From the sequence record SRR20825006_1198: DNA of 33,839 bases; one strand, written 5' to 3'. Position 1 is the first letter of the stretch; every line of letters begins with the position of its first letter. Made by a program: the position numbers and the translations under genes. This document shows, piece by piece, positions 1-33,839 of the stretch. The notes beneath the pieces were generated by a model. That model was not told where the DNA came from. It ran no database searches and saw only the letters and a list, made by a program, of their open reading frames with translations.

Positions 1-27
1 GTTCTTTTATGCGATAAATGTGCATTA

Positions 28-30
28 TAA
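28..30 (+). repeat. Target-site duplication, left copy (TAA)
   Basis: TAA precedes the terminal TGTA; TAA also follows the terminal TACA at 33777-33779. Confidence 0.55.
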
Positions 31-120
31 TGTACCGCGCCGTTTCAATTAGTTGATGAAATTACAACAAACAGATGATAGTTACATTTATTACTTGACG
101 CAGTTATGTTTCTTGGAGAT
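31..120 (+). repeat. Prophage end (tail side), putative transposase-binding region
   Basis: TGTA terminus; AATTACAACAAAC (60-72); GTTTCTTGGAGAT (108-120) matches GTTTCATGGACAT at the other end (11/13). Confidence 0.75.
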
Positions 121-125
121 ATACG

Positions 126-2045
126 TTAACTACTCAAATCAACAATGTTGCCGTTTAGTTTTTTAGCGTACAAGTAAGTATCCCCACCCGACGTTTGTAA
201 TTGGTAATTACTAGCTTTTAGTAGTACCTTTACACTCTTTCTATTGTTGTTAAATGGATACCAACCATGTAGATTAACACAGGTTTTTGTAGTGCCCGAG
301 ACTTGAGATTCCGAAATATTCGCCAAGTCAATTACAACCTCCGAGCTCGCAGTACCGCCACCATCTTCATCTTCGTAGCCTACAATACTTAGTTGCACTT
401 CGCAATCATCTAAATCAGCGGCCGACCTACCAAGCATTATTTTCGCACCAAATTCCAAATTCTTATCATTTACACCTTTGTTGAAGGTCATGGTAGCAAC
501 TTCGACTAACGAGCCTGTAAAGCTACTCTTACCAGTGGGATCTATAACTTTAGTAAACACCGTATTATCCAAATCCGTGGTGTCTGTAAGGTTTATTTGC
601 GCATTTTTAACGCCCACATTAGAACACCCAAACGCTCTTGCTAAAGCATGGCCTAATGTTTGATAACCCTCGCTTGAAGGGTGTACATCATCTACTATGT
701 TACTGCTCGGAAATTTGTCGGTAAGCGCTTCAACATCAAATATGCTTAATTCATTCTCTAACGCTAGTTCACGAAGGGCAGCGTTATACAAATAATTATT
801 TTCATAATCACTCGCCTCAGCGCCTCGTGGGTCAGTGCTTAGTATAATTAACGCATTAGCGTCATGGGTGTATATGTCGCTAATTAAAGCTTTATATTCC
901 GTTTTGAAGGTCGCAATATCAGAGACTCCATCCTTAGAGTCATTAGTACCATAGCCGATAAAAAATACATTTGCATCAAAAGCGGCGGCCTTAGCTAATT
1001 GAGCAGCAGTAGTAACACCACGATCAACATTTGCTGAAGATGAATTCTTAAGCGTCATTGAACTAACTGCATAATTCCTAAAATCTACCCCATAACCAAC
1101 GCTAAACCCTAGCACTACTAATGTGCCATCTGATGCCACACCAGAGCCTCTATCCACTAAGGTTAGATTGTCTAATTTCACCTGAAAATCACGGAGATTA
1201 GAGCCACCATCCACCAAACTAATTTGCTTAGCGACCACTATTCCTTTCACGTCCTCGGTAGATACTGCTCCAAAGCTTAGTTGGCCAGTGTAACTATCAA
1301 ATGTCTCTGTAGAAATTTCAGTGTCTTCATCATCATAAATCGTCACATCAAACTCAGGGGCCGCATCTGATGTGCGTTGTATAAAATAGACAGTAAGTAC
1401 AGGTTGAGTTTTGCCACCAACACGCACACTAAAATTTAAAGAGGGTGTTTCAGACGCAATCATTTTGTAATGCGGTAGTAATGAATCGCCTAGCGTTGTT
1501 GTAGATTTCTTTGCAGGCGTCACATCATACACTTCTTGCGACGGCTCTATAAAATTAGGGTCAGCAGTCATTAAAGCATGAGCGAGTAAACTTGCGTGGC
1601 TAAATTCGCCCATACGATTAGTTTCTGCATACGGCGAACTTGATCCTGGTCGGCCCGCCTCAGTAGAATCACCAAGAATAGCATATCGAACCCCTCCAGA
1701 TTGGATAAGGCCCCACATTTTCTGAACATCCTCATCTTTAATCTTATAGTAATTCTGCAACACTTTATTCGTAGGAATTGGCGTGCCATGATCTTGCCAT
1801 GCAGCACCATCCCAAATAACAAGCTGAAGATAAGAATTACCTTTAAAGTAATAGCTTACATCATCTTCTGAAGGTGAGCCTGTACTTGGCTTCGCTGTTA
1901 AGTCATCACTAGAGGCGCGCGGAAAATTAACCGGAGCTAATGCCGTTGCGTTGGCTATAGAGCTTTGTACTTGTGCATCGTTGGTTTCAAGAGCGTTTAC
2001 AACCGCTTCAAATGCTTCTTTCTTAATTACATCAAACTGTGCCAT
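126..2045 (-). CDS. Tail-associated SGNH/GDSL hydrolase (putative receptor-binding esterase/deacetylase)
   Basis: SGNH blocks ILGDS, GYGTND and DDVHPS; last gene of the tail module. Confidence 0.8.
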   Translation of the reverse strand: MAQFDVIKKEAFEAVVNALETNDAQVQSSIANATALAPVNFPRASSDDLTAKPSTGSPSEDDVSYYFKGNSYLQLVIWDGAAWQDHGTPIPTNKVLQNYYKIKDEDVQKMWGLIQSGGVRYAILGDSTEAGRPGSSSPYAETNRMGEFSHASLLAHALMTADPNFIEPSQEVYDVTPAKKSTTTLGDSLLPHYKMIASETPSLNFSVRVGGKTQPVLTVYFIQRTSDAAPEFDVTIYDDEDTEISTETFDSYTGQLSFGAVSTEDVKGIVVAKQISLVDGGSNLRDFQVKLDNLTLVDRGSGVASDGTLVVLGFSVGYGVDFRNYAVSSMTLKNSSSANVDRGVTTAAQLAKAAAFDANVFFIGYGTNDSKDGVSDIATFKTEYKALISDIYTHDANALIILSTDPRGAEASDYENNYLYNAALRELALENELSIFDVEALTDKFPSSNIVDDVHPSSEGYQTLGHALARAFGCSNVGVKNAQINLTDTTDLDNTVFTKVIDPTGKSSFTGSLVEVATMTFNKGVNDKNLEFGAKIMLGRSAADLDDCEVQLSIVGYEDEDGGGTASSEVVIDLANISESQVSGTTKTCVNLHGWYPFNNNRKSVKVLLKASNYQLQTSGGDTYLYAKKLNGNIVDLSS

Positions 2046-2049
2046 AATC

Positions 2050-2301
2050 TTATATTGTAATGGTTACTATTTCTAAATTTATTCCGCCAGATTGCACGGT
2101 TTTTTCTTCAAATTGAGATGCTGGCTCTACAGAGCTAATTCGAATCGATGTCTCATCTTCTGAAACAACAAATATATTCCCACCAAGCGCAGCTGCTGCT
2201 GCCTTAGCATCTTCTTCAGCTTGCTTTGTGAGAGCTGTTTGGGCTTGAACTGCATTTATTAATGTAGCGACGGACGATAATTTTAATACTTCTTCAGCCA
2301 T
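2050..2301 (-). CDS. Hypothetical tail-module protein
   Basis: 83-aa ORF tightly packed between tail genes. Confidence 0.65.
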   Translation of the reverse strand: MAEEVLKLSSVATLINAVQAQTALTKQAEEDAKAAAAALGGNIFVVSEDETSIRISSVEPASQFEEKTVQSGGINLEIVTITI

Positions 2302-2303
2302 AA

Positions 2304-4385
2304 TTAGCTCATTACAAGGGTTTCGATTTCAAATACAATTCCTTCTATTTCAACAAACGCAGAAGAATCAGCAGCAGAGTTCACAGCGTCATCAAATACA
2401 AGGTCAAAGCCTCGGCCATCTTCACTAACAGTGCCTTTGGTAAAGCCATAAAGCACATCGCCTTGGTCTGTAATTACAGTCTCTGGGTCGATTGCTTGGT
2501 ATTCAGACTCGCTATAAAACTTTAAATTTGTGATGCCGGTTGTGTCAAAAACAGACTCAACGGAGTATACTTCTACTTCACCAGTTACCATGTTCCATTT
2601 ATACTCTACTGGAATAGAAAGCACGTCGGCATTGCCTGTTTCTTGCAATACGATTGTTTTTAGGAAATCTGGGAAAATGAATTTACGCGAGATGGCTGTT
2701 GTATATACAATAGAGTCTTTATTAGCCTGGCTAATTCTATCGTAAGGCGCACGGGTAAAAACAGAGCCTTCAATCGCATTATTGCTTATATAGTCAGCTG
2801 GCACCCAATCATCATTTGTGTCAAAATACTCAAAAACAAAAAGTGCGCCATAATCATCAACGTCGCCAGGGCAAAAACTTTGCTGTAGTGCGCTTGGATT
2901 TAGCAAACCGCGTGAATGGATATAGAATTTAGAGGACCTAGCAGTGTCATTTAATAGCTCGATGCTGCTACTTTTAATACTTAGGGAACATGAATTAACA
3001 AGCTCATCACCTAAACCAGTATCATGCAAGCGATACTCCACTTGGATGTAGCCCACCTTACCATAAGGAGCTTGAACATTGAGGCTATTGGTAATAGTAA
3101 CTAATGAGCCTTCGGGGATAATACGAGCAAATCTTGCATCGTCAGTGGTGTATTCATCCCACGTGGAATCATTATTGAGGATGTATACTAACCCGTCTAA
3201 ACTGTAGAATAAGCCTCTGAAGTAGTTGATAGAGTATACATCGCCAACCTCTGACACATCGGTGTCTACATCGAGATCTAAGGTGAACGAAATTTTTACC
3301 GTATCTAATTGGTCAGAGTTATTGGCAATGACTGTTTGTGAGCGCTGCTTTAACCAGCCTTCAGTAATAGAGTTATCTGGCGAGCGATGCAATTGAACAT
3401 ATTGCCCATCAACGTCGCCAGTTACTATTACAGAGCCTGTAGATTCTTCTTTATCCCATGCCGGGATAATATTTTGCAAGGGCTTACTTTGGGTCAAGTC
3501 GGCGTTTGTTAGAAATGTATCTGCAATTTTAACTACCGATTTTATCTCTCTAATACCGGGCTTAAAGTCCGCTTTAGGTTTTAACTCTACGAGATCAGAT
3601 GTAATTACTTGGCGAAAGTCTCTACTGCAGGCACTTGCAGCTACACCACTACTAAACACTACTCCATTTAAAGTAGCTGGTGCATTTAGGCGCATTTTAC
3701 GCTCAATAAAAACCCAACGTTGTTCTATCTGATAGAGCTGAAGATTGAATTGCTCACAAAAATTAACCAGAAGATCCCAATACGATAAACGATCGTTATC
3801 TGAGAATTTAGCCATGTAGCTTTGTTTAACTCTATAGCCAACAGGAAAGGTGCTAGCATTATCACTGCTCGCCCATAACGAATAAAACTCGATGCTACCA
3901 GGTAAGCCTAAACGATCAAAACAATCGATTAAGAATTGATCCAGTTCTATATATACATCAGCTGGGTTGAAATACTCCTCTTTCAGTAGTCCTAGAGCAT
4001 TTGTAGCCACAAGGCCAATTTCAGGATAACGCTCGTAATATTCTTTATTAGAAGATGGTAGATACAAAAATAACTCCCATTCGAGAGTTGCATCATTATA
4101 AATCTGAAGCTTAAAGTCTTTCTTGGAACGGCCATCAAACCGAGCTAACAAGCCATGTAAATCTTTAATGGTAAATTGAATTTGTACAGGCCAGAATGGG
4201 AAGAACATGTCATTACCGCGACTACCCATAATTAACATTGGATCGCCTTTAATGCCTATTTCGGTAACAGTATCTGGAGTTTCCGCAAATTGTTCAAGAA
4301 TTTTAAACGTACGGGTTTCAGAGCTACCTGCTGCAGTAGCGTTACGCATTAATATATCTTCCTGGGCAATTAGCGTGTAACTCAT
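2304..4385 (-). CDS. Putative tail tip/hub protein
   Basis: 693 aa, beta-rich, directly after the tape measure gene with ATGA overlap. Confidence 0.65.
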   Translation of the reverse strand: MSYTLIAQEDILMRNATAAGSSETRTFKILEQFAETPDTVTEIGIKGDPMLIMGSRGNDMFFPFWPVQIQFTIKDLHGLLARFDGRSKKDFKLQIYNDATLEWELFLYLPSSNKEYYERYPEIGLVATNALGLLKEEYFNPADVYIELDQFLIDCFDRLGLPGSIEFYSLWASSDNASTFPVGYRVKQSYMAKFSDNDRLSYWDLLVNFCEQFNLQLYQIEQRWVFIERKMRLNAPATLNGVVFSSGVAASACSRDFRQVITSDLVELKPKADFKPGIREIKSVVKIADTFLTNADLTQSKPLQNIIPAWDKEESTGSVIVTGDVDGQYVQLHRSPDNSITEGWLKQRSQTVIANNSDQLDTVKISFTLDLDVDTDVSEVGDVYSINYFRGLFYSLDGLVYILNNDSTWDEYTTDDARFARIIPEGSLVTITNSLNVQAPYGKVGYIQVEYRLHDTGLGDELVNSCSLSIKSSSIELLNDTARSSKFYIHSRGLLNPSALQQSFCPGDVDDYGALFVFEYFDTNDDWVPADYISNNAIEGSVFTRAPYDRISQANKDSIVYTTAISRKFIFPDFLKTIVLQETGNADVLSIPVEYKWNMVTGEVEVYSVESVFDTTGITNLKFYSESEYQAIDPETVITDQGDVLYGFTKGTVSEDGRGFDLVFDDAVNSAADSSAFVEIEGIVFEIETLVMS

Positions 4386-7036
4386 ACCTGGTTGCCTACA
4401 ACATCTTTATTAGCGTTGTATTTTTTCATGCCTTCAATTACTTCAGCTATAATTACAGGCGCTCTTAACTCAACTTTCTTCATGGCTTCGCCTACAGCTT
4501 CAGCAATAATGTCGCTCTGAATGCCTCCACCGCCTAAAGTTGGGAGATCAATATTTACATTGGGTGCAGAAATCATTCCACCGCGTTCCATGTATGGCAG
4601 ACCAGAAAGCAAGCGAGATGCAAAGGCAGGATCTTCATTAATCTGGCGAATTAGTGGTAGACCGCGGCGTGTGCTTTCACGATTGATGATATATTCACCT
4701 TTCTCGGCTTCAATTAGCGTACCACCTTGACTGTGGCGTTTCCCGCCAATCATTCCACCGTCTTCAAAAGAGGAAATTAATGCTCTAGCTGATTTTATAG
4801 CAACTGCAGCTAGAATTGGCGACATAATAAGTGCAGCAGGACCAGACGCACCTGCGGTTTGTAGTGCATTACGCACCCATAATGAAATGATTTGAGTGGC
4901 AACAGCGTCTAAAGCGCCTTTTGCAATGTCCTTAAATGAATCGGCATAAAGTATATTTTGAGCAACAGCCTGGCCTACTGATCCCGCTACTTGCTTCCAG
5001 TCGGTTTTTTGGGAGTCTGCATTATTTTTACTCGCGCCAGCCACAATATCCATTTGCTGGAGAATTTCCTGAAGCTCAGTCATTGTGCTTGCATGCTTCG
5101 CTCGCTCAGCTTCGCTACTAGATTCTAGGTAAGCTTTTTCGCTAAGAGCAATGGCTTGTTTTATGCCTTTAATGCTATCTTGCCCGAAAACCTGTTCAGT
5201 TTGTTTATTTTTTTCTAGCGCATATTTCTCAGTAATGGCATTCATTTCAGCCTGTAATTCAACCATACGGGCATTATGCATAGCGCGAGCTCGCTCATCA
5301 GTGGCAGTATCAAACTCTTTTTTGCTCTCAGCCAACTCTGCTTGTAAACCGGCTAGGCTTCTAAGATCGTTTATTTGTGTTGCAGAACCGCCTTTACCAC
5401 CCGTTTCTTCTTGGGCTTTTTTGGCTGCTTTTACTTTAGCAATATAGTCTTCAAATGAAATAGAACCATCTTCAAGAGCTTGTGTGTACTCTTTAAGGCT
5501 GGATTCATTAGTGGAGATTGTAAGATTCAAACCCTCTAGTTCTTCAGAAAGGCGAGCAATAGCTTCAAGCCTATCTTCGCCCGGTCCTGGTAAATAGTCT
5601 AACCAGTTTACAGATTCCTTAAGCCCTGCGATTTGCTCTTTTATAGCATCTCTGCTGGCTTTAGCGGCGTGGGTATCATCATATAAAGCACTGGCTCTTT
5701 TTTTAAGGTGTGAGGTCGTTTCTGCGTAGGCTGTACGAAGTTCTTTTTGTTGAGCTAGAGTTAGGTTCCCACTAATAGCAGCTTGCGCTAGTTCTTCGCG
5801 AAGCGCCTTCATAGAACGGATTTGAGAGTCCGTTTCGGTAGCTCCTAGTCCAAGCTCTTTTCTGAGATCTGAATGAGCATCAAGCCATTGGTTAATTACA
5901 GCAATTCCACCAGCAAATTGTTCAATTAACCCTGCCACATTATCAATTAGAATGACCATTACGCCATTACTCTCTTGGAAAGCAGGAATAAGAGCTGAGT
6001 CAATCACAGACTGCAGGCGATCAGTAGCGCCTTCAAAAGTGTCCATTTGTACGGCGGCCTGCTCATAGGCTACATTACTGCCCGTTACTTTTTCAGTCAG
6101 TGATTCTACAGAATCAGCTTGAGTAATCAGGATTTGAGCGGCGTTAAAGGCTTCCTCTCCAAACAGCTCTTTCATAGCTGCAGCGTCTTCAACAATAGGC
6201 GTGAGTTGTTGTAAGGTTTTAGCCAAGCCATTGGCTTTAATGTCTACATTTTCAATGCCAAGCTTGGCAAGTGTTTCACCAGAAGTTTGTAGACGAAGGA
6301 AGATAGCTCGCAATGCGGTACCGGCACGCTCACCATTTTGCCCGTTAGCTGCTAAAACCTGAATAGCGGCGTTGGTCATCTCGATAGATTGATTCGCGCC
6401 TGCAGCAGCCGATCCGGCGTTTACCATCGCTTGGCCAATTGCTGGAATTTCTGCAGCTCCGAATTTTGCACCAGCTGCCAAGGTGTTAATTACGCGGGCA
6501 CTTTCATCCGCTGAAAGATTAAACTGGTTAATAATGGAAGTGGTAGTGTTAACGGCATCAGACAAAGAAGTGCCGGCAGCCTTGGAAAGAATGATGGCTT
6601 GCTCAGAAACTTTTTGGAGTGATTGAAATCCTGCTTCCGTGCCAAAATCAATTTTCTCAGCCAATACAGAAGCAACCAATTTGTTCGCTTCAATAATGTT
6701 AGAGGCACTTGTACCGTAAATTTTAGAGAGATCCAGGGAGCGCTTACCCAACCGATCAAGTTGAGTGCCAGTGATCCCGGTTATAGCTTCCAGGCTGGCA
6801 AGCTGAGTTTCAAACTCTTTGCCTTTTTCTATAGAACGAGCCATCGCTTTTTGCAGAACTAAGCCAATGCCTCCGGCTGCGGCAAGTCTACCAACATTGT
6901 CCAGGCTAAGTAAGCCTTTCTTAACGCTGGGCATTTTCTTGCCTAATCCATCTAACCCATCTTCTGCCTTTTTCCAGCCAGTAACTGCGCCTGTGGAGTC
7001 TACGTCTACATAATATGTTACAGTGCGCTTAGCCAT
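4382..7036 (-). CDS. Tail tape measure protein (TP901 / PhageMin_Tail type)
   Basis: Ala-rich helical 884 aa; core motifs GERAGTALRAIF and LFGEEA; C-terminal FEDGG...HSQGG...EKGEYIIN motif. Confidence 0.92.
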   Translation of the reverse strand: MAKRTVTYYVDVDSTGAVTGWKKAEDGLDGLGKKMPSVKKGLLSLDNVGRLAAAGGIGLVLQKAMARSIEKGKEFETQLASLEAITGITGTQLDRLGKRSLDLSKIYGTSASNIIEANKLVASVLAEKIDFGTEAGFQSLQKVSEQAIILSKAAGTSLSDAVNTTTSIINQFNLSADESARVINTLAAGAKFGAAEIPAIGQAMVNAGSAAAGANQSIEMTNAAIQVLAANGQNGERAGTALRAIFLRLQTSGETLAKLGIENVDIKANGLAKTLQQLTPIVEDAAAMKELFGEEAFNAAQILITQADSVESLTEKVTGSNVAYEQAAVQMDTFEGATDRLQSVIDSALIPAFQESNGVMVILIDNVAGLIEQFAGGIAVINQWLDAHSDLRKELGLGATETDSQIRSMKALREELAQAAISGNLTLAQQKELRTAYAETTSHLKKRASALYDDTHAAKASRDAIKEQIAGLKESVNWLDYLPGPGEDRLEAIARLSEELEGLNLTISTNESSLKEYTQALEDGSISFEDYIAKVKAAKKAQEETGGKGGSATQINDLRSLAGLQAELAESKKEFDTATDERARAMHNARMVELQAEMNAITEKYALEKNKQTEQVFGQDSIKGIKQAIALSEKAYLESSSEAERAKHASTMTELQEILQQMDIVAGASKNNADSQKTDWKQVAGSVGQAVAQNILYADSFKDIAKGALDAVATQIISLWVRNALQTAGASGPAALIMSPILAAVAIKSARALISSFEDGGMIGGKRHSQGGTLIEAEKGEYIINRESTRRGLPLIRQINEDPAFASRLLSGLPYMERGGMISAPNVNIDLPTLGGGGIQSDIIAEAVGEAMKKVELRAPVIIAEVIEGMKKYNANKDVVGNQV

Positions 7037-7337
7037 TTAATAGTTTACTTAGGTATGTGGTCGCTAATTCAGCGTGGGTTCGTTTATAAGTCAGTCTGTC
7101 AAGTGTTTCATCGTTGCCATCAGCAAGTGTCATTATTATCTGCTGCCATAAATCCCAACTTGCCATCGTATCTTTGCGCCAAGCTGCCTTTTGGTCCTCG
7201 TAGGTCTTCCAGGCTTCTTGTGCGGGGCTTAAGCTTCCGCTGCTTGTATTAGGCGACTCAGGTCGCCGTTTGAGTGGTTCAAGAATTCGTTGAGCAATCG
7301 CGTAGTCGGATTTCGCTTGCCCGCAAATTCCAAAAAA
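7029..7337 (-). CDS. -1 frameshift extension of the tail assembly chaperone (GT-type; not in the ORF track)
   Basis: The -1 frame opens right at T TTT TTG (7337-7331) and stays open 102 codons (...WDLWQQIIMTLADGNDETLDRL...LLNG*), ending over the tape measure start. Confidence 0.75.
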   Translation of the reverse strand, partial: FFGICGQAKSDYAIAQRILEPLKRRPESPNTSSGSLSPAQEAWKTYEDQKAAWRKDTMASWDLWQQIIMTLADGNDETLDRLTYKRTHAELATTYLSKLLNG

Positions 7338-7780
7338 GCTTCATTCACCACATCCTCTAAAAGGTTATCGAAAGCCGATTGGTTGGTAATAATTACTTTA
7401 TCGCCTGTAACTTCAATAATCGGCGGAAAGCCATCAAACAGCACTGGTGCAAGTGCAGCGTGGATATAATATTCCGTGAAAATGTCGTCCACTTGGTACA
7501 CTGGTTTTCTCGATGTAGTAAAAACTGCAACCTTTTTTTCGTCTGCAGTTAGGAAGCGTTCGAGCTTCTTTGTTTTGGAATCAACTTTAATGGTTACCCA
7601 GTTTATAGGATCGTGGCCAGCTTGTTCTGCCCAGTCGGCGCGGTCTTTATCTTCCGTACGAATGCGCTTACTGCACACATCAGCCAGCAAACGAATATTA
7701 CCCTTGCTCGTTTTTTTAAGGGGAAATCGTTCTTCCGGTTTACCATCTATCGGGGCGTATAGTTTTTTTTCTGCACTCAT
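7229..7780 (-). CDS. Tail assembly chaperone (lambda gpG analogue)
   Basis: Position before the tape measure gene; slippery heptamer near its 3' end. Confidence 0.75.
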   Translation of the reverse strand: MSAEKKLYAPIDGKPEERFPLKKTSKGNIRLLADVCSKRIRTEDKDRADWAEQAGHDPINWVTIKVDSKTKKLERFLTADEKKVAVFTTSRKPVYQVDDIFTEYYIHAALAPVLFDGFPPIIEVTGDKVIITNQSAFDNLLEDVVNEAFLEFAGKRNPTTRLLNEFLNHSNGDLSRLIQAAEA

Positions 7781-7784
7781 TGTT

Positions 7785-8288
7785 TTATCGGTTTAACCAG
7801 CTTGGATAATCATCAAGCGGGGATTTTGTTTTGAATTTTACCGCTACAGAAGGCGTAAACCTTCCTGCTTTTGCCGCATCTAGCAGCTTGCCACTTTGAG
7901 GCGTTCCTACTACCTGGTACTTGGTTTGGAGATTGTTGCCATCGCCATCTTCCAGGGCAGGGTAAAAGTAGATTGCAGCGGTGTCGCTGTCCTTCAGCGC
8001 ATTAAGCAAATCTACTAAGCCAATGGTAGGGGCCGAAGCTTCTACTGTGGCATCATTAAGAGTGTAGGAGGTTCCAGCATTCAATTGCTGATCCATATAA
8101 CCAGCTTTGAAAGCAAATAATAAATGCAAACTGATAAGCGTAGCGTTGTTTACACGGCTAGCGGAAATCCATTCATCCCACTCTTCAATAGGATCAGTGG
8201 CGTAACCGCCTACTTCAAATAAATATTTGTTGCCTCCGAACTCGAAGGCAACAATGGTGATTTGATCGCTTCCGCCTATAGTTGGCAT
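7785..8288 (-). CDS. Putative tail structural protein
   Basis: 167 aa in the tail operon, AGGAG RBS; possibly a distant tail-tube-like paralog. Confidence 0.55.
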   Translation of the reverse strand: MPTIGGSDQITIVAFEFGGNKYLFEVGGYATDPIEEWDEWISASRVNNATLISLHLLFAFKAGYMDQQLNAGTSYTLNDATVEASAPTIGLVDLLNALKDSDTAAIYFYPALEDGDGNNLQTKYQVVGTPQSGKLLDAAKAGRFTPSVAVKFKTKSPLDDYPSWLNR

Positions 8289-8299
8289 AATTCATTCTC

Positions 8300-8998
8300 C
8301 TAACCAGCTAAATATTCAGTGGAACCATCAGCGCGAAGAGAGGCTGAAGTGGCACCGTTTAAGGTCCATTCAACACGCCAAGTGGTCGCTGGCAATGCTA
8401 AACTCACACTACCTCGCTCGTCATCAAAGCTATCTGTGGCGGAGCCTAAGCTATCGCCATCAGTTCCATCAGTGCCGTAATCAAACGCTTCAAGAGTAAG
8501 ATCAAAGGCTGAGCCTTTCTCTGCAGCTAAAGTAAGCGTGGGGCCTGCGATTGGTAAAACCAACGAATTACTGCTTTGGCCATAAACAAGGTTTCTAACC
8601 CGTAATGGTTCAACAGCAGCATGTTCTAGTGCTATTTTAAGCGACTGATCGGCCTCTTCCACTTTAGCTTTTGTTATAGCAGTAGCTTGTTTGGCTTTTG
8701 TGAATTGTGGCCAAATGTAATTTCTGCCAAAGGCTTCTTTACTCAGTGCTACAATTTTAAGAGGAGTACGCGCTAGCTTCCAGGCTTTAATTTGTGCAGC
8801 ACCTTCAAAGTCTGGTGAGTCAATCATTACTCGATTGATCTCACCGCTTTGATAGTCACCTGCAGTATGCTCCTGGTTGATAGGCTCAACTTCAGATCCT
8901 GTTTCGCCAGCAATCAGAAGATTGAACTGCACTACATTGCCAGCTGCATCAAATGCTGCGGCTAGTTCCCATGCGTCGTTATAATAAATTGCTGACAT
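8300..8998 (-). CDS. Putative tail tube-like protein with a C-terminal beta-rich extension; paralog of 9008-9424
   Basis: Shares PINQEHTAGDYQSGE and KAKVEEAD-like motifs with its neighbour. Confidence 0.55.
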   Translation of the reverse strand: MSAIYYNDAWELAAAFDAAGNVVQFNLLIAGETGSEVEPINQEHTAGDYQSGEINRVMIDSPDFEGAAQIKAWKLARTPLKIVALSKEAFGRNYIWPQFTKAKQATAITKAKVEEADQSLKIALEHAAVEPLRVRNLVYGQSSNSLVLPIAGPTLTLAAEKGSAFDLTLEAFDYGTDGTDGDSLGSATDSFDDERGSVSLALPATTWRVEWTLNGATSASLRADGSTEYLAG

Positions 8999-9007
8999 AA
9001 TTCAGGA

Positions 9008-9424
9008 TTAAGTAGTTAATGCTTCGATTACTTCTAGCATCTCATCGTTAGATGAGTGGTTCCAGCTAAGCACAAGCTCAGCGTCGCCTTCGTCCACTTT
9101 AGCTTTAGGATTTACCCAGCTTTTAGGGAAAACAGCCTTTGGAGTACGGCGAATAGTGCCATCTTCAAATACTAATGCGAAGAACGTTCTAGTGCGGCGT
9201 AAGCCTTTCAGAGTCGCCTGATCTTGATGATCGTTTAGGTAAATAGAAGGGTTACCGGTTTCGCCAGTCTGGTAACTACCAGCTGTATGCTCTTGTTCGA
9301 TTGGTGTTACTGGTAGATTCTCTACACGAGTAATGTCGCCGTTTACACGGGTCCAGTTATCGACCGTGCCTACAGCACTGCGCCAAATTTCTACCACTCC
9401 ACCTTGTTGATAATCTGCGGGCAT
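9008..9424 (-). CDS. Putative major tail (tube) protein
   Basis: 138 aa, beta-rich, upstream of the chaperone/tape measure genes; PIEQEHTAGSYQTGE and KAKVDEGD motifs. Confidence 0.55.
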   Translation of the reverse strand: MPADYQQGGVVEIWRSAVGTVDNWTRVNGDITRVENLPVTPIEQEHTAGSYQTGETGNPSIYLNDHQDQATLKGLRRTRTFFALVFEDGTIRRTPKAVFPKSWVNPKAKVDEGDAELVLSWNHSSNDEMLEVIEALTT

Positions 9425-9427
9425 GAT

Positions 9428-9691
9428 TTAATCCTCTTTTTTGGTTGATTTAATAATTTGAAATCGCTCGGGATGGTTCTCAATCCAGCGTATATGCCGG
9501 TAATCGATATCAGTGCCGCGAGGATATGTCACGTTTTCACTGGCGTTAATTACATCGCCGTAAATGTCTTCTACCACTACACCGCCCACGTTACTAATGT
9601 AGCGATCTGGCTTAACTCCCTGCCCAATAATGGTGCGGGAAGAGCCTTTTGGAGGAAGTACTCGGAATCGTTGGCCTTGCTTAACCTTCAT
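9428..9691 (-). CDS. Hypothetical protein
   Basis: 87-aa ORF tightly packed in the late operon; GGAGG RBS. Confidence 0.65.
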   Translation of the reverse strand: MKVKQGQRFRVLPPKGSSRTIIGQGVKPDRYISNVGGVVVEDIYGDVINASENVTYPRGTDIDYRHIRWIENHPERFQIIKSTKKED

Positions 9692-9692
9692 G

Positions 9693-10136
9693 CTAAATGC
9701 CTCCAGTTAGTAGTAATGCAAATTTCACAAAGGATGGCCATCCTATAAGAACAGCCAATCCTTCATAAACTATCCAGGCGAAGAAAGCATAAGATGAGTT
9801 TAGGCGGATGCTTGTTTTCTGCTCTGGAGAAAGCTCTCTGGAGTTATTTAATAAACCGTCATCTAGCAGGTCATGAATCTTTTCTAACGCTTCAACGGCT
9901 GAATCTTGCACACTATCAAGCTTTACAGACTTGGTGATGTCATAGATTTTCTCAGCCTTCTCGCGAAGTAAAGCGTCCTTTTCGTTAGGAATAATGGAAA
10001 CGTCAGAGATGCCACGGAATATAGATCCAATGATAGCGCGAGGCTTTTTTAGAGGCAGTAATTCGTTGAGTCTTTGCCCAACTTTGTTTTTTCCTAAAAT
10101 GGTTCGGATGATCGGCCAGTTTCTAATAGGTTTCAT
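9693..10136 (-). CDS. Membrane protein of the lysis cassette
   Basis: C-terminal hydrophobic segments (YAFFAWIVYEGLAVLIGW...); overlaps the holin gene. Confidence 0.55.
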   Translation of the reverse strand: MKPIRNWPIIRTILGKNKVGQRLNELLPLKKPRAIIGSIFRGISDVSIIPNEKDALLREKAEKIYDITKSVKLDSVQDSAVEALEKIHDLLDDGLLNNSRELSPEQKTSIRLNSSYAFFAWIVYEGLAVLIGWPSFVKFALLLTGGI

Positions 10137-10338
10137 TTTTTGCCTTTTCTCTTTTTAAAACTTCATCTTTAATTTTACCGTCCTTAACACGGTTTATAAC
10201 GCCTACCACTACAAATGCAATGGTGCAAACTGTTAGCAGCGAAGCGAGTGCAAACGAGATAATCTCGTGAATTGATAAACTCACCATCCAGGCAAGACCA
10301 GTTGAAATAATCGCTATGAAATTCTTTGTCCAATCCAT
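10123..10338 (-). CDS. Putative holin
   Basis: 71 aa, hydrophobic N-terminal two-thirds and charged C-terminal tail; coupled (TAATG) to the DUF5675 gene. Confidence 0.65.
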   Translation of the reverse strand: MDWTKNFIAIISTGLAWMVSLSIHEIISFALASLLTVCTIAFVVVGVINRVKDGKIKDEVLKREKAKNETY

Positions 10339-10790
10339 TATGCTACCGTATACATCGTTTGCTTTTTCTCGTGATCTACAATTTCTAATTCACTTTCGTC
10401 TGGGAGAAGGTGCAGCATCTCGTCTAGCGCATTTCTACTGTTTTTTACATCAATAGCGTTATCGCTGTCCACATAACCAAAATTTCTGCCGACTACTATG
10501 CAGCCTTCAGTGTCTTTAAATAGGTTGCCTGCATGTATCAAAATCATCGTACGGCCATGCACATCTTTCACATGAAAATGCCAACCGTATTGAGGGGATT
10601 GGCGTTTTACAATCGCATATTTACCACGTCGGATACAGCTAATGAACCGCAAATTGAATAGATCACTAGGCTCAATACAGCTCATATCAAGCGCTGACTT
10701 ACCATTCACATACACACTAAACACGCCTAAAGTGGCATTACCAGTGTCGCGTAAGCGCATTAAAATCGATTTGAATTTCTTAGTTGCCAT
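10338..10790 (-). CDS. DUF5675 family protein, putative endolysin
   Basis: Motifs T-L-G, SCI..GKY and GRTMILIHAGN...DTEGCIVVG typical of DUF5675; next to the holin. Confidence 0.75.
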   Translation of the reverse strand: MATKKFKSILMRLRDTGNATLGVFSVYVNGKSALDMSCIEPSDLFNLRFISCIRRGKYAIVKRQSPQYGWHFHVKDVHGRTMILIHAGNLFKDTEGCIVVGRNFGYVDSDNAIDVKNSRNALDEMLHLLPDESELEIVDHEKKQTMYTVA

Positions 10791-11187
10791 ATTGCTTCAC
10801 GCGGTTTTTGCTCAACACAAGTTCATTTACAATTACATTATCGTGCCCAAGTTTAGCGGGGTATTGCTCACCAGACTCAAACACCCATTTTGCATTTACT
10901 AACAGCAGGGCTAAAAACTCATCGCCTAAACGCTCGGCGAGTGTGTAATCGCTGTAATCAGTGTCCGAGTCGTTCGCTTCTACATAAATATGGCAAACGT
11001 ACTTGTGGTTCTGGTTGTAGCGGTTACGACGTATAGTCGTCGCTTCATTCTCGCCAGCTGGCAATTCACGGCTACCACAATAAAACAATGGGTATTCGTC
11101 CGCCTCACGGAATGGCCTGGCTGTTGCTTTGGTAATGTCAGTTACGCCAGCGGCTGCGGTTAATATTTCAGCTACGTTGCTTTGCAT
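10780..11187 (-). CDS. Putative tail terminator/completion protein
   Basis: 135 aa, follows the HK97 gp10-like gene; assignment by position. Confidence 0.5.
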   Translation of the reverse strand: MQSNVAEILTAAAGVTDITKATARPFREADEYPLFYCGSRELPAGENEATTIRRNRYNQNHKYVCHIYVEANDSDTDYSDYTLAERLGDEFLALLLVNAKWVFESGEQYPAKLGHDNVIVNELVLSKNRVKQYGN

Positions 11188-11654
11188 TACGCTGCCGCCT
11201 TTTCTACAGCTTGGCCAATACGGGCTCCAAGTCTATTGATGTGCGCTCGCATTGCTACGGCTAAAAATGGCTTCGCTTTAGTGCCTACTGTGGCAATCTT
11301 CTTACGGATGAACCAAGTGGCTGTATCTGCCTCTTTACCTTTTAAGCCCAGCTTTTTTAATACCCACTTTCTAATTGGCTTTACTGGAGCCCAGTGTGGT
11401 TTAGTGCCTTCATGCACGTAAACGGCATATTTAAGGTTGGTACCAAACTGCAGGCGAAAGTTGTCTTTTTGTTTAGAAACTTCGCTTTGCACACTCTTCA
11501 TTAGCTCGCCATCAACATTGATGTTTTTGCGCTCCAGATAGTCTACTGCAGTAGCAACTAGATCCTGCCCAAAATTCTCCAATTCCATTTCAATCGCAGC
11601 TTGAATCTTCTTGCGATCGCCGGGCATGTTGATATTTGAGGTCTTCTTAATCAC
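11187..11654 (-). CDS. HK97 gp10-family neck/tail-completion protein
   Basis: YAVYVHEGTKPH...GTKAKPFL signature. Confidence 0.85.
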   Translation of the reverse strand: MIKKTSNINMPGDRKKIQAAIEMELENFGQDLVATAVDYLERKNINVDGELMKSVQSEVSKQKDNFRLQFGTNLKYAVYVHEGTKPHWAPVKPIRKWVLKKLGLKGKEADTATWFIRKKIATVGTKAKPFLAVAMRAHINRLGARIGQAVEKAAA

Positions 11655-12100
11655 GTTGTAGGATCTGCAAAGTTGGTAGATGCTAGCATGCTAAAGCCAG
11701 CCGAGTCAAACGAATCGGGATCTGCTGCTAAATCAGGGATCAAAACATCAATGAGTTCAAAAGCTTGCTTCTTTAGCTCTTCGCTGTAGGTTCGCAATTC
11801 ACGAAAACTCATAAGCTCTTCACTCGTTTCACCAGGTATGCCGATAATCTTGCTTAATCCACCTAACTCACTAAAGCGCATGTTTAGTTGAGGAAGAGCA
11901 GAAGCGAGAGCGTACAGGCTTTCTGATTGTTTAACGAGGTCGTAATTAGTGGTTTCTGCGGTTAGCGCCTCATACACATCATCACTGATCCAACCGCGCA
12001 GTTGTTTCTCTGCACGGTTAGCAAACTTTACGGCCTTGTCTGCAATTTTGCTTTTCACAAAACCGTATTCTTGGATGCTATCTGAATCAGCTAATGGCAT
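11651..12100 (-). CDS. Putative head-tail connector/adaptor
   Basis: 149 aa, helical; assignment by position. Confidence 0.5.
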   Translation of the reverse strand: MPLADSDSIQEYGFVKSKIADKAVKFANRAEKQLRGWISDDVYEALTAETTNYDLVKQSESLYALASALPQLNMRFSELGGLSKIIGIPGETSEELMSFRELRTYSEELKKQAFELIDVLIPDLAADPDSFDSAGFSMLASTNFADPTT

Positions 12101-12103
12101 GGT

Positions 12104-12409
12104 TTACTTCTTTGGAGCGGCTTCTTCAGTACCAGTTCTAGCAGAGCCAGATGGAGCGATTGCTTCAATAAGCGCTTCCAGTTTCGAAAGGCGAGCTTCA
12201 AGAGCTTCGATCTGTTCGTTCTGGTTTTTGTCAGCTTCAGTTTCTTTAGTGAGCTTTTTAACGCCACTTTCGAAATAAGCTTTATGGCGCTCAATTAAAC
12301 CGTCATAAGTCTTTTTGTCGATTACTTGCCCTTTGGTAGCAATCACATTGCCTTTAGCATCTTTAAGGCTATTCTTTTTGGTCAGTGTGTATTTTGATGA
12401 TTCAGCCAT
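12104..12409 (-). CDS. Hypothetical head-region protein
   Basis: 101 aa, charged with a coiled-coil C-terminus; typical post-capsid small gene. Confidence 0.6.
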   Translation of the reverse strand: MAESSKYTLTKKNSLKDAKGNVIATKGQVIDKKTYDGLIERHKAYFESGVKKLTKETEADKNQNEQIEALEARLSKLEALIEAIAPSGSARTGTEEAAPKK

Positions 12410-12446
12410 TGTTTTGGTATTAAATGAAAATTGTAGGGAGCGGATG

Positions 12447-12477
12447 CCAGGAAGGCTTAAATACTAAACCTTCCTGG
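12447..12477 (-). terminator. Stem-loop downstream of the signal-peptide gene
   Basis: CCAGGAAGG-N13-CCTTCCTGG, perfect 9-bp stem extendable with G-U pairs; no immediate U-tract. Confidence 0.45.
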
Positions 12478-12502
12478 GCTTACTGGGTTTAATTCGATTA
12501 AT

Positions 12503-13042
12503 CTAGGTTCGTCTGTTTTCAACCAATGCAGCACCTCTAGGAGGGGCACCTGCATTTTTAGGGAGGTAGACGCTCCAGGTAAGGGTATTTTTTGGGTTGC
12601 CAGATTGGCCATCAAAGTGTAACCGAACCCAAATAGTGCCTTTAAATTCGATAATGGCGACACCGCCAATCGTGCTTAGTGTATCTATAGTGGTTCCAGA
12701 TCCTAATGCATCTTTTACTGGAGTGGAAATTGCCGTCCAACTTAATCGGTCCTGGCTAAACTCCGCATAAACATTAATATCTTCCGTTCCCGCTACATTG
12801 GGAAGCGTTAGCTGCAGTAAACCTATACTTTGATTAGCCTCGCCTAGTAGCAATGCTTGGGTGTAATGGCTTGCAATGGAATCTCCATCAGCAGTCATAT
12901 CAACGTTACCGGAATAACGCACATAAGAGGCACCTTCAGTGGGTGCTGCAGTAGTGTTGTAGGTTTGCGCAATCGCACTACTAAATAGAGCCGTAAGCAG
13001 CATCACAAAGAACGTCAAGAATGTATTTTTGAAACTTTTCAT
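12503..13042 (-). CDS. Beta-sandwich protein with a Sec signal peptide
   Basis: MKSFKNTFLTFFVMLLTALFSSAIA|QTY: basic N-region, hydrophobic core, A-I-A cleavage site. Confidence 0.8.
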   Translation of the reverse strand: MKSFKNTFLTFFVMLLTALFSSAIAQTYNTTAAPTEGASYVRYSGNVDMTADGDSIASHYTQALLLGEANQSIGLLQLTLPNVAGTEDINVYAEFSQDRLSWTAISTPVKDALGSGTTIDTLSTIGGVAIIEFKGTIWVRLHFDGQSGNPKNTLTWSVYLPKNAGAPPRGAALVENRRT

Positions 13043-13067
13043 AATAAAATGGGTGTTGTTAAATGTT

Positions 13068-13108
13068 AAAAAGGGTGCCTGAATCAGGGAAGGACTCCTG
13101 ACTCAGGC
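13068..13108 (-). terminator. Probable intrinsic terminator after the major capsid gene
   Basis: GCCTGAGTCAGG-N8-CCTGATTCAGGC stem followed by ACCCTTTTT. Confidence 0.6.
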
Positions 13109-13136
13109 GGGGCGAGTGCTCCTGGGTAAGGAAGCG

Positions 13137-14084
13137 TTAAGCTTTTTCGCTCAGGGCGATAGGCTCACCAAACACAAATCCAAAATCGAGATCCGTGATA
13201 ATGGTTAGCTTAATGATCTGCTGTCGCGCATCAATTTCGCGGAACATTTTCATGTTGCGACCAAAGCCAACTACGATGTTGCTGTAGTTGCTTGTTACAA
13301 TAGTGTTGTCAGGCATTCCTGGCACTTCCACTAACTTCACTTTCTTATGGCGGGTAATGTCAGAACTACCAACAATCGCAGCATCACCTGCAGTTGTTTG
13401 GCGAGCTCCAAGCTCATCTTCGTAAGCATCCATGATAGTCATAGGCACAAAGTGGCGAATCATTGAGCGATCACGTCTGTATTTAGACGGGATCGAAGCT
13501 AGCGTTTTGCTAAACTCTGATCCTGCTGCAGCAAACACTGGGCTAGCCGCCATTACCACATCGTTCACATTTGCATCAGCTCTAGCTCGCTTCAAAACAC
13601 CATCAGCGATATTCAAGAGGCGATTTTCAGCGGTTGAATCATCGAGATCAACATCTCCATTCATTAACAAGTCGGCAACATCTAAGCCAGCAGCTTTCGC
13701 TAATGCAGCATTAAGTTGCTCTTCGCCAACATTTTCGCCAGCTACATTCTTACGTAACCAATCGAAACTAATGTTAGTAGCGATAAATGCTTTTTTAGGG
13801 TTCAGCGTCAAACGCGGCATAGTTGGGACAACTATCGTATTTGAATCTGGATTAGATCCCGTGGCTGGTGCTTTCTGCATTACAGGCCCACCAAACTCTA
13901 ATCCGTCAATGGTACGCTCGTTAATAATGTCCGATTCTACACGCACATTCTGCAAAAACTCATTGCTTCCCTGCATCAGGTTAACAAATTGAGCTACATT
14001 CTCGGGTGATACTTGGCCTCCAGTAGCGGTATCGATGTTCGCTTTCTGGACTAGCGCAATCAGTTCTTCATTTGATAATGACAT
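13137..14084 (-). CDS. Major capsid protein (PBSX XkdG / P2-like, HK97 fold)
   Basis: TGGQVSPE..QF, RLTLNPKK, WLRKN and LLMNGD motifs; follows the protease gene. Confidence 0.88.
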   Translation of the reverse strand: MSLSNEELIALVQKANIDTATGGQVSPENVAQFVNLMQGSNEFLQNVRVESDIINERTIDGLEFGGPVMQKAPATGSNPDSNTIVVPTMPRLTLNPKKAFIATNISFDWLRKNVAGENVGEEQLNAALAKAAGLDVADLLMNGDVDLDDSTAENRLLNIADGVLKRARADANVNDVVMAASPVFAAAGSEFSKTLASIPSKYRRDRSMIRHFVPMTIMDAYEDELGARQTTAGDAAIVGSSDITRHKKVKLVEVPGMPDNTIVTSNYSNIVVGFGRNMKMFREIDARQQIIKLTIITDLDFGFVFGEPIALSEKA

Positions 14085-14120
14085 GGCTTTCTTTATTTGG
14101 TTTAAATTCTTATTGAGCGA

Positions 14121-15194
14121 CTAGGAAAGGATTCCTAGAGGCGCTTTTGGATTGCTCTTTTGCACTTCCTCTTCGCCTGCGTCATCACCTGACTGGCGAG
14201 CTGGTGCCGCTTTCTCAAGCGATGCCACTTTCTCAGTAAGCGCAGTAATGCTAGCGCCAGTAGTCTTCATGAATTCCTTCATGGTTTCCTCTAGCGTAGG
14301 TTCAGTGTTTTCTGCGGCCTTTTTCGCTTCTTCTTTTTCAGCAAGAGCTTTGGCGGCAGCTTCATCAGCTTTTTTGGTTTCTTCTGTAGTCATTTCGCTT
14401 TCTTTTTTTGTTGGGGTTCCGCCAAACTCAAGTTTGGAGATGTAGGCTGAAAACTGACTTACCGCGTTGGTAATAGCCGCTTTCTTATCTGTGATTTCAG
14501 AATCGTTAAGTACGGAGGTAAACTCTTCCTCCAGCGCCCATACACTTTGGCGCATTTCTTTAGCACTGATTCGTGCATTAAAATCTTTCTCAATAGCTTC
14601 GTCAGCTGTAGAAGGATTGTTTTTAAATATCTTTTTCAGAGTGTCGCTAAACTTGGTCATAATTAATTCGATTGTTTTTTCAAGTGAATCTTCGTCTTCC
14701 ACTACCTCAGTATTCGCCTTCCCTGCTAGTGATATACCCTTTAACTCGCCATTCTTTACCGCTTCCCATGTGTCAGGATCAGTAACTTTAATAACCACAG
14801 CCCAAGCGCCTTCTTTTTCGCCTGGGAACTTAGAATCGCTTTTGCCAAGGATGTAACTTTCCACAACCACGCCGTCGTCTGGCATGTTATCGTGCTGGGT
14901 GTCTACATTTGAAGTGCGGGCTTTAGTTAAGAAGTGGTGAGCGGCCTTCTTTAACTCATCAATAGCCATAGCATCGCCGTAAGTGTCAGCTTCCTCGGGT
15001 GCATATACAATGCCGTAAACAAGCTGCTCTTCCTCAACTACCTTGTGGATTTGAATTTGGGCGTTAAAATCCGGGCTGAATCCTTCAATTGCCCTGTACA
15101 CGAACTCCCGGCGATTAGCCGCATCGTTAACCAGGCTAATGAATTGAACATCAACGTTCTTTAAATATCGTTTGATTTGGGGTTTTTTGGACAT
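14121..15194 (-). CDS. XkdF-like prohead protease with C-terminal scaffold
   Basis: ISLVNDAAN, LVYGIVYAPE..DTYGD, DTQH, VESY and GELKGISLAG motifs; charged helical C-terminus. Confidence 0.88.
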   Translation of the reverse strand: MSKKPQIKRYLKNVDVQFISLVNDAANRREFVYRAIEGFSPDFNAQIQIHKVVEEEQLVYGIVYAPEEADTYGDAMAIDELKKAAHHFLTKARTSNVDTQHDNMPDDGVVVESYILGKSDSKFPGEKEGAWAVVIKVTDPDTWEAVKNGELKGISLAGKANTEVVEDEDSLEKTIELIMTKFSDTLKKIFKNNPSTADEAIEKDFNARISAKEMRQSVWALEEEFTSVLNDSEITDKKAAITNAVSQFSAYISKLEFGGTPTKKESEMTTEETKKADEAAAKALAEKEEAKKAAENTEPTLEETMKEFMKTTGASITALTEKVASLEKAAPARQSGDDAGEEEVQKSNPKAPLGILS

Positions 15195-15216
15195 CCTTTG
15201 TGCATTTGTTTACACA

Positions 15217-15254
15217 AAGGTCGTTACCTGCGCAGTAGCATAACAGGTTAAGAA
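15217..15254 (-). promoter_or_regulatory. Late promoter / activator-binding site, copy 1 (upstream of protease-capsid genes)
   Basis: 38-bp ungapped match to 20685-20722 with an identical 19-bp core TTCTTAACCTGTTATGCTA. Confidence 0.75.
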
Positions 15255-15260
15255 TGATGA

Positions 15261-16913
15261 CTATTCTATAATTGTAGGAAGGAGAGGTTGACCTTTAGGT
15301 GAGATTCTATTTTGAAAACGATCTATACGAGCCATCATTAATTCACGCTCTTCACCTTTTAACTCTTTCAGAGTTTGGCGCAGCTTCTCCCTTTCGGTTA
15401 CCGCTTGCTTAAATGATATGCGTTTAGATTTTTCCAATATTTCTTCGAATCCTGTTTGCTTTAGATAAATATACCATTTGTTTTTCACTTTTTCACTTTT
15501 CATCACATCGAAGAATGTACCTGGTCTAAATAGGAACTCTTCTTCTTTAGGAACATCAGACAGATGCTTAATTCCAATGCCATTGCCTTCAAAAATAAAC
15601 TCAGCTGAGCCAACAAAAGGAATATTTCCTGAAGTAGAAGCAAAACCGGGCCATTGTATTTTTTTAGCTGATGTATAGGCTTTAATCTGAGCGGCAGTTA
15701 AATCAGCACCTCGAAAAAAAGTACCCTTAGTGGGTTTTATTTTCGCCAAACCCGCATCTATTACACCAGCGTATGACTTCTCAAAGGGTGTTAATTTAAG
15801 GTTGTTATACATATTATAATTCACACCAAAATGAAGATGTTTAGTATAACCCCATATCGATACATTCTCATCAAATCGTAAACGACGGTCTACTGGCGCA
15901 TCATCACCAAGCTTACGATACTCATCATAAATCTTTTTATACTCGGTATTTTGGTGAAGCTGCTTTACATTTTTTTCATAGGCGACTTGCTGTTCTATAG
16001 CAGCGGCAGAAGCTTTTACTGTTCGAGATCTGCAATTGAAATGATAGGGCGGCAGGCTCATTCCTGAAGGCAACGACTTAGAAGGCTTCGCTGCCATCTT
16101 ATCAGGCTTCATCCAGGGCGCAATTGCTTTTACTTCTTCCGGTGTTTTTGCAGCAATTAGTTGGTCGCGTAGCTCAACCGCTTTCTTAACACTAATTACG
16201 CGGTTGTGCATGTGGCGGCAAATCTCAGTAGTACGCCGATCTACTACTGCTTTAACTTGTAACCAATCAATTCCAGCACGTACATATCGCTCGGTATTAC
16301 CAAACTCACGCGAGCGAGTTACCACGTGGTTAGAGAAGCCTTGCCAGTAGCGCCAGCTCAAGCTGTTGTACTTCTTAGCAAATTCATCTTCAAAAAGCTT
16401 ACCAGCTTCAGCACGGCCTAAACCTTCTGTAATGATCTTAGTACCAAATTCAGTTACTTTTTCCTGCAGCTGATTCTCGAAGAAATGTTTTACCCAGTAA
16501 ACATTATGTTCCTGCAGGTAGCGGATTGCTTTAGTGTCTATTACATTGAACGAGGGCTTAATACCTACTTTACCCGCTAACCCAGTGGCGTAGGTGTTTA
16601 GTATTATCTCATCGATATTAGCAGCTATATCGCCCGCAAACTTATCGCCAAGCAAAACGCGAAGCGAGCTCACCATCTCATCTAGATCATTTTGAGTAAA
16701 GAGATCCAAGCTATCAGAACGATTAGCCAGGGCACGGATTACATTATCGATCGATTCTTTTTCGGCAGCGTTCCAGCCATGCAGCAGTACATCTTGAAGC
16801 TCTGCCGCTAGCTTATCAAACGGATCGCCTTTTATCACCGCTTCTAACTTGCGGATCTCTACCAAAAACTTACGCCTGGCAAACACGGTTGCTTTTTGAA
16901 TGGTGTTAATCAT
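15261..16913 (-). CDS. MuF (SPP1 gp7-like) minor head protein fused to an ADP-ribosyltransferase toxin domain
   Basis: MuF motifs DRRTTEIC and PPYHFNCRS; ART R-S-E motifs FFRG, FASTS and EEEFLF. Start placed at ATG 16913 (TAATG coupling) rather than 16955. Confidence 0.88.
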   Translation of the reverse strand: MINTIQKATVFARRKFLVEIRKLEAVIKGDPFDKLAAELQDVLLHGWNAAEKESIDNVIRALANRSDSLDLFTQNDLDEMVSSLRVLLGDKFAGDIAANIDEIILNTYATGLAGKVGIKPSFNVIDTKAIRYLQEHNVYWVKHFFENQLQEKVTEFGTKIITEGLGRAEAGKLFEDEFAKKYNSLSWRYWQGFSNHVVTRSREFGNTERYVRAGIDWLQVKAVVDRRTTEICRHMHNRVISVKKAVELRDQLIAAKTPEEVKAIAPWMKPDKMAAKPSKSLPSGMSLPPYHFNCRSRTVKASAAAIEQQVAYEKNVKQLHQNTEYKKIYDEYRKLGDDAPVDRRLRFDENVSIWGYTKHLHFGVNYNMYNNLKLTPFEKSYAGVIDAGLAKIKPTKGTFFRGADLTAAQIKAYTSAKKIQWPGFASTSGNIPFVGSAEFIFEGNGIGIKHLSDVPKEEEFLFRPGTFFDVMKSEKVKNKWYIYLKQTGFEEILEKSKRISFKQAVTEREKLRQTLKELKGEERELMMARIDRFQNRISPKGQPLLPTIIE

Positions 16914-17257
16914 TAGGTATTTGGCTTTTTTAATTCGCCTTGAACTAGCTTCCAAACACCAGGGGTTAAAATTGTTTTACCGGCGGAGGTAAATATTAGC
17001 ATTGATGCACAAATCTCTTTTAGATTGTTAGCATATCGGTATGTACTGATTTCCACACCTTTCTTGGAAAGCTCTAATTGCCAATACTCACTGTTATAAT
17101 AATAAGCTTCAATCTTCCAATCGCCCGCTACAAGATTAAAGTTTACCTCGTCTTTTTTTGCATCACCTTTGAAGTACAATTGAAGTAATATCCAAATCGC
17201 TCGGAATATTGATTCTATATCAGCTAATGATTTACTATTAATTTCGTCTTTACCCAT
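16913..17257 (-). CDS. Hypothetical AT-rich protein coupled to MuF-ART; candidate immunity protein
   Basis: 114 aa; its stop overlaps the MuF start (TAATG); inserted between portal and MuF. Confidence 0.6.
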   Translation of the reverse strand: MGKDEINSKSLADIESIFRAIWILLQLYFKGDAKKDEVNFNLVAGDWKIEAYYYNSEYWQLELSKKGVEISTYRYANNLKEICASMLIFTSAGKTILTPGVWKLVQGELKKPNT

Positions 17258-17281
17258 AATTCAACATTTAAAATTCAGCAT

Positions 17282-17371
17282 TCATAATTCCACGCTCAAG
17301 AGCGTGGCTTGCTTCGTTCGTACTCCGTTCGTTTTCGTTTTTAAGCGCTTCAAAACCGAAACACGACACAT
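17282..17371 (-). CDS. Possible 29-aa basic peptide coupled to the portal stop
   Basis: TAATG overlap; MCRVSVLKRLKTKTNGVRTKQATLLSVEL*. Confidence 0.25.
   Translation of the reverse strand: MCRVSVLKRLKTKTNGVRTKQATLLSVEL
17290..17307. repeat. Perfect inverted repeat CCACGCTC-AA-GAGCGTGG
   Basis: 8-bp arms with a 2-nt spacer, between the portal and the 114-aa gene. Confidence 0.7.
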
Positions 17372-18729
17372 TATTCATCCAAAGCCTCTAAGCGGTTTCT
17401 AAGCGTCACCACAGACTTCTGGAACTTCTCCAGAGCAGCGTCGGTATTAGTCGGTGGATTTCCTTCATCTTGGCGAGCCTGGTACCCAGCCAATTCACGA
17501 GCTTCGTTATCATCCAGAATCTTACCGCCAGCGGTTAAACTATTTAGTGCGTTCGCTAAGCTCTCCAGGTTCGTAACATCAAACTCATTAAACTTCAGTT
17601 TCCATTTATGGTCGCCAAACGATTTAATGATGGTATTGTTAATGAAGGCTTCCCATCTGGATTGGTCCGGGTCAATAACCGTATTCTTAAACACCTTCAA
17701 CTGGCCATCATTCTCACTACCTCCACCAAGTCCACCGGAGTCTATAATTCCAAACAAACGAGGAGGAATTCCATGAGCTGCCATTACATTGCTTCGGCTA
17801 CTAGCACGGGTTCCATTCTTAAAGCCTTCTTTATCACCAAAAGAGATCTCTAATTTTTCAATTCGGATTTTTACCTGAGGATCATCACTGGCAAGTATGA
17901 TTGTTCGCCCTGCATTTTTAAGCCCGTGAAAGTTATTGCTCAAGTATTGCTGCAGACTCGTTTTTGCAGTTGGCGATAGCTGGCCGCCTTCAACTACAAT
18001 CACAAACTTTGCCATTAACTGATTTAGGAAGAGGTTAATCTCATACTCAATAACATTACGATCGAGCACCATATCAGCCAAAGCAGGGTACCACTCACCA
18101 ATGCCATAATGCGATTGGTCAGGATCGTAGGCGTAATGATGTAGAATCTCATTCTTAATGGGATTAGTAGGCGGTTGGCCCCATGCTCTAAACTCTGTAG
18201 TTTTTCCCTGCAGTACTTGCCAATAGCCTTTCTTCAGAGATTTATCGCGACGCATTGTTTTGGCGCGGACATGGTAGGTTTCAACCAGTTCGCCTTTCAA
18301 ATTCTTAGTAGTCTCTAAAAATAAATTGCCAAGCGCCTGGTAATCAATCATGGCGCGGTAGCAAATCTCAGTAAACGTTTCGGTAGGGTGCCCATTGGGA
18401 TTATCCAAAAAAGCTTTAATGCGTTTATAATCGGTATCTTCTTGCTTGTTGTCATCGTCAGTAACCAACTCCCAGCCGAGGCCCGTAATCATTACTGCTT
18501 TAAGATTGCAAGCGCGTTTGTGGTAAATGTTTTGGCGGTACAAGCTTAGCAGCGAAGAGAACGAAGGCGATGGCTCAGCGTAACGCATTGCCACTTTATC
18601 ATCTTCAAGCTGCTGGCTACTCTTTTGGATATCCACATCAATATCCATAATCGAACGCCTGATTTCCTCACCGGCATTAATCTCTATAATCTCTGCAGTT
18701 ACCTGCGGTTTGTTGGCTGAGTCGCTCAT
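17371..18729 (-). CDS. Portal protein, PBSX family
   Basis: GNLFLE, YDPDQSHYGIGEW, NAGRTIIL and AAHGIPPRLFG motifs. Confidence 0.92.
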   Translation of the reverse strand: MSDSANKPQVTAEIIEINAGEEIRRSIMDIDVDIQKSSQQLEDDKVAMRYAEPSPSFSSLLSLYRQNIYHKRACNLKAVMITGLGWELVTDDDNKQEDTDYKRIKAFLDNPNGHPTETFTEICYRAMIDYQALGNLFLETTKNLKGELVETYHVRAKTMRRDKSLKKGYWQVLQGKTTEFRAWGQPPTNPIKNEILHHYAYDPDQSHYGIGEWYPALADMVLDRNVIEYEINLFLNQLMAKFVIVVEGGQLSPTAKTSLQQYLSNNFHGLKNAGRTIILASDDPQVKIRIEKLEISFGDKEGFKNGTRASSRSNVMAAHGIPPRLFGIIDSGGLGGGSENDGQLKVFKNTVIDPDQSRWEAFINNTIIKSFGDHKWKLKFNEFDVTNLESLANALNSLTAGGKILDDNEARELAGYQARQDEGNPPTNTDAALEKFQKSVVTLRNRLEALDE

Positions 18730-20213
18730 CCTATAATCTCCACTTCTACGTTTCCGGTCTTGCCGAGTAAAACTTCTATTTCTTGTTTAGCCATTTCGCC
18801 AGCGTCGGGTCCATCGTCTTCATTATCAGATCGAGAACTATCAAACTCTAACATCTGATTTACATACTTATGGTTATCGCCTGCACCTTTAACAACTCTA
18901 AATGTTCCGTTTTGCACAGGGCTTTGCCAGCGTAAAATTCTAACGTTCTTATTAACCTTATTGATGATCTGCTTAATCTTCGATAGGAAATTAAACCCGC
19001 CTTCCTCGTGCGTAGCCATTTCTCGCATCTTATCTTTTAGCAGCACTTGAAAGCCGTTACTCTCAATTACAATTTTGTGCGGGTTGAATCTTCTGTTTAA
19101 AGAAAAGCCTTGCCTAACCATTGAGTTTATTGTGGTGTGACGAATCCAGGACCATATCAAATCCATATTTTTACCGTCTGCAGTAAGCCCTAAAACTACC
19201 CAGGCTTTAGTGTCATGACCTTGAGTGCTCCCAACGCTTGGATCAAGAGCCATTACAATGTATTTGTAAATAGCCGGCTTGTCTATGTAAACAAACCATT
19301 CCTCCTGAAAGTCATCGTTATCACTAGAAATTATTTTACGCAGATACTCACGATTGTAAGGGACAGCGCCGATAAGTTTTTTAATGCCATTTAATACCTT
19401 CTTAGGAAATGACTTGGGATGCGTAGCTCTTCCGTTTTCTTGTTCTGCAGGAATTGAAACCGTAAGCACTTCCTCATTTTTTTCGAGTAAATAATCCAGA
19501 TCATAACGAGCTAGCTTGTTGGTAATAACAATTAACTGCCACTCTTTCTTTAAGTCTAAACCGTTGTAAACATCACCAAGTAAATTCTTATAACGCCGAT
19601 CTACCTGGGCTTTATTCTTAACGGAATCTAGAGATTCCAAATCATCGCAGATGGCAACTTTAGCACGCCATTGTAAATGCTTTTGCCCTCGTTTAAATGT
19701 ACGCCAGGAGTAAGCTTTAATTCGCACGTTATTGCTAGTAACAAAATCATCAGAGCCCCATTCTATTCCTTTTAAATCCCCAAAGTCTTGTTTAAGGCGA
19801 GCGTTAGCTTCTAACTCTGTTTTTATTGGAAGCATGAGCAACACCGCTTGCCCATCGGTATCGCAAATTATTGGTAGGAATCGGGTTTTCTGCGTGAGTA
19901 TTAACTGGAGCGCATAACCTAGTGCTACCAATGTAGTTTTACCTACACCACGAAATCCAAAGATTTGAATTAATTTATTCCATTTACCTAAAGCCTTAGC
20001 AATATCAGTGTGGCCGCTTTCAAATTGCTCTTCAAAGTAATGCCCTAAATAGGTTTGGCAGAACCATAATAAATCGGTTGTAGCACGCTTACGGCGCTTA
20101 GCTTTACCTTCAGGTGAATCATCCGCAAACGGTTTTACTTCCTGCCTAATTCGGCGTAGTAGCTCCTCGGCGCGTTTCTGATATTCGCGATCTGTGATTT
20201 GCTTAACAGCCAT
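18726..20213 (-). CDS. terL: Terminase large subunit
   Basis: Walker A GFRGVGKTT, Walker B ICDDLE, nuclease motifs ALDPS, IESNGFQ and DDGPDA. Confidence 0.92.
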   Translation of the reverse strand: MAVKQITDREYQKRAEELLRRIRQEVKPFADDSPEGKAKRRKRATTDLLWFCQTYLGHYFEEQFESGHTDIAKALGKWNKLIQIFGFRGVGKTTLVALGYALQLILTQKTRFLPIICDTDGQAVLLMLPIKTELEANARLKQDFGDLKGIEWGSDDFVTSNNVRIKAYSWRTFKRGQKHLQWRAKVAICDDLESLDSVKNKAQVDRRYKNLLGDVYNGLDLKKEWQLIVITNKLARYDLDYLLEKNEEVLTVSIPAEQENGRATHPKSFPKKVLNGIKKLIGAVPYNREYLRKIISSDNDDFQEEWFVYIDKPAIYKYIVMALDPSVGSTQGHDTKAWVVLGLTADGKNMDLIWSWIRHTTINSMVRQGFSLNRRFNPHKIVIESNGFQVLLKDKMREMATHEEGGFNFLSKIKQIINKVNKNVRILRWQSPVQNGTFRVVKGAGDNHKYVNQMLEFDSSRSDNEDDGPDAGEMAKQEIEVLLGKTGNVEVEIIG

Positions 20214-20650
20214 TAGCCCTTCCTATATTTCTGGCCAACGTGCATTAAGAAATCAGGCAGCACCTCTTGAATAGATTCGGATAAGGGATTATTTCTTCCC
20301 TGCAGGAAACCAATAAAATCTTCAAACACCTGAATGGTACTTGCTTTCATATCCACGGTTTGGTCTAGCTGCTTAATAGAACTTACCGCTTTGTTAATTC
20401 GGTCCATTGCAGCGCCATCTAGCTTATCGAGATTCTTCACATCATCGGCTAGAAGATTCATTAACTTCTCTGAAATAGCGATGGTAGAATTCTTCCAGTC
20501 TCTCCGGCGATCTTCCCATTTAAACTGCTTACGCCATTTGGAAATAGTTTGCGTACTTACACCTAGCAACTCGGCAATTTCTATCCCGGTTTTATCCTGG
20601 CGGAATAATTTAAACGCTTCGGGTTCGAGATGTGATTTGCTGGCCGACAT
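20213..20650 (-). CDS. terS: Terminase small subunit (DUF1804-like HTH)
   Basis: EIAELLGVSTQTISKWRKQFKW HTH; coupled to terL. Confidence 0.8.
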   Translation of the reverse strand: MSASKSHLEPEAFKLFRQDKTGIEIAELLGVSTQTISKWRKQFKWEDRRRDWKNSTIAISEKLMNLLADDVKNLDKLDGAAMDRINKAVSSIKQLDQTVDMKASTIQVFEDFIGFLQGRNNPLSESIQEVLPDFLMHVGQKYRKG

Positions 20651-20684
20651 GCAAAATGATTAGTTAATAGAGCTCTGTGGCCAG

Positions 20685-20722
20685 AAGGTAGATTCCTGCT
20701 GTATAGCATAACAGGTTAAGAA
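20685..20722 (-). promoter_or_regulatory. Late promoter / activator-binding site, copy 2 (upstream of terS)
   Basis: Repeat of 15217-15254; includes a TACCTT -10-like hexamer. Confidence 0.75.
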
Positions 20723-20728
20723 CAGTGA

Positions 20729-21022
20729 CTAATTAAGGATACCAGCTTTGATTTTTGCGAAAAAGAATTCGCAGTACTCGCAGGTAATTTTAAGGAATTT
20801 ACCAAGCTTAATGCGCTGCCCTTCGTAATTACTCCAGCGCTCTTCAGTAGCCCAAAGCCCACGATCAAAGGTGTCTTTCTGTTTGTTCGTTAAATCTTGC
20901 TTGTAATGTTTTTGTAATTGGGTAAGTAGCTCATTAATCAATATGCTTTTGTAGCGGTCTTTCCCGTTATCTAGTGCTTTTTGGTGGGCGTTTTGCACTA
21001 TTATTCTTACTGCAGCTTCCAT
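20729..21022 (-). CDS. Hypothetical protein
   Basis: 97-aa ORF in operon orientation. Confidence 0.6.
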   Translation of the reverse strand: MEAAVRIIVQNAHQKALDNGKDRYKSILINELLTQLQKHYKQDLTNKQKDTFDRGLWATEERWSNYEGQRIKLGKFLKITCEYCEFFFAKIKAGILN

Positions 21023-21031
21023 GAGTTACTT

Positions 21032-21316
21032 TTAAAATGGAACAATATCGCCCTTTAAAGGATGCTTTTCGTTTCTTGGTATTAAAAAAAATTCGTCTAT
21101 TGGGGCATACGGACTAAAATAAATTTCTATTCCATCTTCCGGCAGAGGTAAGTCTTTTTCGTGAGTACTATTGACAACCACTGTGTAATGATTTACATCA
21201 ATACCATTACTTTTAAAAAAGCTGGCCCAAACATTAGACCGGTAGTTAATGATTTTTGCTAGCTGATTTAATCCTTTATTAAAAAATAAGTCAGTTTTTG
21301 CCATTGGGTTTACCAC
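21032..21316 (-). CDS. Hypothetical protein (AT-rich)
   Basis: 94-aa ORF in operon orientation; start uncertain. Confidence 0.55.
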   Translation of the reverse strand: MVNPMAKTDLFFNKGLNQLAKIINYRSNVWASFFKSNGIDVNHYTVVVNSTHEKDLPLPEDGIEIYFSPYAPIDEFFLIPRNEKHPLKGDIVPF

Positions 21317-21334
21317 GTCATTGGTTACTATAAA

Positions 21335-21682
21335 TTACAATTCAGAATTAGCTTTTCTCTTGTCGTACAAAATCCCGTACACCGTTTCTTCACCAAGATA
21401 GAATTTCTTAGCCACTTCCTCAACGGCAGCATGTACTTTCATACCAGCTTTTGTTCGTTTGCGAATCTCTCTTTTAATCTCGCGGTCGCGTTCAATCAGG
21501 TCTAGATTCCAATCTAAGCGTTTAACCGCTCGCTCTATACGTGCGTACTCTTCCTCACTCAACCGGCGACGAAGCACAGGCGCAAGGGTGTCTTGAACTA
21601 GCGAGCTATCTGGTTCTTCTTTAACCAAATTAGCAGGGCGTTCAATAGTACGCACGTTAAGATTTAGGGCGATCTGATTCAC
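21335..21682 (-). CDS. Mor/C-like late transcription activator
   Basis: ERDREIK...EEVAKKFYLGEETVYGIL, a Mor-type C-terminal HTH. Start placed at GTG 21682 (track start 21760). Confidence 0.7.
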   Translation of the reverse strand: MNQIALNLNVRTIERPANLVKEEPDSSLVQDTLAPVLRRRLSEEEYARIERAVKRLDWNLDLIERDREIKREIRKRTKAGMKVHAAVEEVAKKFYLGEETVYGILYDKRKANSEL

Positions 21683-21815
21683 GATTCTTTTTTTTATGGT
21701 AAGCTTGTTTAAATAACTCTTGTCTCCACCATTCGGTGGTTTGCTCTTCGGTAAAACCAAGTGCTTTTAGTTTGGCATTCACCGTGCGTATATGGAGTTG
21801 GATGTTAGTCGTCAC
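21657..21815 (-). CDS. Hypothetical 52-aa protein (not in the ORF track)
   Basis: GTG start overlapping the DUF3164 end; MTTNIQLHIRTVNAKLKALGFTEEQTTEWWRQELFKQ...; fills the gap before the activator. Confidence 0.45.
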   Translation of the reverse strand: MTTNIQLHIRTVNAKLKALGFTEEQTTEWWRQELFKQAYHKKKNRESDRPKS

Positions 21816-22521
21816 CAGTCTCGGGCATTAAATAGGCGTAGGTTAGCACTATGCTTTCGTAGGCGTTTTGAGTATTCTTTTGCTCGAAGATCTCGAAGCG
21901 CTTACTGTGGCGAGTATCAAAGCTCTGGTTTAAATGCTCTAAGAATTTCTGATAATTCTTGTTGCGAATTTTAGCACCATAGCGGTTAAACTTACTTACC
22001 ATGCGTAGATCAATCTCGTTTTTACTGTTCCGGATTAGATCGTTATACATACCATACATGAAGTGCTCTTTAGGATCTTCTCCAGGAAACTCCTCTTCCA
22101 TAAACTTCACAAAGTAACGGTCGGCAATGTTCAACTCTTCCTCGTTCTTTTCTTTTACCAAGTCCATCTTGTACACCACGCGGGCGGCCTTATCAAAACT
22201 GGCTAGAGTGAAGCCGCCTTTACTACTTCCACGGATCTCGTTTTCTTCCAGCAGCTGCTCGTGAAGTTCATCGCCGGTTTCTTGGCATTTGAACTTGAAC
22301 TCCTTTAAACGCTGCTGCAGTTCTTTAGCCTCTGCAATCAACTCTAGCGTTTTAAAATGCTTCAGTAAATCGATAGCGGGAACGTAATCAATAGGCACTT
22401 CTTTGCCGTGATGATCGGTAAGGCTAGTTACACCTTTACGCTTCAAAATGGCTTTAGCTCGCCCAGCTTGCTGGTTAATGGTTGGCATTTTCGGTTTCTT
22501 AGTCTTGGTTTTAGTAGGCAT
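21805..22521 (-). CDS. DUF3164 family protein (typical of Mu-like phages)
   Basis: DHHGKEVP and KGGFTLASFD motifs. Confidence 0.75.
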   Translation of the reverse strand: MPTKTKTKKPKMPTINQQAGRAKAILKRKGVTSLTDHHGKEVPIDYVPAIDLLKHFKTLELIAEAKELQQRLKEFKFKCQETGDELHEQLLEENEIRGSSKGGFTLASFDKAARVVYKMDLVKEKNEEELNIADRYFVKFMEEEFPGEDPKEHFMYGMYNDLIRNSKNEIDLRMVSKFNRYGAKIRNKNYQKFLEHLNQSFDTRHSKRFEIFEQKNTQNAYESIVLTYAYLMPETGDD

Positions 22522-22554
22522 TGTTTTGTTGGTTATTTGAATTTGTGTTTTTTA

Positions 22555-22893
22555 TCAATCTTCATAGACACGGCGAATCTCTTTCTCTTCTTTAGAATGG
22601 AAGTTTTCCACTATAAATCTGAGTGCCATTGCTCCAGTTTGGATTACTTCGCTGTGCATATTGAAACGCGGTTTTTTCTCATATTTAAATTGCAAAGCTG
22701 CTTTTATCACTTCTCCTGCCTCTTCGCCAATAATGGCCGCTTGGTGGATGTGGTCTTTAGGATATTCAGGATGTTTTTCTTTGGCTGATTCAAATTCCTG
22801 ATGAAATAATAAAAGCACACCAAGTTGATCTGTTGGGATTCTTGAAATCATTTCCAATGTTAATTCGCGGTTTGCATCGTCACATAAATTCAT
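22555..22893 (-). CDS. MazG-like NTP pyrophosphohydrolase
   Basis: EEAGEV...EVIQTGAMALR acidic helical motif. Confidence 0.65.
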   Translation of the reverse strand: MNLCDDANRELTLEMISRIPTDQLGVLLLFHQEFESAKEKHPEYPKDHIHQAAIIGEEAGEVIKAALQFKYEKKPRFNMHSEVIQTGAMALRFIVENFHSKEEKEIRRVYED

Positions 22894-22897
22894 AATC

Positions 22898-23281
22898 CTA
22901 ATTCCTATGTAAGTTAGTTGGGTGCAACTCGGTTACCTGGATAGTTCGCTCACCACTTTTTACATGGCGGTGTACACGGTCATCGGTGCAAGCTTCCCAT
23001 ATTACCTTGGCGGTATTTTTTACTTCCGCCATAAACTGAAGGCGGGCTTCAATCGCCATTTCTGGCGGGTAGTCAAAAGCTTCTAAGCTGGTAATGGTGC
23101 GCTCCCAAGCGGTAAAGCGATCGCACTCTTCGCCATTCCAGATATCATAAAACATAGTCTTAACCTGGCGGCTATACTCGCGAGAGCGCAAGCCATCAAA
23201 CCAATTAATCATACGTGGGTAAACGAGTAAAGCTACCAATACCACAAACACAACGGTCGTTATCACTTTTAGCAGTTCCAT
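22898..23281 (-). CDS. Hypothetical membrane-anchored protein
   Basis: N-terminal TM segment VITTVVFVVLVALLVY. Confidence 0.65.
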   Translation of the reverse strand: MELLKVITTVVFVVLVALLVYPRMINWFDGLRSREYSRQVKTMFYDIWNGEECDRFTAWERTITSLEAFDYPPEMAIEARLQFMAEVKNTAKVIWEACTDDRVHRHVKSGERTIQVTELHPTNLHRN

Positions 23282-23283
23282 AA

Positions 23284-24252
23284 CTACACCGCCACTTGGC
23301 CAGTTGCAGACTCGCCAAACTCCTGAAGCTCAAGCTCAGCAAGGGCAGCATCCACATCTGCTTTCTTTTTAGACGGCAAGCCTTTCTCAATTTCATGCAA
23401 CGTAGACTTACCAACTTTGGCATGATCTGCTAACTGCTGCAGGCTAAGGCCCAGAGCTTCACGGCGCTCGCGGTTAGACAAATGAATTACTTCTTCGTCA
23501 ATCACTTTCTTACCAGCCTTTTCAGCCGTTTCCATTTTCTCTGTAATCAGGAATTCCATTTCTAAAGGCACTCGGCATTTACGTGCTATGCGCTCGCGAG
23601 CTACGGGAGAAATAGCTGCACCATACACCGTAGCTAAATAAGCATTACGCTCTTCGTAATTCATCCACTGGCTTGCTTCAGATTGAAGATTTAGAATCAG
23701 CGTTCGCCAGAAGACTTCTTTATAAGTATCTAACTTATTCAGTAGTTTTTGTTGGCCAATGTAGATGCACGAAAATAAATTAGCGTGGCCCATATATTTC
23801 TTTTCATGCTCGTCTTTAAGAGCTAGCAGCACGTTAGAATGGAGGCGATGAGCATTGTCTATTACCAGCACATTCTTAATGCCAGCTTTTACTTTCTCGC
23901 CCAAAATACGGCGACTTTGACGGCTACGCGCTTGCACTGATCTACGGCATTGCTCACCACCGCCAGCGTCAAGAATAATAACCTCTAGGATATTTCCAAT
24001 GGTTAGCTTTTCGAGATCCGCACTATCAATGTACATCACATTGTAGTTGGCGTTTTTCTGGTTCGATAAGTCTTGGATAGCCATGTCTGCAACAGTGCTT
24101 TTACCAGAACCAAACTGACCAATTACGGCAGCAATTTGATTCTCGTTAATAGCGTCTTTAATGTCTGCAATGTGCAGTTCATGCTGGGCACCACGGTAGG
24201 TGCCTTTTTCTTGAATACCGAAATGTCGGAGTGTTCGTTTTTTCTGAATCAT
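23284..24252 (-). CDS. MuB/ExeA-like AAA+ transposition ATPase with a C-terminal XRE HTH
   Basis: Walker A GQFGSGKS, Walker B VLVIDNAH; C-terminal RREALGLSLQQLADHAKVGKSTLHEIEKG. Confidence 0.85.
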   Translation of the reverse strand: MIQKKRTLRHFGIQEKGTYRGAQHELHIADIKDAINENQIAAVIGQFGSGKSTVADMAIQDLSNQKNANYNVMYIDSADLEKLTIGNILEVIILDAGGGEQCRRSVQARSRQSRRILGEKVKAGIKNVLVIDNAHRLHSNVLLALKDEHEKKYMGHANLFSCIYIGQQKLLNKLDTYKEVFWRTLILNLQSEASQWMNYEERNAYLATVYGAAISPVARERIARKCRVPLEMEFLITEKMETAEKAGKKVIDEEVIHLSNRERREALGLSLQQLADHAKVGKSTLHEIEKGLPSKKKADVDAALAELELQEFGESATGQVAV

Positions 24253-24425
24253 TTTTGTTCCTCGCTTTGGTTGTTATTAGTTGGGGCTTCAAATCCCTCA
24301 GTCCCCAAAATTCCTTGGTACCATCCTTCAGCTTCCAATTCGTTAGCTAGTAGTTGGTTATCAATATGAGTGCGCCCAGCATCTAGCGAGCGCTCCCAGT
24401 CGTTCATTCCTAGTAGCCCGCTCAT
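24249..24425 (-). CDS. Hypothetical 58-aa acidic protein (not in the ORF track)
   Basis: ATGA overlaps at both ends; MSGLLGMNDWERSLDAGR...EEQK*. Confidence 0.6.
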   Translation of the reverse strand: MSGLLGMNDWERSLDAGRTHIDNQLLANELEAEGWYQGILGTEGFEAPTNNNQSEEQK

Positions 24426-24883
24426 TGTTGAGGCTCTAATCTTTTAATCCTATCAATCTCAGCAGCGATCAATGCGCCCGCTTTTGTAAGCTCTTTGATT
24501 CTACTTTTGAGTTCTAAATTTGGTGATGGCTTATACCATTCACCTGCCCAAGGCCATAAAACAGGAATTTTAAAAGGGTGAGGATTCCTAAAAAAGCCAG
24601 GCTCCTTAAACTCTCGACAGGCATCTGGTGTAGCGTAGCATGCCGCAGCTAAAGCTAACTCAGCACCAATATGTTTATCATCATGTTCAGGAGTCCATCC
24701 CTCTTCAGACAACTGTCGATCTCTTTCAATACCAATCAATTCGCACCCACTCAGCCTTGGAAGATTCTCCAACTCGTGAATCCAATCACGTACTAAACCA
24801 AGAGCATCAAATGGCTTTCCTTCTCTAAGAATAGTTTCGATTTCTTTTAAAAAGTTTAAGTCCTTTTCTACACTCATCTTCAT
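24422..24883 (-). CDS. Conserved phage protein of unknown function
   Basis: ERDRQ..EGWTPEHDD.H...LA.AA..Y...WPW...KAGALIAAEIDR, a motif widespread in phages. Confidence 0.75.
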   Translation of the reverse strand: MKMSVEKDLNFLKEIETILREGKPFDALGLVRDWIHELENLPRLSGCELIGIERDRQLSEEGWTPEHDDKHIGAELALAAACYATPDACREFKEPGFFRNPHPFKIPVLWPWAGEWYKPSPNLELKSRIKELTKAGALIAAEIDRIKRLEPQQ

Positions 24884-24888
24884 TCTCC

Positions 24889-26592
24889 TTATTGGTTAAC
24901 AGCTCGGTTGTTTAAGTTTACTTTCAAAAGCTCTACAGCGGCTTTAATGCGCCCACGATCTAGCTCGTAATACGGCACTAAACGATCGTCAAAATGGCTA
25001 GCAACATCGGCATAGCTTAACCCGTGGGTTTGTAGCTGTTGACCAATCCAAACACGGGCCTGGTAAGTACTTTTAAAGCGAGTTTCTTTGATATCGGGTG
25101 TTGACTCTATAAACGGCGATATCGGTTTATGAACCTCTTTTTTAGGCTGAAGGGTGATAGGAGCGGGTGCCTCAATGTATTCTCCAGTCTCTAAATCATA
25201 CGGTTGGCCATCTTCATCAAGAGCAGCTTTCCCATTCATCACAGCATCGTAAATACTATCGCCGGTTTTAATCGATTCTTTAAGGCGCTGTTGGTACGTT
25301 TTAGCATGCGAGCCTGAGTAATCACCTTTACTACGATGAGCGAATGGCTCTAAGTCAAACGGCAATCGTGCTTCGTCAACAGCGTAGTCTGGCACATTAA
25401 CCAACTCCGCTTTGTAATCTCCGCGCCAGTTCAGATATACAGTAACTTCACGCCCAATCATTTCTATACCATACCAATATTGCGGCACTCTCAATTTGCC
25501 CGTCTCAGGCGTACTAATAGCAAGCTCTTTAGCAACTTTACGCTGGTAAGAGCTAGTCATTAGCCCAATAATATCCTCTTCAACTACACGCGGACGTGGG
25601 TTCTGTGCTAATAAACTACGTTGGTAAAGCTCACCTTTGGTGCCGTTTAAATAGGGGTGCTTATCTTCTTTCTCAGCAGTCATTGCCTCATGCAGCAACA
25701 TGTTATATTCACTCAACAACATGGTTGGGTAATCTTCACTCCATTCAAGTTCCCACTGCCAAATTGTTTTCCAGCGGTTCTCAACCGATCCAATTCCTGT
25801 TTTCTCGTATGGCGTAGATTTACGCACGGTAAAGTCTAGCGCTTTACTCAGGTTTCTATATTCTTCCGTTAAAAACATGCTCGCGTTATCGTGGGCAAGT
25901 TCCCAAGGCAGGTGATGCATCGGGTGTTCATCAGCTTCGCGATTCAACCAGAACTTCAAGTGGCTAGCCATAATCAACGTGCTTTCTGCTTTACCAGGAA
26001 AGCCGCGCACCGTACGCAATCGGCTATACTTGTCCTGAAATTGCCAAAGAATTAAACGCTCTTTCTCATCACCTTGGCGGTAGCTCAAAGGCCGCCCGCT
26101 AGCTTTTAAAATCACATCTTTGCCATCATCTGTGTAACGCCAAGGCCGAAAGAACTTACTGGTAGAACCATCCGTTTGTACTTCCTGCAGGGCATAATCA
26201 CATTCCCAACGCACCCGTGGAGTTTCCTCACGGTACATTAATTCGTTTCGGGCAATATGGTTGGCATGCGACGCACTCAACTCACCTTTTTTCATTACCC
26301 CTTTACGTACCAATCGATTTAAGCAACGCTCAGTAGCCATCTCGCGGGGATCATCACTGCGTTGCTTGCCTTTTTCTTTCATCTCAATAATCAACTTCAC
26401 AAGCTCGCGTTTGCGCTGGTCTTTATTGCGGTCCACTTTCTTAAGCTTGCCCTCAATTTTGCGACGCTCTCGGTGAAATTTATGTTTACTAACACTATAC
26501 TCAGCTTCAATCCAAGCAAAAAACGCAGCCTTATTACCGTGCTCTACACTTTTATATTGGGCTATCAAATTATTCCAGTTCAGCTTTGCCAT
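24889..26592 (-). CDS. MuA-like DDE transposase
   Basis: Catalytic candidates QTDGS, AHDNA and GSVENRW; near the AAA ATPase; TG...CA element ends. Confidence 0.85.
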   Translation of the reverse strand: MAKLNWNNLIAQYKSVEHGNKAAFFAWIEAEYSVSKHKFHRERRKIEGKLKKVDRNKDQRKRELVKLIIEMKEKGKQRSDDPREMATERCLNRLVRKGVMKKGELSASHANHIARNELMYREETPRVRWECDYALQEVQTDGSTSKFFRPWRYTDDGKDVILKASGRPLSYRQGDEKERLILWQFQDKYSRLRTVRGFPGKAESTLIMASHLKFWLNREADEHPMHHLPWELAHDNASMFLTEEYRNLSKALDFTVRKSTPYEKTGIGSVENRWKTIWQWELEWSEDYPTMLLSEYNMLLHEAMTAEKEDKHPYLNGTKGELYQRSLLAQNPRPRVVEEDIIGLMTSSYQRKVAKELAISTPETGKLRVPQYWYGIEMIGREVTVYLNWRGDYKAELVNVPDYAVDEARLPFDLEPFAHRSKGDYSGSHAKTYQQRLKESIKTGDSIYDAVMNGKAALDEDGQPYDLETGEYIEAPAPITLQPKKEVHKPISPFIESTPDIKETRFKSTYQARVWIGQQLQTHGLSYADVASHFDDRLVPYYELDRGRIKAAVELLKVNLNNRAVNQ

Positions 26593-27080
26593 TAGTTTCT
26601 CAATGAGTTTTTTATTTGTTGCCCGCGTGCGCTGCGGATGATCTCTGGAGTTGCCACATTTAACCAGGCGTAAAGCGAGGCATCAGATTTTGCAATAATC
26701 TTTTGTTGGCCAATAATCACTTTAGTTGCTTGGGCAACCGTTAACATTAAGCGAGTGCTGTTGCGCTTGGTTTGGCGCTTTATAAAGCCATTTTCGTGCT
26801 CATCATCCCAACCTAGCATATCACTTAAAGCCTCTATCTTGCGTACTTGATCTATCGAAGCCCAGATACCACCACGGCGAAGTGGAGGAAGAGGCTCGCC
26901 TTTCTGAGTAGCTTTAAGCTTATCTATTAAATCATTGGCTTCGCGATAGCTCAAATCCTTACAGCTTTCAGCGCCGTAAAAATTAGCAAGCAGATTTTCG
27001 TAAAACGTACGATCATCACCCCACATCGCTCTGCGAGTGGCATGAATAGATTTAATTTGCCAAGGTTGGATGGGTTTCAT
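26592..27080 (-). CDS. GemA / Mu gp16-like (DUF1018) protein
   Basis: QIKSIH...SCKDLSYREANDLID...QVRKIEAL...LTVAQATKVI. Confidence 0.75.
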   Translation of the reverse strand: MKPIQPWQIKSIHATRRAMWGDDRTFYENLLANFYGAESCKDLSYREANDLIDKLKATQKGEPLPPLRRGGIWASIDQVRKIEALSDMLGWDDEHENGFIKRQTKRNSTRLMLTVAQATKVIIGQQKIIAKSDASLYAWLNVATPEIIRSARGQQIKNSLRN

Positions 27081-27081
27081 T

Positions 27082-27393
27082 TTAAATTCTCCCGGTAAAA
27101 AAGAACTTGATTAGCTTTGGCAGGAGTCTCCCAACTTGCTTTCTGGTTAAATGCATTCTTGTGGTAAGTGACACTTCTTTTGGGATTGGATAATCCACCC
27201 ATCCATTAAGAGTAAACGGGGCAATTCCATGCTCAATGGCATCCTTAGCCATAATCTTTGGGTCTGCAGAGTCAACCCCAAGCCATATTGTATCTTCAAA
27301 TGCCATAGAAGATTTTTGCAAAGAACATTTAGTTTGGTAGCGATCCTTAAATTCATACAAGCCAAAACCTCTATTTGTTTGTGCCTTTTCCAT
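27082..27393 (-). CDS. Conserved phage protein
   Basis: TNRGF...FKDRY...CSLQKSS...IWLG...RMHLTR motif common in phages. Confidence 0.75.
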   Translation of the reverse strand: MEKAQTNRGFGLYEFKDRYQTKCSLQKSSMAFEDTIWLGVDSADPKIMAKDAIEHGIAPFTLNGWVDYPIPKEVSLTTRMHLTRKQVGRLLPKLIKFFFTGRI

Positions 27394-27410
27394 ATCCTTA
27401 ATTCCTTTTT
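27391..27410 (-). repeat. 20-bp direct repeat, copy 1 (AAAAAGGAATTAAGGATATG)
   Basis: Identical to 27632-27651; contains stop, RBS and start. Confidence 0.85.
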
Positions 27411-27634
27411 GAATCTTTTAAATAACTACGGTAAAGTTTGCGCATTTGCTTTCTATCTATTTTTCGCGCGTAAAGTCTTTCGTACTGGCCTTTCAATTGA
27501 GCATAAGTCAGCACTACTTTTTCAGCTACCGAAGCTTTACGGGCTTTCCTAGCTGCTTTTCTTTCTTCAACCGAGCGGTTCAATTGCTCTAACTCACTTT
27601 CTGGATGGTGTAATTCTCCTAGTGGTTCTTTCAT
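27398..27634 (-). CDS. Hypothetical basic protein
   Basis: 78 aa, bounded by the 20-bp direct repeats. Confidence 0.7.
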   Translation of the reverse strand: MKEPLGELHHPESELEQLNRSVEERKAARKARKASVAEKVVLTYAQLKGQYERLYARKIDRKQMRKLYRSYLKDSKRN

Positions 27635-27651
27635 ATCCTTAATTCCTTTTT
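27632..27651 (-). repeat. 20-bp direct repeat, copy 2
   Basis: Identical to 27391-27410. Confidence 0.85.
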
Positions 27652-27899
27652 ATAGTTGCAGTTCGTTCGCCGCCAGACATCAATCCCAAGTCGATAGCAA
27701 TAGCATCGGCATGGAATTGTGCAGCAGCTTTATCCTTACCCGTGGTATCTAGCACATGTCCTTTTTTAGCAATCTCCACTACTATGCCAAACTCCACATT
27801 CTTTATATCGTCTAGCGTAACCAACCGGGCGCAGTACACGCGATCAGCGTTGCTCAAATCAATAACATTACCCGATATGGTTACGAAGAGGTTTTTCAT
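27639..27899 (-). CDS. Hypothetical protein
   Basis: 86 aa, ATGA overlap with the upstream gene. Confidence 0.7.
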   Translation of the reverse strand: MKNLFVTISGNVIDLSNADRVYCARLVTLDDIKNVEFGIVVEIAKKGHVLDTTGKDKAAAQFHADAIAIDLGLMSGGERTATIKRN

Positions 27900-28351
27900 T
27901 GCGCAGCCATCTTTCTCATTTCGCGAGATACATCAATTTTCACTTTAGCAATTTTGATGATGGTGTTAACCTGGCTATTAATCTCTTTCGCTTGTGGAAG
28001 AAACTTAGGATCGCTTTTTAGCTTCTCAATATTAGCGATCAGCACATCTTCTAACGATGTCATTTTATTAGCATTCGCAGTTAACGAAGCTTGCTCTACG
28101 GCAACCACTTCATCATTCCTAACCTCACCAGCTACAGGTAGTAACTCATCTAGTGTAGCCTCCAAGCCCTCTAGCGTTGTCACTACTGGGTGAGTGTCGG
28201 TATTAATTTTAACTACGCTTTTGGTAGGATTAGCTCCTGTCTCTACGATTAATCCACGCACCGTAATAGTGCGGGCACGATATATAAAAGTCTTACCCAT
28301 AACGCCATCTAATCGGCGCTGTATTTTCGAATCAATTGTCATTGTGTCCAT
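27896..28351 (-). CDS. Hypothetical protein, partner of the HNH gene
   Basis: C-terminal L..NIEKL...AKEIN..VNTII..AKV.ID helix, a pattern I associate with genes next to this HNH type. Confidence 0.7.
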   Translation of the reverse strand: MDTMTIDSKIQRRLDGVMGKTFIYRARTITVRGLIVETGANPTKSVVKINTDTHPVVTTLEGLEATLDELLPVAGEVRNDEVVAVEQASLTANANKMTSLEDVLIANIEKLKSDPKFLPQAKEINSQVNTIIKIAKVKIDVSREMRKMAAQ

Positions 28352-29309
28352 CTCGTATTACTCGCTTTAGTTTATAGTTTGCCCTAGCTACTCGAATTAA
28401 TTCTGGTTCGTTCGCTAGAATGTGTTTTCTAAGCTCTTTATCACCATAGCTCAACCATGCAGCAATGGTGTTATCTGTGAAGTATTTAGGACCTACTTGT
28501 CGCTCATCCATTGTTTGGAGCGATTTCTCCCAGTTACGATTGCGCTGCACATGCTCCTGGCGGGTAATCGCCTCTAGGTTGTCTGGGTTGCAGTTCAAGC
28601 TGTTACCATCCTTCATTACTACAATGTGCTCTGCAGGAATCACCCCTATATGCTTCTCGTACATGTAACGGTGGTATTCTTGCCATTCGCCTACACCAAT
28701 TCTGATCCACAAATAGTTATTACCATTCGAGTCTTTTCGAAGAGAGATCGCACCGTCAAACTTTGCATTCGCAGGCACATTCCCTTTTTTAAATCTCGTT
28801 TTTTTGCTACGCTCAATAGCCTCTGGGCTCATATACTCTTCTTGCTTTAAGCCTTTATTACCTGGCACATGCCCCTTCTTAAAGCGATGCCCAAGTCCTG
28901 AACTAGCTAACTTCTTCCCAGCAGCTTTCAATTGCTTCGCCAAAAAAGCATCCGATTTATGAACTCCAATCTTAAACGCCACATTGTACAATCCAGTCAG
29001 GTTCTTACCAGGCAGCATGGCTAATATTTTATCATTGTCAGTGTCTGGGTAATACTTCTTTACAATGGCAGATTCTTCCTCCGTCCAAAAGCGATTGCTA
29101 TCAACCAAACCTTCGCGCTGGCGATATGCCTTAATAGAAGAAATAGTTCGTCCTAACTCACCCGCTAACTCAGCATCATTCATACTTTCCCAATTCATTC
29201 TCACAAATCGTTCTTCGTCAGGGGTATACGCACGATTGTAGCCACGCTTTCGCGTAGACTTTATCCGTGGTATATCCTTGCGATCTACAAGTTTGATTTC
29301 AGAATCCAT
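28332..29309 (-). CDS. HNH endonuclease with N-terminal DNA-binding repeats
   Basis: HRYMYE...KDGNSLNCNPDNLE...HVQRN; two YT/WT.EE repeats; two FKKG.VP.N repeats. Confidence 0.85.
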   Translation of the reverse strand: MDSEIKLVDRKDIPRIKSTRKRGYNRAYTPDEERFVRMNWESMNDAELAGELGRTISSIKAYRQREGLVDSNRFWTEEESAIVKKYYPDTDNDKILAMLPGKNLTGLYNVAFKIGVHKSDAFLAKQLKAAGKKLASSGLGHRFKKGHVPGNKGLKQEEYMSPEAIERSKKTRFKKGNVPANAKFDGAISLRKDSNGNNYLWIRIGVGEWQEYHRYMYEKHIGVIPAEHIVVMKDGNSLNCNPDNLEAITRQEHVQRNRNWEKSLQTMDERQVGPKYFTDNTIAAWLSYGDKELRKHILANEPELIRVARANYKLKRVIRDGHNDN

Positions 29310-29458
29310 TACTCAACTCCATGCATTTCTGAAGCTCTAGGCGGATATTCATCCATTACGTCATCGGCATAGCTTGCAACCGCAAACATTGCTGACAGCG
29401 CAAATCCAAGCATAAAAGCCACAAAAGCGATCGGTATAATCCAAAGTACATGTATCAT
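29309..29458 (-). CDS. Small single-pass membrane protein, 49 aa (not in the ORF track)
   Basis: GAGGAA RBS; MIHVLWIIPIAFVAFMLGFALSAMFAVAS...; TAATG coupling to the HNH gene. Confidence 0.7.
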   Translation of the reverse strand: MIHVLWIIPIAFVAFMLGFALSAMFAVASYADDVMDEYPPRASEMHGVE

Positions 29459-29485
29459 TGTCGTTCCTCGTTTATTTAGGGTTTA

Positions 29486-29584
29486 TTAGTAGGTGTTAGC
29501 AATTAGCGCCACTACCTCTTCTAAAGTCGGTTGGTAATCTTCAAATAATATTTTATGGGCGATATCAGGATTAGAATTACTCAT
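29486..29584 (-). CDS. Possible 32-aa protein
   Basis: ATG overlaps the upstream gene end; MSNSNPDIAHKILFEDYQPTLEEVVALIANTY*. Confidence 0.4.
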   Translation of the reverse strand: MSNSNPDIAHKILFEDYQPTLEEVVALIANTY

Positions 29585-30701
29585 CGCCAGCCTCAGTACC
29601 ATTAACAAAAGCCTCTAGGTTATTCTCACGAATCACTTTTAAACTAGCATCCATTAACTGATGGATGCTTCGCAACTCCTGGCCTAGCACTGGGTATTCC
29701 ATACCTGGCAAGTCTTTTATTTGTGAAATGGCTTGATTAAAATCCAATAAGCGAGAATGAGCTTCTGCTAAACGACTCTTAATCGCTTCAAATTCAGTAC
29801 TACGGCTACCGTACAAATCTTTATACTTCTTACCCGCTTCCGCGTCTCTAGTAGCTTGGTCCGCTTCAGCAATTGCCTTATCGCGCTCTTTAGCAGTACG
29901 ATCTAATTCAGACTCCAATTCTTGCTGGTATTCTTTATGGCGGGCTAACTGCTCAGTCAATTCCTTTGAAGTAGATTGACTCACTTCATCCAAATCTAAC
30001 TCCGTTCCATCAGCAAGTATCACAATTTTATTCGATACAACCTCGCTAAAATCAGCATCTTCTAATTTAGAAAGCTCTAATAATTTCTTAACACCTAAAC
30101 GCGCTAAACCTTGCGAGTCGTCGCTTTTAGTTTGTGCACTAAGTGCACTTTCAGTTGAGAGCTCAGGTAAGTAAGGGGCAAATTTACGCCCAATCGCTAA
30201 GTAATCATTAGCAGTTCGTAGGCTAAAAGGTAGATGCTTTTCTGCGTACTCCTTAAAAGACGAAGCACCAAGCGCTAAATATAACTTCTCATCACTCATC
30301 TTCTTTAAAATCAATGCAGTATCTAATACATTATTCTGCAAGACATGGTGTAAAAACTCAGCAAGTTCGCGCTGTTGGGTACTTACCTTTACAAAATCAC
30401 CAGCTTCAGCATCGTACACCGATCCTAAATGCTTCACATCACCCACAACCACATCAGTAGTTTCATTTATACCTACCTCGATCTGTGCTTTAGGCTTTTG
30501 CGTAGAAAAAGAAGCTGCTGTTAATTTACTCAGCCCGTCCTTCTCAATAGCAGATAACACCATTTTTGCTTCAGCATTCGTCAAGTCGCTAAATGGCTCA
30601 AAGTGGTTAGTTACATGCCCAGCAATAGAAGACTGTATACCAGGTAGCATTTGTTCAGCCCTGGCTATATCCATTAAAGCATCAATGTTTTTAGTACTCA
30701 T
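29577..30701 (-). CDS. DUF3102-like protein with a C-terminal coiled coil
   Basis: KLYLALGASSFKEYAEKHLPFSLRTANDYLAI motif. Confidence 0.65.
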   Translation of the reverse strand: MSTKNIDALMDIARAEQMLPGIQSSIAGHVTNHFEPFSDLTNAEAKMVLSAIEKDGLSKLTAASFSTQKPKAQIEVGINETTDVVVGDVKHLGSVYDAEAGDFVKVSTQQRELAEFLHHVLQNNVLDTALILKKMSDEKLYLALGASSFKEYAEKHLPFSLRTANDYLAIGRKFAPYLPELSTESALSAQTKSDDSQGLARLGVKKLLELSKLEDADFSEVVSNKIVILADGTELDLDEVSQSTSKELTEQLARHKEYQQELESELDRTAKERDKAIAEADQATRDAEAGKKYKDLYGSRSTEFEAIKSRLAEAHSRLLDFNQAISQIKDLPGMEYPVLGQELRSIHQLMDASLKVIRENNLEAFVNGTEAGDE

Positions 30702-30934
30702 AGCTCATTCTCCAAATCGTATTGTTTTAATTGTCTAAAATTCAGTGTAGCCTCTTCAGGTCGGTATCTTCGCACTAAGCCATTCAAGTCAACCACGGCT
30801 TTATACAGCCAGCCGTTTTCTTCTTTTTGGAAGAGCAACCCATTATGCTGATGCTCTTTAAAGTGGTAGCCTTGGGCTTTTAATCCAGCTTCAGCGCCGT
30901 TCAAGTCTTGTCGTAATTCAATTTGTATAGCCAT
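30698..30934 (-). CDS. Hypothetical protein
   Basis: Start placed at ATG 30934, just after the upstream stop (track start 31009). Confidence 0.55.
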   Translation of the reverse strand: MAIQIELRQDLNGAEAGLKAQGYHFKEHQHNGLLFQKEENGWLYKAVVDLNGLVRRYRPEEATLNFRQLKQYDLENEL

Positions 30935-30935
30935 A

Positions 30936-31316
30936 TCAGTGGTGTAAGATTTCAAATTCAGCATCTTGCACACGCTCAATGCTATGGGTGGTGTGGAGGA
31001 TTCCTCCATGTATAGGGCGCAGCGGCTGCTCTTTTAGCTGGCTTAATTTATAGAAGTGAGCATGCACCGCTTGGCGGGTTACCCCAAAGCGCAGCGCAAT
31101 TTTAGCAGCACTATCACCCCAATCTTTGTAATGGCTCCAAAGCAAATGCTCATCGCCAAAATCGAACAAGAACGGTTTAGTAGTTACTTCATTAGCTTTT
31201 AAAATGCGGTCTACCTGACGGCGGCTACAGCCTAAACGCTCAGCAATACACTCCGGGTGGAACCCCGTCAACGCCATACAAACAACAGCCTCATGATTTA
31301 GTTTAGCATTAGGCAT
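30936..31316 (-). CDS. Tandem HTH DNA-binding protein
   Basis: IAERLGCSRRQVDRIL and IALRFGVTRQAVHAHF; start placed at ATG 31316. Confidence 0.7.
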   Translation of the reverse strand: MPNAKLNHEAVVCMALTGFHPECIAERLGCSRRQVDRILKANEVTTKPFLFDFGDEHLLWSHYKDWGDSAAKIALRFGVTRQAVHAHFYKLSQLKEQPLRPIHGGILHTTHSIERVQDAEFEILHH

Positions 31317-31530
31317 TGCTAGTCTCCAAATTATCAAATGGCTCTTGAAGCAATTCCCAACCAAAGCTCAAAAATTGAACGCTACGCCCTTTTTGCACTA
31401 CCGTTCTATTGCGTCTTTTTTCTACTACTTTCCACCAAGTTTTTTTGGTTGGAAATTTCACTTGCTGCCCCACTCTAACATCTCCAGCTTTTACTTTTTG
31501 AAGAATGGATGTTTCTTTAGCTACGCTCAC
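31309..31530 (-). CDS. Hypothetical small basic beta protein
   Basis: 73 aa, GTGA overlap with the upstream gene. Confidence 0.6.
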   Translation of the reverse strand: MSVAKETSILQKVKAGDVRVGQQVKFPTKKTWWKVVEKRRNRTVVQKGRSVQFLSFGWELLQEPFDNLETSNA

Positions 31531-32000
31531 AGCGCCATCTCCGTTTGGTGTAGTTGATGTTTCTGTGCACGGCGGCGAATATTCTCAGAATCGCCAATAT
31601 GCTTACGCATCAATTCATCAAGCTCATTCAAAACCTCTTCACTTGGCGAGCTCACAAATTTCATTAGTTTGCTCATTAAGTCATGGAACTCAGAACCGTA
31701 TTGGGTCAAATCCATTTTAGGATTGGTTCCTTTTTGAATGCCTCTAGGCATCGAAATTACCAAATGGCCTGTTTGGCGAGCAATCCAATTAAGGATCGTA
31801 TAATCCTTCGTAAAGTTCATTACAGGCACACTTTCAATCACCGAGAGCTTCGGTTTATCAGTCTCACTCGCTATTCGGGTAAGATTATTATATCCAATCG
31901 CCGTTTGGGCGGCTATATCTTCAATCGAGCAGTCCGAATGATGGATCGTATTAAAGATGATTCGCTCGATTGGAAAATGACTACTGTTTTTTTTACACAT
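31527..32000 (-). CDS. Phage regulatory CII-family protein (186 CII / CP76-like)
   Basis: IEDIAAQTAIGYNNL...KLSVIE...TKDYTILNWIARQTGHLVI; follows the Cro-like gene. Confidence 0.7.
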   Translation of the reverse strand: MCKKNSSHFPIERIIFNTIHHSDCSIEDIAAQTAIGYNNLTRIASETDKPKLSVIESVPVMNFTKDYTILNWIARQTGHLVISMPRGIQKGTNPKMDLTQYGSEFHDLMSKLMKFVSSPSEEVLNELDELMRKHIGDSENIRRRAQKHQLHQTEMAL

Positions 32001-32046
32001 GGCAACGTATTCGGTTAATAATTGTCCTTCATTTTTTAATTGTAAA

Positions 32047-32091
32047 CCATGTTTTCAGCGCTTATTTTGTACCAGTCGCTGACAAACATGG
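32047..32091 (-). terminator. Long stem-loop between the Cro-like and CII-like genes
   Basis: CCATGTTTGTCAGCG-N16-CGCTGAAAACATGG, 14-bp stem with one bulge, followed by TTT. Confidence 0.5.
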
Positions 32092-32092
32092 G

Positions 32093-32338
32093 TTAAACAG
32101 CGACTTTTTGAGAAGCGCGCTGCTTCGATAATTTGATTATGAGGCTCTCGAAGTGAGCCATCGAGCTAGGTGTTAAACTCTTTAACCGAGTAACCACAGC
32201 TGGTTCGCTGATTTCTTCGTGCTCCGCTATTTCAACCTGGCACACCTGGTGGGCCAGCATCATCTGTCGCAAGCGCTTCTCTTGAGCAGTCATAAATCTC
32301 TTTTCTCGTTTCGGTTTTTCCGATTTTTTTACAGACAT
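32093..32338 (-). CDS. Cro/Ner-like HTH regulator
   Basis: QVEIAEHEEISEPAVVTRL HTH; divergent from the repressor. Confidence 0.65.
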   Translation of the reverse strand: MSVKKSEKPKREKRFMTAQEKRLRQMMLAHQVCQVEIAEHEEISEPAVVTRLKSLTPSSMAHFESLIIKLSKQRASQKVAV

Positions 32339-32406
32339 AAGTACACGGGATTAAAATTTTTGATTGTATTATTAATTAAGAACTGAATTTATAATAACTC
32401 ACAAAC

Positions 32407-32841
32407 GTGAATAAATCAACAAAAAAACTTGCAGATGCGAATGTTTTTTTAGATAGGATAAAAGAGGCGTATAACCTTGGTTCTGATGCTGAATTAGCCC
32501 GTTTTCTTAAGACTGGCACGTCTTCTATATCTACGTGGAGGAAGAGAAATTCTTTAAAAGCTGGGGATTTACTCACATACGTGAGCGAATTAAATACAAA
32601 CTGGCTTTTCCACGGTGAAAAACCAATTTGGAAAGAAGACCAGGTTAATGATCCAGAGGTAATGTATCAGGCTGTTCAAAATAAGATAGATAGCTTTGTA
32701 ATTCGCGCATTGGCTCAATTAGAAGCTGCAGACGTACCAGACGCGGAAAAGAAGAAGATTGCGCAAGGACTTCTGCGAATTGCCCGTGAAGAGCTTGCAA
32801 AGATAGATTCTGAGGAGATTGAAGGGGATGATCAGGCATAG
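32407..32841 (+). CDS. Prophage repressor (186-type CI HTH, Phage_CI_repr)
   Basis: LDRIKEAYNLGSDAELARFL...ISTWRKRNS...NWLFHGE; no S24 peptidase domain. Confidence 0.85.
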   Translation: MNKSTKKLADANVFLDRIKEAYNLGSDAELARFLKTGTSSISTWRKRNSLKAGDLLTYVSELNTNWLFHGEKPIWKEDQVNDPEVMYQAVQNKIDSFVIRALAQLEAADVPDAEKKKIAQGLLRIAREELAKIDSEEIEGDDQA

Positions 32842-32903
32842 CACAACGTATTTTTACTCTTAAATATAAAACAGGGAGTGACAGTTTTTGTCACCTTATA
32901 AAT

Positions 32904-33329
32904 ATGAATTGGAAAAAGCTCTTAGGTTTAGAAAAGCCAATAAAAGAAAATGTTCCCAAGATTCAATCTAGGTTTCCAGAAGAAGTGCTTAATTACCCAG
33001 GTCAAAATCATACCGCTTGGGATTTAATCGAATCTAAAGAATACTATAAAGCCTATTTATTACTATTGGAAGCCGCGTTTATCAATGGTCAAGGAAAGCA
33101 TGTCTTTAGTAAATTTAAGGGCAACATCTTCCTAGATGCTGGTAGAAAAATAACACCAGCCACACTAAACGGCCTAAAAACCTGTATAGAGGAGCTTAAT
33201 TTATCACAGGCAGAGGTACATCGTAACTTTGTTCACATAAATACAGCCACTCATCATCAATACGATTTTCCACTACATCCTCAAGACATTTGGCACGATC
33301 ATTTAAACCAGGAATTATTCAAACAATAA
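32904..33329 (+). CDS. Hypothetical protein, probably expressed in the lysogen
   Basis: 141 aa, co-oriented with the repressor. Confidence 0.7.
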   Translation: MNWKKLLGLEKPIKENVPKIQSRFPEEVLNYPGQNHTAWDLIESKEYYKAYLLLLEAAFINGQGKHVFSKFKGNIFLDAGRKITPATLNGLKTCIEELNLSQAEVHRNFVHINTATHHQYDFPLHPQDIWHDHLNQELFKQ

Positions 33330-33341
33330 TGGAGTACATAG

Positions 33342-33611
33342 ATGACTTATTTAATAATTTGGTTGGTATTCGGAGTAATAGCAGGCTTAATTGGCAGTTC
33401 TCGTGGAGATAATGGCTGTGGCTGGTTTATTATTGGGGTGATCCTAGGTCCAATAGGCATTCTTTTCTCATTCTTCGCAAAAAGTAAAGATCAGCAGGAA
33501 TTAACCCGGGCAAGAAAAGGCCGTTCAAAAAAGCTCAAGATTTGTCCTCAATGTGCTGAGTCTGTGCAGAAGATGGCTAATGTGTGTAAGCATTGTGGGC
33601 ATAATTTTTAG
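33342..33611 (+). CDS. Two-TM membrane protein with a C-terminal zinc ribbon
   Basis: GWFIIGVILGPIGIL and CPQCAE...CKHCG; GGAG RBS. Confidence 0.8.
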   Translation: MTYLIIWLVFGVIAGLIGSSRGDNGCGWFIIGVILGPIGILFSFFAKSKDQQELTRARKGRSKKLKICPQCAESVQKMANVCKHCGHNF

Positions 33612-33704
33612 TCAGATCATTTAATTAGCTCAAAATTAAAGCATATATTAAATCGCGTGTAAAAGAGATTAAACACAATTCACTCAAAATGCTCAGCGCT
33701 TCAA

Positions 33705-33776
33705 ATGTCCATGAAACTGTCTTTTTTATACTTAGTTTGTTGTAATTGCTTATAACATATAATACACCCCCTTACA
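33705..33776 (-). repeat. Prophage end (repressor side), putative transposase-binding region
   Basis: Minus strand reads TGTAAGGGGG...AATTACAACAAAC (33747-33735)...GTTTCATGGACAT (33717-33705). Confidence 0.75.
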
Positions 33777-33779
33777 TAA
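33777..33779 (+). repeat. Target-site duplication, right copy (TAA)
   Basis: Matches 28-30. Confidence 0.55.
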
Positions 33780-33839
33780 TGAAGATGCAGTAATTACGAT
33801 AGATGGGATCGTTTATGAAGACATTGAACCTTTTAAACA
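33780..33839 (+). pseudogene. Downstream part of a host ORF apparently interrupted by the prophage (upstream part at 2-30)
   Basis: Joining 2-30 to 33780-33839 gives an open frame FFYAINVHYNEDAVITIDGIVYEDIEPFK. It is short, so only supportive. Confidence 0.45.

Follow-up and report, generated by a model that had tools for sequence, protein, structure and literature searches.

A MuF-fused ADP-ribosyltransferase with a clade-restricted helical tail and no downstream immunity gene in a Mu-like prophage

How might a temperate phage carry a toxin in its head without poisoning the cell that produces it, when no immunity gene follows the toxin gene? MuF polymorphic toxins, among them EFV of Enterococcus faecalis, combine the MuF protein of a temperate phage with a variable C-terminal toxin, and their delivery with injected DNA has been proposed; 14% of 191 MuF toxins are ADP-ribosyltransferases (ARTs), and 89.4% of the 191 have a small ORF directly downstream (PMC5576092; PMC3482391). 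The gene analysed here shares this architecture, but it has no small ORF directly downstream, and it does not directly follow the portal gene.

The window, that is, the whole stretch of 33,839 nucleotides analysed from sequence record SRR20825006_1198, is DNA of a Mu-like prophage in a marine Balneola-type bacterium. Its Mu-like module comprises GemA, a DUF3164 protein, an AAA_22+HTH protein that we read as MuB-like from its position, a CI-type repressor, terminase, portal and an XkdF protease. The head genes are arranged as small terminase (TerS), large terminase (TerL), portal, a 114-aa ORF, MuF, protease-scaffold and capsid, an order that is identical in a second phage locus, L001. The MuF gene lies in a minus-strand ORF at 15261..16955, and its start is likely the ATG at 16913, in agreement with the homologues P0002 and P0003, so that the gene spans 15261..16913 and encodes 550 aa plus a stop codon. 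The closest homologues of this product, P0001, come from Balneola MAGs. P0001 begins with a MuF/SPP1-gp7-like minor head domain, continues with a Tre1-like R-S-E ART and ends in a 55-aa tail.

The first part (residues 1-300; 16014..16913, minus strand) is read, from its sequence, as a divergent member of the MuF/SPP1 gp7 family. It scored under the curated cut-offs of Pfam PF04233 (21.4 bits against 29.6; E 4e-4) and TIGR01641 (33.4 bits against 39.65; E 5e-8), and matched the head families PHROG 595 (E 1.3e-16) and PHROG 115 (E 3e-11). The gene sits in the head module near the portal gene, as is expected of the family. MuF domains typically end in a PPxH..C motif; here HFNCR occupies residues 291-295, and P288, H291 and C294 were invariant in all 42 aligned relatives. 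Among relatives that are 35-56% identical over the aligned part, which is mostly the MuF domain, at least four other C-termini occur, as in P0010/P0019, P0022/P0026 and P0041. A constant MuF N-terminus is thus joined to a variable, toxin-like C-terminus in a phage whose repressor and Mu-type genes mark it as temperate. When the whole of P0001 was searched against INPHARED with tblastn, 41 records matched in the MuF part only, with at most 32% identity among the 20 matches listed.

An earlier note on this DNA had described a MuF protein carrying an R-S-E ART with FFRG, STS and EEE motifs, and this description was borne out. The ART domain (residues 310-487; 15453..15986, minus strand) holds FFRG at residues 399-402 (R401, nt 15713-15711), STS at 426-428 (nt 15638-15630) and EEE at 457-459 (nt 15545-15537). 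Its best sequence match in the PDB was Tre1 (6DRH/6DRE; phmmer E 7e-10), and R401, S426-T-S428 and E457-E-E459 lined up one-to-one with the Tre1 catalytic residues in the phmmer alignment. AlphaFold2 modelled the domain with pLDDT 94-98 in a piece comprising ART and tail, and VIA-align again returned Tre1 (6drh_F) as the best fold match (Z 18.1, rmsd 2.4 Å, 173 aligned residues, 25% identity), with HopU1 (Z 16.8) and ExoS (Z 16.2) as further matches. PF01129 reached 22.5 bits against a cut-off of 22.3 when the ART was scanned alone. The arginine and the S-T/S-S motif were kept in five of five aligned sequences and E-x-E in four, P0008 having D-x-E; across 52 sequences, S426 and E459 were invariant and R401 nearly so. 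The predicted fold and the in-register residues indicate an R-S-E mono-ADP-ribosyltransferase, and the reading of the domain as an inactive ART was rejected because every catalytic residue is intact. Going by what is known of the two families, the MuF domain very probably takes a virion-internal protein into the head, with the Tre1-like ART as cargo that modifies proteins of the next host.

On its downstream side the gene leaves little space. Its stop codon TAG (15263-15261) is separated by 6 nt from the 19-nt core (15254-15236) of a repeat, and the identical 19-mer recurs at 20722-20704, ahead of the small terminase gene; two matches were found where 0.02 were expected, a number reached in none of 100 shuffles. 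The core belongs to a 47-nt repeat pair with 79% identity, one copy running from the stop codon (15217..15263, minus strand) and the other lying upstream of the small terminase gene (20685..20731, minus strand). We regard the repeat as a putative control element of the late operon, and its AACCTG makes up the 5′ arm of a hairpin. Next comes the gene for a 357-aa XkdF-type prohead protease fused to a scaffold (14121..15194, minus strand; Peptidase_S78_2, PF14550, E 1.5e-31; PHROG 3017, E 6.5e-52), which is the candidate processing enzyme. The gap between the MuF-ART gene and this gene is 66 nt, and therefore holds no room for a further gene; with the repeat 6 nt from the stop codon and the protease-scaffold gene next in line, an immunity gene cannot be accommodated downstream. 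In L001, likewise, 76 nt lie between the MuF-ART gene and a 354-aa protease gene. A small immunity ORF (<150 aa) directly downstream was absent from both the window and L001, the two loci with DNA on which this observation rests, and a Pfam scan of 40 window proteins, which covered ORFs of at least 90 aa, gave no ADP_ribosyl_GH or Macro domain match. The spacing of 6 bp, the lack of room and the missing downstream immunity gene given in the earlier note were accordingly reproduced; the absence applies to the downstream side only, because a 114-aa orphan ORF lies directly upstream.

What follows the ART is a linker and a helical hairpin. The flexible linker (residues 488-500; 15414..15452, minus strand) contains ILEKS at residues 492-496 (LEKS, nt 15437-15426), and the tail after ILEK495 comprises residues 496-550. 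The ILEK-S sequence had been noted before as standing ahead of a helical extension of about 55 residues, and in both AlphaFold2 models that extension forms a two-helix hairpin (residues 501-537; 15303..15413, minus strand) with helices at 501-517 and 520-537 and pLDDT of about 95 and 88-92 in the two models. The turn follows the pattern L518-x-G/P-x-E522-R/K, with L518 and E522 invariant in five of five sequences. The model of the 241-aa ART+tail piece had a mean pLDDT of 93.8 and a pTM of 0.89, with the linker block 490-499 at pLDDT 74. In the full-length model, built from alignment A6 (pTM 0.82), pLDDT fell below 50 at residues 490-496 and 543-550 only, so that the proposed cleavage site falls in the sole internal segment of this kind, and the C-terminal end (residues 538-550; 15264..15302, minus strand) is of low confidence from 543 onwards.

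The tail is restricted to one clade, in which all six members have it: P0001, P0002, P0003, P0004, P0008 and the fragment P0145. A search with the ART against 1.84 billion representatives gave 261 matches at E <= 1e-3, of which 150 were listed. Most of those listed stop at query positions 160-186, many of the matched proteins end a few residues past the matched part, and most ART relatives among them end at the last core strand; among the listed matches, tail-like sequence continues in P0002, P0008 and the fragment P0145 only. P0003 and P0004, the other two tail-bearing homologues, came from a separate homologue search. Searches for more tail-bearing loci returned one weak core-only match in viral contigs and five core-only matches in metagenome contigs, and tblastn of ART plus tail against INPHARED returned no match. 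Identity to P0002, P0003, P0004 and P0008 is 36, 31, 18 and 16% in the tail and 69, 52, 40 and 36% in the ART, which indicates that the tail changes faster than the ART. Within the tail a stripe of hydrophobic positions is conserved, while the charge varies from +5 to -8. In three of the six members the tail opens with a Met directly after a conserved Lys, as would a former start codon. The same MuF family offers a precedent for the fusion of a downstream small ORF: in L003 a 458-aa MuF-X protein and a 113-aa ORF are distinct, both frames being interrupted by stop codons, and in L037 the two parts form a single 557-aa protein (P0010), 42% identical over residues 436-549.

The conservation of the proposed cleavage site could be followed through the clade alignment, which upheld the tail (six of six) and the lysine (five of six, or six of six with a one-residue shift) but not a fixed P1′ residue, which is S, A or T in three members and M in the other three. 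The [LV]-E-K|A motif, which matches the proposed site, is invariant in four of four related scaffold C-termini, and K14-A15 is invariant in three of three capsid N-termini. The motif is not unique within the protein: [LIVMF]-x-K-[STAM] occurs five times in P0001, and FEKS, which the earlier note had already placed inside the ART domain, was located there at residues 377-380. A second release site had been suggested at TVK|A, within TVKAS at residues 298-302. This candidate was rejected because it sits in a structured, predicted strand (residues 296-300; pLDDT blocks of 85 and 95) and is not conserved, with TVT or TVV in P0004 and P0008.

Tentatively, we favour the possibility that the tail is an immunity-like mask fused in cis and released when its tether is cleaved. 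The MuF N-terminus would bring P0001 into the procapsid at the portal, and the 55-aa two-helix tail would fold back on the ART through the disordered tether, serving as an immunity-like module that masks the enzyme in the producing cell without an immunity gene. The tether would be cut at or near K495|S496, the simplest candidate for the cut being the XkdF-type prohead protease assembled alongside; mask and enzyme would part on unfolding for ejection, and an arginine-type mono-ADP-ribosyltransferase would pass with the DNA into the next cell and modify one or more host proteins. The fuller version, in which the tail derives from an immunity gene that became joined in frame to its toxin, the prohead protease makes the cut in the capsid and the enzyme is active only in the next cell, is rather doubtful. 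Helices that enter Tre1-type active sites have been described for Tri1 (residues 27-33) and TriX (residues 80-86) (PMC11606950), and Bsi, acting on the MuF-ART Bxa, gives a further precedent for immunity by a helix in the active site (PMC11699363). In the open-access literature, we found no MuF toxin described as having a cis-inhibitory tail at its C-terminus. When the ART core (residues 1-182 of the 241-aa piece), the tail (residues 187-241) and NAD were predicted as a complex, the ipSAE was 0.00 in both runs, which were made without alignments and without controls and count neither for nor against the mask.

Published precedents point both ways: Tri1 and TriX block the active site, whereas in Vis, ExoS and TreX a C-terminal extension acts as a stabiliser at a distance from that site. 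The tail may instead be a built-in stabiliser, an explanation that we consider somewhat unlikely. As an intramolecular chaperone it would cover an aggregation-prone surface of the ART and aid refolding after ejection through the tail tube, and the enzyme would work while still joined to it. An immunity gene would be superfluous because expression would come only late in a doomed cell; the gene does lie in the late operon behind the conserved control repeat, and a prophage gene in such an operon may do without immunity. Fusions of MuF and ART are known from lytic Microbacterium phages as well (PMC7302621). ExoS and ExoT are reported to need the 14-3-3 helices alpha8/alpha9 over a hydrophobic face formed by beta4, beta7 and beta8, and ExoS given Vis 218-249 as its C-terminus is active without 14-3-3 (PMC6141617), while TreX depends for its solubility on a C-tail that binds TrxA at a distance from the active site (PMC11606950). 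The conserved hydrophobic stripe and the variable charge of the tail also fit packing rather than a specific contact with the catalytic site. No solved ART with an equivalent hairpin covering the helices was found with Foldseek against the PDB, with VIA-align against 997 chains and 48,161 representatives, or in BFVD. Vis was the only active ART whose alignment passed model residue 190 and ran into the tail region (157 residues aligned over the range 32..241, of which the ends alone are given), and this hints at a Vis-like placement of the tail; the alignment of anthrax lethal factor, which has an ART-like domain, likewise reaches residue 241, again by its range ends alone.

Several observations stand against the stabiliser. 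Such a tail is missing from most of the 150 ART relatives listed. In a column-by-column comparison of hydrophobicity between the six tail-bearing and 46 tail-less sequences, the outward positions of the last two strands, F467 excepted, showed no higher hydrophobicity in the tail bearers. The gains that this comparison did show in tail bearers are scattered, for the most part over the N-terminal helical lobe, the least dependable region of the alignment, with no clear concentration at the catalytic loops or on those two strands; they point to no clear docking site and do not favour the mask either. Stabilisation also leaves the disordered tether with its conserved Lys unexplained, as well as the need of Bxa-type MuF-ARTs, which are prophage head-module genes too, for immunity proteins (PMC11699363).

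An assembly or targeting role, in which the tail binds scaffold, capsid interior, portal or DNA to position the cargo and is perhaps trimmed by the prohead protease, seems improbable. Capsid-targeting sequences of T4 are trimmed by the prohead protease, and the P22 scaffold has a C-terminal helix-turn-helix coat-binding domain, a precedent for the helix-turn-helix that stands here at the extreme C-terminus, behind a flexible tether and ahead of a disordered terminal peptide. The ends of tail and scaffold also resemble each other within each of two phages (P-K...P-L in the window, N-P...S-F-L in L001), but the likeness is short and may be due to chance. Against this role, AlphaFold2 placed the hairpin in one compact body with the ART (pTM 0.89 and 0.82) rather than as a free arm, targeting is already supplied by the MuF domain, the charge of the tail is not conserved, and the non-ART MuF relatives of sister phages lack this tail.

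The upstream orphan ORF (114 aa; 16913..17257, minus strand) lies between portal and MuF and has no relatives in Pfam, PHROGs, NCBIfam, metagenome contigs or genome contigs, its best ESM Atlas score being 0.77. In L001 the same slot is taken by a 106-aa ORF, and in the non-ART phage L004 by a 113-aa ORF that is unrelated and has an HExxH motif; it therefore resembles a variable insertion site of a general kind. That this ORF provides immunity in trans, translationally coupled to MuF-ART, while the tail has another role, is highly improbable: its stop codon overlaps the MuF start (TAATG), its low GC (0.32-0.36) is shared by the ART+tail cassette (0.33-0.40) against 0.42-0.49 in the flanking head genes, and L001 fills the slot as well, but the window and L001 ORFs showed no BLASTP similarity although their ARTs are 52% identical, the slot is occupied in a phage without an ART, the ORF belongs to no family found, and polymorphic-toxin immunity genes normally lie downstream.

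Several known systems resemble this protein in part. Internal head proteins of T4 are processed by the prohead protease; we know of no evidence that such processing activates Alt. T4 Alt (mentioned in PMC5512222) resembles P0001 as an ART carried in the head and delivered with DNA, but has no MuF domain and belongs to a different ART subfamily. MuF-ART fusions themselves are already known from Bxa, EFV and the Microbacterium phages. Bxa, whose gene belongs to the head-morphogenesis module of PhiBxa, a prophage of Bacteroides stercoris, shares the N-terminal MuF domain and the C-terminal arginine-type ART, with MuF carrying other toxins in its relatives (PMC11699363). Its 869 aa include a middle domain, and the ART forms the very end, whereas the window protein has the hairpin after the ART; and it is neutralised by the products of two adjacent genes, the small active-site binder Bsi and the ADP-ribosylhydrolase BAH, while neither a downstream small ORF nor a hydrolase was seen in the window. 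Tre1 of Serratia proteamaculans, the closest solved ART relative, has the same R / S-T-S / E-x-E residues, but it is borne by a PAAR protein, delivered by a T6SS and ends at the last core strand; it is blocked in trans by a helix of Tri1, and its action is reversed by the hydrolase domain of Tri1. The C-terminal segments of Vis, ExoS/ExoT and TreX are likewise additions past the last strand of an R-S-E ART, that of Vis binding back on the domain and those of ExoS/ExoT and TreX recruiting a chaperone (14-3-3 and TrxA); each is shorter or has its partner in trans, their effect is to promote activity, and a two-helix hairpin following a disordered tether is seen in none of them.

MuF-fused toxins are widespread, but to our knowledge only Apk2 and Bxa have been studied, both of which need separate immunity proteins. 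If the tail is a stabiliser, it would be the cis equivalent of the chaperoning of ExoS by 14-3-3 and of TreX by thioredoxin, and would bear on how ejected proteins refold. If it provides immunity in cis, it would be a new answer to self-intoxication by phage-delivered polymorphic toxins, and the capsid maturation protease would gain a second job, the arming of a toxin. A clade that lacks a downstream immunity gene but has a tail and a disordered tether offers a small, testable system for studying how packaged toxins are controlled.

The window spans the late and early region of a transposable, Mu-like prophage. On its minus strand, the head module starts with the small terminase gene (HTH_23/Phage_terminase) and continues with the genes for the large terminase, the portal (PF04860, E 9e-26), an orphan 114-aa ORF (16913-17257) and a 550-aa MuF-ART-tail protein, whose gene has its ATG at 16913 and its stop codon at 15261-15263. 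An XkdF-type protease fused to the scaffold (PF14550, E 1.5e-31) follows on the same strand, then the major capsid protein (PHROG 1623, E 2e-52) and the phage tail genes; GemA, DUF3164, CII/CI-type regulators and an AAA_22+HTH protein, read as MuB-like from its position, lie further along the window. The closest homologues of the MuF-ART-tail protein come from Balneola MAGs, and GC is 0.33-0.40 in the cassette of ART and tail versus 0.42-0.49 in the MuF part and neighbouring genes. Separately, directly after the major capsid gene, at 12503-13042, lies a gene for a 179-aa protein that appears to have a signal or hydrophobic segment at its N-terminus; the protein is conserved in L001 (a related Balneola prophage with a MuF-ART gene) and L004 (a related phage without ART), and its position is unusual for one that looks exported.

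The motifs named in the earlier note were all found where it had placed them: HFNCR (residues 291-295), TVKAS (298-302), FEKS (377-380), FFRG (399-402), STS (426-428), EEE (457-459) and ILEKS (492-496, with LEKS at 15437-15426), followed by a tail of 55 residues after K495. Among solved structures, Tre1 from Serratia proteamaculans (6DRH/6DRE) matches the ART domain best by sequence (E 7e-10), and Arg, S-T-S and E-x-E align with it residue for residue. When residues 310-550 were modelled with AlphaFold2 from 52 sequences (mean pLDDT 93.8, pTM 0.89), the ART core superimposed on Tre1 with Z 18.1 and an rmsd of 2.4 Å over 173 residues, and HopU1, ExoS, XopAI and ART2.2 ranked next. Judged from its sequence, the enzyme looks active, because the catalytic residues are retained in all four full-length homologues (as D-x-E in P0008).

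The MuF part gave significant scores under the curated cut-offs (21.4 bits against 29.6 in Pfam, and 33.4 bits against 39.65 in NCBIfam) and matched PHROG head families (1e-16 and 3e-11); its P288, H291, C294 motif is unchanged in all 42 relatives aligned. A homologue search returned 41 proteins, four of which (P0002, P0003, P0004 and P0008; 70-43% identity) have the complete MuF-ART-tail architecture; the remainder have only the MuF part in common and differ in their C-termini. P0010 and P0019 carry a module of ~250 aa with no assigned family, P0022 and P0026 a shorter alternative module, and P0041 (669 aa) a C-terminal HExxH module, which is another cargo type within this phage group and weakly matches PF07737, an anthrax lethal factor-type domain (E 0.095, below threshold). 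Such variety is the MuF polymorphic toxin pattern, as described in PMC5576092 and PMC3482391. Two further proteins, P0005 (383 aa) and P0007 (409 aa), retain the first two ART N-lobe helices, to R-F-D-E-N-V, with 63% identity over 51 residues before a short unrelated tail; either the ART was lost or, as this pattern also suggests, recombination joined the parts near residue 350.

The distribution of the tail was traced by searching residues 310-550 against 1.84 billion representatives, which gave 261 matches at E <= 1e-3. Most of the 150 best of these end between query positions 160 and 186; among the matches listed, many proteins terminate a few residues beyond the matched part, and five extend beyond query position 190. 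Tail-like sequence beyond this position is present in P0002, P0008 and a 148-aa fragment (P0145); P0071 and P0091 were rejected as tail bearers, being signal-peptide proteins with unrelated continuations. With the window protein (P0001), P0003 and P0004, at least six proteins have the tail. Identity to P0002/P0003/P0004/P0008 is 78/75/61/47% in the MuF part, 69/52/40/36% in the ART and 36/31/18/16% in the tail, a fast-diverging sequence with a net charge of +5 to -8 that retains a hydrophobic stripe and the turn L518-x-(G/P)-x-E522-(R/K). AlphaFold2 placed tail helices at residues 501-517 and 520-537, with pLDDT ~95 in the ART-plus-tail model; in the full-length model (pTM 0.82) the helices scored 88-92, and pLDDT fell below 50 only at residues 490-496 (EEILEKS) and in the last eight residues. 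From this pattern, the tail is predicted to be a defined hairpin that makes up a single compact body together with the enzyme and is held on a flexible tether. Structure matches in BFVD covered the core only (TM-score normalised to the query at most 0.58). As a side observation, the C-terminal ends of the scaffold (14124-14153) and the tail (15264-15302) are alike (P-K..P-L in each), as are those of the L001 scaffold and MuF-ART proteins (N-P..S-F-L in each); this likeness, seen in two phages only, may reflect a common docking peptide or chance.

The earlier note had proposed cleavage at K495|S496 by the XkdF-type prohead protease. This bond is located in the tether, and conservation held for the lysine, which occupies the K495 alignment column in five of the six tail members (all six with a one-residue shift), but not for the next residue: half of the members have S, A or T there, and the other half have M. 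Near the scaffold C-terminus, [LV]-E-K-A-[AS] is invariant in 4/4 related phages, 3/3 keep K14-A15 at the N-terminus of the capsid protein, and the two closest phages have D-S-L-E-K-[TS] after the protease domain. On their sequences, these positions are plausible candidates for cutting by the XkdF-type protease; a loose form of the motif occurs five times within the MuF-ART-tail protein. TVK|A, suggested as a further release site, is not supported: conservation is lacking, and the model places it within a strand (pLDDT 85-95).

According to Jamet et al. (PMC5576092), a small ORF follows 89.4% of 191 MuF toxin genes versus 25.5% of 952 short MuF genes, and PMC11699363 describes the MuF-ART Bxa as requiring two immunity proteins: Bsi, which is small and binds the active site, and the ADP-ribosylhydrolase BAH. 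In contrast to Bxa, no immunity ORF lies downstream of the MuF-ART gene of the window: the next gene is that of the protease, as in L001, and, as had been claimed, the gap of 66 nt is too small for a gene. No ADP-ribosylhydrolase or macro domain was found among the 40 window proteins scanned.

The observation behind the earlier note was confirmed, and its interpretation was supported in part; we consider a cis-acting mask of the ART possible, and adopt it tentatively. Counted in its favour are the confinement of the tail, among the matches listed, to the clade without an immunity gene, its quick divergence, the tether with a conserved lysine that is disordered in the model, and the known immunity by helix insertion against Tre1-type enzymes (Tri1 27-33, TriX 80-86; PMC11606950). 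So is the Met directly after the conserved lysine in three of the six ART members, placed as a relic start codon would be. A direct precedent for fusing a downstream ORF exists in the same MuF family: locus L003 (3908-5702) encodes a 458-aa MuF-X protein and a separate downstream 113-aa ORF, with stop codons in both frames, and L037 (3001-4674)/P0010 encodes MuF-X and module as one 557-aa protein (42% identity over residues 436-549). The 113-aa module of L003 matched no known family.

That the tail instead stabilises the ART is almost as likely as the mask. In related ARTs, what comes after the final strand either shields a surface prone to aggregation or brings in a partner that does, and it favours activity: Vis residues 218-249 free ExoS from its need for 14-3-3, whose helices alpha8/alpha9 pack on ExoS strands beta4, beta7 and beta8 (PMC6141617), and in TreX the C-tail attaches to thioredoxin at a distance from the active site (PMC11606950). 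Vis is also the sole active ART whose structural alignment reaches the tail region. A role of the tail in assembly or targeting is improbable. Immunity provided by the upstream 114-aa ORF is very unlikely, as the slot between portal and MuF genes holds unrelated ORFs in L001 (a 106-aa orphan, 3675-3995) and in the non-ART phage L004 (113 aa, 3648-3989, HExxH as HEFAH, metallopeptidase-like). The 114-aa ORF had no relatives in Pfam, PHROG, NCBIfam or contig searches, its best ESM Atlas score was 0.77, and its GC (0.32-0.36) is low like that of the ART and tail cassette. Because a different small ORF occupies it in each of three related phages, the slot looks like a general variable, low-GC moron insertion point, not an immunity locus.

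The MuF-ART stop lies, as reported, 6 nt from a repeat, a 19-nt sequence with an identical copy before the small terminase gene (2 matches vs 0.02 expected; 2 reached in 0/100 shuffles); the likeness of the two copies spans 47 nt, counted from the stop codon. The core TCTTAACCTGTT is found at 15236-15254 and 20704-20722 in the window and at both equivalent positions in L001 (285-298 and 5677-5690), so that four of four operon-start sites in the two phages have it. AACCTG within the core pairs, across a spacing that varies, with a CAGGT/CGGGTT-like arm further downstream, and the core could be a dyad operator or RNA hairpin instead of a plain promoter. The order of MuF-ART gene, repeat and protease-scaffold gene is similar to that of phage Mu, in which gene F is followed by a late promoter and then by the protease/scaffold gene. 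A stable hairpin, CCTTTGTG...CACAAAGG, at 15191-15224 on the minus strand (folding energy z-score -3.76) ends at or over the protease-scaffold start codon, and L001 has a hairpin with altered arms in the equivalent place (5707-5738, z -2.2); it may control head-operon translation.

MuF-ART fusions are already known from EFV, Bxa and the Microbacterium phages Percival, Goodman and Johann (PMC7302621), and many BFVD entries bear MuF-ART fusion names. A comparable MuF-ART tail was not found described in the open-access literature searched. What is new is a Tre1-type ART fused to MuF in a Mu-like phage of Balneola, without a downstream immunity ORF, together with a conserved hairpin that is predicted to dock behind a disordered tether. 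For the MuF family, it is the accepted hypothesis that the proteins are packaged and then delivered together with the DNA (PMC5576092, PMC5512222 and PMC10083569), and here too the MuF domain would probably package the protein, which would enter the next cell with the DNA.
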